Shown here: piece by piece, positions 1 through 64,000 of the stretch | Layout: each line of letters opens with the position of its first letter | Position numbering within the stretch: position 1 is the stretch's first letter | NCBI GenBank assembly: GCA_902520385.1 | Contig: CABYOB010000003.1 | Location: 2,845-66,844 of the forward strand | Length of the DNA stretch: 64,000 nucleotides | Origin: an uncultured Bacteroidota bacterium | GTDB lineage: Bacteria; Bacteroidota; Bacteroidia; Flavobacteriales; TMED113 | Direction of reading: 5' to 3' | Notes under the pieces: generated by a model | The model's input: only the letters and a program-made list of their open reading frames with translations | What the model was told of the DNA's origin: nothing | Databases searched by the model: none | Program-made: the position numbers and the translations under genes

Positions 1-1264
1 AATTAAAATATCAAAAAAAATAGAGCAAAACATTAATATTAAAAATATTTTAAAGGAATCCAGTAAAAAGTGGGACGGTGGCTATGTAATCGCGGGGATG
101 TTAGGTCACGGGGACGCGTTTGTTTTAAGGGATCCCAACGGAATACGTCCAGCATATTTTTATAAGGACGAGGAAATAGTAGTAGTGGCTTCGGAGCGAC
201 CTGTAATTCAAACAGCTTTTGGTGTTCCTATAACTAAAATAGAGGAAGTTGGGAGGGGGTGCGCCCTTATTATAAGAAAAGAGGGGGGGGTTCATCAAGA
301 ACAAATTATTAAACCCAAAAGAAGAAAATCATGTTCTTTTGAAAGGATATATTTTTCAAGAGGAAATGACATTGATATTTATAAAGAGAGAAAAAAATTA
401 GGAAAAAAGTTAAGCCCCAGAATATTAAGCAGTGTTAAAAACGACCTTCAAAATACAGTTTTTTCATTTATACCCAACACAGCTGAAATAGCATTTTATG
501 GTATGGTTGAGGAAATAACAAAGTCGCTAAACAAACTTAAGCAAAAGGCAATTAAACAAGAAAACAAAACAAAACACGCAACAATACTCAACCAAACACT
601 AAGAATAGAGAAAATAGCAATAAAAGACGCAAAACTAAGAACGTTTATAACAGCAGATGAACATAGAGAGAATTTAGTGGGGCATGTGTATGATACTACA
701 TATGGCTTAATACAAAAAAACGACAATTTGGTTATTTTAGATGATAGTATAGTTAGGGGAACCACCCTAAGGGAAAGTATTTTAGAAATGCTAGGAAGAC
801 TAAAGCCAAAAAAAATAATTATAGTATCCTCCGCACCACAAATAAGATATCCAGATTGTTATGGTATAGACATGGCTAAATTAGGTGATTTAATCGCTTT
901 TAAGGCCGCGATTTCACTATTAAACAAAACAACAAAAGGAAGGGATAAAATACAGGGGGTTTATGAGGCTTGTAAAAAAGCAACTAAACTTTCGAAGGAA
1001 AAACAAAAAAATGAAGTTAGAGAAATTTATAATTCTTTAACAGCTATAGAAATTTCCAAAGAAATTGCATGTTCTTTAAAACCAAAAAAATTAAATGCAT
1101 CTCTAGAAATTATATACCAAACAATTGAGGACCTTCACCAATCATGCCCCAACCACACAGGGGATTGGTATTTTACAGGAAAATATCCTACTCACGGAGG
1201 AAACGCTTTTGTAAACCGAGCTTTTATATATTATATGGAGGGAAAAAACCAAAGAGCGTATTAA
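1..1264 (+). CDS. purF: amidophosphoribosyltransferase, 5' end cut by window edge
   Basis: The frame of ORF 98..1264 stays open back to base 2 (KKWDGGYVIAGMLGHGDAFVLRDPNGIRP). PRPP-binding motif LVILDDSIVRGTT is present. Confidence 0.85.
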   Translation, partial: IKISKKIEQNINIKNILKESSKKWDGGYVIAGMLGHGDAFVLRDPNGIRPAYFYKDEEIVVVASERPVIQTAFGVPITKIEEVGRGCALIIRKEGGVHQEQIIKPKRRKSCSFERIYFSRGNDIDIYKERKKLGKKLSPRILSSVKNDLQNTVFSFIPNTAEIAFYGMVEEITKSLNKLKQKAIKQENKTKHATILNQTLRIEKIAIKDAKLRTFITADEHRENLVGHVYDTTYGLIQKNDNLVILDDSIVRGTTLRESILEMLGRLKPKKIIIVSSAPQIRYPDCYGIDMAKLGDLIAFKAAISLLNKTTKGRDKIQGVYEACKKATKLSKEKQKNEVREIYNSLTAIEISKEIACSLKPKKLNASLEIIYQTIEDLHQSCPNHTGDWYFTGKYPTHGGNAFVNRAFIYYMEGKNQRAY

Positions 1265-2155
1265 TTAACTTACAAACTCAAAAATTTTTTGAGCTAAAAG
1301 ATCTGCACTTTTTTCATTAAGTCTAAACCACAACTCCGGCTCAATGATTTCTAATTCAGAAAGAAGGGGCTTTTTATTATTTCCAAACAAAATATCTACC
1401 CTAGCGTATAATGTTTTTTCAGGACACATAGCAACGATATCTTCAGCAAATTTTATTTCTTTTTTACTAGCTGAGTAAACAGAAACGGTTCCACCAAAAT
1501 CATCCTGCACTCTATAATCATTTTTTTTAGCTTTTTTAAGGACCGCATGCGAAAAAACCCCACCAAGAACAATCATAGAAAGCTCACCAGCTTTCAAAAC
1601 ACTTTCTTGAAACTCTTGGATAATCATTTTGTGCTTACTTTTTAATTTAGAAAAAACAACCTCTTTTTCATTTAGGTTTTTGGGGGTTACGCGGTGTGTA
1701 TTCCATGCGGCCGCAGAAATAGAGGGCTTTATTATAATTTCATTCCACCCAGTTTTTTTAAAAACATCTTTAAGACAAGTCACTGTGTTTAAATCACAGA
1801 AAACGCTTGGCACAATATGTGTTTTTGGAAAGTCTTGTAAATAGTGTTTATCTAAATTCCAACGAACTAAACTAAGGCTATTAATGAATGTTATTTTTTT
1901 TGCATAAGATTCTATCCAAAACAAAAACTCATCTATTCTTTCAAAGTAATCCCAGGTTGTCCTAAAAATAGCGTAATCAACCTCCTCCCAATTGAATGTT
2001 TTTGAAGACCAACTAACCCGGCTAACATTAAAACCTAGTTTTTTTAGTGAACAAAGTAGTAGGCCGTCTTCTTTTAAAATATTATTTATGTACCAGCTTT
2101 TCCCCCTAGGGTTTTCGTATCTATCCTCTGTGAGGATAACAATAGATTGCTTCAC
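1265..2155 (-). CDS. ATP-grasp-like protein, function unknown
   Basis: 296-aa ORF. The C-terminal ARVDILF...LSELEIIEPELWF resembles the ATP-grasp (RimK/glutathione synthetase-like) C-domain. The family call is tentative. Confidence 0.45.
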   Translation of the reverse strand: MKQSIVILTEDRYENPRGKSWYINNILKEDGLLLCSLKKLGFNVSRVSWSSKTFNWEEVDYAIFRTTWDYFERIDEFLFWIESYAKKITFINSLSLVRWNLDKHYLQDFPKTHIVPSVFCDLNTVTCLKDVFKKTGWNEIIIKPSISAAAWNTHRVTPKNLNEKEVVFSKLKSKHKMIIQEFQESVLKAGELSMIVLGGVFSHAVLKKAKKNDYRVQDDFGGTVSVYSASKKEIKFAEDIVAMCPEKTLYARVDILFGNNKKPLLSELEIIEPELWFRLNEKSADLLAQKIFEFVS

Positions 2156-2157
2156 GA

Positions 2158-4488
2158 CTAATCGCCAATCAACACACCGTCCTCAGCTCTCTCTGTGGTA
2201 TATAAATTACCATTCCACATGAATGTTTTTTCACCTAATTTCCACGCATTAAAAAAAGCCTCATTAAAAGTCAAACTAACATCACTCTTTGATTTGAGGT
2301 TTTTTTTCTTATTAACAAATTTTTGTTTTTTATTGTTTTTTATTATTGGGTTAGACTTCACTAAGGTCATCTCATTAATTAAATGGCTAGCCCCCGCAAA
2401 CTTATCAATTATGAAAAGAATATACTTGGCGTCAACTGAGATGGTTCTGTTTAATTTAGAGTCAAAGGCAATATCTCCACTCATCCCCTCCCAATTACCA
2501 TCAAAAGCACAACCAATTAGGTGTCCTTGGCCATTAATAACAGGGGACCCAGAGTTTCCACCAGTTATATCATTATTGGAAATAAAACATACCGGCACGG
2601 TTCCGTTTTCTTCATAAACACCATAATCCTTGTTATTATATAATTCAACTAATTTGTTTGGAACTATAAATTCGGGGTCGTTATTGTTCATTTTTCTAAT
2701 AACACCATCAAGGGTAGTTTTAAAATTAAAAACACGACCATCTGTCATAGAATAACCACCCACGGAACCATAAGTCATTCGCATAGTAAAGTTAGCATCA
2801 GAATAAAAATCATTATCTGGATACATTTGCATTAGGGCGGCGATAAATAATTTATTAGCTTCATCTAATTTGGATTGAGCCTTTCTAGATTTGGGCATTA
2901 TATCATCTACATAGTTTCCAATAATTGATTTTTGTGCTGTAAAAATAGGGTCTTTTTCTATTCTTTTTTTCATGTTTATTGTTGAGCTAAGAAATCTGTT
3001 CATTTTTTCTTCAGAAGTAAAAATAGACTTCTTGTAAATATCATCTCGCCACTTTTTTAAATTACCCTCATTGTTTTTTATAACACCAGGTAATTGTGAT
3101 TCTGGGGCGATTGTAATATAAGACTCCATGGCATTCAAAAATAAGTCGGCGTCTACCACTGGATCAAAGTCTTTAAAGAAGTCTTTGGTGGTTTTTTTCA
3201 TTTGTGTTACGGCACCCATCAGATCGTCTCGATTACCACTTTCAATAGCGCGCAATAAGCCCCTTGTAGAAGTTCTGGCAAACCTCATTGCATCAGACCC
3301 CCTCCACGCAGCTTCATTAACACACACAGTAGAAAGAACAAATTCATCTAAAGTGCTGTAAGCACTTTCCATATCCTCAAGAACAGCCCCATACTTATTT
3401 TGGTTGCCCTTGTTTAAATCAACAAATTTTCGAAAATCATTTTCGATTTTAACCTTTTGATCAAAAACCCCCAGGTCTTTTAGTTGCTTGGATTGACCTT
3501 GGTAATATTTCCAGTAGTTAGCTACACTAGCTTTTTTGGATGCATATTTAATTTTAATAGCGGGATCAGCGGTCATATGGCGATCAAGTACATCTAAAAT
3601 CCCCGTTCTTATTGTTACTACAGTTGGGTTATATAAACTTAAGGCTTGTTTTATTCCAAAAGAAGAAAGGAACCTGTCAGTAGAGCCCGGGTAACCAAAT
3701 ATCATAGAGAAATCTCCCTCACTGACACCATTTAATGAAATAGGTAGGTGATGTTTTGGTTTTAATGGAATGTTTTTCTCATTATATTTGGCCGGCAAGC
3801 CGTCTGGCCCAGAATAAACCCTGAATAAAGCAAAATCACCAGTATGACGAGGCCACATCCAATTATCTGTGTCACCACCAAACTTGCCAATTGATTCTGG
3901 TGGGGTTCCTACTAAACGCACATCTTCAAACCTCTCATAGACAAATAAATAATATTCATTTCCACCATAAAAAGATTTAACCCTTGACCAATAATGAGTG
4001 TCTCCAGTCCCGTTTTTTGTAATATTAGAAATGTTTTCTTGAATTTTGGCTTTTTTGTTGGAAGAGGTATCTGTTCCCGCTAAAACCAAATTAGTAACAT
4101 CTTCCATTTTTATTAAAAAGTCCACAAATAAATCTGGACTTATTAATTCTTCTTCTTTATTCTTGGCCCAAAAACCATTTTTTAAGTAATCGTTTTCAAC
4201 AGAACTGTGGCTTTGTATGGCACCATAACCACAATGATGGTTGGTTAACAGTAAACCCTGGTCAGAGATTATTTCACCAGTGCAATAACCACTAAAACTA
4301 ACTATCGCGTCTTTTAAAGAGCTGGTATTAACGCTATATAATTCATCAACGGATAGTTGTAGCCCCATTTTTTCTAAATCAACATTTTTAAGCTTGTTGA
4401 TAAGTATCGGTAACCACATTCCTTCATCAGCCTTAATAGTTGAAAAGGATAGTAAAAAGCACAAAGAGCATAAGATAAATTTTTTCAT
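2158..4488 (-). CDS. S46 family dipeptidyl-peptidase (DPP7/DPP11-like) with appended C-terminal tail
   Basis: Signal peptide followed by the hallmark ADEGMWLP. His region is LLLTNHHCGY and the Ser region is GGNSGSPVIN. At 776 aa it is about 60 aa longer than typical. Confidence 0.85.
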   Translation of the reverse strand: MKKFILCSLCFLLSFSTIKADEGMWLPILINKLKNVDLEKMGLQLSVDELYSVNTSSLKDAIVSFSGYCTGEIISDQGLLLTNHHCGYGAIQSHSSVENDYLKNGFWAKNKEEELISPDLFVDFLIKMEDVTNLVLAGTDTSSNKKAKIQENISNITKNGTGDTHYWSRVKSFYGGNEYYLFVYERFEDVRLVGTPPESIGKFGGDTDNWMWPRHTGDFALFRVYSGPDGLPAKYNEKNIPLKPKHHLPISLNGVSEGDFSMIFGYPGSTDRFLSSFGIKQALSLYNPTVVTIRTGILDVLDRHMTADPAIKIKYASKKASVANYWKYYQGQSKQLKDLGVFDQKVKIENDFRKFVDLNKGNQNKYGAVLEDMESAYSTLDEFVLSTVCVNEAAWRGSDAMRFARTSTRGLLRAIESGNRDDLMGAVTQMKKTTKDFFKDFDPVVDADLFLNAMESYITIAPESQLPGVIKNNEGNLKKWRDDIYKKSIFTSEEKMNRFLSSTINMKKRIEKDPIFTAQKSIIGNYVDDIMPKSRKAQSKLDEANKLFIAALMQMYPDNDFYSDANFTMRMTYGSVGGYSMTDGRVFNFKTTLDGVIRKMNNNDPEFIVPNKLVELYNNKDYGVYEENGTVPVCFISNNDITGGNSGSPVINGQGHLIGCAFDGNWEGMSGDIAFDSKLNRTISVDAKYILFIIDKFAGASHLINEMTLVKSNPIIKNNKKQKFVNKKKNLKSKSDVSLTFNEAFFNAWKLGEKTFMWNGNLYTTERAEDGVLIGD

Positions 4489-4534
4489 AATTCTTAATAT
4501 TTGATTGAAAACAGTAATTTAAAAGATGGACAAT

Positions 4535-5044
4535 TTACATATTTTTTATTAAAGGAACATTAGAGCAAGCTTCACCATAAAATAAACTTTTCACTACTGG
4601 TATTAATTTGTGACAAACTATAGAAAAGGCACCTAGGGGCAAAGAGGGGTCGCCACAACCTTTAATAAAAACACGCTTTTTCTTGAGTGATGAAATAGAT
4701 AGGGTTTTGTTTAAATTTTTTTCAAATAAAATTAAATTAAGCGCTTCTTTGTTCCCAAAAAAAACATAATTAGCGACATTATTTATTTTTGTTTGCAATA
4801 AAAGAAAAGCCCAAACGGGAATAATAACATCTTTAGAGCAATAAATATAAACGTTTTTATTCTCAAACCCCGAAAGGCCAAGTTCATCTAGTTTTTTTTT
4901 AAAATCTAGCTCTTTAATTACCAAACCATCAATTAGCCAATTTTTTAAATCAATTCCTACAGCTTTTTCGACTGGCATATAATCTAAAAGGTTAACAGTG
5001 ATTAACCCAGCCTCAGAAATCTTATTTCTTATAGTTTCTTTCAT
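4535..5044 (-). CDS. DUF2480-like protein at distal end of SUF operon
   Basis: 169-aa ORF directly downstream of the DUF59 gene, in the position DUF2480 occupies in flavobacterial SUF operons. Confidence 0.5.
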   Translation of the reverse strand: MKETIRNKISEAGLITVNLLDYMPVEKAVGIDLKNWLIDGLVIKELDFKKKLDELGLSGFENKNVYIYCSKDVIIPVWAFLLLQTKINNVANYVFFGNKEALNLILFEKNLNKTLSISSLKKKRVFIKGCGDPSLPLGAFSIVCHKLIPVVKSLFYGEACSNVPLIKNM

Positions 5045-5048
5045 GTAA

Positions 5049-5366
5049 TTATAAAAAACCTAATTCTAATTTAGCCTCTTCTGACATCATGCTTTTATTC
5101 CAAGGGGGCTCAAATGTTATTTCAACCTCTGCAGACTTAACACCGTCTATTTTTTCAACCTCCTGCCTTACCTCTTCGGGTAAAGACTCGGCCACCGGGC
5201 AGGATGGTGAGGTTAGGGTCATAACAATTTTAACCTCTTGTTTTTTACTGATTCTGACATCGTAAATTAATCCCAACTCATAAATACTTACTGGTATTTC
5301 AGGATCATATATTTCATCTAATTTTTTAATAATTAGACTGGATAGGTTTTCTATTTCTTTATTCAT
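5049..5366 (-). CDS. SUF-associated DUF59 (SufT/PaaD-like) Fe-S assembly protein
   Basis: 105 aa with IYDPEIPVSIYELGLIY...LTSPSCP, the typical DUF59 motif with its conserved Cys. Confidence 0.75.
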   Translation of the reverse strand: MNKEIENLSSLIIKKLDEIYDPEIPVSIYELGLIYDVRISKKQEVKIVMTLTSPSCPVAESLPEEVRQEVEKIDGVKSAEVEITFEPPWNKSMMSEEAKLELGFL

Positions 5367-5778
5367 AATTAGAACAATATAATCGAATTTTTTTTATCAT
5401 TTCGTTAATTCCATTTGATCGTGTTATTGATAGGTGTTTACTAAGTCCTATTTTTTCTAAAAAAAAATTATTTGACCTTGCAACTTCTTCAATCGTACAA
5501 TTATTAAAAATACATATTAGTAAACCAACTAGCCCTCTTGTAATTATAGCGTCACTGTCACCTTGTAAAAACAACTTACCATTTTTGATTTCACAAATTA
5601 ACCAAACTTGCGCTTGGCATCCACGCACTATATTTAAGTCATTTTTTAATTCTTTATTTAGTGGGGGAGTTGACTTACCTAACTCTATTAAATACTCATA
5701 TTTTTCTTCCCAAGATTCAAAAAAACTAAATTCAGAAACAATTTTAGATATGTTTTTTTCAATTCCCATTATTAACAA
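5359..5778 (-). CDS. sufE: SufE-type sulfur acceptor
   Basis: WEEKYEYLIELGK...VRGCQAQVWL is the SufE signature with the active Cys. It lies next to sufS. Confidence 0.8.
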   Translation of the reverse strand: MLIMGIEKNISKIVSEFSFFESWEEKYEYLIELGKSTPPLNKELKNDLNIVRGCQAQVWLICEIKNGKLFLQGDSDAIITRGLVGLLICIFNNCTIEEVARSNNFFLEKIGLSKHLSITRSNGINEMIKKIRLYCSNYE

Positions 5779-6985
5779 TTTTCATGATTCTTTTTAATGC
5801 ACTGATAAACACAGACACCTCTTCTTCGGTGTTGTAGAAGCAAAGAGACGCTCTAACAAAACCAGAAACACCTAAGGATTTGATGGCGGGTTGTGCACAA
5901 AGATGGCCCGTGCGAACACAAATGTTCATTTCATCCAACAAGCTTCCCACGTCATAACTGTGAGTGCTTTTTATATTAAAGGAAAATATAGGAGAGTCCG
6001 GCTTTTTTGTCAACCCCATAACAACATTTTTGGCAGCCCCTAACTCTTCCCACATTTTTTCTTTTAACAAATCTTCTTGTTTCTGAATATTATTTAACCC
6101 TAAAGATAAAATATATTTGAGTGCGGCTCCCAAACCAATTACCCCCGCGATATTAACTGTTCCCGCTTCAAATTTATAGGGTAATTTTCCCCAAGTGCTT
6201 TTGCTAAAAGAAACGAGATCAATCATGTTGCCCCCAAACATAAAGGGCTCCATTTTTAATAATAATTCTTTTTTACCATATAACACACCAACCCCAGTTG
6301 GACCAAAGCATTTGTGTCCAGAAAAAGAAAAAAAGTCACAATTTAAATCTTGTAAGTTAATGGGCTTATGGGAAACAGATTGTGCCCCGTCCACAAAAAC
6401 TTTGATGTTTTGTTTTTGGGCTAAATTACAAATTTCTTTAATGTTATTTTCATGGCCTGTAATATTGGAGGTTTGTTGAACGGCTAAAAGCTTGACTTTT
6501 GAATTCATTTTATTTTTTAAATCCCAAATGTCAATTTTTCCGTTTTCACAACATTTGATGGTAACAATTTTCAATTTTAATTTATCACAAATCACTTGCC
6601 AGGGCACAATATTGGCGTGGTGTTCCATTTCGCCAATTAAAACTTCGTCACCAGCAGAAGAAACAGTGTTTAAAAAACCAAAAGCAACCATGTTAATTGA
6701 CTGTGTGGTACCACTAGTAAAAATTATTTCCTCTTTTAATTGGGCATTTAAAAATTTTCTAACAACCCTTCTTGACTTTTCAAATTCAGTAGTGGCCCGA
6801 TCAGCCAAAAAATACATTCCCCGCTGTATATTGCTATTATAATTAGAGTAAAAATCAGAGATGGTGTCTATAACAATTTTCGGTTTTTGTGTTGTGGCGG
6901 CGTTATCAAAATAAACTAAAGGCTGGTTGTTTCTTGTGCTGTTAAGAATTGGAAAGTCAAGCCTTATTTGGTTTAAATTAAACAT
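5759..6985 (-). CDS. sufS: cysteine desulfurase, SufS type
   Basis: 408 aa. PLP Lys region is FSFSGHKCFGPTGVGVLY and the active-site region is RTGHLCAQP. It sits in the SUF operon. Confidence 0.9.
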   Translation of the reverse strand: MFNLNQIRLDFPILNSTRNNQPLVYFDNAATTQKPKIVIDTISDFYSNYNSNIQRGMYFLADRATTEFEKSRRVVRKFLNAQLKEEIIFTSGTTQSINMVAFGFLNTVSSAGDEVLIGEMEHHANIVPWQVICDKLKLKIVTIKCCENGKIDIWDLKNKMNSKVKLLAVQQTSNITGHENNIKEICNLAQKQNIKVFVDGAQSVSHKPINLQDLNCDFFSFSGHKCFGPTGVGVLYGKKELLLKMEPFMFGGNMIDLVSFSKSTWGKLPYKFEAGTVNIAGVIGLGAALKYILSLGLNNIQKQEDLLKEKMWEELGAAKNVVMGLTKKPDSPIFSFNIKSTHSYDVGSLLDEMNICVRTGHLCAQPAIKSLGVSGFVRASLCFYNTEEEVSVFISALKRIMKIVNNGN

Positions 6986-8270
6986 TTGTATTATTTAAAA
7001 ACAATTCGGAAACTTCTTTTTTAATCTCGGGATTTTCAATGTTGGATATTAGTTCGTTTAAAAAAGCCCCAATTAGTAATTGAACAGCCTCTTTCTTTTT
7101 AATTCCACGGGACCTTAAATAAAAAAGCATGTCTTCGTCGATAGCCCCGATTGTGCAACCATGAGAACAAACAACATCATCGGCAAATATTTCTAATTGT
7201 GGCTTTGCGTTCACATTAGCACTTTTAGAAATCATCAGGTTATTATTTTGTTGAAACGCCTCAGTTTGCTGAGCCCCCTTTTCGACATAAATTTTTCCAC
7301 AAAAAGCACCGGAAGAATTTTCGTCGTAAACAGATTTAAAAAACTGATTACTTTTACAGCCCTCAACCAAATGTGATATTATTATGAAATTATCAAGATG
7401 GTCGGAGGATTCCATTAGCGACGTACCTAAAACATTAGAGTTGCTTCGAGTATCTAACAGGTCAACCAGAATATTATTTCTAATCAACTTTCCTTTTTTA
7501 GAAAAAAAATGAAAATTACTTGAGCTATTTTTTTGTTGAACACAAAAAACACTATTAATTAAAGATGAATTAGTTAAATCATTTTGTGTGGTAAAAAAAT
7601 CTAGTGAAGAACCCTCTAAACAGACAAACTCTGAAACCATATTAAACGCAGAGTCCCCCTTTCCAAAGTTTATTATTTCTTCATAAATTAACACCCTAGT
7701 GTTTTCCTCTATTAAACACAATAACCGATTTTGATTAAAAAATGCATTTTGGTTAGAGAATCCATGAATTATTTTTAAATGACCGTCACAATTATATGCA
7801 TCTGTAACAGTTATCATGTAAGGAGAGTCGGTTAGGTGTGCATTTAATTCAACAAGTTTTGTGTTTTTTAAAAAACTAGAAAACCCTTCATACGTATCGT
7901 TGTTTATTGTATTAAAACCCTTCCCTAAACAATTTAGATATAAAGCATTCTGTTTGTTTTCTGAGTTAGTAAGTTTTTTTATTTTTATGCCTGTGGGCAA
8001 CTTAGAAAGTTCTTCTTGAAACACACCGTCCATAAAAAAAACCAAATTTTTTTCGGGCAACTTATCAACCTTTTTTGATATAAGTTTTTTTAATTGTTCT
8101 TCGTTAGTCCCTATATTAAAGGGTTGTACTGCAATAGAATCGGGTATAAACTTTTTAATATTTGTATAATTCCAGTCTTCATTTTTAATACTAGGAAGAA
8201 AGTCCGTAATAAAACTAGACTCTTTCTCAACATTAAATTGTGGCGCCAAATTTTTTTTATATCCAGTCAT
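6978..8270 (-). CDS. sufD: Fe-S cluster assembly protein SufD
   Basis: Lies between sufC and sufS. The C-terminal region FADDVVCSHGCTIG...FYLRSRGI is SufD-like. The track ORF starts at GTG 8309; I prefer ATG 8270, which gives a 14-nt overlap with sufC. Confidence 0.8.
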   Translation of the reverse strand: MTGYKKNLAPQFNVEKESSFITDFLPSIKNEDWNYTNIKKFIPDSIAVQPFNIGTNEEQLKKLISKKVDKLPEKNLVFFMDGVFQEELSKLPTGIKIKKLTNSENKQNALYLNCLGKGFNTINNDTYEGFSSFLKNTKLVELNAHLTDSPYMITVTDAYNCDGHLKIIHGFSNQNAFFNQNRLLCLIEENTRVLIYEEIINFGKGDSAFNMVSEFVCLEGSSLDFFTTQNDLTNSSLINSVFCVQQKNSSSNFHFFSKKGKLIRNNILVDLLDTRSNSNVLGTSLMESSDHLDNFIIISHLVEGCKSNQFFKSVYDENSSGAFCGKIYVEKGAQQTEAFQQNNNLMISKSANVNAKPQLEIFADDVVCSHGCTIGAIDEDMLFYLRSRGIKKKEAVQLLIGAFLNELISNIENPEIKKEVSELFLNNTNV

Positions 8271-9012
8271 ATCCCTTTTCTTCAAGCATTTTGGCAATAT
8301 CTGAACCACCAGATTTTATAATTTTCCCCTCATTTAATACGTGTACAAAATCCGGCTGAATATGGTCTAAGAGGCGCTGATAATGAGTGATTATTATAAA
8401 AGAAGAATTATTGTTTCGCAAGCTATTAACTCCCTTTGCAACAATTTTCAATGCATCAATATCTAATCCTGAATCAGTTTCATCTAAAATTGAAAGCTGG
8501 GGCTGAAGCATTAACATTTGGAATATTTCGGCTCGTTTTTTTTCACCACCTGAAAACCCAACATTCACAGATCTTTTTATAAAATCTAAATCTATTTTTA
8601 AAATTTCCGCATTTTTTTTTATTTTCTCAAGTATTTCCTTTGCCGAAAAAGGCTTTTCATTTAAAGCTTTTTGTTTTTGATTTAAAGCGGTTTTGATAAA
8701 GTTGTTTAATGAAATACCAGGTATTTCTACTGGATATTGGAAAGAAAGAAATAAACCCATGGACGATCTTTCTTCAGGCTCAAGGTCTGTTAAACTTTTC
8801 CCATTAAATGTGATTTCGCCACTGGTTATCATATATTTTGGATCGCCCGCAACAATAGACGCAAGTGTACTTTTACCCGATCCATTGGGGCCCATTATTG
8901 CATGAACCTCCCCCTTATTAATCTCCAGGTTCAATCCCTTGAGGATTGAAATATTACTTTCTGTACTAACGTGTAAGTTTTTTATTTTTAGCATAAGTTT
9001 ATATTTATCCAA
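8257..9012 (-). CDS. sufC: Fe-S cluster assembly ATPase SufC
   Basis: Walker A is GPNGSGKST, the ABC signature is FSGGEKKR, and Walker B is [12 protein letters not shown]. Confidence 0.95.
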
Positions 9013-10447
9013 CGCTTCCTTCTAGCGAAATTTCTAATAATTTTTGAGCCTCAACGGCAAACTCCATGGGGAGTTTTTTTAATACATCTTTACAATAACC
9101 ATTTACAATTAATCCAATTGCCTCTTCTTCCGGAATCCCCCTTTGTTTACAATAAAATAATTGATCGTCACTTATTTTAGAGGTTGTTGCCTCATGTTCT
9201 ACAATTGAACTTTTGTTACTTGATTCAATATATGGAAATGTATGGGCCCCGCAGGTTTGCCCTAACAATAATGAGTCACATTGAGAAAAATTACGGGCGT
9301 TGTCAGCAGATTTAGAAATTTTCACTAACCCCCTGTAACTCCCGTTACTTTTTCCAGCACAAACCCCTTTACTTATGATGGTGCTTTTTGTGTTTTTTCC
9401 TAAATGAATCATTTTGGTTCCAGTGTCAGCTTGTTGAAAATTATTTGTTACGGCAACAGAAAAAAATTCACCAACAGAGTTGTTTCCTTTTAAAACACAA
9501 GAAGGGTATTTCCATGTGATGGCTGATCCTGTTTCAATTTGGGTCCAGGAAATTTTGGCACTATCCAAACAAATTCCACGCTTAGTTACAAAGTTATAGA
9601 CGCCCCCAACTCCATTTTCATCTCCAGGAAACCAGTTTTGAACTGTGGAATATTTTATTTCAGAACTTTTCATCGCAACAAGCTCCACAACGGCAGCGTG
9701 AAGTTGATTTTCATCTCTCATGGGGGCGGTACAACCCTCAAGATAGCTTACGTAGCTATCCTCTTCAGCCACTATAAGTGTTCTCTCAAACTGTCCTGTG
9801 CCCGCCTCATTGATGCGAAAGTAGGTAGAGAGCTCCATTGGACACCTCACCCCTTTTGGTATGAAACAAAATGAACCGTCTGTAAAAACAGCTGCATTTA
9901 AAGCAGAAAAATAATTATCTGTATAAGGAACAACTGACCCCAGGTGCTTTTTTACTAATTCAGAATGGTTTTCTATTGCTTCTGACATAGAGCAAAAAAT
10001 GATACCAAGTTTTTTTAAGGTGTCTTGGAAGGTTGTGGCAACAGACACGCTATCCACAACAACATCAATAGCTACGCCCGCAATTTTTTTTTGTTCATCT
10101 ATAGAAATGCCAAGTTTGTTGAATGTTTTTAATAACTCTGGATCGACTTCATCCAATGAGTTGTATTTAGGTTTTTTTGGCGCCGAATAATAAATTATTT
10201 TTTGCAAATCAATAGGTTTTATTTTTAGGTTTGCCCAATTGGGGGGTGTCATTTTTTGAAGTGCACTATAAGCCTTCATTCTATAATCAAGCATCCATGA
10301 AGGCTCATTTCTTTTAGCAGATATTAATTTGATGGTGTTTTCATTTAAACCAGGCTCAAATTTTTCAGATTCTATTTTTGTTACAAATCCGTATTGGTAT
10401 TTGTTTTTTGTTATTTCTTTAAGGGTTTTATTTTTTTCTGTTGCCAT
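9005..10447 (-). CDS. sufB: Fe-S cluster assembly scaffold SufB
   Basis: 480 aa with highly conserved SufB blocks ([29 protein letters not shown]). Confidence 0.95.
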
Positions 10448-10456
10448 TTGTATAAT

Positions 10457-10783
10457 TTAAATTGAAAAACTTTCTCCGCATCCGCAGGTTCTGTTTGCAT
10501 TAGGGTTTTCAAAAACAAACCCCCTTCCGTTTAAGCCGCCGAAATAATTTAATTTTGTTCCAACTAAGTATAAAAAACTTTTTTTATCAATTACAACACT
10601 TATACCATTACTTTCAACTAATTTGTCAGACTCTTGTTTTTTTTCATCAAAATTTAATTTGTATGATAATCCTGAGCACCCACCTGTTTCAACACCAATT
10701 CTAACATAACAAGTATGATCGAAATTATCATCTTTCATTAATGATAAAAGCTTTTTTTTTGCAACTTCTGTAATTTCAAACAT
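10457..10783 (-). CDS. A-type Fe-S carrier (IscA/HesB/SufA family)
   Basis: 108 aa with GGCSG...and a C-terminal CGCGESF motif. Confidence 0.85.
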   Translation of the reverse strand: MFEITEVAKKKLLSLMKDDNFDHTCYVRIGVETGGCSGLSYKLNFDEKKQESDKLVESNGISVVIDKKSFLYLVGTKLNYFGGLNGRGFVFENPNANRTCGCGESFSI

Positions 10784-10874
10784 TGATTGTGTATTAAATT
10801 TTTATCAAATATACCAAAGAAAAAACAAAAACAATTCATTAATTTTAACAAAGAATTATATTAATTCGTAGTGT

Positions 10875-11942
10875 ATGAAGAAAGAAAAAAAGCGTACTAG
10901 TATTTCGAGTATAGGGGAGTTTGGGTTAATAGAAAGATTACAAAAAAAAATAATACAAAACAACCCCCAAACAATTCAGGGCATTGGAGATGACAGCGCT
11001 GTAATTAAATCACCAAAAGATCAAGAAATATTAATTAGCACAGATGTGTTGTTTGAAGGAATCCATTTTGATACTACATACATGTCTTTATCTCATATTG
11101 GATATAAGTCTGTTATTGTTAATTTGTCTGATTTATATGCTATGAACGCTATGCCATCTCAAATTACTATTAGTTTGGGCATTTCTAGTAAATATTGTGT
11201 TGAGGATATTGAGTCTTTATATGAAGGAATTAACAGGGCTGCCAAAAATTACAAGGTAAATGTTGTTGGGGGGGATATAAGCGGGTCTTATGCGGGCTTG
11301 GTGATTAATGTAACGGTGGTTGGTTTCCAGAAAAAAAATCAAATTCTTTATAGAAATGGTGCAAAAAAAGGAGATCTAATTGTAGTTTCAGGAGATCTTG
11401 GCTCTTCCTTTTTAGGATTAAAAATCTTGCAAAGAGAAAAAGAGGTGTTAACAGAACACAAGATCCCTAAATTAGCAATAAACGAAATAGAGCATAAGCT
11501 AGGTGAGTATAAGTATTTAATTCAAAGACAAGTTAAGCCTGAGGCTAAGCGAGAAGTTATTAACTATTTAAAAGAAAAAAATATTAAACCAACATCTATG
11601 ATTGATGTTTCAGATGGACTGTGTTCGGACTTAAATCACATTTCAAAAGCCTCTGGATTAGGATACAATATAATGGAGTCAAAAATACCTATTCATCAAC
11701 AAACTAAAAACGCATCACTTGATTTTAATATAGACCCTATTGCAGCAGCCCTGTATGGTGGGGAGGATTATGAATTACTATTTACAATTCCCCCTCAACA
11801 AAAAAAATTAATTAATCAAGCAGACGGATTGTCAATAATAGGTAAGTTAACGGATTTTAAATATAAACAAACAATTACAAAGCTACAAGGGGGGGTTGTG
11901 TCAATTAATAGTCAGGGCTGGGATCATTTTAAAAACACCTAA
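10875..11942 (+). CDS. thiL: thiamine-monophosphate kinase
   Basis: GIGDDSAVI...D.LFEGIHF, and an AIR-synthase-like fold with GGDISGS and GGEDYELLFT. Confidence 0.8.
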   Translation: MKKEKKRTSISSIGEFGLIERLQKKIIQNNPQTIQGIGDDSAVIKSPKDQEILISTDVLFEGIHFDTTYMSLSHIGYKSVIVNLSDLYAMNAMPSQITISLGISSKYCVEDIESLYEGINRAAKNYKVNVVGGDISGSYAGLVINVTVVGFQKKNQILYRNGAKKGDLIVVSGDLGSSFLGLKILQREKEVLTEHKIPKLAINEIEHKLGEYKYLIQRQVKPEAKREVINYLKEKNIKPTSMIDVSDGLCSDLNHISKASGLGYNIMESKIPIHQQTKNASLDFNIDPIAAALYGGEDYELLFTIPPQQKKLINQADGLSIIGKLTDFKYKQTITKLQGGVVSINSQGWDHFKNT

Positions 11943-13217
11943 TCATCCGTTCATAACCTCTTCTATTTCTTCGGGATCAATTAATATATTATCCATTAGG
12001 TCAATTACCGCATTGTCTGAAATAAGAATATCGTTTTCCAGTCGAACACCTAAGTTTTCTTCTGGTATATATATACCAGGTTCACAGGTTAGCACCATGC
12101 CCTTTTTCAAAGGAGAGTTGGCGTCGGAAACATCATGAACATCTAAGCCAAGGTGGTGTGAAGTACCGTGCATAAAATATTTTTTATAGGCAGGGATACT
12201 ACCCTGGCTTTTTATGTCTTTTATTGATATGAGATTTAGGTTCACAAGCTCTTCTTCTACCAAGCCGCCTACCTCTTTTTCATAATCATGTAAAAAAACA
12301 CCAGGGCCTAAAATTTGTTTAGCTCCTCGCATTATTTTTAACACAGAGCTGTAAACTTTTTTCTGCCTAGCTGTAAATTTGCCATTTACAGGAACGCACC
12401 TTGTCAAGTCAGAGGCATAATTATTGTATTCCGCCCCAAAATCCATAAGAACAACATCACCGTTTTTCAGATCTCTGCTGTTATCTGTATAGTGAAGAAT
12501 ACATGCGTTTTTTCCAGAAGCAATTATGGGCTCATAAGCAAACCCCCTGGATTGATTATTGATGAACTCATGAATTAATTCAGCCTGAATATTATATTCA
12601 TTTATGTTAGGTTTGATAAAATGTAAAATTCTATCAAAACCTCTTTTGGTAATCTCGCAAGCCCTCTTAATCATGTCAATTTCTTCGGGTTCTTTAATTG
12701 ATCTTATTTGATGCATTATTGGGGCGGATTTGTCAATTTTAATATTAGGGAAAAGGAATTTTAGTTTATTACCAAGCCTAACGTTTCTACTTTCTACTAT
12801 AACTTTTGCCCTTGGGTGTTCATTAGTGCTTAAGTACAAAGTATTAACCTCGGTCATCAAATCATTTAAAACACGATCATAATCATCAAGCCATAAAACA
12901 GTTTTTATTCCAGATTTTTTCTGTGCCTCTTTTATAGTTAGTTTATGCCCCTCCCAAACCTTAATAGTTTCGTTAGTTTTTTTTATGAATAAAATTTCTT
13001 TTAAAAATTGATCTTTCGCGTCAGGAAAAATAACTAAACAACTATCCTCTTGGTCAATGCCACTTAAATAAAACAAATCATTATTTTGTCTAAATGGCAT
13101 AAGCCCATCTGCATTGGTGGGCATTTGGTCGTTTGAATGAAAAATAGCCAAGCCACCAGGTTTAATTTTTTCAGAAAACTTCCGTCTATTTTTTTTAAAT
13201 AATTTGTCGTTTAGCAT
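11943..13217 (-). CDS. pepP: Xaa-Pro aminopeptidase (M24B)
   Basis: Metal ligand blocks DFGAEYNNYASDLTR, HGTSHHLGLDVHD and EPGIY...GVRLEND are present. Confidence 0.8.
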   Translation of the reverse strand: MLNDKLFKKNRRKFSEKIKPGGLAIFHSNDQMPTNADGLMPFRQNNDLFYLSGIDQEDSCLVIFPDAKDQFLKEILFIKKTNETIKVWEGHKLTIKEAQKKSGIKTVLWLDDYDRVLNDLMTEVNTLYLSTNEHPRAKVIVESRNVRLGNKLKFLFPNIKIDKSAPIMHQIRSIKEPEEIDMIKRACEITKRGFDRILHFIKPNINEYNIQAELIHEFINNQSRGFAYEPIIASGKNACILHYTDNSRDLKNGDVVLMDFGAEYNNYASDLTRCVPVNGKFTARQKKVYSSVLKIMRGAKQILGPGVFLHDYEKEVGGLVEEELVNLNLISIKDIKSQGSIPAYKKYFMHGTSHHLGLDVHDVSDANSPLKKGMVLTCEPGIYIPEENLGVRLENDILISDNAVIDLMDNILIDPEEIEEVMNG

Positions 13218-13302
13218 AGTCTATGTTTTTGTTTTTTAAAGATAAGTATTTATTAAATCAAATTACTAATTGAAAAATTGTTGTTTTATTACTATTCTGT
13301 GC

Positions 13303-13310
13303 TACTTTTG
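13303..13310 (+). promoter_or_regulatory. candidate -7 box (TACTTTTG) for sdhC
   Basis: Matches the Bacteroidetes TAnnTTTG consensus 22 nt upstream of ATG 13332, with a TTG about 19 nt further upstream. Confidence 0.4.
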
Positions 13311-13331
13311 TAAAGTAAATACGTACTAATT

Positions 13332-13997
13332 ATGTTTAACTCTTCAATTGGGAGAAAATTAATAATGGCACTTTCGGGTGTGTTTTTAATTGTTTTTTTA
13401 ACACAACATCTAGTGATAAACCTCACCTCGTTAATTCCAGACAACGGAAAGGTTTTTAATTTCATTTCTCATTTTATGGGTAACAACCCTGTGGTTCAAT
13501 TTATTTTGCAGCCCATCCTAATTTTAGGAGTCATGATTCATTTTATAATGGGGATGTACCTTGAGGTTTTAAATCGACGATCTCGACAAACTTCGTATGT
13601 TGTGTATTCTGGCAAGAGTGGTGCTAGCTGGGCGTCAAGAAACATGATAATTTCAGGTCTAGTTATTTTATCGTTTTTGATTATGCATTTTTATGATTTT
13701 TGGGTGCCTGAAATGGTATATAAATATGTAGAGTTTAACCCATTGGATGAAAATAGATATTTTCATGAATTACAAGAAAAATTTTATAAAGGAGGAGTTG
13801 TTAAGCTTTTTTTGTATTGCGTTTCATTTGTTTTATTGGGGCTTCATTTGTCACATGGGTTTTCGTCATCACTACAATCAATGGGGATTACAAGGGGGCC
13901 AATTAAAATAGCAACTAAATTTTTTGCAATTATAGTTCCAGCTGGATTTATAATAATCGCCTCTTTTCACTATTTTATAACCACAATAAATCACTAA
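13332..13997 (+). CDS. sdhC: succinate dehydrogenase/fumarate reductase cytochrome b subunit (Bacteroidetes type)
   Basis: 221-aa polytopic membrane protein with His-containing helices, directly upstream of sdhA and sdhB. Confidence 0.8.
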   Translation: MFNSSIGRKLIMALSGVFLIVFLTQHLVINLTSLIPDNGKVFNFISHFMGNNPVVQFILQPILILGVMIHFIMGMYLEVLNRRSRQTSYVVYSGKSGASWASRNMIISGLVILSFLIMHFYDFWVPEMVYKYVEFNPLDENRYFHELQEKFYKGGVVKLFLYCVSFVLLGLHLSHGFSSSLQSMGITRGPIKIATKFFAIIVPAGFIIIASFHYFITTINH

Positions 13998-14224
13998 AAG
14001 AGCTAAGGTAGACAAAAAAAGACATAAGTGGACATTAGTGGACAAAATAATGCGTATCTAATCAAATTTCACTATATTTGGCTTAAATATAGACAAATAT
14101 TTTATAACCACAATAAATCACTAAAAGAGATAAGGTAGACAAAAAAAGACATAAGTGGACATTAGTGGACAAAATAATGCGTATCTAATCAAATTTCACT
14201 ATATTTGGCTTAAATATAGACAAA
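13971..14224. repeat. 127-bp tandem direct duplication (2 units, 1 mismatch)
   Basis: Unit 13971-14097 is repeated at 14098-14224 with one C>A difference. Each unit contains the last 27 nt of sdhC including its stop, four GACA boxes at 10-bp spacing, and a TATATTTG box. Confidence 0.9.
14200..14207 (+). promoter_or_regulatory. candidate -7 box (TATATTTG) for the HTH-sdhA ORF; a duplicate copy lies at about 14073-14080
   Basis: Perfect TAnnTTTG 19 nt upstream of ATG 14226. It lies inside the duplicated unit, downstream of the GACA box array. Confidence 0.45.
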
Positions 14225-14225
14225 A

Positions 14226-16478
14226 ATGGACAATGGGTTAAAAATGTTTAGTATAAATGAGTTAGCTGAGTTTTTAAATGTATCAAAAAAAACTATAAGG
14301 CGCCATATTGCTTCAGGTAAAATAGAATCTACAAAAGTGGGAGGTGTTCATAGAATATCGATGAATTCTATTAATTCGTTTCTTAACATTAATAAAGATA
14401 TAGCACAAGTTGATGCAAACATTAATAAAGAGTTGCTAAGAAAAGCTTTAACTAATGACGCTCATAAAAAAAATTTATTTCCGTTTGAAAGTAGAGTTCC
14501 TGAGGGAAAAATGGAAGATAAGTGGAATAACCATAAGAGAAAAATAAATTTAGTAAGCCCCGCAAACAAAAGGTTAATCGATGTAATAGTTGTTGGAACT
14601 GGCTTGGCGGGAGCCTCCGCCTCAGCAACATTGGCCGAGTTGGGGTATAATGTTAAATCTTTTTGTTTTCAAGATTCCTCCAGAAGAGCTCATTCAATTG
14701 CGGCACAAGGAGGTATAAACGCTGCTAAAAATTATCAAGGAGATGGCGATTCAGTATATAGACTTTTTTATGATACTGTTAAGGGTGGAGATTATAGATC
14801 TAGAGAGGCGAATGTTCATCGATTAGCAGAGGTTTCGACCAACATTATTGACCAGTGCGTTGCTCAAGGTGTTCCGTTTGCTAGAGATTATGGTGGGTTA
14901 TTGGATAATAGGTCATTTGGTGGCGTGTTAGTTTCGCGTACTTTTTATGCCAAAGGACAAACAGGTCAACAGTTATTGCTTGGTGCTTATTCAGCCATGA
15001 ACAGACAAGTTAATAGAGGTAAAATAAAAATGTATGCTCGCCATGAAATGTTAGAACTTGTGATAGTTGGTGGTAAGGCCAGGGGAATAATTGCTCGTAA
15101 TCTAATAACGGGTAAGTTGGAAAGGCATTCAGCTCATGCTGTTGTAATTGCTAGTGGGGGCTATGGTAATGTTTTTTTCTTATCTACAAATGCTATGGGT
15201 AGTAATGTTACAGCGGCATGGAAAATACACAAGAAAGGAGCGTATTTTGCTAATCCATGTTTTACTCAAATACACCCAACGTGTATTCCGGTTTCCGGAG
15301 AAAATCAATCTAAATTAACTTTAATGTCAGAATCATTGAGAAATGATGGGAGAATTTGGGTTCCAAAGAAAAAAGAAGATGTAAAGAAAATATTAGAAAA
15401 AAAACTAAAACCAACAGATATTGACGAGTCTGATAGAGACTATTATCTTGAAAGAAGGTATCCAGCATTTGGAAACCTTGTTCCTCGTGATGTTGCATCA
15501 AGAGCAGCTAAAGAAAGGTGTGATGCTGGCTACGGCGTAAATAAAACAGGAGAGGCTGTGTACTTAGATTTTCAGTCTGCTATTTTAAGATATGGTAAAG
15601 AACAGGCGTATTCTAAGGGTTTGGATGTAAAAAATAATAGCCTTGTAGAAAAATTAGGTAAAGAAATAATCAAACAAAAATATGGCAATTTATTTGAAAT
15701 GTATGAAAAAATAACGGATGAAAACCCATATGAAACACCCATGATGATATATCCAGCTGTTCATTACACTATGGGGGGAGTTTGGGTTGATTATAATTTA
15801 ATGACTACAGTTCCAGGTTGTTATGCAATCGGAGAAGCTAATTTTTCGGATCATGGAGCTAATAGATTAGGTGCCTCTGCTTTAATGCAAGGGTTGGCAG
15901 ATGGATACTTTGTTCTTCCTTATACAATTGGAGATTATTTGTCGTCTGATATAAGAACTGGAAAAATAAGTATTGATACAAAAGAGTTTGAAATAGCGGA
16001 AAAAGAAGCATTAAGAAAGTTGTCTTTTTTTATTGATAATAAGGGCTCAAAACCAGTTGACTATTTTCATAAAAAGTTAGGCAGAATAATGTGGGATAAG
16101 TGCGGGATGTCTAGAAACAAATTGGAGTTAAAAGATGCAATTTTAGAAATAAAAAAATTAAAAAAAGATTTTTATAAAAATGTTTTTGTGCCAGGTGAAT
16201 TGTACGATTATAACGAAGAGCTAGCAAAAGCAGGCAGGGTTGCGGACTTTATTGAATTAGGAGAGCTTTTTGCACGTGATGCTTTAGAAAGAGAGGAGTC
16301 TTGTGGTGGCCATTTTAGAGAAGAACATCAAACTAAAGAAGGGGAAGCTCTGCGTGATGATGAGAATTTTAATTTTGTTTCTGCGTGGGAATTTAAAGGC
16401 AGTGAGTCTAATCCTATGCTACATAAGGAAAAGTTAATATTCGACTCTGTTGAATTAAAATCAAGAAGTTATAAATAG
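14226..16478 (+). CDS. sdhA: succinate dehydrogenase/fumarate reductase flavoprotein subunit with an in-frame N-terminal excisionase-family HTH extension
   Basis: The SdhA core runs from [16 protein letters not shown]...[11 protein letters not shown] (FAD motif) to the C-terminus. Residues 7-54 ([47 protein letters not shown]) match the excisionase/MerR-like HTH pattern. No stop codon separates the two parts. An alternative start is ATG 14511. Confidence 0.85.
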
Positions 16479-16487
16479 CAAAAAGAT

Positions 16488-17234
16488 ATGAAACTTAATT
16501 TAAAAATATGGAGACAAAAAAACAAGGATTCTAAAGGAAAAGTTCATGATTATGAACTTGATGGTGTTGAGGAGGACATGTCTTTTTTAGAGATGTTAGA
16601 TTTTTTAAACAACAAGCTTTTAAATGAAGGGCAGGAGCCTGTTGCCTTTGATCATGATTGTAGAGAAGGGATATGTGGATCGTGTTCTTTATTTATTAAT
16701 GGTGTTGCACATGGTCCGGAAAGGGGCACCACGACATGCCAATTACATATGAGAAAGTTCAAAGATGGAGAAACGGTATATGTTGAGCCATTTAGAGCAA
16801 AGGCTTTTCCTGTAATTAAGGACTTAATTGTAGATAGGTCTTCATTTGACAGAATACAACAAGCTGGTGCGTATATTTCAGTAAACACATCTGGAAACAC
16901 ACAAGACGCTAACACAATACCAATACCCAAACATAATGCGGACGAGGCTTTTAATGCCGCTACTTGTATTGGTTGTGGGGCCTGTGTGGCCTCATGTAAA
17001 AATTCCTCAGCGATGCTTTTTACATCAGCTAAAGTTTCGCAATTTTCTTTGCTTCCTCAGGGACAGGTAGAAAGAGAAAGTAGGGTTTTAAATATGGTAA
17101 ATCAAATGGACCTAGAGGGTTTTGGTGCGTGTACCAATACAGGGGCATGTGAGGCTCAGTGCCCTAAGGGCATTTCTGTAAAAAATATTGCCAGAATGAA
17201 CAGAGAATACTTATTAGCAAGCGTTAAAAAATAA
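16488..17234 (+). CDS. sdhB: succinate dehydrogenase/fumarate reductase iron-sulfur subunit
   Basis: Cys clusters [20 protein letters not shown] and [12 protein letters not shown] are present. Confidence 0.9.
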
Positions 17235-17256
17235 ATACATATAGTTTTTTATATAT

Positions 17257-18321
17257 TTATTCTAATATTACATCGATTTCCCAGTCTTTTTTTACATTAA
17301 AGCTTTCTTCAAAGAATTTTAATGGCTCAGGGGGGTATAGTTGCTTTATATTACCTGCGTCCCACAAATTGTTTTGATTTATATCTTTAAATAACCTTAA
17401 AGTATATTCCCCAACGTTAATATTGTTGATTTTTTTAATTTTTGAGTTTATATTAAAACATATTAGTGTTGTATCTCCCGATAAAATCTCTCCAATATAT
17501 TCTCCTGTTTCGTAAAATTCTTGGTTAAAATGTAGATTTACAATACCCGTGGGCTCTTTTTTGTTTTCCATGTTAAAGCAATCTAATGTGTCTAGTTTGA
17601 ATTGATTTTTTTCAATAAATAAAGATAGATTAAAGTTGTGGGAAGTATCAATTTTAATTTTTGAAGGCATTGATACAGATTCAGGTTTCTCATATCGTTT
17701 GCTTAAATTTAGATCTCTAAAGCTATATAAAATATAATCGCCTGCTTTTAGATTGGAAAAGGAGTACCTCCCATCATCATCACTAAAAGTATAATAATAA
17801 GGATTGGTTGATGTGATCAAAGAGTCATAGTGTTCAAGTGCGCTACTTTTAAAAAGACCAACAATCGCATTTTTAATTTTAGTATTTGATTTTAAGTCAT
17901 AAACAAAACCACTTAAAGCACAAGAATCAATGTCATTGCCCGTTGAAAACACATATTGGTAATCTTTTAATGGATTTGATTCATTAAGGTCAACAATTGA
18001 ATTGTTAAAATCAATTATATAAGTAGTGTTATTTTTTAGTTCAGAGTCTAATTTAATAAAGATAGACTTGCCTTTTGTACTAATGTTGGGATTGGGTTTG
18101 ATCTCGGGAAAAAAATTAATTTGTGACCTGTCGTTAATTCTCACGTATTCGTCAAAAGTTATTCTGACTTCAGGGCTTTTAAAATTAATCGATGCGTTTT
18201 TTGGAAAAACACTTAATATTACTGGTGGCGTAAAGTCCTTCTCTCCCCCGCTAGGCGAAATCACCGTCGCGCAAGAGATGCAGAAAAAAGACAAACATAT
18301 ATAAAAAACTATATATAACAT
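17257..18321 (-). CDS. lipoprotein with Ig-like and carboxypeptidase-regulatory-like domains
   Basis: Lipobox FFCISC. DDDGRYSFSNLKAGDYILY resembles a CarboxypepD_reg-type beta-sandwich. Confidence 0.45.
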   Translation of the reverse strand: MLYIVFYICLSFFCISCATVISPSGGEKDFTPPVILSVFPKNASINFKSPEVRITFDEYVRINDRSQINFFPEIKPNPNISTKGKSIFIKLDSELKNNTTYIIDFNNSIVDLNESNPLKDYQYVFSTGNDIDSCALSGFVYDLKSNTKIKNAIVGLFKSSALEHYDSLITSTNPYYYTFSDDDGRYSFSNLKAGDYILYSFRDLNLSKRYEKPESVSMPSKIKIDTSHNFNLSLFIEKNQFKLDTLDCFNMENKKEPTGIVNLHFNQEFYETGEYIGEILSGDTTLICFNINSKIKKINNINVGEYTLRLFKDINQNNLWDAGNIKQLYPPEPLKFFEESFNVKKDWEIDVILE

Positions 18322-18323
18322 AT

Positions 18324-20417
18324 TTAAATCATGATTAAGTCTAACTCGCCTCTTTGTAAATTAATTTTTGAAATCTTAACATTAAGTTCGTCACCTAAAG
18401 ATAAGGCCTGTCCGTCAATTTTATTAATCATTAAGTTTCTATTTTGACAAAAATAAAAATTACCTAGGGACTTAAGGGATGATATAGAGATCATTCCTTC
18501 ACATAGATGATCATGCAATTCAGCATAAATGCCCCACTCTTTTATTGATGTAATTGTAGCTTTTTTGATTTGCCCAACCTCATCTTTCACTAGCCACAAT
18601 AGTATAAATTTCAAATATTCTCTTTCCGCCTTAATAGCAAATCTTTCTTTTTTTGATGCATTAACACAGATTGTTTCTAAATCTTCTCCTGCTTTATGTT
18701 GATTTAAAATAACATCATTTAATATTCTGTGCACAAGTACGTCAGGGTACCTTCTAATAGGAGAGGTAAAGTGGCTGTATTTTTCAAATCCTAACCCAAA
18801 GTGACCAATATTTTTTGTAGTGTATTGCGCTTTTGCCATGGAGTTGAGAACTAGTTGATTGATTAGGTGTTTGTTTTCAGTTTCATTAACTTTTATCAAC
18901 AACTCATTAATTGTTTGAGCTGTTTTTTTGTGACTAGGATTAAAGTTGACATTAATTGTTTTAAGAAAAGAGCTAAGTGAATTCAATTTTTCTAAGTCAG
19001 GCTGATCGTGTACTCTATACACCCCCCCTGTCTTTTTGGTAAAGTACTCACAAACAAATTGATTTGCCAAAAGCATAAACTCTTCAACTAGTTTGTTTGT
19101 TGAAATTGTGTTTTTAAAGTATGGTTTTATTGGTTTTTCATTTTCAAACTTTATACGAATTTCTTTTTTTTCTAAAATTACCGAGCCCATTTGTATTCTT
19201 TTTTTTCTTAATTTTTTTGCTATGTTGTCAAGGGTAGATAACTCCCCATAGAATGAACCGCGCTTATTATCTAGAGTGTTTTGCGCCTCCTCATATGTGA
19301 ATCTTTTTTTTGATTTAATAATTGTTTTTCCAATCCAATTTGAAATTACCTCACCACGATTATTTATATTAAAAACAATTGAAAAGCACAGCTTGTCTTC
19401 AAGGGGCCTAAGTGAACAAAGTTTATTAGCTAGTTTTTCAGGTAGCATGGGAACAACTTTGTTAGCCAAATAAACAGAACATCCCCGCTCCATTGCTTCT
19501 TTGTTAATTGATGTATTTGTTTTAACATAATGACTTACATCTGCAATATGAATTCCTAATTCAAATATGTTTTTGTTTATTTTTTTTAATGAAATAGCAT
19601 CGTCAAAATCTTTCGCGTCCTCTGGGTCAATAGTAAAACAAACATGTTCTCTAAAATCTTTACGGTTTTTTATATCATTTTCGGTAATTTCAGAATTTAA
19701 ATTTGTTACATAATTCAGTGTTTCTTTACTAAAATGACGCTTAATATTATGTTTTCTTATTATAGACTCAACCTCAGCTTCAAAGTTGCCACTAACCCCT
19801 AACAATTCCGTAATTTCTCCAAAGGGACATTTGGCTTCTTTTGGCCACTCAAGCAACCTAACAATAACCCGGTCATTGTGGTTGGCATTAAGATTTTTGT
19901 CATCGGGAATATAAAAGTCGGTTTTTATGTTTTTATCAATAGGTAAAACAAATCCAGTGTTGTTTTTTTTACTATAAGTTCCTACAAAAAACTCTTTAAA
20001 TCTTTTAGTAACAAAGTCAACCTTACCAATTATTTTGCCCTTTTTATTTTTCATTATTTTAATTAACACATAGTCATTAATGAATGCGTCTTTTAAATTT
20101 TGCTTTGGGATAAGAATTAAATTCCCGGTTTTTTCACACCTACAATAAACTTTTTTGTTTTCTCCAAATTCTAGATTACCACTTGTTTTATTTCTAAAAT
20201 CAGATTTCTTACAATAAAATTTATAATCCCCGTCAATAAGTATTTTTTTTTGCTTAACTAAATCGTAAAGAATTTCTAGTAGCTGACTATTTTTTCTTAG
20301 ATTTTCGGTTAATTTTTTCTGAATTTGCTTATGATTTAGGGGCTTACCAGATTCGATTAAAACACGGAATATTTCAGATTTTAATTTTTTAATTTTTTTA
20401 TCCTTGTACTTCTTCAT
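18324..20417 (-). CDS. rnr: ribonuclease R
   Basis: 697 aa. RNB domain blocks are FTIDPEDAKDFDDAIS and HFGLGFEKYSHFTSPIRRYPD. A C-terminal S1-like domain is present. Confidence 0.9.
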   Translation of the reverse strand: MKKYKDKKIKKLKSEIFRVLIESGKPLNHKQIQKKLTENLRKNSQLLEILYDLVKQKKILIDGDYKFYCKKSDFRNKTSGNLEFGENKKVYCRCEKTGNLILIPKQNLKDAFINDYVLIKIMKNKKGKIIGKVDFVTKRFKEFFVGTYSKKNNTGFVLPIDKNIKTDFYIPDDKNLNANHNDRVIVRLLEWPKEAKCPFGEITELLGVSGNFEAEVESIIRKHNIKRHFSKETLNYVTNLNSEITENDIKNRKDFREHVCFTIDPEDAKDFDDAISLKKINKNIFELGIHIADVSHYVKTNTSINKEAMERGCSVYLANKVVPMLPEKLANKLCSLRPLEDKLCFSIVFNINNRGEVISNWIGKTIIKSKKRFTYEEAQNTLDNKRGSFYGELSTLDNIAKKLRKKRIQMGSVILEKKEIRIKFENEKPIKPYFKNTISTNKLVEEFMLLANQFVCEYFTKKTGGVYRVHDQPDLEKLNSLSSFLKTINVNFNPSHKKTAQTINELLIKVNETENKHLINQLVLNSMAKAQYTTKNIGHFGLGFEKYSHFTSPIRRYPDVLVHRILNDVILNQHKAGEDLETICVNASKKERFAIKAEREYLKFILLWLVKDEVGQIKKATITSIKEWGIYAELHDHLCEGMISISSLKSLGNFYFCQNRNLMINKIDGQALSLGDELNVKISKINLQRGELDLIMI

Positions 20418-20461
20418 AACGATATTTAAACAATATAGTTAAATTTGTGCTATTAATTAAT

Positions 20462-20533
20462 GCTGACGTAGCTCAGGGGCAGAGCGCTTCCTTGGTAAGG
20501 AAGAGGTCGGGAGTTCAAATCTCCTCGTTAGCT
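20462..20533 (+). tRNA. tRNA-Thr (anticodon GGT)
   Basis: Hand-folded cloverleaf. Acceptor is GCTGACG/CGTTAGC and the D arm is GCTC-AGGGGCA-GAGC. The anticodon arm is CTTCC-TTGGTAA-GGAAG and the T arm is GGGAG-TTCAAAT-CTCCT. Confidence 0.9.
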
Positions 20534-20547
20534 CAAAAAACATATAA

Positions 20548-21057
20548 ATGAAACACACATACTTAATAATATTGTTTTTTTTAATTTTTTCATGTGATAA
20601 AAATCTTGAACCTGACCCTCATAATAATGAGTTTTTAATTGAGGTTCGTGTTTTTTTATCCGAGTCGTGTCCGGTTGCGCAGTATATGACATTGCCACTG
20701 AAAAACTCTTATAATCAATTTGCTTCTGACTCAGTAGCGTTTACTGCATATTTCCCAAATTTATTATCAACTCAAGAGTCTATTTATAATTTTACACAAA
20801 AATACTCTATTCCGTTTAGTTGTATAGATGATAATACAGGAGAAATGGTATCTTTGCTAGGAGCAACTGTTTATTCAGAGGTTTTTATAATATTTAACGG
20901 TGAATTAGTTTATAAAGGAATGATCGATGATAGTTACACTAGTCTTGGGCAGTGGAGTCCCGCAGAGAATAACTATCTTTATAATGTATTAGAACAACTT
21001 CTTGAAGGAAATAATGTAGAATACTTTGAAACAGAAGCTGTTGGTTGCTTGATTTAA
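20548..21057 (+). CDS. thioredoxin-fold-like lipoprotein, function unknown
   Basis: Lipobox IFSC. The single SCP motif and the layout resemble a redoxin fold. The call is tentative. Confidence 0.4.
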   Translation: MKHTYLIILFFLIFSCDKNLEPDPHNNEFLIEVRVFLSESCPVAQYMTLPLKNSYNQFASDSVAFTAYFPNLLSTQESIYNFTQKYSIPFSCIDDNTGEMVSLLGATVYSEVFIIFNGELVYKGMIDDSYTSLGQWSPAENNYLYNVLEQLLEGNNVEYFETEAVGCLI

Positions 21058-21070
21058 CAACAAAACACAT

Positions 21071-21568
21071 ATGAAAAACTATATATGTATATTTTTTATT
21101 AGTATTATTTTCTTGGGTTCTTCTCAAGAAGGCATCAATATAGATCCGCGTGTTGTTACTGGTTGTGGTGGCTCTTTGCAGGGTTATTCTATGGTGAGTT
21201 TAAAATCAGATTTTACTTTAGGGGAAATTGCCATAGAGACAATTTTTTCTGAAAATTTCATGTTAACACAAGGTTTTCATCAACCTAATTTGGGTATTAT
21301 CTCACTTGATGAAGATTTGTATACCAAGATTAGTGTGTATCCAAATCCAACTGTGGATATTTTAAATTTGGAACTACTTGGGTTTGAGGGGCAGTATGTT
21401 CAGGTCCAGATTTTGGATTTATCAGGAAAGATAATTTATTCAGAACTAGTTTCAACCAACACAAAAAAACATCAAATAAAAACAAATATTTTAAATTTAG
21501 GATCTTATGTTTTAGAGGTAATAGGCGAACAACAAAAAGATATATTTAAAATTCAAAAATTAAAATAA
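21071..21568 (+). CDS. small secreted protein with canonical T9SS type A C-terminal sorting domain
   Basis: Signal peptide, then LTQGFHQP motif. The CTD is [15 protein letters not shown]...LDLSGKIIY...GSYVLEV. Confidence 0.65.
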
Positions 21569-21575
21569 TAAGCAG

Positions 21576-22556
21576 ATGAAAAAAACATATTTAATTTTAT
21601 TAGGCGCATTCATGTTTTCAACAATATGTGTATCACAGGCGCCGCATACATTTTCTTATCAAACAGTTATAAGAGATGTAAACTGGGGAATTATGCCAGA
21701 TAGAGATGTTAGTGTTTTAATTAGGATTTTAGAGGATTCTAGTGTTGGGGCAGTTATTTATTCAGAAGAACATTTTGTTAGCACATCACCAATTGGTTTG
21801 GTTAGTTTAGAGATTGGGGGTGGCGTTAATTATAGCGGATCATTTGAAAATATTGATTGGGGAAATCATTTTTATTTTCTAGAAGTTTCAGTAGATATTA
21901 ATGCAGGTAATAATTATTTATTAATGGGAAGCACTCAGTTAAAAAGTGTCCCATATGCATTATTTGCTGAAACAAGTGCGAATCCAGGAAACCCTGGCCC
22001 TCAAGGTGAACAGGGCGCACAGGGCCCTGTTGGAGCACAAGGTTTACAAGGCCCTCAAGGAAATCCTGGCCCGCAAGGCCCTCAAGGGCCCGTTGGTATA
22101 GGAATTGAGGGTCCAGAGGGCCCCTCGGGAGCTGATGGTATAGACGGAATCTCTATACAACAAGTGGAAATAGTAAATGGTGAATTAATTGTAACTTTTT
22201 CAAATGGTGATATTCAACCACCAATACCTATTGATATACCCAGCCCATCTACAATATTAGAATCAACTCAGTATAGTTTAAATTTTAATTCAGTTTTTAC
22301 TAATCAATTGGAGTTAGAAATTTTAGACCCAGTAATTTTGAGTTACTACATACAATTAGGAATTTATCAAAAGGTATTTGATCAACTAGGCGCTCAAATA
22401 GGAGAAAGTTATACGCCTCAAAATGCTGAAACTATAACTAATTTATTACCTGCTGGCGGCCCCTCTTTAATTTCAGGTGAATTATATACGTTTCAGCTAA
22501 GTTTTATGACTTCTGGTGGCTTAATGATTATAAATCATACACTATTAGCTCCATAA
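21576..22556 (+). CDS. collagen-like (Gly-X-Y) repeat protein
   Basis: The N-domain runs FSYQTVIRD...SVPYALFA. It is followed by about 55 aa of uninterrupted GXY triplets ([37 protein letters not shown]...). Confidence 0.75.
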
Positions 22557-22558
22557 TT

Positions 22559-22780
22559 ATGGATTATAAATTTCTAGTAACTGTTGGTTTTTTCGAATTA
22601 TATAAAGTAGAATCATTATTAAGAACTAACGGAGTAAGGCTAAAAATACAAGATTTATATAATTCTAATTTAAATGCTGGCTGGGTAGATCCTTTTTGTA
22701 ATAGCAATGAAAGAACAATATTAGTTTTAGCAAAAGATTTTCATTTAGCAAAAAAAATTTTAGACAACCTGTATAATTGA
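22559..22780 (+). CDS. DUF2007-like small protein
   Basis: 73-aa ORF starting 3 nt after the collagen-like gene. Its size and pattern resemble the putative signal-transducing DUF2007 family. Confidence 0.35.
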   Translation: MDYKFLVTVGFFELYKVESLLRTNGVRLKIQDLYNSNLNAGWVDPFCNSNERTILVLAKDFHLAKKILDNLYN

Positions 22781-22808
22781 AAATATTTTTTATAAAAATT
22801 TTATATGT

Positions 22809-23288
22809 TTAATTTCTACTTATTTTAAATCCAATTTTCTTTCTTTCTACTTTTTGAGCAGCTTCTTTAATTTCTTGCTTAGAGCACGCTGAGACCCTTA
22901 AGCTTAAACCAAAATGGAAGGATAAAAGGTCATGGTATTTTTTTTCAATTTCAGAAAAACCACCATCACTTCTTGCAATTTCTCTAATATTAAGAAGTAT
23001 AAATTCTTTTTGAATTAATGAAAAAGTGCTTTCTTTATTTAAGTAATCTACCATGGAAACCATTGTGTTTAAACTTTCATGTTGAGATAATTTCGTTTCT
23101 TGAATCCAATCCATTGTTTCTGAAATAATAGCCTCACTAGTTTTTACATCTTTTGTCCACTCATTGAGATATGTAATAATTTTGTGTATTTGTGAATTAT
23201 TGTGGTTTTCATCGGTATTTTTAGTAAATGAATAATATATAAAATAAAGGCAGTGAAGAGGGCCTAGTTCTTTTTTTGTGTCTTGCAT
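22809..23288 (-). CDS. TerB-like domain protein
   Basis: REIARSDGGFSEIEKKYHDLL resembles the TerB/DjlA N-domain repeat. The call is tentative. Confidence 0.35.
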   Translation of the reverse strand: MQDTKKELGPLHCLYFIYYSFTKNTDENHNNSQIHKIITYLNEWTKDVKTSEAIISETMDWIQETKLSQHESLNTMVSMVDYLNKESTFSLIQKEFILLNIREIARSDGGFSEIEKKYHDLLSFHFGLSLRVSACSKQEIKEAAQKVERKKIGFKISRN

Positions 23289-23375
23289 ATTTAATTATAA
23301 TTACATTATAAATTTATAACAAAACACGTAATAATTATGTATCTTTGGGTTATAATATAAATACTAATACTTACA

Positions 23376-23570
23376 ATGAAAAAAGGAACAGTAAAGTTTT
23401 TTGATGACGACAAACGATATGGATTTATCCAAGAAGATGGCTCTGAAAAAGAACATTTCGTACATGCAACAGGATGTGTAGACAGGATAGCAAAAGGAGA
23501 TATAGTGGAGTTTGAGTTAGCAGAAGGTCAAAAGGGCATAAATGCAGTAAATGTTAAGATAGCCCAGTAA
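23376..23570 (+). CDS. cold-shock protein (CspA family)
   Basis: MKKGTVKFFDDDKRYGFI...FVH carries the RNP1/RNP2 motifs. 64 aa. Confidence 0.9.
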   Translation: MKKGTVKFFDDDKRYGFIQEDGSEKEHFVHATGCVDRIAKGDIVEFELAEGQKGINAVNVKIAQ

Positions 23571-23649
23571 TTCCCAGCCAAACACAATAATATTCTTAAA
23601 CTTTATTATATTCAATTTACAGTTGTTGTAATAAAGTAATGAAATTCCT

Positions 23650-24132
23650 ATGCCAGAAATAAAAATAAATTTTGATGAAATATTAGATAGAAATTTATTA
23701 TCTAGTGAAGAATTAGAGTTATTAAATAAAGCAGAAGAGATATTAAAAAAAGCATATGCGCCATATTCTAAATTTGATGTTGGAGCGAGTGTATTATTAG
23801 AAGATGGATCTTATGTTTGTGGAAATAATCAAGAAAATGCATCTTTTCCTTGTGGTATTTGTGCGGAGCGAGTGGCTTTATTTGCTACTAAAGCAAATAA
23901 CCCTCAGTTAAAAATTAAAAAAATCGCTATTACTACTAAATCAGAGCAGTTTAACACAGAAAACCCTATAGCTCCTTGTGGAATGTGTAGGCAGGTTTTA
24001 TTGGAGTGTGAAGAGCAACAGAAAGAACCACTAGAAGTTTTGTTATTCAATGAAACAAAAATTTTAAAATTTAAACAAGCTAAAGATTTATTACCTTTAC
24101 ACTTTAGTGGTGATAGACTAAAAAGAAAATAA
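23650..24132 (+). CDS. cdd: cytidine deaminase
   Basis: Zinc motifs CAERVAL and PCGMCRQ are present. Confidence 0.85.
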   Translation: MPEIKINFDEILDRNLLSSEELELLNKAEEILKKAYAPYSKFDVGASVLLEDGSYVCGNNQENASFPCGICAERVALFATKANNPQLKIKKIAITTKSEQFNTENPIAPCGMCRQVLLECEEQQKEPLEVLLFNETKILKFKQAKDLLPLHFSGDRLKRK

Positions 24133-24203
24133 CCTAACGTTATTTACCCTAACGCAAAATTATCGTTAAAAACACACCACAAATCCGTTAAAAAATTATT
24201 AAG

Positions 24204-25316
24204 ATGAAAAATTTGCTACTTATTTTGTTAATACCTGTTTTAAATTTGTCACAAACCCTTTTGGTACCAGATATTAACTTCGAAAACAAGCTGATTGAGC
24301 TAGGTTTAGATAATGTACTTGATGGGCAAGTTGCATATAACATTGAGGTTGAGGAGTTAGATTTATCAGAGTCTTATATTCAAGATCTTACAGGAATAGA
24401 GGCCTTTCCACATATAGAAGTATTGGACGTTTCCTATAATCTTCTAACCGTTTTAGACCTTGGTTATGTGTTATCTGATGTTTTAGTTTTAAATGTAGAA
24501 ATGAACCCCTTACTTAGTTTTTTGAATCTAGGAAACATTAATACTATTTTGGGACTTAATATTACAGTTACAAATCTAAGTTGTATACAAACACAAAATG
24601 TAGCGACGATGCAGTGGGCCTACAATTCATTTCAATCTTTTTTTGCCACAGAGTGTGGTTGCACAAATCCAGAAGCTGCAAATTATGAGCTTTCTGCAAT
24701 GGGTGATGATGGGTCTTGCATAATATATGGCTGTACAGATATTACAGCGTGTAATTACAATGAAGAAGCGACTAATGAAATTAGTGGACTTTGTGAATAT
24801 TCAGAGGAATATTACGACTGTGATGATGATTGCTTAGTCGATTTAGATGAAGATGGGGTTTGTGATGAGCTTGAGGTTTCAGGTTGTACAGATTCGGAAG
24901 CAGATAATTTTAATTCACTTGCAACAGATGATGATGGATCTTGCTATTATATTATTTATGGTTGCGCAGATGAAATGGCATGTAATTATGATGAATTAGC
25001 AAATGAAGATTTGGGAGGTTTTTTATGTGATTATCCAGAAGAATTTTATGATTGTAATGGAGATTGCTTATTGGATACAGATTTAGATAATGTGTGTGAT
25101 GAGTTAGATAATTGCCCAGAGAATTATAATCCTTTTCAAGAAGATTTTAATTTTGATGATGTTGGTGATGCTTGTGACGGACTCTCTTTAAATGAAGCCC
25201 AACAAAAAAGAAAATTAGTTAGAATAACAGATATTTTAGGAAGAGGTATACAAGAAGATGGTAAACAAAAAATTAGATTGTATATTTATGATGATGGTTG
25301 GGTAGAGAGAAAATAA
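24204..25316 (+). CDS. secreted leucine-rich-repeat / thrombospondin type-3-like repeat protein with short C-terminal tag
   Basis: Signal peptide ends ...LSQ. It has LRRs (LDLSESYIQDLTGIEAF..LDVSYNLLTVLDL), Cys-rich D-rich repeats and DNCPENYNPFQEDFNFDDVGDACD. The tail is LVRITDILGR...IYDDGWVERK. Confidence 0.6.
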   Translation: MKNLLLILLIPVLNLSQTLLVPDINFENKLIELGLDNVLDGQVAYNIEVEELDLSESYIQDLTGIEAFPHIEVLDVSYNLLTVLDLGYVLSDVLVLNVEMNPLLSFLNLGNINTILGLNITVTNLSCIQTQNVATMQWAYNSFQSFFATECGCTNPEAANYELSAMGDDGSCIIYGCTDITACNYNEEATNEISGLCEYSEEYYDCDDDCLVDLDEDGVCDELEVSGCTDSEADNFNSLATDDDGSCYYIIYGCADEMACNYDELANEDLGGFLCDYPEEFYDCNGDCLLDTDLDNVCDELDNCPENYNPFQEDFNFDDVGDACDGLSLNEAQQKRKLVRITDILGRGIQEDGKQKIRLYIYDDGWVERK

Positions 25317-25332
25317 AGATATTAAAATAAAG

Positions 25333-25497
25333 CCTGCATAAAGGTAACGCTTGAGAAATTAACACTTATTTAAATTGGCGTGTATGTTTGTAGTAGCTAG
25401 GGCGGGTCTGGTTTTCGAAAGGAAATTGCAGAATTACCGAATTAATACAACTGTGCCACAAATGTTTTATTGGAATTTCTCCAAGCCTTTATGCGGG
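25333..25497. ncRNA. candidate structured small RNA (long imperfect hairpin, 6S-like architecture); identity unknown
   Basis: GC-enriched patch in a 197-bp intergenic gap. The termini pair over about 25 bp (CCTGCATAAAGG..GCTTGAGAAATT with AATTTCTCCAAGC CTTTATGCGGG) around an internal loop/hairpin with a TTTTC-GAAA-GGAAA tetraloop stem. T-runs follow on both strands. Confidence 0.4.
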
Positions 25498-25513
25498 TTT
25501 TTAAATGAATAAT

Positions 25514-25774
25514 TTAGTTATTCATTTTTTCTTTAAGGCATTTTTCAAATTCTTTTTTAAATATATCATCCAGTTCAATTTTAGAATTACACGGAGCCAA
25601 TCTTTCCTCCATTTGCTTATAAAGTTTTTTGCCTTCTTCTTGAGATATATTTGTGTTTTTAAAAGTTTCTGATATGGCATCAACGGTCATTTGAGCACAG
25701 TCGCATGCAGACATATCACCGGCACAAGAGCCTAACAAAAAAATAAAAACAGGTATTAGTAGCATATTTTTCAT
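25514..25774 (-). CDS. small lipoprotein (CDCA-motif family), paralog 1
   Basis: Lipobox LLGSC, then SACDCAQMTVD. It is a paralog of the adjacent gene. Confidence 0.5.
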   Translation of the reverse strand: MKNMLLIPVFIFLLGSCAGDMSACDCAQMTVDAISETFKNTNISQEEGKKLYKQMEERLAPCNSKIELDDIFKKEFEKCLKEKMNN

Positions 25775-25802
25775 GATAAAAATTTAATGTTATTGGATTT
25801 CT

Positions 25803-26090
25803 TTATTGATTTTTTTCAAGTTCTTTTTCATTTTCAGATTGAAATAAATTCAACAAACAATCTTGAACTTTTTTTTCAAACCCCCCATCTTTTTCAATTT
25901 CTTCTTTACAAGGGGTTAATTTTTTTTCCCATTCAGCCTCAATTTCATTTTGCTCCTCTGTAGTTTTGGTTAAAGTTTCCATTTTGCTTTCAATTCGATC
26001 CTTTGCCATTTTTGCGCAATCACAAGCGCTAGGTCCGGATTGTCCACAAGACACAAGAAGCAATGTTGTTACAAGTAATATTTTTTTCAT
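25803..26090 (-). CDS. small lipoprotein (CDCA-motif family), paralog 2
   Basis: Probable start MKKILLV, with lipobox LVSC and then SACDCAKMAKD. The track ORF extends to 26111. Confidence 0.5.
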   Translation of the reverse strand: MKKILLVTTLLLVSCGQSGPSACDCAKMAKDRIESKMETLTKTTEEQNEIEAEWEKKLTPCKEEIEKDGGFEKKVQDCLLNLFQSENEKELEKNQ

Positions 26091-26137
26091 GCTATTTAAT
26101 TTAATCATCATTTAAGATAAAGATAAGAATTCAATAC

Positions 26138-26410
26138 TTATTTAAAGTATTTGTGGTCAATATAAAAAGTTCCAAAAGGAATAATTGATGCTAAAAGAAT
26201 CAAAGTCAATTTTTTAATGTGCCATTTGAATTTATAGTGGAGAATTAAAGCTGCGAATATATATATTAAAAACAAAATACCATGGGGCATTCCAAGAAGC
26301 TTTACATAAAAACTATTTTTCAAAATATATTTAATTGGAACAGCAATAAATAATAATAATATATAAGAGGAGCCTTCTAAAAAGCTAATAATTCGAAACA
26401 ATTTCACCAT
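26138..26410 (-). CDS. DUF3817-like membrane protein
   Basis: 90 aa with three TM helices. The N-terminal pattern LFRIISFLEGSSYILLLFIAVPIKY matches. Confidence 0.55.
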   Translation of the reverse strand: MVKLFRIISFLEGSSYILLLFIAVPIKYILKNSFYVKLLGMPHGILFLIYIFAALILHYKFKWHIKKLTLILLASIIPFGTFYIDHKYFK

Positions 26411-26413
26411 ATT

Positions 26414-27028
26414 TTATACTGATTTCACATATTTAATATGTAAGTGTTTATTTTCATTAAAATACTCAAAAACTAAATCAGTCTTTTTTTGAGGCACCAG
26501 TATTTTTATTTTACAATCTAAATTAAATTCACTCTTTAAAATAGTTAGTTGCCACTTTTTTATATTTTTCATAACATCGTTTAATGAAGAGAACTTAAAA
26601 AACAAATCATACTCCTCTTGGATGTCTTTTGTAATAATTTTAGTTTTCTTAATTGTATTTAGTGCTGTATTTTTATATGACCGTATTAATCCAGGGATAC
26701 CTAATTTAACCCCCCCAAAATAACGGACAACTACAATTAATATATTTGTTAAACCTGCGGATTTTATTTGACTCAAAATAGGCTTGCCCGCTGTAGAGGA
26801 CGGCTCTCCATCATCAGACACTTTAAATTCTGATTGGTCTATATTTAACACATAGGCATAACAATAATGGTTAGCGGAGCTTTCTTTTTTTTTAATTATT
26901 TCTAGTTTTTCTTTTACTTCTTTTTTTGTTTTAACAATAAAACAATATCCAATAAATTTACTACCCCTTTCTACATAATAGCCCAATGAGTCATGTTCAA
27001 TTTCTTTATACTGACTTTCAAACAACAT
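26414..27028 (-). CDS. yigZ: YigZ/IMPACT family protein
   Basis: GSKFIGY...HYCYAY...DDGEPSSTAGKPIL...VVVRYFGGVKLGIPGLIRSY. Confidence 0.8.
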   Translation of the reverse strand: MLFESQYKEIEHDSLGYYVERGSKFIGYCFIVKTKKEVKEKLEIIKKKESSANHYCYAYVLNIDQSEFKVSDDGEPSSTAGKPILSQIKSAGLTNILIVVVRYFGGVKLGIPGLIRSYKNTALNTIKKTKIITKDIQEEYDLFFKFSSLNDVMKNIKKWQLTILKSEFNLDCKIKILVPQKKTDLVFEYFNENKHLHIKYVKSV

Positions 27029-27498
27029 TATATAATTAATTTATTAATTTGTTTTTTATATAGCTTTCCATTAGTCCAGTCATTTTTTAACTCAGCATTA
27101 TATTTTTTATAAAAATTGATTGCGGGCTGGTTCCAATTTAGAACTTGCCAGGCCATTCCATTTGCATTTATTTTTTTTGTTACCCGAACACATTCTTCAA
27201 AAAGCAATGTTCCTATTCCAAGCTTTCTAAAAGATTTGCTGACAACAAAATCTTCAAGATAAAAAATTTTACCATCCCATGTGGAATAGCGTATGTAATA
27301 AAAAGCCATCCCCACAACTTCAGATTTTATTTCCGCTAGGATGGTCCAGAATAATGGATTTTTATTAAAACCGTCTTTTTCTAAATCTTCTAGAGAAACA
27401 GTAACTTTGTCCAACGCATTTTCATAATGCGCTAACTCTTTAATTAAATTTAGTATAATTGGGGCGTCAGACTTTTTTCCTCTTCTAATTTTAATCAT
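27028..27498 (-). CDS. GNAT family N-acetyltransferase
   Basis: Acetyl-CoA motif FVVSKSFRKLGIGTLLF. The layout resembles diamine acetyltransferases. Confidence 0.8.
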   Translation of the reverse strand: MIKIRRGKKSDAPIILNLIKELAHYENALDKVTVSLEDLEKDGFNKNPLFWTILAEIKSEVVGMAFYYIRYSTWDGKIFYLEDFVVSKSFRKLGIGTLLFEECVRVTKKINANGMAWQVLNWNQPAINFYKKYNAELKNDWTNGKLYKKQINKLII

Positions 27499-27507
27499 AA
27501 ATTTTAA

Positions 27508-28056
27508 TTACCAAGTAGTTTTATCATTAACATTGTTTCTTGAAATATCTCTAATGCTGAATGAGTTAACAATACCTAAATAAAAAAAGCCTAAGCACCT
27601 TTCATCAGTACTTAATTTTAAGAATTCATTTAAATTTTCAGCATACTTGGGTGTACTCCAATATCCACCAATTTCTGAATTGACTATACTTAACCATATA
27701 TTTTGAACAGACATAGATGTTGCAGCTATTTCCTCCCACTCAGGAACTATTGTTTTATGTCTTTTCATGCAAATGCAAATTAGGTGACTTGTTTGCTCAA
27801 AATTCTCAAAAATTTTTTTTTTGAAAGATTCACTAGAATGAGGGTTGGTGTTTATAATAGCATTTGCTAGAGATATTTTTTTGTGGTCGCAGAAAATTTT
27901 AAAAAACCAAGGCTGCGTCATTCGATGACTTGGGGCATGATTAGCATTTTCTAAAATTTCTTTAATAACACTATCTTTAATTCTATTACCATTAAAGTCT
28001 CTAGGATAAGTTGACCTTCTAGACTGTATGATTTTGGAATTTAATTTATTAATCAT
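27508..28056 (-). CDS. nitroreductase family protein
   Basis: RRSTYPRDF...ANHAPSHRMTQPWFF is the typical nitroreductase N-terminus. Confidence 0.75.
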   Translation of the reverse strand: MINKLNSKIIQSRRSTYPRDFNGNRIKDSVIKEILENANHAPSHRMTQPWFFKIFCDHKKISLANAIINTNPHSSESFKKKIFENFEQTSHLICICMKRHKTIVPEWEEIAATSMSVQNIWLSIVNSEIGGYWSTPKYAENLNEFLKLSTDERCLGFFYLGIVNSFSIRDISRNNVNDKTTW

Positions 28057-28057
28057 A

Positions 28058-28465
28058 TCATTTAATAAAGTACCCTACAACTTTCCAGAACCCATCTTTT
28101 TCTTTTAATAGAGTTGCTGTCTCAGTTGCTTTATTTTTTTTATTATAAGAAACATCAAAAGAAATTATATAATAATTTCCGTCTGGCACACCAGGAAGTT
28201 CAGTCGTATAATTAATTGAATTAATTTTTCTGTTTAGGGTTTTTCCTAGAGGAAGTCTACTAGCGTTTAATGTCGCTGACCACCTGTCTTGTTGAATTTG
28301 GCTTTGAAAGTATTTTCCGGCATTATCCCAACTTGCTAAATAATTTCCATTATCAATTTGTTCTAACCAAATGATTGCAGATTTAGTAGCTTTTTTTTCT
28401 TCTTTTTTATTTTGAGAAAAAATGAAGGAAGGTAACACTAAGATTATAATAATTAAATTTCTCAT
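28058..28465 (-). CDS. DUF4019-like secreted protein
   Basis: WLEQIDNGNYLASWDNAGKYFQ...W...L...R.PLGK pattern. Confidence 0.5.
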   Translation of the reverse strand: MRNLIIIILVLPSFIFSQNKKEEKKATKSAIIWLEQIDNGNYLASWDNAGKYFQSQIQQDRWSATLNASRLPLGKTLNRKINSINYTTELPGVPDGNYYIISFDVSYNKKNKATETATLLKEKDGFWKVVGYFIK

Positions 28466-30429
28466 AGTTTATAGTATTTTTTAACTGTTCCGTCGTTATA
28501 TATTTCAATATAGAATCTACTTTTTGTTGTTTTTCTTCCTAATAAATCAATTTTTTTTAACAATATTTTATTATTAATTTCATCTTCCTTAATTGAAATT
28601 TCTTCTAGTTCAAGTCTAATATTATCAAGATATAAATAATTTCCATTTTCGCCTGTAAACTCAAATTTAATTTTCACACTTGGGCTGCCAGACCAAGGGT
28701 TTAAATTAACATACTCTTCTTCCCATTGACTATTATTTGGAAGAAAAACACCCGATATATTAGAGCCCCCATTAGTAACTAAATCATCAGTTGTTAAATC
28801 TTTTCGTTCTGTCCAAGATAATCCACAGTCATCAGATACAAGTATTCTTAGTAAGTCATCACTTTGACTATTTCGCTTAGCATATGCATAGTCAAAATAT
28901 AGACGAACAGGTGTTTGATAATTACTTAAATTTATAAAAGGAGAATAAAGGTTATGTTCATTTTCGCCCGAGAAAAAGCGACTACGAATTCTCATAGAAG
29001 CAATACCATTACTTGCCGCTGTTTCAGTTCTATTCCACGTGTTTTCAGTTATTTGTTCTAAAATTTCCCAATCACTTAAGGGGTCAGACGTTATAGGGAA
29101 TTCATTAGATTCAAAACTTTCGGTAATAGATGATAAAATAGGATTACTATCAAATACTGAAATAAAATTATTTATAGTTTGGTATGCCGTGCCCGCTTCA
29201 TTTGAAACACTTAAGGACACATTAAATGATCCAGAACTACTATACGTCACAATTGGATTTTCATCATATGAGTTTGAGGGCTCACCTCCGGGAAAAGACC
29301 AATAGTAAGTAGGATTTTCACCACTGTTATATGAATTATTAATAAATTGCACTTCACTATTTATACAGGAACTTCCGTTGGGTATATAAAAATCTACTGT
29401 GGCCAAACATTCTTCTTCTTGATAATTAGGATGTGTTCCTGTTGCCCAAAGATTATTTTCTTGCCAAAGATCTACTCTATCGCCAACGCTAGAGTTTAAA
29501 GCCGCTTGCATTCTGGCAACCTGACCTTGGGTGAACATTGCCGTGCAACTAGAATAATCCATTATGTTTTGCACATTATCCAAAGATCCGCAGGTTGATG
29601 AGGATAGATTACAAGAACTGTATGAACCTATACAATTTGGCGTGTCAGCTACAAAATCATCTTCATTACAATTTGAAGCTAATCCAACATCTGCCCATTC
29701 TGCCCAGGTGTGTTCTAAATTAAAAAAATGACCACATTCGTGAGATAAAGTATGTCTTACATAATTACTATTACTTCCCGTTCCAATACTGCCCACATAT
29801 TCATGATTTGCAATAATTCCGTGTCTAAAATTTGGCCCACCAGTAGATGGTAAATATGTATAAGCAGCGGCTCCAATATTACCATCAATGCTTTTAACAA
29901 CCCAAATATTTAAATAGGAAGAGTCATCCCAAAAAACAATTTGCTTTGCATCATCGTTAGCTGACCCTGTTCCTTCCCAGTATGTTCGTGTAATTCCTTC
30001 AGTACAATTTCCATTTGGATCTATTTTAGCTAATTTATATGTTACATTTGGATTTCCTATGATACTTTGAAAATCTCCTATAACGTTATTTAAATCTGTA
30101 CTAGTGCCTTGAAAATCTTCGTTCATTAGTCTAATTGCATCTTCAACCTGATCTTTAGAAATATTTTCGTTTACACCAACTGGATTACCTTCATGAAGAA
30201 TATGAAAAACAACAGGAATGATTTTTTCTGACTCACCATATCTTTTATTAATGTTAAATATATTAGTGATAGAATCAAGCTTTTGTTTATTTTTTAGAAA
30301 AAATTCAGGGTTTTTATCAAATTCTTTTTTTGTCATAATGTGAGTTGCGCATGGTAACGTATTAACTTGAGCGTTAATATTTATAACAATTGTGGAAAAT
30401 AAAATCAGAAATAAGATCAATTTTTTCAT
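28462..30429 (-). CDS. secreted M43 (pappalysin/cytophagalysin-type) zinc metalloprotease with PKD domain and short C-terminal tag
   Basis: Zinc site HECGHFFNLEHTW plus NVQNIMDYS, and a PKD-like YYWSFPGGEPS. The tail is LLKKIDLLGRKTTKSRFYIEIYNDGTVKKYYKL. Confidence 0.8.
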   Translation of the reverse strand: MKKLILFLILFSTIVININAQVNTLPCATHIMTKKEFDKNPEFFLKNKQKLDSITNIFNINKRYGESEKIIPVVFHILHEGNPVGVNENISKDQVEDAIRLMNEDFQGTSTDLNNVIGDFQSIIGNPNVTYKLAKIDPNGNCTEGITRTYWEGTGSANDDAKQIVFWDDSSYLNIWVVKSIDGNIGAAAYTYLPSTGGPNFRHGIIANHEYVGSIGTGSNSNYVRHTLSHECGHFFNLEHTWAEWADVGLASNCNEDDFVADTPNCIGSYSSCNLSSSTCGSLDNVQNIMDYSSCTAMFTQGQVARMQAALNSSVGDRVDLWQENNLWATGTHPNYQEEECLATVDFYIPNGSSCINSEVQFINNSYNSGENPTYYWSFPGGEPSNSYDENPIVTYSSSGSFNVSLSVSNEAGTAYQTINNFISVFDSNPILSSITESFESNEFPITSDPLSDWEILEQITENTWNRTETAASNGIASMRIRSRFFSGENEHNLYSPFINLSNYQTPVRLYFDYAYAKRNSQSDDLLRILVSDDCGLSWTERKDLTTDDLVTNGGSNISGVFLPNNSQWEEEYVNLNPWSGSPSVKIKFEFTGENGNYLYLDNIRLELEEISIKEDEINNKILLKKIDLLGRKTTKSRFYIEIYNDGTVKKYYKL

Positions 30430-30431
30430 GC

Positions 30432-32654
30432 TTATTTATTTACTATAATAGTTTTTGTACCTATAAAATTACTCGAAAATACTTTAATAATGTATAAACC
30501 TGAATTATTTTGACTAATAAAATTATTTAATGAATATGAGTTATTTCCTTTAAAAAAGAGTTTTTCATCTTCAAGGACTATTTTACCACGCAGGTCAATA
30601 ATAGAAATTTTCATCAAATTATTTTCAGTTAGATTAAATCTTAAAAAACCATTGTTTTTTGAAATAGGATGAGGTAAAACATTAAGATTAATTTTTTCTA
30701 AACTATTGTTTATATTCTCCCAATTACCATTTCCGATACGTAAATTATCAATATATAACCAATTACCCCCAATATTATCTGTAATAATTGTACCATTATC
30801 TACATTAAAAGCCTCTTCTTCTTGTAGAAGACCTTTGCCGGTAAATTCAAATTTAATAATTACGCTTGGCTCTCCTGCTGCAGTTTGAATATTTACGGAT
30901 CTTTCTTCCCAATCTGAAGATAATGGAACATATGGATTAAATGTAATATTATTACCTGTAGTATTTAGTTCATTTGTATTCCATTCTGCTCTTTTTATCC
31001 AAGTCTCCCCACAATTTTTAGACACATATATACTTAATGCGTCATTAATAATACTAACTCCATCATCTATAGTGTATGGAAGTCTTTTTGTATATGCTAA
31101 ATCAAAATATAGTGAAAGTGGCTCATCTGTTGAAGTTGTTTGACTTGAAAAATCAAGTTCTGGGCTAATTAATTCGTGTATTACATCATTTGCGGTTAGG
31201 TATTGACTGCCAATTCTTACAGATCCAACTCCATCGGAAGAGGCGTAGCCAGTTCTTTTCCATGAGGGCTCAGTTCCCGTTGGTTTAATATACCAATTTG
31301 ATGAGTTTATATTATTTGGAAAATTAGCATCTTCAAATTGTTCTAAAAATGGCGCTTCATCATTATCCAATATGGTAATATAATTCTCTTTGATTAACTC
31401 AGAAGAACCGGACTCATTGGTTACTACTAATTTAACATCATACGAGCCAGGAATATTGTATGTAACGATTGGGTTAACATCGAAGGATTGAGAAGGATTA
31501 GCGCCATTTCCAAATTCCCAATAAAAAGAATCAATATTATCAGTATTGTAGCACATTTCTTCAAATAATATAGTGACATTACTACAGGCAGACCGTGTAT
31601 TAGAGTTAAAGTCAGGGGTAGGAATACATGGGCTAGCATTGTATTCATTGTGCACCCCCGTGTTCCATAAATTATCTTCTTGCCAAAGTAAATTTCTTCC
31701 ACCGGCATTAGAGTTCAATGCTGCGTGTGCTCTGTCTTTTTGACCATTAGTAAACATTAATGCACAGTTTGAATAGTCCATAATATTTTGAACATTATCT
31801 AAAGTGTCATTGCAAGAACTTTGTGTAAGAGGGCAATTAGAATTTTCAACGCCAAATGTTAGAGGGGTGTCTTCAACGCCATCATCAATTAAACAATTAT
31901 CAGGTGTTCCATCTTCATCTTCGTCAGCGTCTCCGGGACTATTAGAACTTCCCCATGGATGTGCTAAATTGAGAAAATGACCTACTTCGTGGGGCATTGT
32001 ATGCCTTGACCAATTACTATTACTTGCGGTTCCAATTGTTCCAAAATAATCATCATCACAAATAATACCTTCGTGATTATCTGGCGCTGAACCAGGGTAA
32101 TATGCATATGCAGCAGTGCCTTCACTTGCTAAATCTGCTACCACCCAAATATTCATATACATATCATTATTCCAATATGTCTCATCTTTGACATTTTCCC
32201 CTCCCTCATAAGTTAAAATAGATTGATGATATGTTATTCCATCAGTACAGTTTCCTTCTGGGTCTAGTTTAGCTAAACGAAATTCTATTCCCATATCAGA
32301 AATAATATCACTAAAATCATCAATTACACCAACTATATCGTTATTTAAAGCACTGAAGTCATCATTCATACTTTGCACACAAGACATAACTTGGTTTTTG
32401 GAAATACGCTCGGGGCCATAATTATGAATAATGTGAACTACGGTGGGAATAATATATGTAGTATCACTTTGTCTACATAACTTTTTTTGCTCTATAAACT
32501 CTTTAGTGAATGCATTAAGATTTTCTAGAACTTGTTTTTTTTCCGGAAAGTTTTCTAGAGATTTATTTATAGCTTCAGTTGATCCACAAATTTTTTCTTG
32601 AGAAAAAGATAATCCTAGCCCTAATAAAACTAGGAAAATATATCTTGAGAACAT
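30432..32654 (-). CDS. secreted M43 zinc metalloprotease with PKD domain and canonical T9SS type A CTD
   Basis: HEVGHFLNLAHPWG and NVQNIMDYS. The CTD is VLPHPISKNNGF...IIDLRGKIV...GLYIIKV. Confidence 0.8.
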   Translation of the reverse strand: MFSRYIFLVLLGLGLSFSQEKICGSTEAINKSLENFPEKKQVLENLNAFTKEFIEQKKLCRQSDTTYIIPTVVHIIHNYGPERISKNQVMSCVQSMNDDFSALNNDIVGVIDDFSDIISDMGIEFRLAKLDPEGNCTDGITYHQSILTYEGGENVKDETYWNNDMYMNIWVVADLASEGTAAYAYYPGSAPDNHEGIICDDDYFGTIGTASNSNWSRHTMPHEVGHFLNLAHPWGSSNSPGDADEDEDGTPDNCLIDDGVEDTPLTFGVENSNCPLTQSSCNDTLDNVQNIMDYSNCALMFTNGQKDRAHAALNSNAGGRNLLWQEDNLWNTGVHNEYNASPCIPTPDFNSNTRSACSNVTILFEEMCYNTDNIDSFYWEFGNGANPSQSFDVNPIVTYNIPGSYDVKLVVTNESGSSELIKENYITILDNDEAPFLEQFEDANFPNNINSSNWYIKPTGTEPSWKRTGYASSDGVGSVRIGSQYLTANDVIHELISPELDFSSQTTSTDEPLSLYFDLAYTKRLPYTIDDGVSIINDALSIYVSKNCGETWIKRAEWNTNELNTTGNNITFNPYVPLSSDWEERSVNIQTAAGEPSVIIKFEFTGKGLLQEEEAFNVDNGTIITDNIGGNWLYIDNLRIGNGNWENINNSLEKINLNVLPHPISKNNGFLRFNLTENNLMKISIIDLRGKIVLEDEKLFFKGNNSYSLNNFISQNNSGLYIIKVFSSNFIGTKTIIVNK

Positions 32655-32659
32655 CTCTA

Positions 32660-34870
32660 TTATTTTGTTATAATTATACTATTAGATAACTTTTCTTTAT
32701 TAGTTATAACATTGATTAAATAATTTCCGTTCGGAATATTAGTGTGAATTTCTTCTAATTTAATGATACTTAACCCTTTTTGTAAATTAAATTCTTTTAC
32801 CGCAATAACTTTTCCTAGAACATTATATAATTCGATAAATATTTTCTCGGCAGAATTTAAACCAATTTCAATATTTGCAGAACCATTAGAAGGATTTGGA
32901 AAAATATTAAAACCAAAACTTCTTTCCTCATTTAAGTTCACAAAATTTTCTCCTACTCTTAGATTGTCAATATATAACCAATTTCCTCCAACGTTTATCC
33001 CGTCTTCTGTTATACCGATTCCAGTAAATTCAAATTTAATAATTACGCCCTCATCACCGGCAACATTATTTAGGCTAAATGATTTTTGTGACCAATCACC
33101 AGGATTTGTTTGATTACCACTAGGGACAAAATCATTAAATATAGTTTGTGGGTTTCCAAACTCATCAAAAACGGTTATTAAATCGTCGGTATTATAAGTT
33201 TTTCTAGCCATCCAAGTTTCTCCGCAGTTGTCAGAAGTATATATAATTAATTGGTCTTGAATATATAAGTTTCCTTCAAAATCAGTTTGAGTACTTTTTA
33301 AAGCATATGCTAAATTGAAATAAATTTGAGCAGAGTTTAAATTACTTAAGTCTAATTCTGGTGTTGTAAAAGTATGGCTTTTTAATTCGTAGCCAAAGTA
33401 TCTACTTCTAATACGAATAGACGTGTCATCATTCCATGAAGCAGAAGATGTTGTTTCCCAAGTTTGCTCATCATTTTGAGGAACAATATACCATCCGTCA
33501 TTTTCAGGAAAAGAGCCATTTTCAGATGGCGCAAAGTCTTGTTTTATTCCTTCATCAGAAACAGTAATGTCATCTAATATGTAGATATAGTTTTCTCTAG
33601 TTATTTCGTTACAGTATGAACTTTCATCATTTAGAGGTCCATTACAAACCCTAAGAATTACATCATGAGAACCCTTTTCAATATATTGAACTACCGGATT
33701 AACATCATATGAATATTGAGGGCTTGCCCCAGGCCCAAAGTCCCACGAATAATAAATTACATCACTGTTATATGTATGAGACATAAACTCAATAGCTGTT
33801 CCTTGGCACCCTGTATTTGTTGTTGTATTAAAATCAGGAATAGGAGCGCAATTCACATATGTTTCAGAGGAGTTGTAATGTTCATCGTCAACTCCTGTTA
33901 ATATTAAGTTTTCAGGCTGCCATAAACTTTCTCTATTTCCGGCCATTGAATTTAATGCTGCATGCACTCTTTGTTTTTGACCTTCAGTAAACATATGAGC
34001 GCAATTAGCATAATCCATAATATTCTGAACATTATCTAAACTTCCACAAGTTTCTTGATCGACATTACATGTTTGATTGGTCCCTATTGTATTAGGAGTG
34101 TCTTCTACACCATCATCTGTTCCACAATTTTCTTGAACACCAGGTTCGTTTGTACTTCCCCATGGGTGTGCTAAATTCATAAAGTGACCAAATTCATGAG
34201 ACAAAGTGTGCCTTACATAATTACTCCCCCCCGCAGTACCAACTCCATGGCCAAAATATGTATGTAGGGAAACAATTAAATCATATGGATCGCCAGCGCC
34301 AGGATAATTAGCGTATGCAGCAGCACTGGATCCAGGGGACATACTTTTAATAACATAAACATTGACATACTGATCATCTGGCCATGAAATAAGGCTTCTA
34401 GCAGCCTCGTCATTCCCCTCAGTTAAGGGTGAAGCTGTTCTTGTTATTCCATGTGTGCAATTCCCGTCAGGATCTTTAGTGGCCAACCTGAACTCAACTC
34501 CAAAATCGGCTACTAAATTTGAAAAATCATCAATTACTTCAGCAATATCATTATTTTCACCATTCCAATCTTCATTAACGGTTTCCATTGCCCTAGCAAT
34601 TTGTTCTTCACTAATATTTTCTATTCCATAATCATGAATTACATGTACCACTACAGGAATAATGTATTGTTGCCCCATTTTGGCTGAGTTTTTATAGTTT
34701 TTTATAAATTCTTTAGTGTGGAGCTCTAATTGATTTCTAACAATAATTTTTTCCGGATTTTCAGTTAAATTCTTATTAAGAATTATATCTGCTCCACATG
34801 TCTTATTTTGTGAAAAAGTAACTGTAGATAATAAAAATAAAAAAATAATTAGTGATATATAATTTTTCAT
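32660..34870 (-). CDS. secreted M43 zinc metalloprotease with PKD domain and canonical T9SS type A CTD
   Basis: HEFGHFMNLAHPWG and NVQNIMDYA. The CTD is IFPNPSNGSANIEI...LYNVLGKVI...GNYLINV. Confidence 0.8.
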   Translation of the reverse strand: MKNYISLIIFLFLLSTVTFSQNKTCGADIILNKNLTENPEKIIVRNQLELHTKEFIKNYKNSAKMGQQYIIPVVVHVIHDYGIENISEEQIARAMETVNEDWNGENNDIAEVIDDFSNLVADFGVEFRLATKDPDGNCTHGITRTASPLTEGNDEAARSLISWPDDQYVNVYVIKSMSPGSSAAAYANYPGAGDPYDLIVSLHTYFGHGVGTAGGSNYVRHTLSHEFGHFMNLAHPWGSTNEPGVQENCGTDDGVEDTPNTIGTNQTCNVDQETCGSLDNVQNIMDYANCAHMFTEGQKQRVHAALNSMAGNRESLWQPENLILTGVDDEHYNSSETYVNCAPIPDFNTTTNTGCQGTAIEFMSHTYNSDVIYYSWDFGPGASPQYSYDVNPVVQYIEKGSHDVILRVCNGPLNDESSYCNEITRENYIYILDDITVSDEGIKQDFAPSENGSFPENDGWYIVPQNDEQTWETTSSASWNDDTSIRIRSRYFGYELKSHTFTTPELDLSNLNSAQIYFNLAYALKSTQTDFEGNLYIQDQLIIYTSDNCGETWMARKTYNTDDLITVFDEFGNPQTIFNDFVPSGNQTNPGDWSQKSFSLNNVAGDEGVIIKFEFTGIGITEDGINVGGNWLYIDNLRVGENFVNLNEERSFGFNIFPNPSNGSANIEIGLNSAEKIFIELYNVLGKVIAVKEFNLQKGLSIIKLEEIHTNIPNGNYLINVITNKEKLSNSIIITK

Positions 34871-34946
34871 GCTTAATTGTTATATGTAAAAACGTTGATA
34901 AATATACGAAAAAATAAGAAATTATTAGATTAGGCTTTTTTAAAAA

Positions 34947-35429
34947 TCACAATTTATATTTTTTGATTAAATCTGAGGTAGATAAATTAGGAATTAAAGG
35001 AATTATTTTGACATCACCACCAGAACTTAAGACCTTCTTGGCGCCCACTATACTATTTATATTATAATCTCCGCCTTTAGTTAATACATTGGGGGATATT
35101 TTTTTAATTAATTTTAGAGGGGTTTTTTCAGAGAAAAAAACAATTAAGTCAACAAAGGAAAGCGTAGCTAACATAATTGATCGGTTATAACTATTATTTA
35201 TAGGCCTCCCTTTTCCCTTTAAATTTTTAACAGATTCATCACTATTTAAACCAATAATTAATTTATCACCTAACTTTTTGGATTCTTTCAATAGCTTTAA
35301 GTGTCCTAAATGTATAATATCAAAACAACCATTGGTAAAAACAATAATTTGTTTTTCTTTTCTCCATTTTTTGAGAATAGTTTGTAAGTCAGAAGGATTC
35401 TGTATAATTTTTTTTTCAAATTCATTCAT
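34947..35429 (-). CDS. cytidylyltransferase-fold protein, RfaE domain II-like (D-beta-D-heptose 1-phosphate adenylyltransferase)
   Basis: FTNGCFDIIHLGHLKLL nucleotidyltransferase motif. 160 aa. Confidence 0.7.
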   Translation of the reverse strand: MNEFEKKIIQNPSDLQTILKKWRKEKQIIVFTNGCFDIIHLGHLKLLKESKKLGDKLIIGLNSDESVKNLKGKGRPINNSYNRSIMLATLSFVDLIVFFSEKTPLKLIKKISPNVLTKGGDYNINSIVGAKKVLSSGGDVKIIPLIPNLSTSDLIKKYKL

Positions 35430-36427
35430 TTTGTTTTAGAATAATAAGGAGTTTTTAAATTCAAAAAAATTAATCCAACAAAACCCATTACTATAATCAT
35501 AATGGTTTGCGCAGTATGTACTAGAAAACCAAACGTGGTTGCGGTACCCCCATCTTGGCCTAAAAATATGCACAAACCAATGAAGACCGCGCCATGGTAA
35601 GAGCCCATTCCTCCAGGGGTAGGAATAACCATTCCAATACCACCGATTGTCATGATAATTAATCCGTCTAATAAATTAAAATCATGCATACTTTCAAAGC
35701 ACCAGAAACAAACAAAAGTCATTAACAAATAACACAACCAAATAAGTAAAGTATATATAATAAATAATTTTTTTTGTTTTACAGAAAAAATAGAGTAGAT
35801 CCCAGTTTTAATTTTTAACAAGTGTTTTTTAAGCCATTTAGTAGCACTAATAGGTATCAATTTTTTTTGCAAATTATAAGAGAAAAAAAACAGAAAGAAT
35901 ACAACTACTAAAATTAATAATGTATTGTTGGATAGTATCCACGAAAAGTGGTCATTGTTTGTAAACAATGTATTAATCTCACTCCATTTATATACCAAAC
36001 AAGTTATAATACAAATAATGAGCACTAAAACATCAATAGCTCGCTCAATTAAAACATGACCAAATAAATATGAAATAGGTGTATTAGCAACGTTACTTAG
36101 CAAGGTGCATCTAGCAATTTCTCCAGACCTTGGGACGCCAGCATTAAACATGTAGCCTGCAGCACAAGCATTAATCAAATCAATTGTTTTCACATTATAT
36201 CCCAGTGGACTAATTAGCAATTTCCAACGAATTCCTCTTAGAGCCTCGCCCATATACCCAATTGTCATGGATAAAAAAATAAAAAACCAATTTATTGGAT
36301 TTGATAAAATTTGTTTTAGATCTAAAAAGACAACATTAATAGATTGATTCCCAAGAACTAAAATAATAAGTTCAATACCAATAATGGCAGGCAGTAAAAC
36401 ATCAAGTATTTTATTATAATTTTTCAA
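35426..36427 (-). CDS. UPF0104 / lysylphosphatidylglycerol-synthase-TM-region-like membrane protein
   Basis: 333-aa polytopic membrane protein with GIRWKLL and GGMGSYHG-type blocks. Confidence 0.6.
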   Translation of the reverse strand: MKNYNKILDVLLPAIIGIELIILVLGNQSINVVFLDLKQILSNPINWFFIFLSMTIGYMGEALRGIRWKLLISPLGYNVKTIDLINACAAGYMFNAGVPRSGEIARCTLLSNVANTPISYLFGHVLIERAIDVLVLIICIITCLVYKWSEINTLFTNNDHFSWILSNNTLLILVVVFFLFFFSYNLQKKLIPISATKWLKKHLLKIKTGIYSIFSVKQKKLFIIYTLLIWLCYLLMTFVCFWCFESMHDFNLLDGLIIMTIGGIGMVIPTPGGMGSYHGAVFIGLCIFLGQDGGTATTFGFLVHTAQTIMIIVMGFVGLIFLNLKTPYYSKTK

Positions 36428-36777
36428 AATTCTAATTTATTTGTAAGCTCATTTGGAAAAATAATTTTAGGTTGATAATCTTTAGCTTTATTTACATCTA
36501 TTAGAATGTAGCCTATAATAATAACAATCGCACCTGTTTTTATTTTTAGAGCGGCAGGTCCATTAATTATAACCTCACCACTTCCTTTCGCCCCTTCAAT
36601 TATATACGTTTCTATCCTTTCTCCATTTAGCGTGCTTAAAACTTGTACTTTTTCACCAGGAATTAAATTAGCCGCTTCAAGAAGAATAGGGTCAATGGAA
36701 ACACTGCCCATATAATCTAAATTAGCACTAGTGACAGTCACACGATGTATTTTAGACTTTACTAATTCTATCATCAT
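36424..36777 (-). CDS. panD: aspartate 1-decarboxylase
   Basis: SKIHRVTVTSANLDYMGSVSID includes the Gly-Ser self-processing site. Confidence 0.9.
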   Translation of the reverse strand: MMIELVKSKIHRVTVTSANLDYMGSVSIDPILLEAANLIPGEKVQVLSTLNGERIETYIIEGAKGSGEVIINGPAALKIKTGAIVIIIGYILIDVNKAKDYQPKIIFPNELTNKLEF

Positions 36778-36781
36778 AACA

Positions 36782-37621
36782 TTATAGTTTTAAATTGTCA
36801 ATTAATCTTGTTTCTCTAATTGTTACTGCAATCATCGCATAATAATTACAATTAGTATTTATTTCTTGTGTAAAACTAAATTTTTCTATTTCAATTATTT
36901 CAAAATAATCCAAATTTATAGATAAATTATTTAAATATTTTCTCACATAATCTTTAGCTTTTTTAACACTCCAGTCTAATTTATTTTTTTTTACTTCATT
37001 GAGAACCTTATAAATAGACCTAGCAATAATTAATTCCTTTTCAGTTAAATGTTTATTTCGTGAACTTTTTGCTAAACCACCAGCATTTCTTACAGTAGCG
37101 CAACTAATGACTTGAATATTCTTAAATTTTTGAAGACATAGTTGTTTAATAATTAATAGTTGTTGTAAATCTTTTTCTCCGAAATATGCTTTATTAGGTG
37201 AGGTTATTTCAAATAGTTTTGCTACAATATTTATTACTCCCTCAAAATGACCCGGTCTGTTGTCAGCTTCCAAATATTTATTAAGGTTACCTAATTTTAA
37301 TTTAAAGTTTGGATTTAATATTTTTGAGATTTCTTTATCGGAAGGGGAAAATAAAATATCGCAATTCAACGTTTTAAGTCTATTAATATCCGCATCTAAA
37401 GTCCTAGGATAGTTTAAAAAATCATTTTTATTATTGAATTGATTTGGGTTTACATAAACACTAACAATAGTAATATTATTTTCTTTTTTACATCTTTTTA
37501 TTAATGAATCATGACCAGAATGTAAAGAGCCCATGGTTGGCACTATTCCAATAGTTTTATTTTGCTGTTTAATTAGTTGAATAAAACTTAGCAGATCATT
37601 TACGGCATTAATTTGTTTCAT
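36782..37621 (-). CDS. panC: pantoate--beta-alanine ligase
   Basis: VPTMGSLHSGHDSLI, FVNPNQF and FGEKDLQQ blocks are present. Confidence 0.9.
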   Translation of the reverse strand: MKQINAVNDLLSFIQLIKQQNKTIGIVPTMGSLHSGHDSLIKRCKKENNITIVSVYVNPNQFNNKNDFLNYPRTLDADINRLKTLNCDILFSPSDKEISKILNPNFKLKLGNLNKYLEADNRPGHFEGVINIVAKLFEITSPNKAYFGEKDLQQLLIIKQLCLQKFKNIQVISCATVRNAGGLAKSSRNKHLTEKELIIARSIYKVLNEVKKNKLDWSVKKAKDYVRKYLNNLSINLDYFEIIEIEKFSFTQEINTNCNYYAMIAVTIRETRLIDNLKL

Positions 37622-37745
37622 GAAATAAAAATCAAATAATATGGTTTTTACTTAAAAAAAAAGACATGACATAAAGCTACTCATAAATCTTGAAAAAATG
37701 AGTAAAAAAACTTAACTTTGCAGTTACAATAATTGCTGTAAGACA

Positions 37746-38552
37746 ATGAAAAAGAGAATTTTATATATAGCCCAAGAACTTTCACCTTTTTTAAATGGAA
37801 CAGAAATTGCTGAAAAAGTATTAGAATTAGCAACGTTTGTGCAAAATCATAAAGATTATGAAGTTAGGGTTTTTATTCCAAGGTATGGATGTATTAATCA
37901 GAGAAGACACCAGCTTCATGAAGTTATAAGACTTTCGGGTATCAATCTGGTTATTAATGATATTGATCAACCCTTGATTATAAAGGTGGGGTCTGTTCAA
38001 AAAGCAAAATTACAAGTCTATTTTATAGACAATGATGAATACTTTAAGAGAAAAGAAACTTTAAAAGATTCAAAAAATAATATTTTTGAAGATAATGATG
38101 AAAGAATGATGTTTTTTTGCCAAGGGGTTTTAGAAACTTTAATTATGCTTAGGTGGGCTCCGGACATTATTCACTGCAATGGCTGGATGACCTCTTTAGT
38201 TCCTATGTATTTAAAAGAAAAGTACAAGGATGCTAACGTTTTTGAACAAACAAAAGTGGTTTATTCGTTGTATAAAGATTCATTTGTTGGGTCACTAAAC
38301 AAAAAATTAAAAAATAAGATACTGTTTGATGAAATAAACAAGACCTATTTATCATTAATTAGCACGCCTAATGCTAAGAGTTTACATAAAATAGCAATTC
38401 AATATTCGGATTTTGTTCATAGAACAAAATTATTTAATAATAAGGATGTTTTTAATTTTATTAAAAAAACAGGAATAGAGTCTATAGAAGAGCAATCTTT
38501 TGAAAAAATTTTGGAAGTATATAATAATTTATGCGCAACAGAAGTTGTATAA
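37746..38552 (+). CDS. short glycogen/starch synthase-like protein (N-terminal domain only, flavobacterial type)
   Basis: ILYIAQELSPF..., PRYG... and IIHCNGWMTSLVP resemble the GlgA N-domain. It lies in the usual panC / glgA-like / DUF4270 / glmS neighbourhood. Confidence 0.65.
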   Translation: MKKRILYIAQELSPFLNGTEIAEKVLELATFVQNHKDYEVRVFIPRYGCINQRRHQLHEVIRLSGINLVINDIDQPLIIKVGSVQKAKLQVYFIDNDEYFKRKETLKDSKNNIFEDNDERMMFFCQGVLETLIMLRWAPDIIHCNGWMTSLVPMYLKEKYKDANVFEQTKVVYSLYKDSFVGSLNKKLKNKILFDEINKTYLSLISTPNAKSLHKIAIQYSDFVHRTKLFNNKDVFNFIKKTGIESIEEQSFEKILEVYNNLCATEVV

Positions 38553-38554
38553 TT

Positions 38555-39808
38555 ATGTTTAGACTAACTGCCGTACTTATATTTACTTTTTTTTTATTTT
38601 CTTGTAATCCAGATGAAGATGATATTTTAGGTTTAGATTTGATAGAGGATGATGAATTTATAGTTGAGGTGTATCAATTTGACACACTTTTTAATGTTCA
38701 AAATTTCCAAGAATCAAATATTAGTGGCTCAGGTTCTTATAATTTATTAGGATCTTTTAATGATTTATATTTTGGACAAAGTGATGCGTCTTTTTTTATT
38801 CAATTGCTTCTTCCCAGTAACAATATAGATTTTGAAGCCTCAGAAACAAATCCTAATATAAAATTGGAATTAAGTTTACCTTATTATGGTGCTTACGGAG
38901 ATACAGCACAAAATCAAAGTGTTTCTGTTTATGAATTAACACAAAATATTTCCGTCATTGACACGTTACAAACAGATGTAACAGAATCTTTTCAATACGA
39001 CCAAAACCCTTTATTTCAAAGTGAGATTATAGTTGGAGAGTTAAACGACTCAGTGCAGTGGAATGGAGTAACTGTATCACCTAGATTAATTCTTGATTTG
39101 ACAGCAAGTAATTTAGGGTTAAAAATACTTGAAGCTAATTCAGTAGACTTGGAAAATAATGATAATTTCACGGAATTTTTTAAAGGTCTTTTTTTACAAG
39201 TTGACCAACAAACAAATGGATCTATAATTTATTTTGACACAAATAGTCCGGAGTGTTTTTTAAGAATGACATATAATAAAAATGATGACACTCAAGCTGT
39301 TATTGAGTTTCCTGTTGGTGGTGAGGCAAATACTCATAATTATTTTTTACATGAATATGCAAACTCAGAAGTAATAAATTATTTAGAAAATAACACATTA
39401 GATTCGCTGGTTTTTTTACAATCCATGGGGGGTGTCGCTATGGAGCTAGATCTTAGTTTTCTATCTAATCAATTATATTCTGATTGGGTAATAAGCAAAG
39501 CCACATTAAATCTTCCGATATACAAAGATGATCAATATGATATATTTCCCGCACCTTCTTATTTAGTATTAACTGAGTATAAGGACAGCTCGGATGTTGC
39601 AATTCAAGCCATTACAGGGGGGGCGTTTAACTCAGTGACCGAAGAATATAATTTTACTATCACGTCTCATGTTCAGAAAATAATTTCAAATAATCATAAT
39701 AGCGCTTTAAGACTTTACATAGGTGGAAAAAACTCAAATGCAGAGCGCTTAATAATAGATAATGGTCCTGATAATGGTATGAATTTAGAACTTCATATCA
39801 TTAAATAA
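38555..39808 (+). CDS. DUF4270-like lipoprotein
   Basis: Probable start MFRLTAVLIFTFFLFSC with a lipobox. It occupies the conserved position between the glgA-like gene and glmS. The track ORF starts at 38531. Confidence 0.5.
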   Translation: MFRLTAVLIFTFFLFSCNPDEDDILGLDLIEDDEFIVEVYQFDTLFNVQNFQESNISGSGSYNLLGSFNDLYFGQSDASFFIQLLLPSNNIDFEASETNPNIKLELSLPYYGAYGDTAQNQSVSVYELTQNISVIDTLQTDVTESFQYDQNPLFQSEIIVGELNDSVQWNGVTVSPRLILDLTASNLGLKILEANSVDLENNDNFTEFFKGLFLQVDQQTNGSIIYFDTNSPECFLRMTYNKNDDTQAVIEFPVGGEANTHNYFLHEYANSEVINYLENNTLDSLVFLQSMGGVAMELDLSFLSNQLYSDWVISKATLNLPIYKDDQYDIFPAPSYLVLTEYKDSSDVAIQAITGGAFNSVTEEYNFTITSHVQKIISNNHNSALRLYIGGKNSNAERLIIDNGPDNGMNLELHIIK

Positions 39809-39818
39809 TTTAAAATAA

Positions 39819-41657
39819 ATGTGTGGTATAGTTGGTTACATCGGGGAAAAAAATGGAATTCCAATAGTTATAGAAGGATTAAAGAGATTAGAATATAGAG
39901 GATATGATTCTTCCGGAATCTGTTATCATAAATCAGGAACACTTCGCATAAAAAAAAAGAAAGGTAAGGTCAGTGATTTGGAAGCATTAATTTCAAAGAA
40001 TTCGTTTGGGAATATTGTAATGGGGCACACTAGGTGGGCTACTCATGGAAAACCGAGTGATAAAAATGCACATCCTCATATTTCCATGAATAAAAAAATT
40101 TCAATTGTACATAATGGGATTATAGAAAATTATGATTCAATTAAAGAAGGTTTAATCCAAAGAGGGTATAAATTTAAATCAGAAACAGACACAGAGGTTT
40201 TGGTTAATTTAATAGAATATGTGCAAATTGATCTTAAGGTATCTTTAATTGAGGCTGTGCAACAAGCTTTAACTCAGGTGATTGGTGCCTACTCAATTGC
40301 AGTAATGAGTTCAAACGACTCTAGTAATTTGGTTTTAGCAAAAAAAGGTAGCCCTTTAGTTATAGGAGTGGGTCAGGAAGAACATTACATCGCATCTGAT
40401 CCTTCCCCTTTTTTAAAATATACAAAAAAAGCTATTTATCTAGACGATGATGAAGTTGCAGAGATATCAAAAAACAAGTTATCTATTTTAACATTTGATA
40501 AAAAAATTAAATCACCAACCATCAATAAGTTAACAATGGAGTTGGAGGAAATAGAAAAAGGTGGTTTTGAAACATTTATGTTAAAAGAAATTTATGAGCA
40601 ACCGAAATCCATTGTAGACACTTTAAGGGGAAGGATTATTAAAAAAAGTCAAATCATAAAGTTGAGAGGATTTAATGAAAGTGTTGACACGTTTAAGAGA
40701 GCTAAACGAATTGTTATTGTTGCGTGTGGGACTTCTTGGATTGCCGGATTAGTTGCAGAATATATAATTGAGGGTTTAGCTAAATTACCAGTGGAAGTAG
40801 AGTATGCTTCAGAATTCCGTTATAGAAATCCAATTATTTATAAAAACGATATCGTAATCGCTTTTTCACAATCAGGTGAAACGGCGGATACAATTTCAGC
40901 ATTGAAATTAGCAAAAGAAAATGGAGCTTTATTATATGGGATTTGTAATGTAGTTGGATCATCAATTTCAAGGTTGGTTAATGTGGGCACATTTACTCAT
41001 GCGGGACCAGAAATAGGAGTTGCGTCAACAAAAGCATTTACAGCGCAAGTTTCAGTGTCAATTTTAATAGCATTAGCTATAGCTAAATTAAGAAAACAGA
41101 TTTCAAAAAATGACTTTAAAGAAATTACGGATGCATTATTGTCAATCCATGAAAAAATGCAATATACTCTATCTAATTGCAATAATAAGATAAAGCAAAT
41201 AGCCAGAAAATATAAAAATTCTAGAAACGCACTTTATTTGGGGCGTGGATTAAGTTTCCCTGTAGCATTAGAAGGGGCTTTAAAATTAAAAGAAATTTCT
41301 TATATCCATGCGGAGGGCTATCCTGCCGCAGAAATGAAACATGGACCAATAGCATTAATAGATGAAAATATGCCTACAATTATTATAGCTACAAATAAAA
41401 GAAATTATGAAAAAATTTTCTCAAATGCTCAAGAAATAAAAGCAAGAAATGGAAAGTTAATTGCAATTGTTTCTCAAGGAGATAATCAAATTAGTAAAAT
41501 AGCTGACCACGTTATTGAGGTTCCAAAAACTAATTATTATTTAAGTCCATTAATTAATACTATACCTTTACAGCTTTTTTCATATTATATAGCATCCTTT
41601 AGAGGATGTAATGTAGATCAACCAAGAAATTTAGCCAAATCTGTTACGGTTGAGTAG
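39819..41657 (+). CDS. glmS: glutamine--fructose-6-phosphate aminotransferase
   Basis: N-terminal MCGIVGY, two SIS domains, and C-terminal DQPRNLAKSVTVE. Confidence 0.95.
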   Translation: MCGIVGYIGEKNGIPIVIEGLKRLEYRGYDSSGICYHKSGTLRIKKKKGKVSDLEALISKNSFGNIVMGHTRWATHGKPSDKNAHPHISMNKKISIVHNGIIENYDSIKEGLIQRGYKFKSETDTEVLVNLIEYVQIDLKVSLIEAVQQALTQVIGAYSIAVMSSNDSSNLVLAKKGSPLVIGVGQEEHYIASDPSPFLKYTKKAIYLDDDEVAEISKNKLSILTFDKKIKSPTINKLTMELEEIEKGGFETFMLKEIYEQPKSIVDTLRGRIIKKSQIIKLRGFNESVDTFKRAKRIVIVACGTSWIAGLVAEYIIEGLAKLPVEVEYASEFRYRNPIIYKNDIVIAFSQSGETADTISALKLAKENGALLYGICNVVGSSISRLVNVGTFTHAGPEIGVASTKAFTAQVSVSILIALAIAKLRKQISKNDFKEITDALLSIHEKMQYTLSNCNNKIKQIARKYKNSRNALYLGRGLSFPVALEGALKLKEISYIHAEGYPAAEMKHGPIALIDENMPTIIIATNKRNYEKIFSNAQEIKARNGKLIAIVSQGDNQISKIADHVIEVPKTNYYLSPLINTIPLQLFSYYIASFRGCNVDQPRNLAKSVTVE

Positions 41658-41782
41658 TTTTGTGCCATTATTTTTTTCTTAAATTAGAACCATGAAACTA
41701 ATTTAATTATTTTTTAAAACATCTGTTTTTACGAAGAGTAATGTGGTTAATTGATAGTTAAATAAATTCATAAATTTGTAAT

Positions 41783-41995
41783 ATGAAATTATTTATAAAA
41801 AATCAAAACAGATCAGAAAGAATAGTCCGATTTATTATATCACTATTTTTATTACCCACTCCATTTGTTCTTGAGTGTACAACTTATTCTATGATTCTAG
41901 GGATGTTAGGGGGGGTGTTATTATTCAACTCAATAGTCGGAACATGTTACATTTATAGAATCTTAGGAATTAGTACTTGTAGGATTAAAAAGTGA
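41783..41995 (+). CDS. DUF2892 (YgaP-like) small membrane protein
   Basis: 70 aa with the pattern ERIVRFIIS...GGVLLFNSIVGTCYIYRILGISTC. Confidence 0.5.
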   Translation: MKLFIKNQNRSERIVRFIISLFLLPTPFVLECTTYSMILGMLGGVLLFNSIVGTCYIYRILGISTCRIKK

Positions 41996-43281
41996 AAAAT
42001 CTATATATCCTATTATTCATTTTACCATTGATTGGGCTTGGACAAGGATGGGAACAGACCTTTGGAGGGACCGAACTTGATGTTGGCAGATCTGTTCAAC
42101 AAACAACAGACGGAGGATATATCATTTTTGGATATTCAAATAATTTTGGAATGGGTTATCCAGATTTTTATTTAATTAAAACATATGAAGATGGAGAAGA
42201 AGAATGGTTCCAAATCTATGAAGAGGGATTTAATGGTTACTCAGTACAACAAACAACAGACGGAGGATACATCATTTTTGGAGAAACATATACTTTTGAT
42301 GGTGACAATACTTTTGATTTTTATTTAATTAAAACAGATGGAATTGGAGAAGAAGAATGGTCTCAGGATTATGGTTTTTCGGGGATACATGATTTTGGTA
42401 GATCTGTCCAACAAACCACTGATGGGGGATACATTCTTTGTGGAACTACAAAAGGTGTTTTTGATAATAATGAATGGGAAGATTCGGAGATATATTTAAT
42501 AAAGACGAATGGTAGTGGAGAAGAAGAATGGTCTCAAACTTTTGAAGGATATGGGAATGGAGAGGAAGCTCAACAAACAACAGATGGAGGATATATCATT
42601 ACAGGGTTTTGTGGGAACCTTAACAATCGTGATGTTTGTCTAATCAAAACAGACCAAAATGGGGATGAACAGTGGTCACAAACATTTGGAGGAGAAGAAG
42701 ATGACATTGGTTGGTCAACTCAACAAACCACTGATGGGGGGTATATTATTACAGGAACCACAACTTCTTTTGGAAATGGAAATGATGATGTATATCTAAT
42801 CAAAACAGACGTAAATGGGGATGAAGAATGGTCACAAACATTTGGTGGAATATTTCCAGAGGGAGGCTATTCAGTCCAACAAACCTTGGATGGAGGATAT
42901 ATTATAACTGGAATGACAACGGATGAAAATGAAAACAGAGATGTATATTTAATCAAAACATATGAAAATGGAGATGAAGAATGGTCACAAACATTTGGTG
43001 AATCTAGTAATAATGATCTAGGTTATTCAGTCCAACAAACTTTGGATGAAGGATATATAATTACAGGATATACACAAGAAGGAGACACAGATGTCTATTT
43101 AATAAAAACAGACGAACAAGGAAACGTAACATCAACTATCGAACTACCAACCCCATCATCAAAAAGGGAATTGATAAAAACAACCAACATTCTAGGACAA
43201 GAAAACACAACCATTAAAAATCAACCATTAATAGAAATATATGATGATGGTTCGACCGAAAAAAAGATAGTGTTAGAATAG
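41992..43281 (+). CDS. secreted repeat protein (about 9 tandem roughly 45-aa beta-propeller-like repeats) with short C-terminal tag
   Basis: The recurring unit is SVQQTTDGGYIITG...DVYLIKTD.NGDEEWSQTFGG. The tail is LIKTTNILGQENTT...IEIYDDGSTEKKIVLE. GTG start overlaps the upstream stop. Confidence 0.7.
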   Translation: MKNLYILLFILPLIGLGQGWEQTFGGTELDVGRSVQQTTDGGYIIFGYSNNFGMGYPDFYLIKTYEDGEEEWFQIYEEGFNGYSVQQTTDGGYIIFGETYTFDGDNTFDFYLIKTDGIGEEEWSQDYGFSGIHDFGRSVQQTTDGGYILCGTTKGVFDNNEWEDSEIYLIKTNGSGEEEWSQTFEGYGNGEEAQQTTDGGYIITGFCGNLNNRDVCLIKTDQNGDEQWSQTFGGEEDDIGWSTQQTTDGGYIITGTTTSFGNGNDDVYLIKTDVNGDEEWSQTFGGIFPEGGYSVQQTLDGGYIITGMTTDENENRDVYLIKTYENGDEEWSQTFGESSNNDLGYSVQQTLDEGYIITGYTQEGDTDVYLIKTDEQGNVTSTIELPTPSSKRELIKTTNILGQENTTIKNQPLIEIYDDGSTEKKIVLE

Positions 43282-43403
43282 GTGTCAACCTAGAATTCCT
43301 TACTTACTCAGTTTATCATTACTTAATTTTTTACGAAGTATAATGTTGTTAATTGATAATGTGAATGATAAAATTATTTCGTTGGGTTTATTTTGAAGAA
43401 AGT

Positions 43404-43583
43404 TTAATTCGACTGACTATCTAAGAACAGCAACTCTTCTGGTGTTAAAGACCCCATCCCATTTTCTGATATTTTATCTAAAATTAAATCTAGATTCAGT
43501 TCTTCTTTCTTAATTTCCGGACTAGATTTAGACATTTGATTAAATACTCTTTTTGACCAATTTTTAAAAAATTCATTTTCCAT
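43404..43583 (-). CDS. unlisted 59-aa ORF, DUF6576-like small protein
   Basis: Hand translation gives MENEFFKNWSKRVFNQMSKSSPEIKKEELNLDLILDKISENGMGSLTPEELLFLDSQSN. It is just under the track length cutoff. The LDKISE.G..SLT.EE..FL pattern recalls the C-terminal DUF6576 of flavobacterial rhomboids. It is co-oriented with upstream genes. Confidence 0.35.
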   Translation of the reverse strand: MENEFFKNWSKRVFNQMSKSSPEIKKEELNLDLILDKISENGMGSLTPEELLFLDSQSN

Positions 43584-43638
43584 ATTAATAGACTTTAATT
43601 ATCAAATAATATACACTAAACGAAAAATAATTTATTTA

Positions 43639-43881
43639 TCAAAGCTTTCTCTTTAAAACAGATAGAATTTTTTTTTCACTTGTCCCCCCCCAACTTTCTA
43701 AAACTGCATTATTTTCATATAAATAAAAAAATGGATAATAAGGTGGTTGTAATTTTTTGGGCATTCCCTCTCCCATGATTGTTCTAAAACCTAAAGAATA
43801 ATTTTGAGCAATTTTTTTTACAGTTGGCTCAAACTCTTTGCAGGGCATACACCCTTTTTTTTTAATCATAACTATTTCCAT
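43639..43881 (-). CDS. small thioredoxin/glutaredoxin-like protein
   Basis: 80 aa with a CMPC (CxxC) motif near the N-terminus. Confidence 0.5.
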   Translation of the reverse strand: MEIVMIKKKGCMPCKEFEPTVKKIAQNYSLGFRTIMGEGMPKKLQPPYYPFFYLYENNAVLESWGGTSEKKILSVLKRKL

Positions 43882-43888
43882 ATTTTAA

Positions 43889-44374
43889 CTATTCAAAAAT
43901 GTTATACTTTTTTAAAACGGTACCATCATTATAAAGCTCAAAGTGTAGACCTTTAGTGATATTATCTTTACCAAGAATGTCTATTTTTTTAATCAATTTG
44001 GGCTGGATGTTGTTAATATATATAATGTTTAAAAAGGGCTCACATGAACATTGACAAACATCAGATAGGTTTACATCAAGGTACCCAAATGGAGTTAAAT
44101 CAGTATTACAATCTAAGGGAATATCAAATGGAAGAAAAGCTGAAAGGATACCCGATTCTAATGTGGGAATTAGTTCTTGACACCCTAATAAATCCTCTAT
44201 AAGAGAGGCATCTCCAAAAATTGAAACTATATCAATTAAAGTTTCATCTAAATCTTGACAACCAACAGCGCTGTTTAAATTAAGATTAATGTCATTGAAT
44301 TTAGCATTATTGTTTTTATTGTTTTGTGCTATTATTATGATGGGTAGTAAAATAAGGAATATAATTTTTTTCAT
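43889..44374 (-). CDS. secreted Cys-rich protein with short C-terminal tag
   Basis: Signal peptide ends ...IIAQ. The tail is LIKKIDILGKDNITKGLHFELYNDGTVLKKYNIFE. Confidence 0.5.
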   Translation of the reverse strand: MKKIIFLILLPIIIIAQNNKNNNAKFNDINLNLNSAVGCQDLDETLIDIVSIFGDASLIEDLLGCQELIPTLESGILSAFLPFDIPLDCNTDLTPFGYLDVNLSDVCQCSCEPFLNIIYINNIQPKLIKKIDILGKDNITKGLHFELYNDGTVLKKYNIFE

Positions 44375-44377
44375 TTT

Positions 44378-44713
44378 TTATCTTTTATATAAAGTGTTCC
44401 CAATTTTTAATGTTTTGCAGTCTATTATTTGAATAGTTTGATTGGGAATATTTGTGTTAGAGGTATTTTTAGTGTAAGTAAGTTCTATTTTTTGCTCACC
44501 AATATTTTTCCATGTGCCCCAAGCGCTAATTCCTCCGAATAAAGTAGTACTATAATTAAATGATTTATCAGAAGAAAATTTCCAAGCCATCTTTGGAGTC
44601 TCACAATTTGGAACACACCAATCAAAACCAACTAAACAACTATCAGTTTTTTGATTTTCATTATTACAAGAAAAAAATACAGTAATCACAATTATTGAAA
44701 TAAACTTTCTCAT
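44378..44713 (-). CDS. hypothetical lipoprotein
   Basis: Probable start MRKFISIIVITVFFSC with a lipobox. The track ORF extends to 44770. Confidence 0.45.
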   Translation of the reverse strand: MRKFISIIVITVFFSCNNENQKTDSCLVGFDWCVPNCETPKMAWKFSSDKSFNYSTTLFGGISAWGTWKNIGEQKIELTYTKNTSNTNIPNQTIQIIDCKTLKIGNTLYKR

Positions 44714-44813
44714 TCTAATTTTTTTTGAGTTAATCAAATATAACAGTTTTCTGTTTTTCAAAAAAAACAAATTGTAATTAGTTGGATTATTTTATTACAC
44801 GTATTTTTGCATT

Positions 44814-45272
44814 ATGATTCATCAAATAAAAAAAGAGCAGTTTTTAAACGCAAGCATAGAAGATGTTTGGGATTTTGTTTCATCCCCTAAAAATTTAAAG
44901 AAAATAACACCAGATTATATGAATTTTGTTATTAAATCTAAAAATCGTGAAGAAAAAATTTATCCTGGGATGATTATTTGCTATAAGGTTTCACCACTAT
45001 TAAAAATACCAACTAGCTGGGTAACAGAAATAACACATGTTGAAAAAAATAAACTTTTTGTTGATGAACAGAGAGTTGGTCCATATAAAATATGGCACCA
45101 CGAACATTTATTTAAGCAAGAAGAAAAAGGAGTTTTAATGATAGATATAATCTCTTATAAATTACCATTTGGAATCTTGGGCAGATTAGTTAATTATTTT
45201 TTCATTAATAAAAAGATAAACAAGATTTTTAATTATCGATATGACAGAATGAAAGAAATTTTTAACACTTAA
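44814..45272 (+). CDS. SRPBCC (START/Bet v1-like) family protein
   Basis: 152 aa with W.F.S.P.NL..ITP...F and GPYK.WHHEH blocks. Confidence 0.6.
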   Translation: MIHQIKKEQFLNASIEDVWDFVSSPKNLKKITPDYMNFVIKSKNREEKIYPGMIICYKVSPLLKIPTSWVTEITHVEKNKLFVDEQRVGPYKIWHHEHLFKQEEKGVLMIDIISYKLPFGILGRLVNYFFINKKINKIFNYRYDRMKEIFNT

Positions 45273-45283
45273 ATTTAGCAACT

Positions 45284-45865
45284 ATGAGCTTGAAAAATGG
45301 AAAATACCTATTTGCAACAATATTATTAATTATGTTTCTATTTAGTTCGTTATTTACAACATCTCAAAATTTAGATAATACATATCACGTATTAAAAAAA
45401 ATAGAAGATGTTGAAATTAGGGAGTATTCTCCTTTATTATATGCAAGTTATTTAAACGAAGATGGTGAGAATAATCAGAATTCTTCATTTCGGGTTTTAG
45501 CTGACTATATTTTCGGATCTAATAATAAAAAAGAAAAAATAGAAATGACATCACCAGTCATAATAAAATTACATAATGATAGGGAAATGTTATTTAGGAT
45601 GCCAAAAAAGTATGATAAAAAAAATTTACCAGAGCCTACAAACTCGGACATAAAAATTGTTAAAAGTAATAAAATGAGAAGGGCTACAATTAGATTTTCA
45701 GGATATACTAACAAGCAAAAGGAGTTAAAAATGGCAAAACTTCTAAAGAAAACTTTAGATAAAAATAATATTAAACATACAAATAAATTTGAGCTGTTTG
45801 TTTATGACCCTCCTTATAAACCATTTAATAGAAGAAATGAAATTTCTGTAGAGATTGTTAATTAA
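45284..45865 (+). CDS. SOUL heme-binding family protein
   Basis: YEIREYSP...FRVLADYIFG.N...IEMTSPV...YDPPYKPFNRRNEI. Confidence 0.7.
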   Translation: MSLKNGKYLFATILLIMFLFSSLFTTSQNLDNTYHVLKKIEDVEIREYSPLLYASYLNEDGENNQNSSFRVLADYIFGSNNKKEKIEMTSPVIIKLHNDREMLFRMPKKYDKKNLPEPTNSDIKIVKSNKMRRATIRFSGYTNKQKELKMAKLLKKTLDKNNIKHTNKFELFVYDPPYKPFNRRNEISVEIVN

Positions 45866-46052
45866 ATTAATTTTTTAGAAGTTATTAGCTTTTGTAATTT
45901 TAGCTTCAGTTTACTTAATTTTATTTTTCTCCACCATATTTTATTTTCATCTCCTTGATTAGTGGCCCGATGAATCTTTTTATTTAGTTTGTTAATTTTT
46001 TTACTTAAGTACGCTTCGTCAATTTCTTTCATAGATATCATTTATATTAACT

Positions 46053-46072
46053 ATAATACAACGTTATATAAT
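46053..46072. promoter_or_regulatory. imperfect 20-bp palindrome upstream of umuD (candidate operator)
   Basis: ATAATACAACGTTATATAAT is symmetric about AACGTT in 16 of 20 positions. It lies about 75 nt upstream of umuD ATG 46148. Confidence 0.25.
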
Positions 46073-46147
46073 TAATAATATTATAATTTTTTAATTACTT
46101 AATGTATTTAGAGTTCATATCATTAAAGAAAAATTTTATATTTAAAC

Positions 46148-46606
46148 ATGACTCTCAAATTACCAAATATGACAAATAAATCAAGCGTTATTTTTTATAA
46201 AAATGGCTCTAAAAAGCCTATGACCATGCCTTATTTTGAAGAGGGTGTTTCGGCGGGATTTCCTTCCCCTGCAGAAAACTTTATGGAGGGAGAGATAGAT
46301 TTAAATAATATTTTGATTACTAATCCCACCTCTACTTACTATGTTCGAGTTTTTGGTGATAGTATGAAGGATATAGGAATTATGAGCGGAGATTTGCTAA
46401 TAGTAGATAGGTCTTTAGAAATCACAAATAATTGTATAGTTGTAGCTTATATTGACGGAGAGTTTACTGTTAAGCGTATTAAAAAATCAAAAGACAAAAT
46501 ATTTTTAATAGCAGAAAATGAAATGTATAGAGACATAGAAATTACTAAAGAAATGAAATTCAATTTATTTGGAGTTGTTATTCATGCAATACATCACTTT
46601 GTATGA
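46148..46606 (+). CDS. umuD: S24 peptidase, UmuD-like translesion polymerase accessory subunit
   Basis: It has an Ala-Gly cleavage context (VSAGFPSPA), catalytic GDSM and a TVKR Lys. It overlaps umuC by 4 nt. Confidence 0.8.
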   Translation: MTLKLPNMTNKSSVIFYKNGSKKPMTMPYFEEGVSAGFPSPAENFMEGEIDLNNILITNPTSTYYVRVFGDSMKDIGIMSGDLLIVDRSLEITNNCIVVAYIDGEFTVKRIKKSKDKIFLIAENEMYRDIEITKEMKFNLFGVVIHAIHHFV

Positions 46607-47850
46607 TAGGGTTAGCAGATTGCAATAATTTTTATGCTTCTTGTGAAAGAATATTTCATCCAGAGATAAATAATAAACCAGTTTTAGTATTATCTAATAA
46701 TGATGGATGCGTCATCGCAAGAAGCGATGAATCAAAGGCCTTAGGTATAAAAATGGGAGAGCCAGTTTTTAAAATTAAAGGATTAATTAAAGAAAATAAG
46801 ATTAATGTTTTTTCAAGTAACTTTCCTTTGTATGGAGATTTATCTCGTCGTGTTATGAGAACCTTGCAATCAGAATTAAAGGCAATAGAAATTTATTCCA
46901 TAGATGAGGCATTTTTAGATTTTTCAGATTACCTAAGTTTAGAAAGGGTTTTAAGTATAAGAAAAAAAGTTCAAAAATGGACAGGCATACCAATCTCTAT
47001 TGGGGTGGCGCCTAACAAAACTTTAGCTAAAGTGGCCAATCATATAGCTAAAAAAGAACAAAGAGGTGTTTTTATATTAGATAATAAGTTGTTAATTAAA
47101 AAAGTTTTAAATGATTTTCCAGTTGAGTCTTTATGGGGAATAGGAAGGAAATATGCTAGAAGATTAAAAGTAATGAATATAAAAACAGCATTAGAGCTTA
47201 GAGATGCTAACCCTGTGTGGTTAAGGAAATGTTTTTCAATCAACACAATTAAATTACAAAATGAATTAAAAGGTGCATTAATGTATAATTTGAATAATTT
47301 TAAAACAACAAAAAAAAGTATTTGCACCTCACAATCTTTCGGTAGAGAAATAAAAGATTTTAATAATTTACATGAGGCAATTAGTAATTTTGCAAGTAAT
47401 TCCGCACTTAAGCTTAGAAGAGAAAATAGCTACTGTTCTAAAATTTCTGTTTTTTTAATGACAAATCGTTTTAATTTAGATGTTAAGCAATATAATCCAA
47501 GTATTACTCTTGCTTTTGACACGCCTACTAATGATAGTATGGAAATAATTAATAAGTCAAAAGAGGCATTAAAGTTAATTTATAGTCATAAATTCAGTTA
47601 TAAAAAAGCAGGTGTAGTTCTTCATGCTAATACTAAAAACAAACAGATTCAAATGTCTTTTTTTGATAATATTAATAGAGTAAAAAGAAATAAACTAATG
47701 GAGTCTATTGATAGTTTAAATTTAACACTAGGGAAAAATAAAATTCGTTTTGCTTCACAGGGTTTTAATGAAAAATGGCAATCAAAAAGACAGAAACTTT
47801 CTCCTAGCTATACTACTAAATATGACGAGATCTTAACAATTAAAATTTAA
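46603..47850 (+). CDS. umuC: Y-family DNA polymerase, UmuC-like
   Basis: N-terminal IGLADCNNFYASCE, then SNNDGCVIARS and SIDEAFLD catalytic blocks. Confidence 0.85.
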   Translation: MIGLADCNNFYASCERIFHPEINNKPVLVLSNNDGCVIARSDESKALGIKMGEPVFKIKGLIKENKINVFSSNFPLYGDLSRRVMRTLQSELKAIEIYSIDEAFLDFSDYLSLERVLSIRKKVQKWTGIPISIGVAPNKTLAKVANHIAKKEQRGVFILDNKLLIKKVLNDFPVESLWGIGRKYARRLKVMNIKTALELRDANPVWLRKCFSINTIKLQNELKGALMYNLNNFKTTKKSICTSQSFGREIKDFNNLHEAISNFASNSALKLRRENSYCSKISVFLMTNRFNLDVKQYNPSITLAFDTPTNDSMEIINKSKEALKLIYSHKFSYKKAGVVLHANTKNKQIQMSFFDNINRVKRNKLMESIDSLNLTLGKNKIRFASQGFNEKWQSKRQKLSPSYTTKYDEILTIKI

Positions 47851-47855
47851 TTTTT

Positions 47856-48464
47856 ATGAAGAAAGAAATTTTTTTAGACACAAAAGAATTAGAAAACATG
47901 GAAAGAGTTAAAAGGCTTAAACTTATTAATTCGGTGTCTGGTGTAAAAAGTGCAAATTTGATAGGAACTAAATCTAAAAATGGTGTTAGCAATTTATGTA
48001 TTGTGAGCTCAGTAACACATATTGGAAGTAACCCGCCGTTTATTGGGTTTATATGTCGACCAAACAACAAAGTAAAAAGAGATACATTTAATAATCTATT
48101 AGAAAATCCATACTTCACTATTAATAGCGTAGAGCAATCAAAAATTGATAATGCTCATCAAACTTCAGGTAAATACAGTCAAGAAGTCTCAGAGTTTGAA
48201 GAGTGTAATTTAAAAGAAGTTTATTTTAAAAATTTCCCAATCCCATTTGTTTTAACAAGTAGAATAAAAATAGGTTTAAAGTTAAAACAAAAAAAGAAGT
48301 TAGTAAATGGAACATATTTCATTGTAGGAAAAATAGAATTATTAGTTTTTCCTAATTCTAATTTTGAAAAAACAATGGACAATAGTGTGGGTGTTGTTGG
48401 TTTGAATACGTATTATTCAATTAAAAAGATTAAAGAATTAGATTACGTAAGAATAAAAAAATAA
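47856..48464 (+). CDS. flavin reductase-like (FMN-binding split barrel) protein
   Basis: The pattern L.NS.SG.K.ANLIGT....G..NL...SS..H.GS.PP..GF..RP matches. The call is tentative. Confidence 0.5.
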   Translation: MKKEIFLDTKELENMERVKRLKLINSVSGVKSANLIGTKSKNGVSNLCIVSSVTHIGSNPPFIGFICRPNNKVKRDTFNNLLENPYFTINSVEQSKIDNAHQTSGKYSQEVSEFEECNLKEVYFKNFPIPFVLTSRIKIGLKLKQKKKLVNGTYFIVGKIELLVFPNSNFEKTMDNSVGVVGLNTYYSIKKIKELDYVRIKK

Positions 48465-48508
48465 ATTTATTTGTTATTTATATTTAAAAATCAAAAGATA
48501 AGTCATTT

Positions 48509-48913
48509 ATGAAAAATTTAATACAAGTATTCACTGGTTGTCTTCTTTTCTTGTCATTGGGGTGTGATCAAGATGAAGAAAATCATAGTCATAATGAAAA
48601 TGAAATAATAACTCATACTATATTCGCGGGTAATTTTTATTATGATCCTCCAAACATCACAATTAATCAAGGTGAAGAAATTAGATGGATAAACGATGGA
48701 GGGCTACATGATGTTAATGCAGAAATTAATTCGCTTACTAATACCCCTTTTGATAATCCAGAAGTGTTTAATTCAGCTTCAACCTCTGTTGTGGGTGCGG
48801 AAATATATAGACATATATTTAACATACCAGGTTTTTACAATTACGATTGTTCAGTTGGAGGTCATGCATTGAATGGTATGGTTGGGACAATTACTGTGTT
48901 AACCTTAGAATAA
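48509..48913 (+). CDS. plastocyanin-like cupredoxin lipoprotein
   Basis: Lipobox SLGC. Type-1 Cu ligand spacing is HDVN ... YDCSVGGHALNGM. Confidence 0.7.
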   Translation: MKNLIQVFTGCLLFLSLGCDQDEENHSHNENEIITHTIFAGNFYYDPPNITINQGEEIRWINDGGLHDVNAEINSLTNTPFDNPEVFNSASTSVVGAEIYRHIFNIPGFYNYDCSVGGHALNGMVGTITVLTLE

Positions 48914-48945
48914 AGCGTATGTTAGTAAGAATAAAAAATTAAAAT

Positions 48946-49083
48946 ATGAGATTTATTAATTGGCATAAGAAGATGGGTGAAAAACGCATGTTGAAATATG
49001 GTTTAGATTGGTATTCAGTAGCATGGATTTCTTGGATTAAAGGTCTAATTTCGGGAATAGTTATTTATCATTTTTTTATTTAG
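48946..49083 (+). CDS. unlisted 45-aa ORF, possible small membrane protein
   Basis: Hand translation gives MRFINWHKKMGEKRMLKYGLDWYSVAWISWIKGLISGIVIYHFFI. It is Trp-rich with one hydrophobic helix and fills an otherwise empty 174-bp gap. Confidence 0.3.
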   Translation: MRFINWHKKMGEKRMLKYGLDWYSVAWISWIKGLISGIVIYHFFI

Positions 49084-49087
49084 CATA

Positions 49088-49492
49088 ATGAAAAAAGTAT
49101 TACTTATTATACCATTATTATTAGGCTGTTCTCAAGAAAAATTAGATAGTTGTAATGCTGAAAATTATTTTGCTTCTATTAATGAAAATTTTAATTCCGG
49201 CTATATAAATTATCAAAGAGAGATTTACACAACACTTTCAGAAGAAGAGATGGATTCTGTTTTTAATAACACAACAATTAGTTGTAAAGAAATTTTATCT
49301 CAATTTTTTTATTGTAATATTTGCTTTAATCATGACACAAATTATTTAATTTCTTATAGTGGAAAAAGATATGAGATTAATAATGCTGATGATTCAAATA
49401 CGTTTACTAGTAACTTAATTAGTTTAATTAGTTCTATGCGAATTGGCTCAGAGGAGTATCAGGTTTTTTTAAATTCAGTTAAATTAAACTAA
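49088..49492 (+). CDS. hypothetical lipoprotein
   Basis: Lipobox LLGC. No recognisable domain. Confidence 0.45.
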   Translation: MKKVLLIIPLLLGCSQEKLDSCNAENYFASINENFNSGYINYQREIYTTLSEEEMDSVFNNTTISCKEILSQFFYCNICFNHDTNYLISYSGKRYEINNADDSNTFTSNLISLISSMRIGSEEYQVFLNSVKLN

Positions 49493-49493
49493 C

Positions 49494-50174
49494 ATGAAAC
49501 AGATATTATATATAATTATCACACCATTTTTAGTGTTTAGTCAAACACCTTGTTTAGACGCTGTAGCAAATGCTACTGGGGCGATTGGAGAATATATTCC
49601 TCAATGCGAAGAAGATGGTTCTTATTCGTTATTGCAATGTTGGTCAAGTACGGGTTATTGTTGGTGTGTAGATGAAAATGGGGTAGAAATACCAGGTAGT
49701 TCTATGGGGCCCGGAGAGGGGATACCTAATTGCTACGATTCAATATTTTGTTCTCAATTAAATGTGACGGATATAGATATTGATACTTTAAATATGATAA
49801 TCGATATTGCAATCTTTGATGGAAATAATGGTGCACCATATCCATATGTAGCTTATACTATAGACAATATGGGAGACACTATACAAACTGGAAACATGAA
49901 TTCATTTGGAAATCTAGGACAGGACACCTCATGGTACATGTATCCATTAAATTCTTTACCAACATACCCATTAAATATTTATTATGTATATGGCATGAAT
50001 GCAGATACTTGCATGCTATCATATGATCTTCCGGTCACAACTATTAATGAAAATGTTATTAAAAAAAAATTACTTAAAATTATTAATATTTCAGGTCAAG
50101 AAAATCAAAATAGAAGAGGTTTAAAATTACTAATCTATGATGATGGGACCGTTAAAAAAAAATATAAACTATGA
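49494..50174 (+). CDS. secreted protein with thyroglobulin type-1 domain and short C-terminal tag
   Basis: YIPQCEEDGSYSLLQCWSSTGYCWCVDENG fits the thyroglobulin type-1 signature position by position. The tail is LLKIINISGQENQNRRGLKLLIYDDGTVKKKYKL. Confidence 0.65.
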   Translation: MKQILYIIITPFLVFSQTPCLDAVANATGAIGEYIPQCEEDGSYSLLQCWSSTGYCWCVDENGVEIPGSSMGPGEGIPNCYDSIFCSQLNVTDIDIDTLNMIIDIAIFDGNNGAPYPYVAYTIDNMGDTIQTGNMNSFGNLGQDTSWYMYPLNSLPTYPLNIYYVYGMNADTCMLSYDLPVTTINENVIKKKLLKIINISGQENQNRRGLKLLIYDDGTVKKKYKL

Positions 50175-50524
50175 AAAATATTTTCTTTATTTCTTTATTT
50201 CTTTTTTGTTTAGGTTGTCAAAATCAAACAAATTCTTTTCTTGGAAAGTGGGACATGTATGATGACAAAAATAATCATTTAGGATATTGTGAGTATAATC
50301 AAGATTTCACATTAAATTCATTTTTAACTAATATGCCCGGTGGCTCAAAAAACAAAAAAATGCCAACAATGATTTGGGAAGACAGTCAAGGTCAATTGTG
50401 TACTGAAACACCAGAAGGAAAAAGAAGACAATGTATTCAATATGAATGGGTTAATAAAAATAATTTTATACTTAAGGTAAAAGGAAGTGACAGAAACATG
50501 GACATTGTCTTTAAAAGGAAATAA
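50171..50524 (+). CDS. hypothetical lipoprotein
   Basis: Lipobox CLGC. It overlaps the upstream stop by 4 nt. Confidence 0.45.
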   Translation: MKNIFFISLFLFCLGCQNQTNSFLGKWDMYDDKNNHLGYCEYNQDFTLNSFLTNMPGGSKNKKMPTMIWEDSQGQLCTETPEGKRRQCIQYEWVNKNNFILKVKGSDRNMDIVFKRK

Positions 50525-50575
50525 TAAAATTAAGGTATAATGTAGTATGAAAAAATTTAACATAAATTTGATTTA

Positions 50576-51037
50576 ATGAAAAAATTATTTTTAATTCTCA
50601 TTACAATATTCTTTTTTTTTTCTTGTGAAGTTGAAGAAGAAAATAATAATGACATAAACGATAATCCTAACACGGTTTATGTTGGGGATTGGAATTTTAA
50701 GGGAAATGGCGTGTCATATTCAGGCTACTACACCTATGATTCTCTACTTAATTCTGAATGGGTAGCAAACGTAACATATACAACAAATTATAACGACAGT
50801 ACTGGCAGTATTCAATTAGGAGACAATATAAACGAACTTATTTTTAAATATTGTAATTCTTGCGATCCGGTTATTTATGACCTTAATAACAATGGAGAGC
50901 AGCAGTGGTCTGAAAGCAATGGTAATTATACTGGATGGACTCTTACCGATTCAACTTTTTTTCGTATAGTTATCCCCTCATCCCCGGGATATTCGGACAG
51001 CTATACTACCTATGATATTGAAGGATGGAAATTATAA
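50576..51037 (+). CDS. hypothetical lipoprotein
   Basis: Lipobox FFSC. No recognisable domain. Confidence 0.45.
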   Translation: MKKLFLILITIFFFFSCEVEEENNNDINDNPNTVYVGDWNFKGNGVSYSGYYTYDSLLNSEWVANVTYTTNYNDSTGSIQLGDNINELIFKYCNSCDPVIYDLNNNGEQQWSESNGNYTGWTLTDSTFFRIVIPSSPGYSDSYTTYDIEGWKL

Positions 51038-51159
51038 AAATAAACATCTATATATAGTATAAAATGCATGATTATTTAATTTAATCAAAAAAAATAACTA
51101 TTACGTTGTGTTTTATATAATGTGATTTATACATTTAATTAAAAATTTATATTTGAGTT

Positions 51160-52149
51160 ATGAAAAAGCTAATTATTTTATTAATTATTCCAGTTATATC
51201 TTTAGCGCAAGATTATTTAACGTTTAATCATAATGGCATACAAAGAGATTATATTTATTATGAGCCCAATAATATTGAGACAGAAGCCCCGTTAGTTTTT
51301 GTTGCCCATGGTTATTCCGGAAGTGCACAAGGAATTATGAATTACTGTGGCATGAATTATATAGCTGACCAATTTGGATTTGCAGTATGTTATCCTGAGG
51401 GAACATCTGATAATTGGGGAACAAATTTTTGGAATGTGGGTTATGAATTTACAACAGGAAGTAATATTAATGATATTGATTTTATAACAGAACTAGCCGC
51501 CTTTTTACAAAATGAAAATAACCTTAGTGTTGAAAACACTTTTTTAACAGGTATGTCTAACGGTGCTGAACTATGTTATTTAATTGCATGTGAACAACCT
51601 GGTTTGTTTAAAGCATTTGCCCCTGTAGCAGGAACAATTTTTCCTAATGGACTCACAAACAATACATGTAACGGAGAACCAGTTTCAATATTTGAGCTTC
51701 ATGGTATTAATGATAATATAACGCTATTTGAGGGTGATTCAAATGATCAATTTTGGGGCCCATATTTAGGGATAGACTCTATAGTAAATTATTGGACAGA
51801 GATTAATCAATTAGATGAGTTGAATATTGACACATTGCCGAATCTTAATAATAACAATAAGTTTACAGTGAGCTATAAATATTCTTCTAAAATGAGCAAT
51901 AAACAATTTTGGTTATATAAACATAAAGATGGGCATTCTTGGGATATAGACGATATTAATGTTGCGCAAGAAATATGGGATTTCTTTTCTCAATTTTTAT
52001 CTACTAATAATTCTTCCATAAGTATTTTTAATAATGAAAAGTTTTTGTTAAAAACAATTGATGTTTTGGGAAGAGAAACTACCAACAAAGGTTTTCAACT
52101 ACATATATATAATGATGGTAGTACAGAGAAGAAGTACATAATAGAATAG
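51160..52149 (+). CDS. secreted alpha/beta hydrolase (PHB-depolymerase/esterase family-like) with short C-terminal tag
   Basis: HGYSGSA, the nucleophile elbow GMSNGA, and HGINDN. The tail is LLKTIDVLGRETTNKGFQLHIYNDGSTEKKYIIE. Confidence 0.55.
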   Translation: MKKLIILLIIPVISLAQDYLTFNHNGIQRDYIYYEPNNIETEAPLVFVAHGYSGSAQGIMNYCGMNYIADQFGFAVCYPEGTSDNWGTNFWNVGYEFTTGSNINDIDFITELAAFLQNENNLSVENTFLTGMSNGAELCYLIACEQPGLFKAFAPVAGTIFPNGLTNNTCNGEPVSIFELHGINDNITLFEGDSNDQFWGPYLGIDSIVNYWTEINQLDELNIDTLPNLNNNNKFTVSYKYSSKMSNKQFWLYKHKDGHSWDIDDINVAQEIWDFFSQFLSTNNSSISIFNNEKFLLKTIDVLGRETTNKGFQLHIYNDGSTEKKYIIE

Positions 52150-52175
52150 TTTTTTTTATTTAAATAAAAACAAAT

Positions 52176-52622
52176 ATGAGCAACAAAGTGCCGCCGCCAA
52201 TTATAACCTTAATATGTGGATTTTTGATTTATCTATCTAAACCTTTTTTTCCGGAATTAATTTTCAATTATGCTAACATACTTAGTTTGTTTTTTTTAAT
52301 ATTAGGCCTTAGTATAATTGTTATATCTTTTCGTTTATTTAAAAAAGAAAAAACTACCATTAATCCAATTATGATTGAAAAGGCTTCGTTGTTAGTTACT
52401 AGTGGAGTTTTTAAATATTCTAGAAACCCAATGTATCTTGGAATGGTATTAATTTTGATTTCAATAAGTATCAAATTTAACTTCTATGGAGGCGTTCTTA
52501 TAGTTGCTGGATTCTTTTTTTTTATAACATACTTTCAAATTATTCCAGAAGAAAAGGCCATGTTGAAATTATTTGGAAAAGAATTTATAAAGTATAAAAA
52601 ACAAACTAGAAGATGGATTTAA
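52176..52622 (+). CDS. ICMT/phospholipid methyltransferase-family membrane protein
   Basis: SGVFKYSRNPMYLGMVLILI block with 4 TM helices. Confidence 0.6.
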   Translation: MSNKVPPPIITLICGFLIYLSKPFFPELIFNYANILSLFFLILGLSIIVISFRLFKKEKTTINPIMIEKASLLVTSGVFKYSRNPMYLGMVLILISISIKFNFYGGVLIVAGFFFFITYFQIIPEEKAMLKLFGKEFIKYKKQTRRWI

Positions 52623-52630
52623 TATATTTA
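52623..52630 (+). promoter_or_regulatory. -7 box TATATTTA, cassette-like
   Basis: Ends 21 nt before ATG 52651. The downstream TACAATTAAATAATATTACT resembles the shared 5'UTR. Confidence 0.4.
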
Positions 52631-52650
52631 TACAATTAAATAATATTACT

Positions 52651-54477
52651 ATGAAAAAAGTAATATTTGTATTAATTATTCCTTTTTTAAATTTTGGGCA
52701 AGACTCCCAAAATTTTTTTAAAGATTTTCAATTAGAATTAGATACTTTCTATCGTTCTATACCAACTGCTAATTTTGGAGGACAAACATGGAGGGGGCCG
52801 TCTTGGGTAGATGAGACGTTTAATGACTCCGTAGCTACAATGTATCCAGATGTATTAGCTTTTCCTCCAGCTCCAGATTTATGGGATTGGCAGAGTGGCT
52901 GGTTTTACCCCCAAACAACACTAGATACATGTTGTGTAGATTCCATCAATTTAAATTGGGGTCAATTAAATGCAGAAATTATAGAAATAACTCCTGAAAA
53001 TTTTCAAAATGCTTTAAATCAAATTGGTGCAGAGGGTTTATATTGTTTGAATATGATTAGCAGTAGTATTTCGAAGCAATTATCGGATTTACATTCTGCT
53101 AAAAATAATGGAGTTAATATAGAAAGAATTAGATTAGGAGATGAAATGGGAAAAGCGGGAAATGAGCATAGTATTAGTCATTACCCTACTGCTGAAGATT
53201 ATGCTTTAACATGTGACATTTATATTGATTCAATTAGACAGTTTCTTCCTAACACAAAAATTGCAGTATCAGCGGGCAACTTTGGTAGTTCCAATCCAAG
53301 AGCTCAGTATTGGAATGAAGCTTTATATAATATGGAGAATCCAGCGGATGCATTTAGATGGTCGGCATTTTTTTATCTAAAAGAAGCAGATACTATATTT
53401 ACTACTAAACAATTACTTGCATATGCTTTTGATCAAATTCCAACATATGAATCAGTAAGATGCTTTCAGGATACAATTAATGATTTGCAGGATTATGAGT
53501 TGTGGGTAGGTTATGGTATTACAGATAATACATTAGATAAAAGATATGTCAATCGATGGAGTTTAGTTTTAATGTATAGCACTTCTCATCACTTATTTTT
53601 AACTAATAAGTTAGTGGAAGACATAAGTATGTTTAATGTGGGGGGTATTTTTGAAAATTGGGATGCGTTAGATACTCAAAATAATTTTAGAAAAAGAGCC
53701 ACAGGAGTTTTTGCTAGTATTTGGAATAAAGCAAAATTGGGAAAAAACAGAACCGCTCAAATAAAAACACCTATAAATTTAATTGATACGGTTACTTATT
53801 ATAATAATAATAATGTGCCAAGAGAAGTTCCGTACCCTAAGCTTTTTGGATGGAGGTTTGAGAATGACTCAACATATCAAGCTTCTGTTATTTTAACAAA
53901 TATTTCAAGTGAACCCATATCTGTTTCAATAGATAACTTTATTTCATCCGATAATGTTTTTTGGGAGAAGTGGAGCTCAGATTCTTTATTTGATGTCATA
54001 GATAGTGTAAATTATATTAATATGACCTTGGATAGTGGCCTTACAAATATTTTATTACCTCCTTATTCTATAAATGTAATGCTTGAAAACTGTATTAATG
54101 ATGTAGATAATGATGGTTTATGTGATGAGTTAGATGAATGTGTTGGAGTATATGATGAGTGTGGTGTGTGCAATGGAAACGGAACTACATTATATTATGA
54201 TTGTGATGGAAATTGTATTAGCGACATAGATTTTGATGAGGTTTGCGATGAATTAGATAACTGCCCTGAAGATTATAATCCTAATCAAGAAGACTTTAAT
54301 TTAGACAATATAGGAGATGCTTGTGATAGTATAGGTTTAGATGAAACTGTGACACAAAGAAAATTGATTAAAGTAGTTGATGTGTTGGGTAGAAAAATAA
54401 ATAAAGAAAAGAAAGAAATACTATTACTATATATTTACGATGATGGTAGTGTAGAAAAGGAATATATATTAGAATAA
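52651..54477 (+). CDS. large secreted protein: unknown N-domain (possibly TIM-barrel glycosidase-like), thrombospondin type-3-like repeats, short C-terminal tag
   Basis: Signal peptide ends ...FGQ. It has DNCPEDYNPNQEDFNLDNIGDACD. The tail is LIKVVDVLGRKINKEKKEILLLYIYDDGSVEKEYILE. The N-domain assignment is a guess. Confidence 0.5.
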   Translation: MKKVIFVLIIPFLNFGQDSQNFFKDFQLELDTFYRSIPTANFGGQTWRGPSWVDETFNDSVATMYPDVLAFPPAPDLWDWQSGWFYPQTTLDTCCVDSINLNWGQLNAEIIEITPENFQNALNQIGAEGLYCLNMISSSISKQLSDLHSAKNNGVNIERIRLGDEMGKAGNEHSISHYPTAEDYALTCDIYIDSIRQFLPNTKIAVSAGNFGSSNPRAQYWNEALYNMENPADAFRWSAFFYLKEADTIFTTKQLLAYAFDQIPTYESVRCFQDTINDLQDYELWVGYGITDNTLDKRYVNRWSLVLMYSTSHHLFLTNKLVEDISMFNVGGIFENWDALDTQNNFRKRATGVFASIWNKAKLGKNRTAQIKTPINLIDTVTYYNNNNVPREVPYPKLFGWRFENDSTYQASVILTNISSEPISVSIDNFISSDNVFWEKWSSDSLFDVIDSVNYINMTLDSGLTNILLPPYSINVMLENCINDVDNDGLCDELDECVGVYDECGVCNGNGTTLYYDCDGNCISDIDFDEVCDELDNCPEDYNPNQEDFNLDNIGDACDSIGLDETVTQRKLIKVVDVLGRKINKEKKEILLLYIYDDGSVEKEYILE

Positions 54478-54500
54478 CCCGTTGAATTTATAGTATTAGT

Positions 54501-54911
54501 ATGAAAAAAATAATAAGAGAACACATCATTCCTTTTAAAAGCAGCCCTATTCTTTTTATGGAAGTCTTGATTATGTTGTTCATGAAAATAAAAGTGCTGC
54601 AATTTTTGGAAAAACCACACGAATATATTTCAGAAAAAAATCCTAAAGTTTATAAAATATTGCAAATAGTCTGTTTAATTCTCTGGATTGCATATTTTAT
54701 TGCCACATTGATCATGGTAATTTCAGGACATGGTGATGGTTTTGTGACAAGTTTGATTCTTTTAGTATTTGCTGCAGCCTTGCCACTAGCTATAACTTTA
54801 CTTTATATGATAACAATTGTACAGGCATTAATTTCTGCTTTGATATTTGCTTTTTTTTCTTCTATTATAATATGGCTTTTTGCTTGTTTAATTAGTCTTT
54901 TTTTTAAATAG
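54501..54911 (+). CDS. hypothetical membrane protein
   Basis: 136 aa with about 3 TM helices and no recognisable domain. Confidence 0.4.
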   Translation: MKKIIREHIIPFKSSPILFMEVLIMLFMKIKVLQFLEKPHEYISEKNPKVYKILQIVCLILWIAYFIATLIMVISGHGDGFVTSLILLVFAAALPLAITLLYMITIVQALISALIFAFFSSIIIWLFACLISLFFK

Positions 54912-55003
54912 CATCAACACTATTATTAATTAATAATAGATTTACATGTTACTACACTTAAATTAAAGCAAACTATGTGTTCTTTTAAAAATTATAAAAC
55001 CAA

Positions 55004-55011
55004 TATATTTA
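55004..55011 (+). promoter_or_regulatory. -7 box TATATTTA, promoter cassette copy
   Basis: AAAACCAATATATTTATATAATTAAATATCATTATT precedes ATG 55032. The box ends 21 nt before the start codon. Confidence 0.45.
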
Positions 55012-55031
55012 TATAATTAAATATCATTATT

Positions 55032-55301
55032 ATGAAAAAATTATGTTTTTTAATTTTGTCTTTATTAGAGTTGCCATTTTTAATTTTTCATGGATTAATT
55101 TTTTTTTGGATGTTGATTTGTAAAACTATTTCAACTTTTTTCTTTCCTTTTGTGATTTTTGCTATAGTAACAATGCCAATAACTTTTATAAATGGAATTA
55201 TTATAACTTCAATAATTTATATAAAAAATAATATTGTTGGCAATCATATGAATTTTTCACAAGCAGGAAAAATACACCTTTCTCGTTTCCCAGAGTTATA
55301 A
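55032..55301 (+). CDS. hypothetical membrane protein
   Basis: 89 aa with 2-3 TM helices. Confidence 0.4.
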   Translation: MKKLCFLILSLLELPFLIFHGLIFFWMLICKTISTFFFPFVIFAIVTMPITFINGIIITSIIYIKNNIVGNHMNFSQAGKIHLSRFPEL

Positions 55302-55598
55302 TTGATTTTTTTTATTAAAAAAACTCAATAAAAGTCCACACCCAACAATAATATCTATTACATTCCACAACTCTCTTCCTAAACTTATTTTTAAAAAAGG
55401 CTGAAACAGACAAGCTAAGGTGGCATATATAATCACCAAATTAGCGTTTTGATTATTAGATGCCTGCATCGCTAAACAGCTAAAAATAATAAAACTAAAA
55501 AATCGTACTAATTGATAATAGCCATAAGGCATATCTAAAAGACAAATAAATAATAAAACACTTAAAATTATTTTACTAAAATTTAATTCTTTTTCCAT
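55296..55598 (-). CDS. small membrane protein, DUF6804-like
   Basis: 100 aa. The pattern LDMPYGYYQLVRFFSFIIF matches my memory of DUF6804. The call is tentative. Confidence 0.4.
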   Translation of the reverse strand: MEKELNFSKIILSVLLFICLLDMPYGYYQLVRFFSFIIFSCLAMQASNNQNANLVIIYATLACLFQPFLKISLGRELWNVIDIIVGCGLLLSFFNKKNQL

Positions 55599-55715
55599 TT
55601 GTTATTTATCATTTAGGTTGTTAATTATTTATTGTATGAATTTAACAAAATATATATTACAATCTAAGTTACATCAGTCATAGATTTACATATTCTTAAA
55701 CTGATTTAAAACCAC

Positions 55716-55723
55716 TATATTTA
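55716..55723 (+). promoter_or_regulatory. -7 box TATATTTA, promoter cassette copy
   Basis: TAGATTTACATATTCTTAAACTGATTTAAAACCACTATATTTA. The box ends 21 nt before ATG 55744. Confidence 0.45.
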
Positions 55724-55743
55724 AGTAAATAAATATTATTGTT

Positions 55744-56001
55744 ATGAACGTAAAAAAAACAGAAACTTTTATCACAAAAATGGGGGTTTATATTCTTTTA
55801 ATTTTAACTTTTATTGGAATAATTGCCGTATTTGACACGGCATTTTCTTGGAATATGTTTAGTGATTCTTTAGAGTTAGCTGGAGGAATATTTATAGGCA
55901 TATGCTTTATTTTAGTTATTTCTTCAGTACTAGTTAGCACAATGTTAAATATTTCAAGAATTGCTAATTCAATTGAAGAAATATCCAAAAGAAAACAATA
56001 G
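55744..56001 (+). CDS. hypothetical membrane protein
   Basis: 85 aa with 2 TM helices. Confidence 0.4.
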   Translation: MNVKKTETFITKMGVYILLILTFIGIIAVFDTAFSWNMFSDSLELAGGIFIGICFILVISSVLVSTMLNISRIANSIEEISKRKQ

Positions 56002-56033
56002 ATTTAGATATTTCTTCACAAACCTAAAACCAC

Positions 56034-56041
56034 TATATTTA
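56034..56041 (+). promoter_or_regulatory. -7 box TATATTTA, promoter cassette copy
   Basis: TAGATTTAGATATTTCTTCACAAACCTAAAACCACTATATTTATATAACTAAACACTATCGCT precedes ATG 56062, with 21-nt spacing. Confidence 0.45.
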
Positions 56042-56061
56042 TATAACTAAACACTATCGCT

Positions 56062-56610
56062 ATGAAGAATTTTCTAATATTATTAATTATTCCTTTTTTA
56101 AGTTTTGGTCAAGTCTTCACAGTTGATGATAATTATATACAAATGTACACTTCATCTCTGGAGGGCGAGTTCAGTGAAAATACATTTTTAAATACGTTAG
56201 AGGAAACAACGATTACTTATGAAATTATACTTGACTCTCTTCCATTAGGATGGGATTTTCAAAATTGCTTTCCTACTTGTAATCCAATAAATACATATAA
56301 TATTGATCCTCTTTCATTTCCCTCTGACTCAAGTATATATCTTAATGCTCACTTTTATCCAAATAGTATTTCTGGAGAAGGTCTATTAGTAATGGAGTTG
56401 AGTGCTAATCACGGCACATATTTAGATACAGTTAGTTGGAGGGCTATTGCTATGCCAGAATTCACTTTAAATGAATATTTAAATAAATCAACAAAAATTA
56501 AATACATATCTAATATATCAGGACAAAGGATTAGTGATTTACAATCAGAACAAGTTGTAATAGTAACTTATCAAAATAATCAAAGTAAGTTGGTTTACAT
56601 TTTAAAATAA
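56062..56610 (+). CDS. hypothetical secreted protein with degenerate short C-terminal tag
   Basis: Signal peptide ends ...FGQ. The tail is IKYISNISGQRISDLQSEQVVIVTYQNNQSKLVYILK. Confidence 0.45.
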   Translation: MKNFLILLIIPFLSFGQVFTVDDNYIQMYTSSLEGEFSENTFLNTLEETTITYEIILDSLPLGWDFQNCFPTCNPINTYNIDPLSFPSDSSIYLNAHFYPNSISGEGLLVMELSANHGTYLDTVSWRAIAMPEFTLNEYLNKSTKIKYISNISGQRISDLQSEQVVIVTYQNNQSKLVYILK

Positions 56611-56622
56611 AAAACCTAATAA

Positions 56623-57168
56623 TTGAAATATCTTTTTTATAAAATTTGGAGAAATAAAGTTCTAATAAAACTCTTCGGAAGAGGTGAGCTATTTAGGGTG
56701 CTATTTAACTTGTCTCCTATGTATAAAAATACTGGCGGTAAACTTATTAGAGTTAGTGATGATTTACATTACATAAAAGTTCAGTTGTTATTTAATTATA
56801 AAACCAGAAATTATGTGGGAACAATTTACGGAGGGCATATGTATAGCTCAATTGATGGCATTTATGTTATTCAACTTATTCATATTTTAGGTGATAATTA
56901 TATAGTGTGGGATAAATCAGCAAAAATAAAATTTAAAAGACCTGCAAGCAAAACGTTATTTGCAGATTTTAAAATAACACCAGAATTAGTAGCACAAATA
57001 AAAATAGATATACAAAAAGAGAAAAAAAAAGATTATAATTTCTTTGTTAATCTGACCGATTTAAATGGGGATATATATGCAGAAGTTGAAAAAGTAATTT
57101 ATATAGCATCAAAGGAATATTATAAAGCAAAAACAATTAATTCCGCAATAATGAAATTTAATAAATAG
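56623..57168 (+). CDS. DUF4442-like (hotdog-fold) protein
   Basis: FNLSPMYKNTGGKL...YKTRNYVGTIYGG pattern, with a TTG start. Confidence 0.55.
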   Translation: MKYLFYKIWRNKVLIKLFGRGELFRVLFNLSPMYKNTGGKLIRVSDDLHYIKVQLLFNYKTRNYVGTIYGGHMYSSIDGIYVIQLIHILGDNYIVWDKSAKIKFKRPASKTLFADFKITPELVAQIKIDIQKEKKKDYNFFVNLTDLNGDIYAEVEKVIYIASKEYYKAKTINSAIMKFNK

Positions 57169-57225
57169 AAAAGCCATCTAAATTAGACTTTTCACTTTCT
57201 ATACTAAAACCATTATATTAAAATA

Positions 57226-57420
57226 AAAGCACCCACTTTCGTAGATGCTTTATCTGTTGCTCCCCCTCTCGTCCTCAGTTCGAACCATTTAGAAGAATCT
57301 TAATTTTTTCATCTGTTGTATGAAGAGATATTAAAAGATATAAAACAACTTAAGTTGCATTAGTAATAGATTTACATATTCCTACACTAACCTAAAACTA
57401 CTATATTTAAAATATGAACA
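57226..57420. repeat. GC-rich intergenic element, copy 1 (core plus promoter module)
   Basis: TGCTCCCCCTCTCGTCCTCAGTTCGAACCATTTAGAAGAATCTTA...CATCTGTTGTATGAAGAGATA..AAAAGATATAAAACAAC..TAGATTTACATATTCCTACACTAACCTAAAAC aligns almost base for base with 62980-63140. Confidence 0.8.
57402..57409 (+). promoter_or_regulatory. orphan -7 box TATATTTA pointing into the 3' end of the convergent csp gene
   Basis: This promoter-cassette copy has no plus-strand gene behind it, only ATGAACACGTAA. The next feature is csp on the minus strand. Confidence 0.35.
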
Positions 57421-57431
57421 CGTAATTAAAA

Positions 57432-57620
57432 CTATACAGGTCGTACATTTACAGCCCGCATTCCTTTTTGGTCCTCTTCTAATTCAAACTCAACAGAGTC
57501 GCCATCTTTAATTTGCTGAGAAACACCCGTTGTGTGTACAAAGTAATCTTTCCCTCCCTCTTCATTAATAAAACCAAATCCTTTGGTTTGATTAAAAAAC
57601 TTTACTGTTCCTTTTTTCAT
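57432..57620 (-). CDS. cold-shock protein (CspA family)
   Basis: MKKGTVKFFNQTKGFGFI...YFVH. 62 aa. Confidence 0.9.
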   Translation of the reverse strand: MKKGTVKFFNQTKGFGFINEEGGKDYFVHTTGVSQQIKDGDSVEFELEEDQKGMRAVNVRPV

Positions 57621-57762
57621 TTTATATTTTTAAAAATTAATGTGCGAATATACTAAAAGAAATAAAACAACCTAACTTAAAGAAGCAATAGATTTAGATA
57701 TTTCTTCACAAACCTAAAACCCCCATCTAAATTAGACTTTTCACTTTCTTTACTAAAACCAC

Positions 57763-57770
57763 TATATTTA
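57763..57770 (+). promoter_or_regulatory. -7 box TATATTTA, promoter cassette copy (composite)
   Basis: Two partial cassettes are joined here (…CACAAACCTAAAACC | CCATCTAAATTAGACTTTTCACTTTCTTTACTAAAACCACTATATTTA). The site is 30 nt before ATG 57800. Confidence 0.4.
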
Positions 57771-57799
57771 TATAAATAAATACAGTTCTTATTTATAAG

Positions 57800-58999
57800 A
57801 TGAAGAAAACTCCGGTAATAATTCTTAATGGCTTTTTAGGTGCTGGCAAAACAACACTTTTTGGCAATCTTCTAAATCAATCAAAAAAAAGCAACATTTC
57901 AATTTGTGCTGTAGTTAACGACATGAGTGAATTAGATGTTGATGGAACATTACTGGGAAGTAACCCTCTAATTGAAGAGGATAAAAAAATTATGAAATCT
58001 ATTTCTTCCTGTGTTTTGAGTAGTAAAAAAGGAATAAAAAAACTTGATTTTGCAATTAATAGTTTTTTAAATAGTAAAAAACCAGATTTAATAATTGTTG
58101 AAACATCTGGCAGTTGTCATCCTATGCCATTGATTAGATATTTTAAAGAACATCAAAAGGTTATGCTTACTGGGGTTTTGGTTCTTATTGATAGTTTGTT
58201 GATGGCTCATGACTACAAATGTGGAGAAACGCTAGTTCCAAAAATGCAAGATAATATGAGATTAGGCCAAAGAGACACCACTAATTTATTAGTTGAGCAG
58301 ATATTATTTTGCAGTCACATAATTCTTACTAAAGGCGATAGAGTTAATAAAGACAGCCTATCACAAATTTCTAATTTTATTAAAAAAATTAATTCTTTTG
58401 TATCAGTGCATTCAGTGATTTATGGTAGGTTAAAAATAGAATCTTTATTAGAAATTGGAGAATACAATTATTTTAATGTTGCTCAGTTATTTGATGAACT
58501 ACAACCAATCTTAGACTCAGAAGAGGATTCCGATAAACCATATGATTTAGCTACAAGAGTAATAAATGATGATCGTCCATTTCACCCCGAAAGATTATGG
58601 AATGTTTGTCACCAATATTTAGATAAATCAATAAATCGGAGTAAGGGATTTTTTTGGCTTGCTAGTCGGAATAAATATGCTTTACTTTGGAGTCAAGCAG
58701 CTGGGGATGTTGGTCTTGAAATTGTAGGTACATGGAGAGCTTCAATTGTAGAAGACGAAAACCATGGTCTATTGGAATTAGAAATTGACTCACTTAAAAA
58801 GCAATTATTAAAGGAAAATAAACGTTTTGGAGATCGTCATTGTAGTCTCACAATCATCGGTAATAAAAATAAAGTAGATCAATTTACTAATAAACTAAAA
58901 GAATGTTTTCTTACAGAAGAAGAAATAAAAGTTTGGCAACAAGAGCATAAATTTAAGGACCCTTGGCCGAAGAAAATTGTTAAAATAATGAATAAATAA
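57800..58999 (+). CDS. COG0523 (CobW/YjiA-like) G3E GTPase, atypical metal site
   Basis: Walker A is GFLGAGKTTL, and ETSG and TKGD motifs are present. The position of the canonical GCxCC reads SSCVLSS. Confidence 0.75.
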   Translation: MKKTPVIILNGFLGAGKTTLFGNLLNQSKKSNISICAVVNDMSELDVDGTLLGSNPLIEEDKKIMKSISSCVLSSKKGIKKLDFAINSFLNSKKPDLIIVETSGSCHPMPLIRYFKEHQKVMLTGVLVLIDSLLMAHDYKCGETLVPKMQDNMRLGQRDTTNLLVEQILFCSHIILTKGDRVNKDSLSQISNFIKKINSFVSVHSVIYGRLKIESLLEIGEYNYFNVAQLFDELQPILDSEEDSDKPYDLATRVINDDRPFHPERLWNVCHQYLDKSINRSKGFFWLASRNKYALLWSQAAGDVGLEIVGTWRASIVEDENHGLLELEIDSLKKQLLKENKRFGDRHCSLTIIGNKNKVDQFTNKLKECFLTEEEIKVWQQEHKFKDPWPKKIVKIMNK

Positions 59000-59013
59000 A
59001 TTCATTAATATTT

Positions 59014-59160
59014 AAAAAACCCACCAATTAAGGTGGGCTTTAGTTAATGTGACGTGTAGCGGTTTCGCCTGCTCCCCCTACTGAGCTATTATCGAACCAA
59101 TTAAGGAAAGATGCACATCAGTTACATCTGTTATCCTTAGAGATTCCAGAATTTCAATTA
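59014..59160. repeat. GC-rich intergenic element, copy 2 (divergent right half)
   Basis: The first 66 nt (59014-59079) are identical to 62924-62989. The sequence then diverges but keeps TCGAACCA.TTA and a CATCTGTT hairpin. Confidence 0.8.
59020..59037. terminator. hairpin CCCACC-AATTAA-GGTGGG (bidirectional terminator candidate)
   Basis: Lies 21 nt after the COG0523 stop. A-run on the 5' side and CTTTAGTT on the 3' side. On the minus strand it is followed by TTTTTT. Confidence 0.55.
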
Positions 59161-59215
59161 GAAAGTTAATTCAATATCGTTATGTGTTTCTATTCCTTTA
59201 CTTTACTAAAACTAG

Positions 59216-59223
59216 TATATTTG
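59216..59223 (+). promoter_or_regulatory. -7 box TATATTTG
   Basis: TACTAAAACTAGTATATTTG, ending 21 nt before ATG 59244. Confidence 0.45.
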
Positions 59224-59243
59224 TAATCATTAAATATTATTAT

Positions 59244-59450
59244 ATGAATAACGAAACTGATAATAATCCATTGGGGCTAGAAAACAAAAAATACACAGTT
59301 AAAGAGTTTGCCTCTGCTATTAGAACTAAATTCAATGTTAATGATAGTCTTCCTGATATAATGTTAGTCAATGTTTTTATTGATAAATACCCTATGTACG
59401 GTTGTAAAATCAAAGAAACACAAAATACAGGAAGCTGTTCTTGTTGTTAA
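59244..59450 (+). CDS. small protein with C-terminal CSCC tail
   Basis: Start chosen at MNNETDN from promoter spacing; the track ORF begins at 59184. The protein ends ...YGCKIKETQNTGSCSCC. Confidence 0.45.
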   Translation: MNNETDNNPLGLENKKYTVKEFASAIRTKFNVNDSLPDIMLVNVFIDKYPMYGCKIKETQNTGSCSCC

Positions 59451-60059
59451 ATGAAAAAACTACTACTCCTACTTATTATACCACTGTTGAGTTTTGGGCA
59501 ATATGATTTTAGTTTTGAAAACATTCTAAGATTATGTGTAAACGATAATGGTTTTTTTCAGAAAGAAATGATAAAATCAGAAAATGTAGATGTAATTTAC
59601 ATTTCTCCAGGCAATTTACTTTATAGTTACACAACTGTAGGTGGGGGAATAGGAGCAGCAAGACTTAGACCTACAAATGACTCTACTTTATATAAATCAA
59701 ACTCGCTTTTTTATTCTTTAAAACCAGACTTAAAAAGTTTTAAAATCATAAAGTCGTTAGAGTTAAAGTTTGCATACAATTACACCCCCTATAATGAAAA
59801 AGCATCAGGGTTTTATACTTTAGAAATGGAAGAGCAGTTTTCTTCTAAAATGGAATTAATTAAAAAAGAAAATACGTTGACTTTACAGCTTGTAGAGTTC
59901 CACGCTGAATGTGTAAATAAAATAGAAAACAATTGTGAGTATATTAGATCTTTAAATAACGGAAGAAAACGTGTTTATGAATATAGTTGGAAAAATCACT
60001 TTTTTGAAATTCACATAACAAATGATTTGATATATATCATCTCTTCTTCAAAATTTTAA
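59451..60059 (+). CDS. hypothetical secreted protein
   Basis: Signal peptide MKKLLLLLIIPLLSFGQ. It starts immediately after the previous stop. Confidence 0.45.
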   Translation: MKKLLLLLIIPLLSFGQYDFSFENILRLCVNDNGFFQKEMIKSENVDVIYISPGNLLYSYTTVGGGIGAARLRPTNDSTLYKSNSLFYSLKPDLKSFKIIKSLELKFAYNYTPYNEKASGFYTLEMEEQFSSKMELIKKENTLTLQLVEFHAECVNKIENNCEYIRSLNNGRKRVYEYSWKNHFFEIHITNDLIYIISSSKF

Positions 60060-60063
60060 CCAC

Positions 60064-60071
60064 TATATTTA
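60064..60071 (+). promoter_or_regulatory. -7 box TATATTTA, promoter cassette copy
   Basis: AACCACTATATTTATATAACTAAATACTATTACT precedes ATG 60092, with 21-nt spacing. Confidence 0.45.
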
Positions 60072-60091
60072 TATAACTAAATACTATTACT

Positions 60092-60610
60092 ATGAAGAAG
60101 TTTATACTATTATTAATTATTCCGATTACTCTTCTAGTATCTTGTGGTGGCTCAAATCAAGGTGTTGAAAAACAACCTACCAGTCCAAATCAAATAAAAG
60201 ACCAAGATATAGAGATTCAAAATATTGAAAAAGATTGGGTTGAATTTAAAGTAAAAGCTGTTGGAAATACTATGTCTGACATGAAATTCGATATTGAAAA
60301 CATCCAAGTTAACGAAGGTTCTTGGGTTAGAATCATTTTAATAAATGAAGGAGAACAAATTGCAATGCAACATAATATTGTTTTTGTGAACTATGGTGCA
60401 AGAAAGGAGGTCGCAACACAAGCGATTAATGCTGGACCTAGTATGAAATATGTTCCAAGTAATAAAAATATAATTGCAGCGTCTGACCTAGCTCAGCCAG
60501 GTGAGACTATCTCATTAGAATTTAAGGCCCCAAAGAAGGGTAATTATGAATTCGTTTGTACTTACCCAGGGCACAGTGAGAGTATGAGAGGGTATTTTAT
60601 TGTAAAATAA
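60092..60610 (+). CDS. azurin-like cupredoxin lipoprotein
   Basis: Lipobox LVSC. Cu ligands are MQHNIVF and FVCTYPGHSESMRG (C-x4-H-x3-M). Confidence 0.75.
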   Translation: MKKFILLLIIPITLLVSCGGSNQGVEKQPTSPNQIKDQDIEIQNIEKDWVEFKVKAVGNTMSDMKFDIENIQVNEGSWVRIILINEGEQIAMQHNIVFVNYGARKEVATQAINAGPSMKYVPSNKNIIAASDLAQPGETISLEFKAPKKGNYEFVCTYPGHSESMRGYFIVK

Positions 60611-60628
60611 AAACTCAACCTAAACCAC

Positions 60629-60636
60629 TATATTTA
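60629..60636 (+). promoter_or_regulatory. -7 box TATATTTA, truncated cassette followed by 10-codon uORF
   Basis: AACCTAAACCACTATATTTATAAT is followed by ATGAAAAAATTAATAAGCTATACTAAAAATTAG (60641-60673). The main ATG is at 60678. Confidence 0.4.
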
Positions 60637-60677
60637 TAATATGAAAAAATTAATAAGCTATACTAAAAATTAGTTTG

Positions 60678-60953
60678 ATGAATTATAATCCTGAACAAAT
60701 TGATAGAATCATTGAAATGTCGTGGGAAGATAGAACACCATATGAAGCTATTTTTTTTCAGTTTAAATTAGCTGAAAGAGAGGTTATAAAATTGATGAGG
60801 GCAAATTTAAAACCGTCTTCATTTAAAAGATGGCGAAAACGTGTTAATAGTGGCGTCAGTCAAAAACACCTTAAAAAAAGAAATCCTGAAATAAATCGTT
60901 TTAAATGTTCAAGACAAAAATTAATAACTAACAATAAAATAAGTAAACGTTAA
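60678..60953 (+). CDS. TIGR03643/DUF2805 family protein
   Basis: WEDRTPYEAIFFQFKLAEREVIKLMR..LKPSSFKRWRKRV. Confidence 0.6.
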   Translation: MNYNPEQIDRIIEMSWEDRTPYEAIFFQFKLAEREVIKLMRANLKPSSFKRWRKRVNSGVSQKHLKKRNPEINRFKCSRQKLITNNKISKR

Positions 60954-61043
60954 ATAATTTCAACTGTATATGATCTAATAAACCTATAAGAAAACTCCTA
61001 GTCCTAATTATTATACCCCCATATTTATGTAATTAAATCTCAT

Positions 61044-61250
61044 ATGCAAAAATTAGAAAAATTCATACTCTCAATTAAGTACTTACCCGCCATATTATAT
61101 TTTGGTTCTGTCGGATTGTTTGGCTATGACATTTATTGTAATATAATAAATGAAACAGAATTTCTTAATATATATACAAAAACACCTGTAATTATTATTT
61201 TTTGTTATATGACTTATTTGGGTGTAAAAAAATATCAAAAGGACCAATAA
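61044..61250 (+). CDS. hypothetical small membrane protein
   Basis: 68 aa with 2 TM helices. Confidence 0.35.
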   Translation: MQKLEKFILSIKYLPAILYFGSVGLFGYDIYCNIINETEFLNIYTKTPVIIIFCYMTYLGVKKYQKDQ

Positions 61251-61282
61251 ATTTAGATATTCCTACACCAACTTAAAACCAT

Positions 61283-61290
61283 TATATTTG
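61283..61290 (+). promoter_or_regulatory. -7 box TATATTTG, promoter cassette copy
   Basis: AAAACCATTATATTTGTATAACAAAATATTATCATTATGAAAAA is identical to the copy at about 63117-63157, with 21-nt spacing. Confidence 0.5.
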
Positions 61291-61310
61291 TATAACAAAA
61301 TATTATCATT

Positions 61311-61937
61311 ATGAAAAATTTTATACTATTAATTATTACAATTTTATTTTGTTCAAGTTGCTCTCAACAACTTTTAATTTCTCAAGGACAAGATGGTTAT
61401 GTGGGGCCATTAAGTGCTGAATACGAAATATTTCAACTAGATACTGTAATAGGAGAAAGTTCAAGTGTTTTAGGATTTTCTAAATCAGAAAAAATAAATA
61501 AGCTCGGAAAAGTTGTTAATTTTTTTGGCGGATCAAATAAGAACTCAAATAATAATTTTTTAGTAGCTCTGACAAATTTAACATTTGCCGCGTTAGCATT
61601 ATCGGCAACAGCCACGACTAATGAAAGAGGTCAAACTGTTTATTATAGAGGAGGTGCAGCTGCGGTAGGTGGTTTTCTTTTTGGGGGGATAATTAGTGAA
61701 GCAGCTTTTTCTCGAAAAACACAAGTAAACGCATCTATAATAGCTGCAAGAAAATTAGTGGAAGAAAACCAAAATATAGATTTATTTATATATCCTAAAT
61801 ATAATATTGAAAATAAGTATAGTTTATTTTCATCAAATTCCAGAGTAACAATTCATTCTAAAGGTGCTGCTCTTAAGAAATCACTTATCAGAGATTCAAC
61901 TTCAGATAAACCAAATTTGCATAATTTAAATGACTAA
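61311..61937 (+). CDS. hypothetical lipoprotein
   Basis: Lipobox FCSSC, with a Gly/Ala-rich hydrophobic segment mid-protein. Confidence 0.45.
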   Translation: MKNFILLIITILFCSSCSQQLLISQGQDGYVGPLSAEYEIFQLDTVIGESSSVLGFSKSEKINKLGKVVNFFGGSNKNSNNNFLVALTNLTFAALALSATATTNERGQTVYYRGGAAAVGGFLFGGIISEAAFSRKTQVNASIIAARKLVEENQNIDLFIYPKYNIENKYSLFSSNSRVTIHSKGAALKKSLIRDSTSDKPNLHNLND

Positions 61938-61948
61938 ATACTATCACT

Positions 61949-62248
61949 ATGAAGAAGTTTATTTCATTTTCTCACCCTAAATATAAAAGTCTTTTTTTTG
62001 TACAAATTGTATGGATTATCTTATTAGGAGCTATTTTTTGTATTGGAGGGTCTTCTATCCCCGAAATGCAAGGAATGGGATGGTTTAATTGTATACCTAC
62101 AGCTGTAGGATATAATCCAATTTTCTTGTTGGGTTTTCTATTTTATTTAATAAAAGGAATTTTAAATAAATGTGTTTTATTATGTTCTAATCCCGTTATT
62201 ATTTTATTGTCAATATTATTATCAGCTATACCAATTATTGTTCTTTAA
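61949..62248 (+). CDS. hypothetical membrane protein
   Basis: 99 aa with 3 TM helices. It is preceded by the shared 5'UTR ACTAAATACTATCACT. Confidence 0.4.
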   Translation: MKKFISFSHPKYKSLFFVQIVWIILLGAIFCIGGSSIPEMQGMGWFNCIPTAVGYNPIFLLGFLFYLIKGILNKCVLLCSNPVIILLSILLSAIPIIVL

Positions 62249-62286
62249 AAAAACAATTCCTTATAACAAGACTAAATACTATCACG

Positions 62287-62925
62287 ATGAAGAATTTTAC
62301 CATATTTCATGCACTAGTTATTATAATTGGAGGGTTGATGTCTATTATTTTCCTAGGCTCATTCATCCTACACATATTAGGTGATATGGGTGCAACAGGG
62401 GTTCTTTTTGTAGTCTGTGTTTTTGGAATGGCTGTTTTTTTAATTACCAATAAAGAATCACGCGATAAAAAGAATAAATATATAAGAGAATCGAAGGATG
62501 AAACAAGTCACAAACAAGATGACTACGTAACTCAATCTAAAAATAAAGCTTACTTGACTGGAGATTGTGAAAATGGATACGGAACCTTTATCTCTTCGAA
62601 AGGAGATAAATACGTAGGAGAATGGAAGGACGGTAAACAGCATGGACATGGAACTTATACTTTTGATAATGGAGATAAATACGTAGGAGAATTTCGGAAT
62701 GGTAAACATCACGGACAAGGTACATTTATTTGGTCGAGCGGAGGAAAATATGTAGGAGAATGGAAAGACGGTAAACATCACGGACAAGGAACTTTTACTT
62801 TTGGTAGTGGAGATAAATACGCAGGAGAATGGAAGGATGATGAAATGCACGGACAAGGAATTTATACCTTTGCTAGGGGATCAAAAATCGTAGGAGAATT
62901 TAAGGACGGAAAGCCTGTAGAATAA
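62287..62925 (+). CDS. membrane-anchored MORN-repeat protein
   Basis: Two N-terminal TM helices, then 5-6 repeats of YVGEWKDGK.HG.GT.TF..G.K. Confidence 0.75.
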   Translation: MKNFTIFHALVIIIGGLMSIIFLGSFILHILGDMGATGVLFVVCVFGMAVFLITNKESRDKKNKYIRESKDETSHKQDDYVTQSKNKAYLTGDCENGYGTFISSKGDKYVGEWKDGKQHGHGTYTFDNGDKYVGEFRNGKHHGQGTFIWSSGGKYVGEWKDGKHHGQGTFTFGSGDKYAGEWKDDEMHGQGIYTFARGSKIVGEFKDGKPVE

Positions 62926-62929
62926 AAAA

Positions 62930-62947
62930 CCCACCAATTAAGGTGGG
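62930..62947. terminator. hairpin CCCACC-AATTAA-GGTGGG (bidirectional terminator candidate)
   Basis: Lies 5 nt after the MORN gene stop and is identical to the hairpin at 59020. Confidence 0.55.
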
Positions 62948-63123
62948 CTTTAGTTAATGTGACGTGTAGCGGTTTCGCCTGCTCCCCCTCTCGTCCTCAG
63001 TTCGAACCATTTAGAAGAATCTTACTCTTTTCATCTGTTGTATGAAGAGATACTAAAAGATATAAAACAACCTAGGTTGCATCCGTAATAGATTTACATA
63101 TTCCTACACTAACCTAAAACCAT

Positions 63124-63131
63124 TATATTTG
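63124..63131 (+). promoter_or_regulatory. -7 box TATATTTG, promoter cassette copy
   Basis: Ends 21 nt before ATG 63152. Confidence 0.5.
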
Positions 63132-63151
63132 TATAACAAAATATTATCATT

Positions 63152-64000
63152 ATGAAAAAACACATATTAATATTTCTTTTTCCTCTTTTTAGTATTGGAC
63201 AAGATTACTCTACATTCTATGTAAAGAAAAAAATTGATGCTAATGTTAATATCAATCAAAATGTTAACATCAATAAAAATGTTAACATCAATAAAAATGT
63301 TAATGTGAGTGGAAATGTTAAAAAAACTATAACCACAATTGATTATGGTCAATTAGCTAATGCAAACGCTCAAAGAGAAGCAAATAAACTCGAACAAAAA
63401 AGAATAGCTATTGAACAAGCTCAATATAATGATGCTAAAGCAAGAGAACAGGCAATAATACTTCATAACCAATCTATAGAAATAGCCGAAAATCCAGTAA
63501 AAGCTCACACATATGGTATTCCATGGCCAAATAATTGGAACACTGATTATTGGAAAGGTTTGTATTTTAATGGTTTTTTGAGTTACACTGAAACTATTAC
63601 CGTCCCTCATCAATCTTTATTTCAGAATGTGGGAGAGTGGAGATGGGAAAATATATCATCTGACGGGATTACTACAGAAATGAATCACGTTTTTCCTGTA
63701 TTCAATTATATGAATTATCAAATTATGAGCTGGGATGAATCTCAAAAATATTCAACTAGAATGCAGTATTTGTTAGAATATTATAAAAATAATGAAAAGC
63801 CTAAAAGTAAAAATTATAAAAAAGATAAAGATGGTTTCAAAAAAGCTTTGAAGCGATATGAAGAAATATGTGACAGCCTAGATAATTGGGGGGTTTGGTA
63901 TACGGCTAGAGAATGGTCTAAAACACCATGGATAAAGGTAAATGAAATGCAAGTGGTACAAAACGGGGATAGCGCATATTGTCATCAAGTAGAAGTTGTA
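63152..64000 (+). CDS. hypothetical secreted protein, 3' end beyond window (not in ORF track)
   Basis: I translated 283 codons by hand with no stop: MKKHILIFLFPLFSIGQDYSTFYVKKKIDANVNINQNVNINKNVNINKNVNVSGNVKK...WPNNWNTDYWKG... It has a signal peptide plus Q and lies behind a promoter cassette. The minus-strand track ORFs here look spurious. Confidence 0.6.
   Translation, partial: MKKHILIFLFPLFSIGQDYSTFYVKKKIDANVNINQNVNINKNVNINKNVNVSGNVKKTITTIDYGQLANANAQREANKLEQKRIAIEQAQYNDAKAREQAIILHNQSIEIAENPVKAHTYGIPWPNNWNTDYWKGLYFNGFLSYTETITVPHQSLFQNVGEWRWENISSDGITTEMNHVFPVFNYMNYQIMSWDESQKYSTRMQYLLEYYKNNEKPKSKNYKKDKDGFKKALKRYEEICDSLDNWGVWYTAREWSKTPWIKVNEMQVVQNGDSAYCHQVEVV

What the first reader, a model, noticed from the sequence alone, without database searches (positions are those of the whole stretch)
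14005..14235. GACA boxes at exact 10-bp (helical) phasing overlapping the promoter of the HTH-sdhA ORF
In each repeat unit GACA recurs at 10-bp steps, four times. The contexts are GTAGACAAA, AAAGACATA, GTGGACATT and GTGGACAAA, at about 14011/14021/14031/14041 and 14138/14148/14158/14168. Another ATAGACAAA lies about 51 nt (five turns) downstream of the fourth box of each unit. A last box overlaps the start codon (ATGGACAAT), 10 nt after the preceding one. That gives 11 same-orientation boxes, largely on one helical face (phasing holds within each unit; the ~46-nt step from 14092 to 14138 between units breaks it). They sit 30-60 nt upstream of the TATATTTG -7 box. Phased direct repeats are how excisionases/RDFs and many winged-helix regulators bind DNA, and such a domain is encoded immediately downstream.
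Basis: partly seen in the sequence, partly recalled or inferred. Interest (0 to 1): 0.7.

Follow-up and report, generated by a model that had tools for sequence, protein, structure and literature searches.

The report
Self-operator of a DNA-binding succinate dehydrogenase
The phased GACA repeats are real and appear to be the docking sites for a small DNA-binding domain fused to the front of the respiratory enzyme subunit SdhA; this pairing recurs in dozens of uncultured marine Flavobacteriales, which suggests the enzyme controls its own gene.

Summary
There are 11 same-strand GACA boxes at the stated positions, none on the other strand. But 5 of the 11 come from a 127-bp tandem duplication (13971-14224, 126/127 identical) seen in none of the roughly 55 related loci. 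The independent unit has three parts: four boxes at exact 10-bp steps (-76..-37), a Bacteroidetes sigma-A -7 box (TATATTTG), and two boxes at about +8 and +18, the last overlapping the ATG. The downstream ORF is a true in-frame fusion of an HTH_17 (Xis/BldC-like) winged helix to full-length SdhA. The fusion and T(G/A)GACA(A/T) boxes at 10-bp phasing recur in about 55 marine Flavobacteriales loci. There, 10-bp pairs occur at 15 per kb against 0.006 per kb in background, while the sequence between boxes drifts. The same HTH subfamily is fused to C5 DNA methyltransferases elsewhere in Bacteroidota, with the same layout: -7 box, then two GACA boxes, the second on the ATG. Unfused relatives have sdhC and sdhA 1 nt apart, so the whole cassette is an insertion. 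Best reading: an autoregulatory operator bound head-to-tail by the fused domain. This is a new variant of the enzyme-plus-regulator ("trigger enzyme") theme. Binding and the sign of regulation are untested.

The parts
13332..13997 (+). sdhC (cytochrome b / membrane anchor subunit of complex II). No terminator-like site follows it.
   Evidence: ORF; Pfam Sdh_cyt; no terminator-like site in 13200-14400.
13971..14097 (+). Unit 1 of the 127-bp tandem duplication. It holds the last 9 sdhC codons, distal array copy 1, promoter copy P1 and one proximal box.
   Evidence: TRF period 127, 2.0 copies, 99%; 1 mismatch; absent from the related loci inspected, including the closest, L001 and L041.
14098..14224 (+). 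Unit 2 of the duplication. This is the copy that corresponds to the single-copy spacer of relatives.
14009..14048 (+). Distal GACA array, copy 1. Four boxes at 14011, 14021, 14031 and 14041, lying -76..-37 relative to the predicted P1 start site.
14073..14080 (+). -7 box TATATTTG of the duplicated promoter P1 (predicted TSS about 14085).
   Evidence: the sigma-A consensus TAnnTTTG spans -12..-5 (PMC9723704).
14089..14098 (+). Proximal box ATAGACAAAT of unit 1 (GACA at 14092).
14136..14175 (+). Distal GACA array, copy 2. Four boxes at 14138, 14148, 14158 and 14168, lying -76..-37 relative to the predicted P2 start site.
   Evidence: homologous arrays of 2-5 boxes in relatives.
14200..14207 (+). 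-7 box TATATTTG of promoter P2 (predicted TSS about 14212). Conserved in nearly all related loci, and starting 17-20 nt before the first proximal GACA.
14216..14235 (+). Proximal operator: two boxes, ATAGACAAAA and ATGGACAATG (GACA at 14219 and 14229, about +8 and +18). The second contains the start codon and so encodes the family's N-terminal 'MD(N/K)'.
14244..14387 (+). HTH_17 (Xis/BldC-like winged helix) domain, residues 7-54 of the fusion protein.
   Evidence: Pfam PF12728 4.5e-11; TIGR01764; AF2 pLDDT 84-90 over residues 11-50 with strand-helix-helix-wing-helix topology; Foldseek best matches Xis and BldC.
14388..14483 (+). Linker, about residues 55-86. Length and sequence vary between relatives, and the reading frame is always kept open.
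   Evidence: alignment A1; low pLDDT; full-length 728-753-aa ORFs in relatives.
14484..16478 (+). SdhA/FrdA flavoprotein body (residues 87-750), complete.
   Evidence: NCBIfam PRK07573, 1153 bits, model positions 6-641 of 641; Pfam FAD_binding_2 + Succ_DH_flav_C.
16488..17234 (+). sdhB (iron-sulfur subunit), presumably co-transcribed with HTH-sdhA.

Best explanation
The GACA boxes are the operator of the HTH_17 domain that forms the N-terminus of SdhA.

Insertion (shown by comparison). A portable cassette was inserted between sdhC and sdhA in a lineage of marine Flavobacteriales. It consists of a sigma-A promoter with a TAnnTTTG -7 box, two or three T(G/A)GACA(A/T) boxes just downstream of the start site with one on the ATG, and the HTH_17 coding sequence. 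The insertion fused the HTH in frame to SdhA and gave sdhA-sdhB their own promoter. In the SdhA lineage a second, distal array of 2-5 boxes was added upstream of the promoter.

Mechanism (inferred). Monomers of the winged helix bind the 10-bp direct repeats head-to-tail on one face of the DNA, as BldC and Xis-type proteins do. The recognition helix (K22, R26) would read the GAC core. The wing (H42/R43) would sit in the A/T-rich minor groove that follows.

- Occupancy of the proximal boxes (+5..+24) should block initiation or promoter escape, giving negative autoregulation of sdhA-sdhB.
- The distal array is held 30-33 or 42-44 bp from the -7 box in the 26 loci scored. That is one helical turn apart, so it is face-of-helix constrained. 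It either cooperates with the proximal boxes through wrapping or looping, or contacts RNA polymerase.

Speculative extension. Only SdhA that is not assembled into the membrane complex may be free to reach the operator. Transcription would then be matched to assembly, replacing the sdhC-sdhA translational coupling that the insertion destroyed.

In this window a recent 127-bp duplication doubled the distal array and the promoter.
For: - **True fusion.** One ORF, 14226-16478, holds HTH_17 plus a complete SdhA. The frame stays open through linkers of different length and sequence in about 55 loci, with full-length ORFs of 728-753 aa.
- **Fold and contacts.** The AF2 model is best matched by Pukovnik Xis 4j2n (rmsd 1.0 Å, TM 0.77) and BldC-DNA 6ama/6amk. 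The sequence hit to 4j2n has E = 6e-5. BldC binds 2-4 direct repeats head-to-tail through K26, R30 and H46 (PMC5859096). These align to K22, R26 and H42 here. K22 and R26 are invariant in the family. H42 is invariant in alignment A1 and usual in the SdhA branch; it is Y in the methyltransferase branch.
- **Phylogenetic footprint.** In 43 non-redundant fusion upstream regions there are 212 GACA against 13 TGTC. There are 110 exact 10-bp pairs in 7.25 kb, against 2 in 329 kb of background. In the alignment of the closest loci the conserved columns fall mainly on the GACA boxes and the -7 box.
- **Independent context.** The same HTH subfamily fused to C5 DNA methyltransferases in Bacteroidales, Flavobacterium and others, and once to a DegT fragment, has the same layout: -7 box, then GACA-N6-GACA, often with the second box on the ATG.
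- **Insertion.** Unfused relatives with the same synteny have the sdhC stop and the sdhA start 1 nt apart. An unfused relative has no boxes in the 40 nt available.
- **Geometry.** The -7 box starts 17-20 nt before the first proximal GACA in both fusion classes. In the 26 loci scored, the distance from distal array to -7 box is quantised at 30-33 or 42-44 bp, with one outlier at 64.
- **Local specificity.** The window holds no other array and no other HTH of this signature.
Against: - There are no binding or expression data. That this HTH reads GACA is inferred from co-occurrence only.
- The sign of regulation is not determined. The distal array at -76..-37, phased with the promoter, would equally suit activation, and no clear -33 TTTG element is visible.
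- A few fusion loci have an intact HTH but lack proximal boxes (L011/L067) or distal boxes (L070).
- In one clade (L004, L005, L012, L077, L081-L083) the only TAnnTTTG lies upstream of the whole array, so the architecture is not uniform.
- The fold-search E-values are weak (about 7e-3) because the domain is small.
- Only 64 kb of this genome and 2-6 kb of each relative were searched. A wider regulon, or a second unlinked HTH of the same family, cannot be excluded.
- Many of the loci are related, so counts across loci are not independent events.
Confidence: 0.75

Rival explanations
1. The boxes are real cis elements but are bound by another, unlinked factor. This could be a global regulator of respiration or the TCA cycle, or a free-standing HTH_17 paralogue. 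The fused HTH would then do something else or be vestigial.
For: No direct evidence links the fused HTH to the boxes. Only part of each genome was searched. Some loci with an intact HTH lack one of the two arrays.
Against: The boxes travel with this HTH subfamily into an unrelated gene context, the methyltransferase fusions, and are not seen at the unfused junctions: L121/L122 have no spacer at all, and L124 has none in the 40 nt held. No second HTH of this signature and no other array occurs in 64 kb. The HTH contact residues are invariant across about 50 loci, which argues against a vestigial domain.
Confidence: 0.08
2. The region is a relic of a mobile element. The boxes would be excisionase or arm-type sites of an old attachment site, and the HTH a decayed Xis/RDF. 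The duplication containing the sdhC 3' end would be a target-site or att-type repeat.
For: HTH_17 is the excisionase family. The closest solved structure is a phage Xis. The 127-bp direct repeat includes the end of sdhC. The cassette was inserted.
Against: No integrase lies next to the locus. The 127-bp repeat is present only in this window, not in the other loci that carry the boxes. Fusion, boxes and promoter are kept under selection over deep divergence (40-60% identity at the N-terminus) in a fixed chromosomal position. The viral collection gave only one weak match.
Confidence: 0.05
3. The repeats are promoter architecture rather than an operator. They could act as phased A-tracts that curve the DNA like an UP element. 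Or T(G/A)GACA could act as -35-like (TTGACA-like) hexamers for RNA polymerase.
For: Several boxes are followed by A-runs at 10-bp phase. TGGACA and TAGACA match TTGACA at 5 of 6 positions and are picked up by the sigma-70 scan. The distal array is phased with the -7 box.
Against: The conserved element is GACA, not the A-tract: GACATTAGTG and GACATCGGTA are tolerated. Bacteroidetes sigma-A uses TAnnTTTG and not TTGACA (PMC9723704). Boxes also lie downstream of the start site and on the ATG, where -35 or UP elements make no sense.
Confidence: 0.05
4. The boxes act at the RNA level. They would be repeated (G/A)GACA motifs in the sdhC-sdhA intercistronic RNA or 5' leader, bound by an RNA-binding protein or affecting translation.
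For: No terminator follows sdhC, so all boxes may be transcribed from the sdhC promoter. In the L004 clade the whole array lies downstream of the only -7 box. All boxes are on the sense strand.
Against: Exact 10-bp periodicity, and one-turn quantisation relative to the -7 box, are properties of double-stranded DNA. The linked domain is a DNA-binding winged helix. No Rfam family matches. There is no complementary TGTC to form structure.
Confidence: 0.04

Closest known systems
BldC (Streptomyces) and Xis-type recombination directionality factors (lambda Xis, L5/Pukovnik Xis)
   Same: Small MerR-N-terminal-like / HTH_17 winged helix. Best structural matches are 4j2n, 6ama and 6amk. The BldC contact residues K26, R30 and H46 align to identical residues here. 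BldC binds 2-4 same-orientation direct repeats head-to-tail, about one helical turn apart, with an A/T-rich part in each repeat (PMC5859096).
   Different: Here the domain is not a free 6-8 kDa protein. It is the N-terminus of a 750-aa respiratory flavoprotein. The repeat unit is 10 bp with a GACA core, against BldC's 9-bp AATTXXXX(C). There is no recombinase or att context. The target appears to be only its own promoter.
Trigger enzymes with a fused DNA-binding domain, above all PutA (RHH domain + membrane-associated flavoenzyme); also BirA
   Same: A single polypeptide combines a metabolic enzyme with a DNA-binding domain, and the operator sits in the enzyme's own control region. Like PutA, SdhA is an FAD enzyme that works at the membrane and passes electrons to quinone (general knowledge). 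A membrane-versus-DNA partition is therefore conceivable.
   Different: The DNA-binding fold differs (HTH_17, not ribbon-helix-helix). The operator consists of phased direct repeats. SdhA is a subunit of a multi-subunit complex. No evidence yet shows that redox state, substrate or assembly changes DNA binding. No paper describing an HTH-SdhA fusion turned up in the library searches run.
SsoII/Ecl18kI-type C5 DNA methyltransferases with an N-terminal regulatory HTH
   Same: An N-terminal HTH on an enzyme binds an operator at its own promoter and autoregulates (PMC3978073 and PMC2760811, abstracts listed). The nearest relatives of the window's HTH are fused to C5 methyltransferases and carry the same GACA pair at the promoter.
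   Different: To my knowledge M.SsoII uses a different type of HTH and an inverted-repeat operator (from memory, not checked here). The family found here uses HTH_17 and direct repeats. In the window the enzyme partner is SdhA, which has nothing to do with DNA.

Membership tests
HTH_17 / excisionase-family DNA-binding domain (Pfam PF12728, TIGR01764) | Profile match above the curated threshold | tested here: met
   PF12728: 43.3 bits against a cut-off of 27, residues 7-54. TIGR01764: 35.7 bits against 28.8.
HTH_17 / excisionase-family DNA-binding domain (Pfam PF12728, TIGR01764) | Winged-helix fold (strand, two helices, beta-hairpin wing, helix) like Xis, BldC and the MerR N-terminal domain | tested here: met
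   AF2 model with pLDDT 84-90 over residues 11-50 and matching topology. Foldseek top hits are 4j2n (TM 0.77, rmsd 1.0) and 6ama/6amk (TM 0.63-0.79). E-values are only about 7e-3.
BldC-family regulators (head-to-tail binding to direct repeats) | NCBIfam HTH_BldC profile membership | tested here: inconclusive
   NF033787 is not among the 25 best of 40 families shown for the window protein. It scored only 16.6 bits against a cut-off of 77 on the related methyltransferase fusion. This is a related fold, not a BldC orthologue.
BldC-family regulators (head-to-tail binding to direct repeats) | Conserved DNA-contact residues (Lys26, Arg30, His46 of BldC) | tested here: met
K22 and R26 are invariant in the family.
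BldC-family regulators (head-to-tail binding to direct repeats) | Cooperative head-to-tail multimer on same-orientation repeats, shown by footprint or structure | not testable with these tools
   Only the DNA side is seen: 2-5 same-orientation boxes at 10-bp steps in about 55 loci.
Recombination directionality factor (excisionase) of an integrated element | Partner integrase and att sites; binding sites within attR/attL | tested here: not met
   The neighbours are pepP, sdhC and sdhB, with no integrase among the ORFs flanking the locus. The synteny is identical to unfused relatives. The 127-bp repeat is private to this window.
Trigger enzyme / autoregulatory enzyme-repressor fusion (PutA, BirA, M.SsoII type) | Enzyme and DNA-binding domain in one polypeptide, both intact | tested here: met
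   One ORF. The SdhA body matches PRK07573 over positions 6-641 of 641 at 1153 bits. FAD_binding_2 and Succ_DH_flav_C are present. The HTH is intact.
Trigger enzyme / autoregulatory enzyme-repressor fusion (PutA, BirA, M.SsoII type) | Cognate operator in the enzyme's own promoter | tested here: inconclusive
   Conserved boxes flank and overlap a conserved -7 box and travel with the HTH into other fusions. That this HTH is what binds them is inferred, not shown.
Trigger enzyme / autoregulatory enzyme-repressor fusion (PutA, BirA, M.SsoII type) | DNA binding modulated by the enzyme's substrate, redox or assembly state | not testable with these tools
   No data.
Bacteroidetes sigma-A promoter | TAnnTTTG -7 box at -12..-5 | tested here: met
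   TATATTTG at 14200-14207 and, duplicated, at 14073-14080. It is conserved in nearly all relatives at a fixed distance from the proximal boxes. Consensus from PMC9723704.
Bacteroidetes sigma-A promoter | Mapped transcription start; -33 TTTG element | not tested
   No transcript data. By eye, no clear TTTG lies about 19-23 nt upstream of the -7 box.

The most novel reading that the evidence does not exclude
Complex II of these marine Flavobacteriales may double as a membrane-tethered transcription factor. Under this reading the HTH on SdhA reaches its operator only when the flavoprotein is unassembled, or in a particular redox or substrate state. That would be a PutA-like switch coupling respiratory-chain status to sdhAB transcription. 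The module that confers it (promoter + GACA operator + HTH_17) would be a portable self-regulation cassette, taken over from restriction-modification methyltransferase genes and able to plug onto the N-terminus of unrelated enzymes.
Probability: 0.25. Interest if true: 0.8.

Novelty: new variant of a known kind. Interest (0 to 1): 0.62.

Why it matters
Enzymes that carry their own DNA-binding domain and regulate their own genes are few and instructive; PutA, BirA and some methyltransferases are examples. A DNA-binding domain on the flavoprotein of respiratory complex II did not turn up in the library searches run here. Yet it is conserved, together with its operator, in dozens of loci from ocean metagenomes, including many Tara Oceans assemblies. 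If confirmed, it would give three things.

- A new recognition code (GACA at 10-bp steps) for the very large but poorly characterised HTH_17 family.
- A natural example of a promoter-operator-regulator cassette moving between unrelated enzyme genes.
- A handle on how uncultured marine Flavobacteriales tune a central respiratory and TCA-cycle enzyme.

The predictions are simple to test with a 60-90-residue peptide and a 110-bp DNA fragment.

Tried and rejected
- **Rfam, whole window, gathering thresholds:** only one tRNA, nothing at the locus.
- **Chance or low-complexity explanation:** rejected by window statistics and simulations.
- **Other arrays in the window (a regulon):** no exact pairs elsewhere, and one-mismatch pairs are at chance level. 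No second HTH of this signature in six frames.
- **Exact-sequence look-ups of the window's HTH-SdhA (two alternative starts) and SdhC:** not on record. The source genome is not in that collection, so the 127-bp duplication could not be checked in an independent assembly. It is also not among the GTDB species representatives, where the best match is 55%.
- **Viral contigs:** one weak hit only, so there is no sign that the cassette is phage-borne.
- **Sigma-70 promoter scan:** not applicable to Bacteroidetes. Its hits on TGGACA/TAGACA as '-35' are noted only as a rival.
- **Literature searches for an HTH-SdhA fusion or an SdhA trigger enzyme:** nothing relevant.
- **Internal start hypothesis (HTH as a separate small protein, sdhA starting at M95):** rejected. 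Several relatives have no Met there, and all keep one open frame through variable linkers.
- **DnaA-box, iteron and CsrA-site ideas:** considered from the sequence and dropped. The match to the DnaA box is poor, there is no replication context, boxes lacking GGA are common, and the phasing is that of double-stranded DNA.
Full report
**1. What is in the sequence**

The region lies between sdhC (13332-13997) and a 750-codon ORF (14226-16478), which is followed by sdhB (16488-17234).

GACA starts at 14011, 14021, 14031, 14041, 14092, 14138, 14148, 14158, 14168, 14219 and 14229. There is no TGTC in 13900-14320.

The two "units" are a 127-bp tandem duplication, 13971-14097 and 14098-14224, differing at one base. 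The duplication includes the last nine codons of sdhC and the whole spacer up to 2 nt before the ATG. The independent content is therefore six boxes:
- four at exact 10-bp steps;
- one 51 bp further on;
- one 10 bp after that, on the start codon.

With the duplication collapsed, the window still has four exact 10-bp pairs in a run of four. About 0.5 pairs and 2e-6 runs of four are expected, and the longest run in 200 Markov simulations was 2. No other exact GACA-N6-GACA occurs on either strand of the 64 kb. One-mismatch versions are at chance level.

**2. The ORF is a real fusion**

- Residues 7-54 match HTH_17 (PF12728, 43.3 bits against a cut-off of 27) and the NCBIfam "excise" domain.
- Residues 87-750 match the complete SdhA/FrdA flavoprotein model PRK07573 (1153 bits, model positions 6-641 of 641).
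- A search with the first 122 residues found five metagenomic proteins with the same HTH-plus-SdhA N-terminus.
- Pattern scans found seven such loci in marine Flavobacteriales MAGs and about 44 more in marine metagenomes. Many of the latter have full-length ORFs of 728-753 aa.
- Linkers differ in length and sequence but the frame is always open. Several relatives have no internal Met from which an unfused SdhA could start.
- Unfused relatives with the same synteny (pepP divergent, then sdhC, then sdhA) have the sdhC stop and the sdhA ATG 1 nt apart. A moderately related unfused sdhA has an in-frame stop 16 nt upstream and no GACA in the 40 nt available.

The spacer, promoter, boxes, HTH and linker are therefore one inserted block.

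**3. The boxes are conserved with the fusion**

Nearly every fusion locus has same-orientation GACA boxes at 10-bp steps.

In 43 non-redundant upstream regions (-150..+20):

| Measure | Fusion upstream regions | Background (rest of the same loci, both strands) |
|---|---|---|
| GACA / TGTC | 212 / 13 | not compared |
| Exact 10-bp GACA pairs | 110 in 7.25 kb (15 per kb) | 2 in 329 kb (0.006 per kb) |

The box consensus is T(G/A)GACA(A/T)(A/T). In an alignment of the eleven closest loci, the conserved columns fall mainly on the GACA boxes, the TATATT of the -7 box and a short A/T motif before it. The sequence between them drifts. None of the related loci inspected has the 127-bp duplication, including the closest, L001 and L041.

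**4. Architecture**

TATATTTG lies at 14200-14207, with the duplicated copy at 14073-14080. In flavobacteria the sigma-A consensus TAnnTTTG occupies -12..-5 (PMC9723704). This predicts a start near 14212, and near 14085 for the duplicated promoter.

On that scale:
- the distal array spans -76..-37;
- the proximal boxes sit at about +8 and +18, the second being ATGGACAA.

Across loci the -7 box starts 17-20 nt before the first proximal GACA.

In the 26 loci that could be scored, the last distal box lies 30-33 or 42-44 bp before the -7 box, with one outlier at 64. The two classes are one helical turn apart. Long-range box-to-box distances cluster at 9, 0, 1 and 2 modulo 10.

One clade (L004, L005, L012, L077, L081-L083) differs. 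Its only TAnnTTTG abuts the upstream end of the array, so all its boxes would lie downstream of the start site.

No terminator-like site follows sdhC. Read-through transcription would have to cross the array.

**5. The same cassette on other enzymes**

The pattern scans also returned a second group, L013-L019 and L084-L106. In these the same HTH subfamily (KT[IV][12 protein letters not shown][IV]GG.YRI) is the N-terminus of a C5 cytosine DNA methyltransferase (PF00145, 1.8e-67; TIGR00675). It is preceded by a 222-232-aa ORF with no family match, presumably the restriction enzyme.

These loci come from Bacteroidales, Tenuifilaceae, Rikenellaceae, Flavobacterium and freshwater or engineered metagenomes. 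Most have a TAnnTTTG box, then 9-12 nt, then T(G/A)GACAAAT(A/T)T(G/A)GACA. In many the second box lies on the ATG, as in the window.

One low-coverage contig shows the same cassette in front of a DegT-type aminotransferase fragment.

The family's N-terminal "MD(N/K)" is thus a by-product of the operator box ATGGACAA. The co-travel of HTH and boxes into unrelated gene contexts is the strongest argument that this HTH reads these boxes.

**6. What kind of DNA binder**

- The AF2 model of residues 1-125 is confident over the HTH (pLDDT 84-90 for residues 11-50). Its topology is strand, helix, helix, beta-hairpin wing, helix. The linker is low-confidence.
- Foldseek against the PDB ranks mycobacteriophage Pukovnik Xis first (4j2n; rmsd 1.0 Å, TM 0.77). 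Next come the BldC-DNA complexes 6ama and 6amk (TM 0.63-0.79), then pSK1 Par, RacA and MerR N-domains. E-values are weak (about 7e-3) because the domain is small.
- By sequence, 4j2n is the only significant PDB hit (E = 6e-5).
- BldC binds 2-4 same-orientation 9-bp repeats as head-to-tail multimers. Lys26 and Arg30 contact the major groove, and His46 lies in a narrowed A/T minor groove (PMC5859096).
- K22 and R26 are invariant across both fusion classes. H42 is Y in the methyltransferase class.

**7. Most likely mechanism**

- *Shown:* the fusion, the boxes, their phasing, their conservation, their association with the HTH subfamily, and their position relative to a conserved -7 box.
- *Inferred:* HTH monomers bind the 10-bp repeats head-to-tail. 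Occupancy of the proximal boxes at +5..+24 blocks initiation or escape, giving autorepression of sdhA-sdhB. The phased distal array adds cooperativity through wrapping or looping, or contacts RNA polymerase.
- *Open:* the sign of regulation by the distal array.
- *Speculative:* assembly into the membrane complex, or the redox or substrate state of the flavoprotein, controls access of the HTH to DNA, as in PutA. This would replace the sdhC-sdhA translational coupling lost through the insertion.
- *In this window:* the duplication creates a second promoter, P1. Its transcripts must cross array 2 and P2, an arrangement that resembles the L004 clade.

**8. Rivals**

| Rival | Why it is less likely |
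|---|---|
| Another factor binds the boxes | The boxes follow the HTH into methyltransferase genes and are not seen at the unfused junctions |
| Relic att site or RDF | No integrase; the 127-bp repeat is private to this window; deep conservation at a fixed locus; almost nothing in viral contigs |
| Curvature or -35-like elements | The conserved part is GACA, not the A-tract; boxes lie downstream of the start; Bacteroidetes sigma-A does not use TTGACA |
| RNA element | 10-bp periodicity and one-turn quantisation point to double-stranded DNA; no Rfam hit; no complementary strand motif |

**9. Comparison and novelty**

- It works like BldC/Xis in binding mode. It works like PutA, BirA or M.SsoII-type proteins in logic: an enzyme with its own DNA-binding domain and operator.
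- It is a member of the HTH_17 family; the profile and fold tests are met.
- It is not an RDF; the integrase and att test is not met.
- It is not a BldC orthologue; the BldC profile was far below threshold on the related methyltransferase fusion and is not among the families listed for the window protein.
- The library searches run found no description of an HTH-SdhA fusion or of this GACA operator.

I rate it a new variant of a known kind.

**10. Verdict**

- Two corrections apply: the box count is inflated by a private duplication, and the domain is not acting as an excisionase.
- Interest is 0.62. This is a clean, widely conserved and easily testable new example of an autoregulating enzyme, on an unexpected partner (complex II). 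Function is still inferred from sequence alone.

Noticed in passing
window 13971-14224: A 127-bp tandem duplication (126/127 identical) of the sdhC 3' end, the whole spacer and the promoter. It is absent from the related loci inspected, including the closest, L001 and L041. It creates a second promoter copy and a non-coding copy of the last 9 sdhC codons. It could not be checked against an independent assembly because the source genome is not in the collections.
   Followed up: partly
window 14226-14234; all related loci: The conserved N-terminal 'MD(N/K)' of the HTH-SdhA and HTH-methyltransferase proteins is encoded by an operator box (ATGGACAA). A DNA-level constraint is visible as protein conservation.
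   Followed up: yes
L013-L019, L084-L106 (e.g. L014 2245-4269): The same HTH_17 subfamily is fused to C5 cytosine DNA methyltransferases across Bacteroidota. These follow a conserved 222-232-aa ORF with no Pfam or NCBIfam match, presumably a restriction endonuclease of an uncharacterised family. A GACA-N6-GACA pair lies at the methyltransferase promoter.
   Followed up: partly
P0031 (479 aa), P0032 (2605 aa), P0033-P0041: Some proteins consist of 4-16 tandem HTH_17 domains; 8 were confirmed by Pfam in P0031. Covalent arrays of this domain would suit binding to long arrays of direct repeats.
   Followed up: no
L123 487-984 (P0097): A third fusion partner: the same HTH subfamily in front of a DegT/DnrJ/EryC1 aminotransferase fragment. 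Upstream lies TAAATTTG, 9 nt, then GACAataatgGACA. The contig has very low coverage and may be chimeric.
   Followed up: partly
L121 1499-1501, L122 1499-1501; L124 1-60: Unfused relatives have the sdhC stop and the sdhA start 1 nt apart, which suggests translational coupling. Another related lineage (L124) has an A/T-rich spacer but no HTH. The module is therefore patchily distributed.
   Followed up: yes
L070 about 2475-2520; L011/L067: Exceptions to the rule. L070 has no distal array but has two inverted TGTC at -26 and -6, plus GACA at +3 and +13. L011/L067 keep the distal boxes but have no proximal ones, with 'MENK' instead of 'MDN'.
   Followed up: no
window 62602-62909 and 42630-43068: Coding tandem repeats. 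One has period 69 (or 138) with 4.5 copies, and its consensus DNA translates to GDKYVGEWKDGKQHGQGTYTF-like units; this looks like MORN-type repeats, judged from memory and not tested. The other has period 156 with 2.8 copies.
   Followed up: no
window 63242-63303: An 18-bp unit AATGTTAACATCAATAAA repeated 3.4 times at 95% identity.
   Followed up: no
window 20462-20533: A single tRNA gene, the only Rfam hit in the window.
   Followed up: no

What the first reader, a model, noticed from the sequence alone, without database searches (positions are those of the whole stretch)
14226..14510. Excisionase-family HTH domain fused in frame to the SdhA flavoprotein (possible PutA-like enzyme-regulator)
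The SdhA ORF has about 90 extra N-terminal residues. Residues 7-54 ([47 protein letters not shown]) match the excisionase/MerR-superfamily HTH pattern (L..E.AE.L.VS..TI.R.I..GK....KVG...RI....L..FL). A linker then runs without a stop into ...[16 protein letters not shown], where ordinary Bacteroidetes SdhA begins. No canonical start codon sits at the usual SdhA N-terminus; the next ATG is at 14511. I know of no described SdhA/FrdA with a DNA-binding domain. By analogy with PutA, a flavoenzyme carrying an N-terminal DNA-binding domain that represses its own operon according to FAD redox state, this could couple sdh transcription to succinate/quinone redox state. Alternatively it is an xis remnant captured by a decayed integrative element.
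Basis: partly seen in the sequence, partly recalled or inferred. Interest (0 to 1): 0.8.

Follow-up and report, generated by a model that had tools for sequence, protein, structure and literature searches.

The report
DNA-binding domain fused to succinate dehydrogenase
A clade of marine Flavobacteriales makes the catalytic subunit of respiratory complex II (SdhA) with a conserved excisionase-type DNA-binding domain on its front end. Matching repeated DNA sites sit on the gene's own promoter and start codon, so the enzyme probably controls its own transcription.

Summary
ORF 14226-16478 encodes 750 aa: an HTH_17 winged helix (aa 7-54, 46.8 bits), a disordered linker (aa 55-84), then a complete SdhA.

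It is not an artefact or a decaying remnant.
- At least 75 protein clusters and 50 further metagenome loci from marine Flavobacteriales carry the same in-frame fusion.
- Against the closest relative, dN/dS is 0.013 for the HTH, 0.30 for the linker and 0.037 for SdhA.
- Met96 (ATG 14511) is Met in only 12 of 75 clusters. Several lineages have no in-frame ATG after the HTH.

- Hexamers WRGACA (TGGACA/TAGACA/AAGACA), phased at 10 bp on one strand, flank a Bacteroidetes -7 box.
- They overlap the start codon (aTGGACAa = Met-Asp-Asn/Lys).
- In the 64-kb window, paired hexamers occur only here: 7 found, 0.13 expected.

The same HTH subfamily with the same repeats heads C5 DNA methyltransferase genes in Bacteroidetes and Firmicutes. 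This points to a portable promoter-operator-HTH cassette.

Best reading: a self-regulating "trigger enzyme", like M.SsoII or PutA in principle. PutA-like redox sensing is untested.

The window also carries a private 127-bp tandem duplication of the promoter-operator unit.

The parts
13332..13997 (+). sdhC (cytochrome b membrane anchor), 221 aa. Its last 27 nt belong to copy 1 of the duplication.
   Evidence: Sdh_cyt, 28.2 bits. Syntenic with sdhC in L024 and L025.
13971..14097 (+). Copy 1 of the 127-bp tandem duplication: the sdhC 3' end, the distal hexamer array, a -7 box and one orphan hexamer.
   Evidence: period 127, 2.0 copies, 99% identity. Absent from six relatives: L025, L031, L032, L033, L036, L038.
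14098..14224 (+). Copy 2 of the 127-bp tandem duplication. This is the copy directly joined to the HTH-sdhA start.
   Evidence: In BLASTN, L031 bases 702-785 match the window twice.
14009..14044 (+). Distal hexamer array, copy 1: TAGACA-N4-AAGACA-N4-TGGACA-N4-TGGACA, with 10-bp phasing.
14073..14080 (+). Candidate Bacteroidetes -7 promoter box TATATTTG, copy 1.
   Evidence: Sequence. The consensus TAHHTTTG is from PMC6847099.
14090..14095 (+). Orphan TAGACA hexamer. It is the first half of the proximal pair in copy 1; its partner lies outside the duplicated unit.
   Evidence: site at -136.
14136..14171 (+). Distal hexamer array, copy 2: four WRGACA hexamers, about -76 to -41 relative to the predicted transcription start.
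   Evidence: Distal arrays in the same 10-bp register occur in L001-L009 and L025.
14200..14207 (+). Candidate -7 box TATATTTG, copy 2. The predicted transcription start is about 14212.
   Evidence: A TA(H)(H)TTT(G/A) box lies 25-35 nt upstream of the ATG in all 11 fusion loci. Positions follow PMC6847099. This is inferred, not mapped.
14217..14232 (+). Proximal hexamer pair TAGACAaaaaTGGACA, about +6 to +21. The start codon 14226-14228 is embedded in it (aTGGACAa = Met-Asp-Asn).
   Evidence: Sites at -9 and +1 occur in 9 of 11 fusion loci and in Bacteroidetes HTH-methyltransferase loci. Codons 1-6 show zero substitutions, synonymous ones included, against L025.
14226..16478 (+). HTH-SdhA fusion ORF, 750 aa plus stop.
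14244..14387 (+). HTH_17 (Xis/BldC-like winged helix) domain, aa 7-54.
   Evidence: 46.8 bits; AF2; 4j2n, 6ama; dN/dS 0.013.
14388..14477 (+). Variable, predicted-disordered linker, aa 55-84.
   Evidence: pLDDT below 50 for aa 56-83. Linker length varies 12-36 aa across the family. dN/dS 0.30.
14478..16478 (+). Canonical SdhA flavoprotein part, aa 85-750. It includes the FAD-binding His in [11 protein letters not shown].
   Evidence: aligns to 9lay_A residues 22-657, E 2.9e-293.
14511..14513 (+). In-frame ATG (Met96). It is a possible secondary start in this sub-clade only.
   Evidence: Met in 12 of 75 fusion clusters; TTA/CTG/CTT/CTA in L005-L009.
16488..17234 (+). sdhB (iron-sulfur subunit), 248 aa.
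   Evidence: The syntenic genes in L024 and L025 carry Fer2_3/Fer4 domains.

Best explanation
The ORF is a real, translated fusion of an Xis/BldC-type winged-helix DNA-binding domain to a fully functional SdhA. It arose once in a clade of AT-rich marine Flavobacteriales.

Origin (inferred): a small self-regulating cassette landed between sdhC and sdhA and replaced the SdhA start. The cassette holds a Bacteroidetes -7 promoter box, direct WRGACA repeats spaced one helical turn apart, a start codon embedded in the last repeat, and the HTH. The same cassette heads C5 DNA methyltransferase genes.

Proposed mechanism:
- Several HTH-SdhA molecules bind head-to-tail to the phased repeats upstream of the -7 box (about -76 to -41) and just downstream of the predicted transcription start (about +6 to +21, covering the ATG).
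- Binding there controls, most likely represses, transcription of sdhA-sdhB from this internal promoter.
- Flavoprotein synthesis is thereby fed back on the amount of flavoprotein free to reach the DNA.

Shown here: the fusion, its conservation and purifying selection, the fold, and the exclusive co-occurrence of this HTH subfamily with the repeats.

Inferred: DNA binding to these repeats, the promoter and its start site, the sign of regulation, and any dependence on assembly into membrane-bound complex II.
For: Architecture.

Conservation:
- 75 of the best 120 clusters at 90% identity are HTH_17+FAD_binding_2+Succ_DH_flav_C, 727-765 aa.
- 7 GTDB species-representative loci and 50 of 80 metagenome loci have the fusion.

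Selection, window versus L025:
- HTH: 1 of 48 aa differ, dN/dS 0.013.
- Linker: 13 of 30 aa differ, dN/dS 0.30.
- SdhA: dN/dS 0.037.
- In distant pairs, HTH dS is 1.3 or more, or too saturated to compute, and dN/dS is at most 0.25.
- The recognition helix and wing (S.KTIRRHI.SGK..S.K.GG.HRI) are nearly invariant.

No alternative start: the Met96 equivalent is L30/I27/M12/V6 across clusters. There is no in-frame ATG after the HTH in L005-L009.

Fold: pLDDT 90. Top PDB matches are Pukovnik Xis (TM 0.79, rmsd 1.0 A), BldC-DNA, RacA, pSK1 Par and RdfS; sequence E 4.5e-9 to 4j2n. These proteins bind direct repeats, in several cases as head-to-tail multimers (PMC5859096; PMC7498355 abstract).

Operator:
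- WRGACA-N4-WRGACA gives 7 hits in 64 kb, all at 14009-14232 on the + strand, against 0.13 expected.
- Hexamer density is 18.8 per kb near the start versus 0.89 per kb elsewhere in 11 loci.
- Positions are fixed at -9 and +1, with or without -19, plus a distal array in 10-bp register.
- Codons 1-6 carry no synonymous change.

Independent support: the same HTH subfamily (48-63% identity) fused to C5 methyltransferases carries the same repeats. They lie on the ATG and -7 box in Bacteroidetes and beside or overlapping the -35/-10 elements in Firmicutes.

Other points:
- No terminator-like site and no Rfam RNA lies between sdhC and the ATG.
- Autoregulation by an N-terminal DNA-binding region of an enzyme is established for M.SsoII and M.Ecl18kI (PMC3978073, PMC2760811).
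Against: - There is no experimental evidence for DNA binding, the transcription start or the protein N-terminus.
- The operator assignment is purely comparative.
- TGGACA/TAGACA resemble a sigma-70 -35 hexamer, so in Firmicutes part of the signal could be promoter sequence.
- L009 lacks the proximal pair, and L002 and L008 have degenerate arrays.
- Two lineages lost the whole cassette and evidently do well: the 678-aa group, seen on 34 contigs or more, and P0044. The function is therefore dispensable.
- Packing several 83-kDa subunits on sites 10 bp apart needs the flexible linker, which is only about 12 aa in the shortest members.
- The full-length AF2 model is poor (pLDDT 61) and says nothing about contacts between the domains.
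- In the window's own sub-clade Met96 is conserved, so an HTH-less isoform cannot be excluded.
Confidence: 0.6

Rival explanations
1. PutA-like redox or substrate switch. DNA binding by HTH-SdhA depends on the FAD redox state or on succinate/quinone status. The protein would shuttle between operator DNA and the membrane, coupling sdh transcription to respiratory state.
For: The layout matches: an N-terminal DNA-binding domain on a membrane-associated flavoenzyme, with candidate operators on its own promoter. The long flexible linker would allow the two states.
Against: Nothing here speaks to redox dependence. The same HTH cassette works on C5 methyltransferases, which have no redox chemistry. 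The cassette by itself therefore looks like a simple concentration-dependent autoregulator. The fold is a winged HTH, not PutA's ribbon-helix-helix. No conserved HTH-SdhA interface could be assessed because the full-length model is poor.
Confidence: 0.15
2. Architectural or tethering role rather than transcription control. The HTH would anchor the sdh locus or nucleoid DNA to membrane-bound complex II, or build a Xis/RacA-like nucleoprotein filament, or mainly regulate other genes elsewhere in the genome.
For: The closest structural relatives include non-transcriptional DNA organisers: Xis, RacA, pSK1 Par and RdfS. The multi-site phased arrays resemble filament-forming sites.
Against: In 64 kb the paired motif occurs only at the gene's own promoter and start. 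The sites bracket a -7 box and cover the predicted start site and the ATG. In marine methyltransferase loci the first hexamer overlaps the -7 box itself. This layout is typical of promoter occlusion.
Confidence: 0.12
3. A functionless relic. A captured xis-like ORF merely reads into sdhA, and the enzyme is made from ATG 14511 (or the fusion is tolerated), so the HTH does nothing.
For: Met96 is present in the window's sub-clade. Two lineages deleted the cassette without losing sdhA. The region has recently been rearranged by the 127-bp duplication.
Against: HTH dN/dS is 0.013 against 0.30 for the linker. The frame is kept across linker lengths of 12-36 aa in 75 clusters. The Met96 equivalent is L/I/V in 63 of 75 clusters, with non-start codons in the five loci of that kind that were read as DNA. 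The operators are co-conserved. No integrase or other mobile-element gene lies nearby, and the flanks are syntenic with the HTH-less L024.
Confidence: 0.04
4. The HTH fold is kept for a role that does not involve DNA, for example as a docking or assembly module for SdhA maturation or complex II assembly. The WRGACA repeats would then be promoter elements read by another factor.
For: Bacteroidetes SdhA has a poorly understood N-terminal extension. No binding data exist.
Against: The invariant residues are the basic and polar positions of the recognition helix and wing (K, T, R, R, H, R). The HTH and the repeats travel together onto an unrelated enzyme in two phyla. That is hard to explain unless the HTH reads the repeats.
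Confidence: 0.05

Closest known systems
C5 DNA methyltransferases with an N-terminal regulatory DNA-binding region (M.SsoII, M.Ecl18kI; PMC3978073, PMC2760811), and the HTH_17-C5-methyltransferase genes found here (L010-L016, L018-L020, L067-L110)
   Same: An N-terminal HTH joined by a flexible linker to an enzyme, with the operator on the enzyme gene's own promoter. The HTH_17-methyltransferase genes found here are true homologues of the SdhA HTH (48-63% identity). They carry the same WRGACA repeats and the same ATG-in-repeat arrangement.
   Different: The fused enzyme is a respiratory and TCA-cycle flavoprotein that works in a membrane complex, not a DNA enzyme of a restriction-modification system. 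I did not test whether the N-terminal region of M.SsoII belongs to HTH_17. Its operator is described as a single regulatory site, not a phased direct-repeat array. No restriction enzyme gene is involved here.
PutA (proline utilisation A), a flavoenzyme that represses the put genes
   Same: A flavoenzyme with an N-terminal DNA-binding domain, proposed to regulate its own locus. It belongs to the 'trigger enzyme' class (my own knowledge; the term is discussed in PMC5397151).
   Different: PutA uses a ribbon-helix-helix dimer; this protein uses a monomeric Xis/BldC-like winged HTH. PutA's redox-driven switch to the membrane is demonstrated; nothing comparable is shown here. SdhA needs SdhB and SdhC to act, whereas PutA is a peripheral single polypeptide.
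BldC, Xis, Apl and RdfS: small MerR-like winged-helix proteins that bind direct repeats
   Same: The same fold (TM 0.72-0.79) and the same Pfam family, HTH_17. The candidate sites are direct repeats one helical turn apart, as for BldC (PMC5859096) and for Apl and other recombination directionality factors (PMC7498355).
   Different: Those are free-standing proteins of 55-80 aa, many linked to integrases. This one is the N-terminal domain of an 83-kDa enzyme, with no integrase or att context.
BirA and NadR: enzyme-repressors with an N-terminal winged HTH
   Same: An N-terminal HTH on a metabolic enzyme that regulates the pathway's own genes. BirA appears among the weaker fold matches (ranks 18, 34 and 50).
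   Different: BirA binds a palindromic operator as a dimer, triggered by its reaction intermediate. Here the sites are direct repeats and no ligand control is known.

Membership tests
HTH_17 / excisionase-MerR-like winged HTH (PF12728) | Profile score above the Pfam gathering threshold | tested here: met
   46.8 bits (isolated N-terminus) and 43.3 bits (full protein) against a cut-off of 27, aa 7-54.
HTH_17 / excisionase-MerR-like winged HTH (PF12728) | Fold: helix-turn-helix, beta-hairpin wing, C-terminal helix, with no coiled-coil dimerisation helix | tested here: met
   AF2 pLDDT 90 with elements H8-15, H19-28, E34-36, E39-43, H44-51. Foldseek: 4j2n TM 0.79, rmsd 1.0 A; 6ama TM 0.73.
Excisionase / recombination directionality factor (functional class) | Encoded within an integrative element, next to a tyrosine or serine recombinase and att sites | tested here: not met
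   The flanks (AIRS, peptidase M24, sdhC, sdhB, Big_5, RNase R) are syntenic with the HTH-less L024. There is no integrase. A scan of viral contigs found no relatives.
SdhA/FrdA flavoprotein of complex II | FAD_binding_2 and Succ_DH_flav_C domains, with conserved catalytic and FAD-linking motifs | tested here: met
   187.5 and 118.3 bits. [14 protein letters not shown] and the other core columns are invariant across 48 sequences. E 2.9e-293 to 9lay_A over aa 86-750.
SdhA/FrdA flavoprotein of complex II | Operon context with the membrane anchor and the iron-sulfur subunit | tested here: met
   sdhC 13332-13997, sdhA 14226-16478, sdhB 16488-17234.
Autoregulatory enzyme with an N-terminal HTH (M.SsoII-type logic) | DNA-binding domain plus flexible linker plus catalytic domain in one polypeptide | tested here: met
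   linker pLDDT below 50; variable linker length.
Autoregulatory enzyme with an N-terminal HTH (M.SsoII-type logic) | Cognate operator on the gene's own promoter | tested here: inconclusive
   The comparative signal is strong: 7 hits against 0.13 expected; a 21-fold local enrichment; the same repeats with the same HTH on methyltransferase genes. Neither binding nor the promoter has been demonstrated.
Autoregulatory enzyme with an N-terminal HTH (M.SsoII-type logic) | The protein changes transcription of its own gene | not testable with these tools
   This needs a reporter or in vitro transcription assay.
PutA-like redox-switched flavoenzyme-repressor | Ribbon-helix-helix DNA-binding domain | tested here: not met
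   The fold is a winged HTH of the Xis/BldC type.
PutA-like redox-switched flavoenzyme-repressor | FAD reduction shifts the protein from DNA to the membrane | not testable with these tools
   No computation here addresses it.
BldC/Xis-type direct-repeat binders | Target sites are direct repeats about one helical turn apart, in variable number | tested here: met
   Two to four hexamers per array, all on one strand, with exact 10-bp spacing in 11 fusion loci.

The most novel reading that the evidence does not exclude
HTH-SdhA is a true sensor-regulator. Whether it sits on its operator depends on the flavin redox state, on succinate, or on assembly into membrane-bound complex II. A respiratory complex subunit would then report respiratory or TCA-cycle status directly to its own promoter in an abundant group of ocean bacteria. 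This would be a PutA-like switch built from a portable promoter-operator-HTH cassette borrowed from restriction-modification methyltransferase genes.
Probability: 0.15. Interest if true: 0.85.

Novelty: new variant of a known kind. Interest (0 to 1): 0.7.

Why it matters
- Complex II is among the most conserved and best-studied enzymes. I found no report of a catalytic subunit carrying a sequence-specific DNA-binding domain, either in the searched literature or among solved structures.
- The fusion is not a one-off. It is fixed, with strong purifying selection, in a broad clade of marine Flavobacteriales sampled by TARA Oceans and other ocean surveys.
- It gives a directly testable case of a central-metabolism "trigger enzyme". 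A defined 6-bp repeat operator and a 54-residue domain can go straight into EMSA and reporter assays.
- It suggests how regulation can be rewired: a roughly 250-bp self-contained cassette (promoter, operator, start codon, HTH) appears to have moved from methyltransferase genes to a housekeeping gene.
- The two secondary losses and the private duplication of the promoter-operator unit in this genome offer natural variants for comparison.
- Public records that carry a name call these proteins plain succinate dehydrogenase flavoprotein subunit, so the feature is invisible in annotation.

Tried and rejected
- Protein word-index searches with short queries returned only short contig-end fragments. 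They could not be used to list architectures. The full-length query and the DNA-pattern scans did that job.
- The 50%-identity representative library merges the fusions with ordinary SdhA, so it shows none of full length. It did show that the nearest single-domain hits are fragments of SdhA or methyltransferase fusions, not free excisionases.
- The exact 750-aa protein is not in the contig index.
- The viral contig scan found no relatives, so there is no evidence for a phage vector.
- Two very short HTH ORFs on long contigs (P0155, P0207; L027-L029) looked like split genes. They are homopolymer frameshifts (A6 versus A7) in pilon-polished long-read assemblies, where every neighbouring gene is also fragmented. 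I rejected them as evidence of pseudogenisation.
- The integrase-arm idea for the 760-aa SdhA group got no Pfam support.
- The sigma-70 promoter scan is not informative for Bacteroidetes. No terminator-like site and no Rfam family was found in the intergenic region.
- No methyltransferase gene and no second HTH copy exists in the 64-kb window.
- The midpoint-rooted NJ tree suggested that the HTH clades are paraphyletic. Bootstrap analysis of splits shows all canonical 667-aa sequences on one side (100%), so a single gain is sufficient.
Full report
OBSERVATION

The + strand ORF 14226-16478 is uninterrupted and encodes 750 aa.

Pfam places three domains:
- HTH_17 at aa 7-54: 46.8 bits on the isolated N-terminus, cut-off 27.
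- FAD_binding_2 at aa 119-553.
- Succ_DH_flav_C at aa 615-749.

The gene sits between sdhC (13332-13997) and sdhB (16488-17234). Canonical flavobacterial SdhA proteins are 666-667 aa and begin MAKLDSKIPxGP. That aligns with F85-P-F-E-S-R-V-P of the window protein, so about 83-84 residues are extra. The closest solved structure (9lay) aligns only to aa 86-750. No ATG lies at the canonical start. The next in-frame ATG after the HTH is 14511 (Met96).

IS IT REAL?

A full-length search found that 75 of the best 120 protein clusters (90% identity) have the same HTH_17 + FAD_binding_2 + Succ_DH_flav_C architecture. They are 727-765 aa long and 74-93% identical to the window protein. All come from marine metagenomes, Flavobacteriales MAGs (for example TMED191) or a single-cell genome.

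Pattern scans added 7 species-representative genome loci (L003-L009) and 50 of 80 metagenome loci. The linker between the HTH and SdhA varies from 12 to 36 aa and in sequence, yet the frame is always kept.

Comparison with the closest relative, L025:

| Region | aa differences | dN/dS |
|---|---|---|
| HTH (aa 7-54) | 1 of 48 | 0.013 |
| Linker (aa 55-84) | 13 of 30 | 0.30 |
| SdhA (aa 85-750) | 35 of 666 | 0.037 |

Between distant lineages, HTH dS is 1.3 or more, or too saturated to compute, while HTH dN stays at 0.05-0.39. The recognition helix and wing (S.KTIRRHI.SGK..S.K.GG.HRI) are nearly invariant.

The residue equivalent to Met96 is L in 30, I in 27, M in 12 and V in 6 of the 75 clusters. 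In L005-L009 its codon is TTA, CTG, CTT or CTA, and there is no in-frame ATG between the HTH and the Rossmann fold. In much of the family, full-length SdhA can therefore only be made as the fusion. A sequencing error, a hidden stop and a decaying remnant are all excluded.

FOLD

AlphaFold2 on the HTH alone gives pLDDT 90 with a helix-turn-helix, a beta-hairpin wing and a third helix. In the full-length model the HTH is confident (79-87), aa 56-83 are below 50, and the rest is mediocre because the alignment is shallow.

Foldseek against the PDB ranks:
- mycobacteriophage Pukovnik Xis first (4j2n; TM 0.79, rmsd 1.0 A);
- then BldC-DNA complexes, RacA, pSK1 Par and RdfS.

A profile search gives 4j2n at E 4.5e-9. 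These are MerR-like winged-helix proteins without a dimerisation helix. BldC oligomerises head-to-tail on direct repeats of variable number (PMC5859096). Sites for recombination directionality factors are direct repeats one helical turn apart (PMC7498355).

THE DNA SIDE (NEW)

The sdhC-sdhA spacer holds hexamers WRGACA (TGGACA, TAGACA, AAGACA), all on the + strand, at exact 10-bp spacing.
- The paired pattern WRGACA-N4-WRGACA occurs 7 times in the 64-kb window, all between 14009 and 14232. Shuffles give 0.13.
- Across 11 fusion loci, hexamer density is 18.8 per kb within -260..+10 of the ATG and 0.89 per kb elsewhere.

The layout is conserved:
- A proximal pair or triplet at -19, -9 and +1. 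The start codon is embedded in the last hexamer (aTGGACAa), which explains the conserved Met-Asp-Lys/Asn N-terminus.
- A TA(H)(H)TTT(G/A) box 25-35 nt upstream of the ATG. It matches the Bacteroidetes -7 element TAHHTTTG (PMC6847099).
- A distal array of 2-4 hexamers at about -60 to -100, in the same 10-bp register.

With that paper's numbering, the window's box at 14200-14207 predicts a transcription start near 14212. The proximal pair then lies at about +6 to +21 and the distal array at about -76 to -41.

Codons 1-6 show no substitution at all against L025, while dS elsewhere is about 0.7. This fits a constraint at the DNA level. No terminator-like site and no Rfam family lies in the spacer.

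INDEPENDENT SUPPORT AND ORIGIN

Apart from the SdhA fusions, the closest relatives of this HTH (48-63% identity, as close as SdhA-HTH clades are to each other) are N-terminal domains of C5 DNA methyltransferases (HTH_17 + DNA_methylase). They occur in Flavobacterium, Sediminibacterium, marine Bacteroidetes and Clostridia. No third architecture could be recognised among the 80 metagenome loci.

These methyltransferase genes carry the same repeats:
- In Bacteroidetes: a -7 box, then WRGACA-N4-aTGGACA on the ATG. In marine examples the first hexamer overlaps the -7 box (TATATT-TGGACA).
- In Firmicutes: two TGGACA/TAGACA hexamers 20 bp apart, one directly after the TTGACA -35 element and one overlapping or directly after the -10 region.

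The HTH and the repeats travel together onto two unrelated enzymes and across two phyla. That is the best available evidence that the HTH reads the repeats. Autoregulation through an N-terminal DNA-binding region is established for the C5 methyltransferases M.SsoII and M.Ecl18kI (PMC3978073, PMC2760811).

I infer that a compact cassette (promoter, operator, ATG, HTH) was captured between sdhC and sdhA. No integrase, methyltransferase or second HTH lies nearby. The viral scan found nothing. The flanks are syntenic with an HTH-less relative. The 'xis remnant of an integrative element' idea is therefore not supported.

EVOLUTIONARY PATTERN

On the SdhA core, all canonical 667-aa sequences fall on one side of a split with 100% bootstrap support. 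One gain of the fusion therefore suffices.

Two HTH-less groups are nested inside HTH-bearing clades:
- The 678-aa group, with the 740-aa and window clades (99%).
- P0044, with the 733-aa group (97%).

In their loci (L024, L030) the sdhC stop lies 3 or 21 nt before the sdhA ATG, and there are no hexamers. The proteins still carry linker-like remnants (RFPRDSKVPEGPM, NFPKPNLIPEGE). These are two secondary deletions, so the module is dispensable in some lineages.

PRIVATE DUPLICATION

In the window, a 127-bp unit is present twice in tandem at 99% identity: 13971-14097 and 14098-14224. The unit holds the last 27 nt of sdhC, the distal array, the -7 box and the first proximal hexamer. Six relatives, including the 88%-identical L031/L025, have one copy. 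This genome therefore has two tandem promoter-operator units: 11 hexamers and two -7 boxes. I could not check read support.

MECHANISM AND CONFIDENCE

| Claim | Confidence |
|---|---|
| Real, translated, selected fusion | about 0.95 |
| The HTH binds the WRGACA repeats | about 0.7 |
| The result is autoregulation, most likely repression, of an internal sdhA-sdhB promoter | about 0.6 |

Repression is the likelier sign because the sites cover the predicted start site and the ATG, and in the methyltransferase loci the -7 box itself.

A plausible refinement is that only flavoprotein not yet locked into membrane complex II can reach the operator. That would give feedback on unassembled SdhA. This refinement is inference only. 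A PutA-like redox switch is possible (about 0.15) but nothing here tests it. The cassette also works on enzymes with no redox chemistry.

COMPARISON AND NOVELTY

In logic this is a trigger enzyme, like M.SsoII, PutA or BirA. In fold and site type it is like BldC or Xis. It is a member of HTH_17 and of the SdhA family. It is not an excisionase in context, and it is not PutA-like in fold.

I found no publication on an SdhA or FrdA with a DNA-binding domain. Public records that carry a name call these proteins plain SdhA. I class it as a new variant of a known kind, with interest 0.7.

Noticed in passing
window 13971-14224: A 99%-identical 127-bp tandem duplication of the sdhC 3' end plus the promoter-operator unit. 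It is absent from six close relatives, so it is recent and private to this genome, or an assembly artefact that I could not check. It doubles the distal hexamer array and the -7 box.
   Followed up: partly
L026:335-700 (ERZ4874413); proteins P0097, P0111, P0113, P0117: Another flavobacterial SdhA group (760 aa) has an unrelated in-frame N-terminal extension of about 93 aa (MKKVKIRYRENSNGTSSIRLNYF...). It lies upstream of a retained canonical Met and is about 70% conserved between clusters. It is preceded by two copies of a GTGTACCTTG-like repeat. Pfam finds nothing. It may be a second, independent capture at the sdhA 5' end, or just an ORF extension.
   Followed up: partly
L010-L016, L018-L020, L067-L110 (for example L074:2336-2500): A family of C5 DNA methyltransferases in Bacteroidetes and Clostridia has an N-terminal HTH_17 domain. 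TGGACA/TAGACA direct repeats lie on their promoters and start codons. This looks like an undescribed autoregulatory methyltransferase class, analogous to M.SsoII.
   Followed up: partly
L024:2490-2560 and L030:1475-1545: Two lineages nested within the fusion clade have deleted the whole cassette cleanly. sdhC and sdhA are 3 or 21 nt apart, yet the proteins keep linker-derived residues at a new N-terminus.
   Followed up: yes
P0123 (479 aa, 8 HTH_17 stretches), P0124 (2605 aa, 16 stretches) and many others: The representative-library search found many proteins built from 3-16 tandem HTH_17 domains. That architecture would suit reading arrays of direct repeats.
   Followed up: no
L027, L028, L029: Contigs L027 and L029 (pilon-polished) show homopolymer frameshifts that break the HTH-sdhA gene and every neighbouring gene into fragments; the Logan contig L028 carries the same A-run frameshift in the HTH. 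These are assembly errors, not pseudogenes.
   Followed up: yes
window 20462-20534: A single tRNA-Thr (GGT), the only tRNA in the window. It is unrelated to the finding.
   Followed up: no
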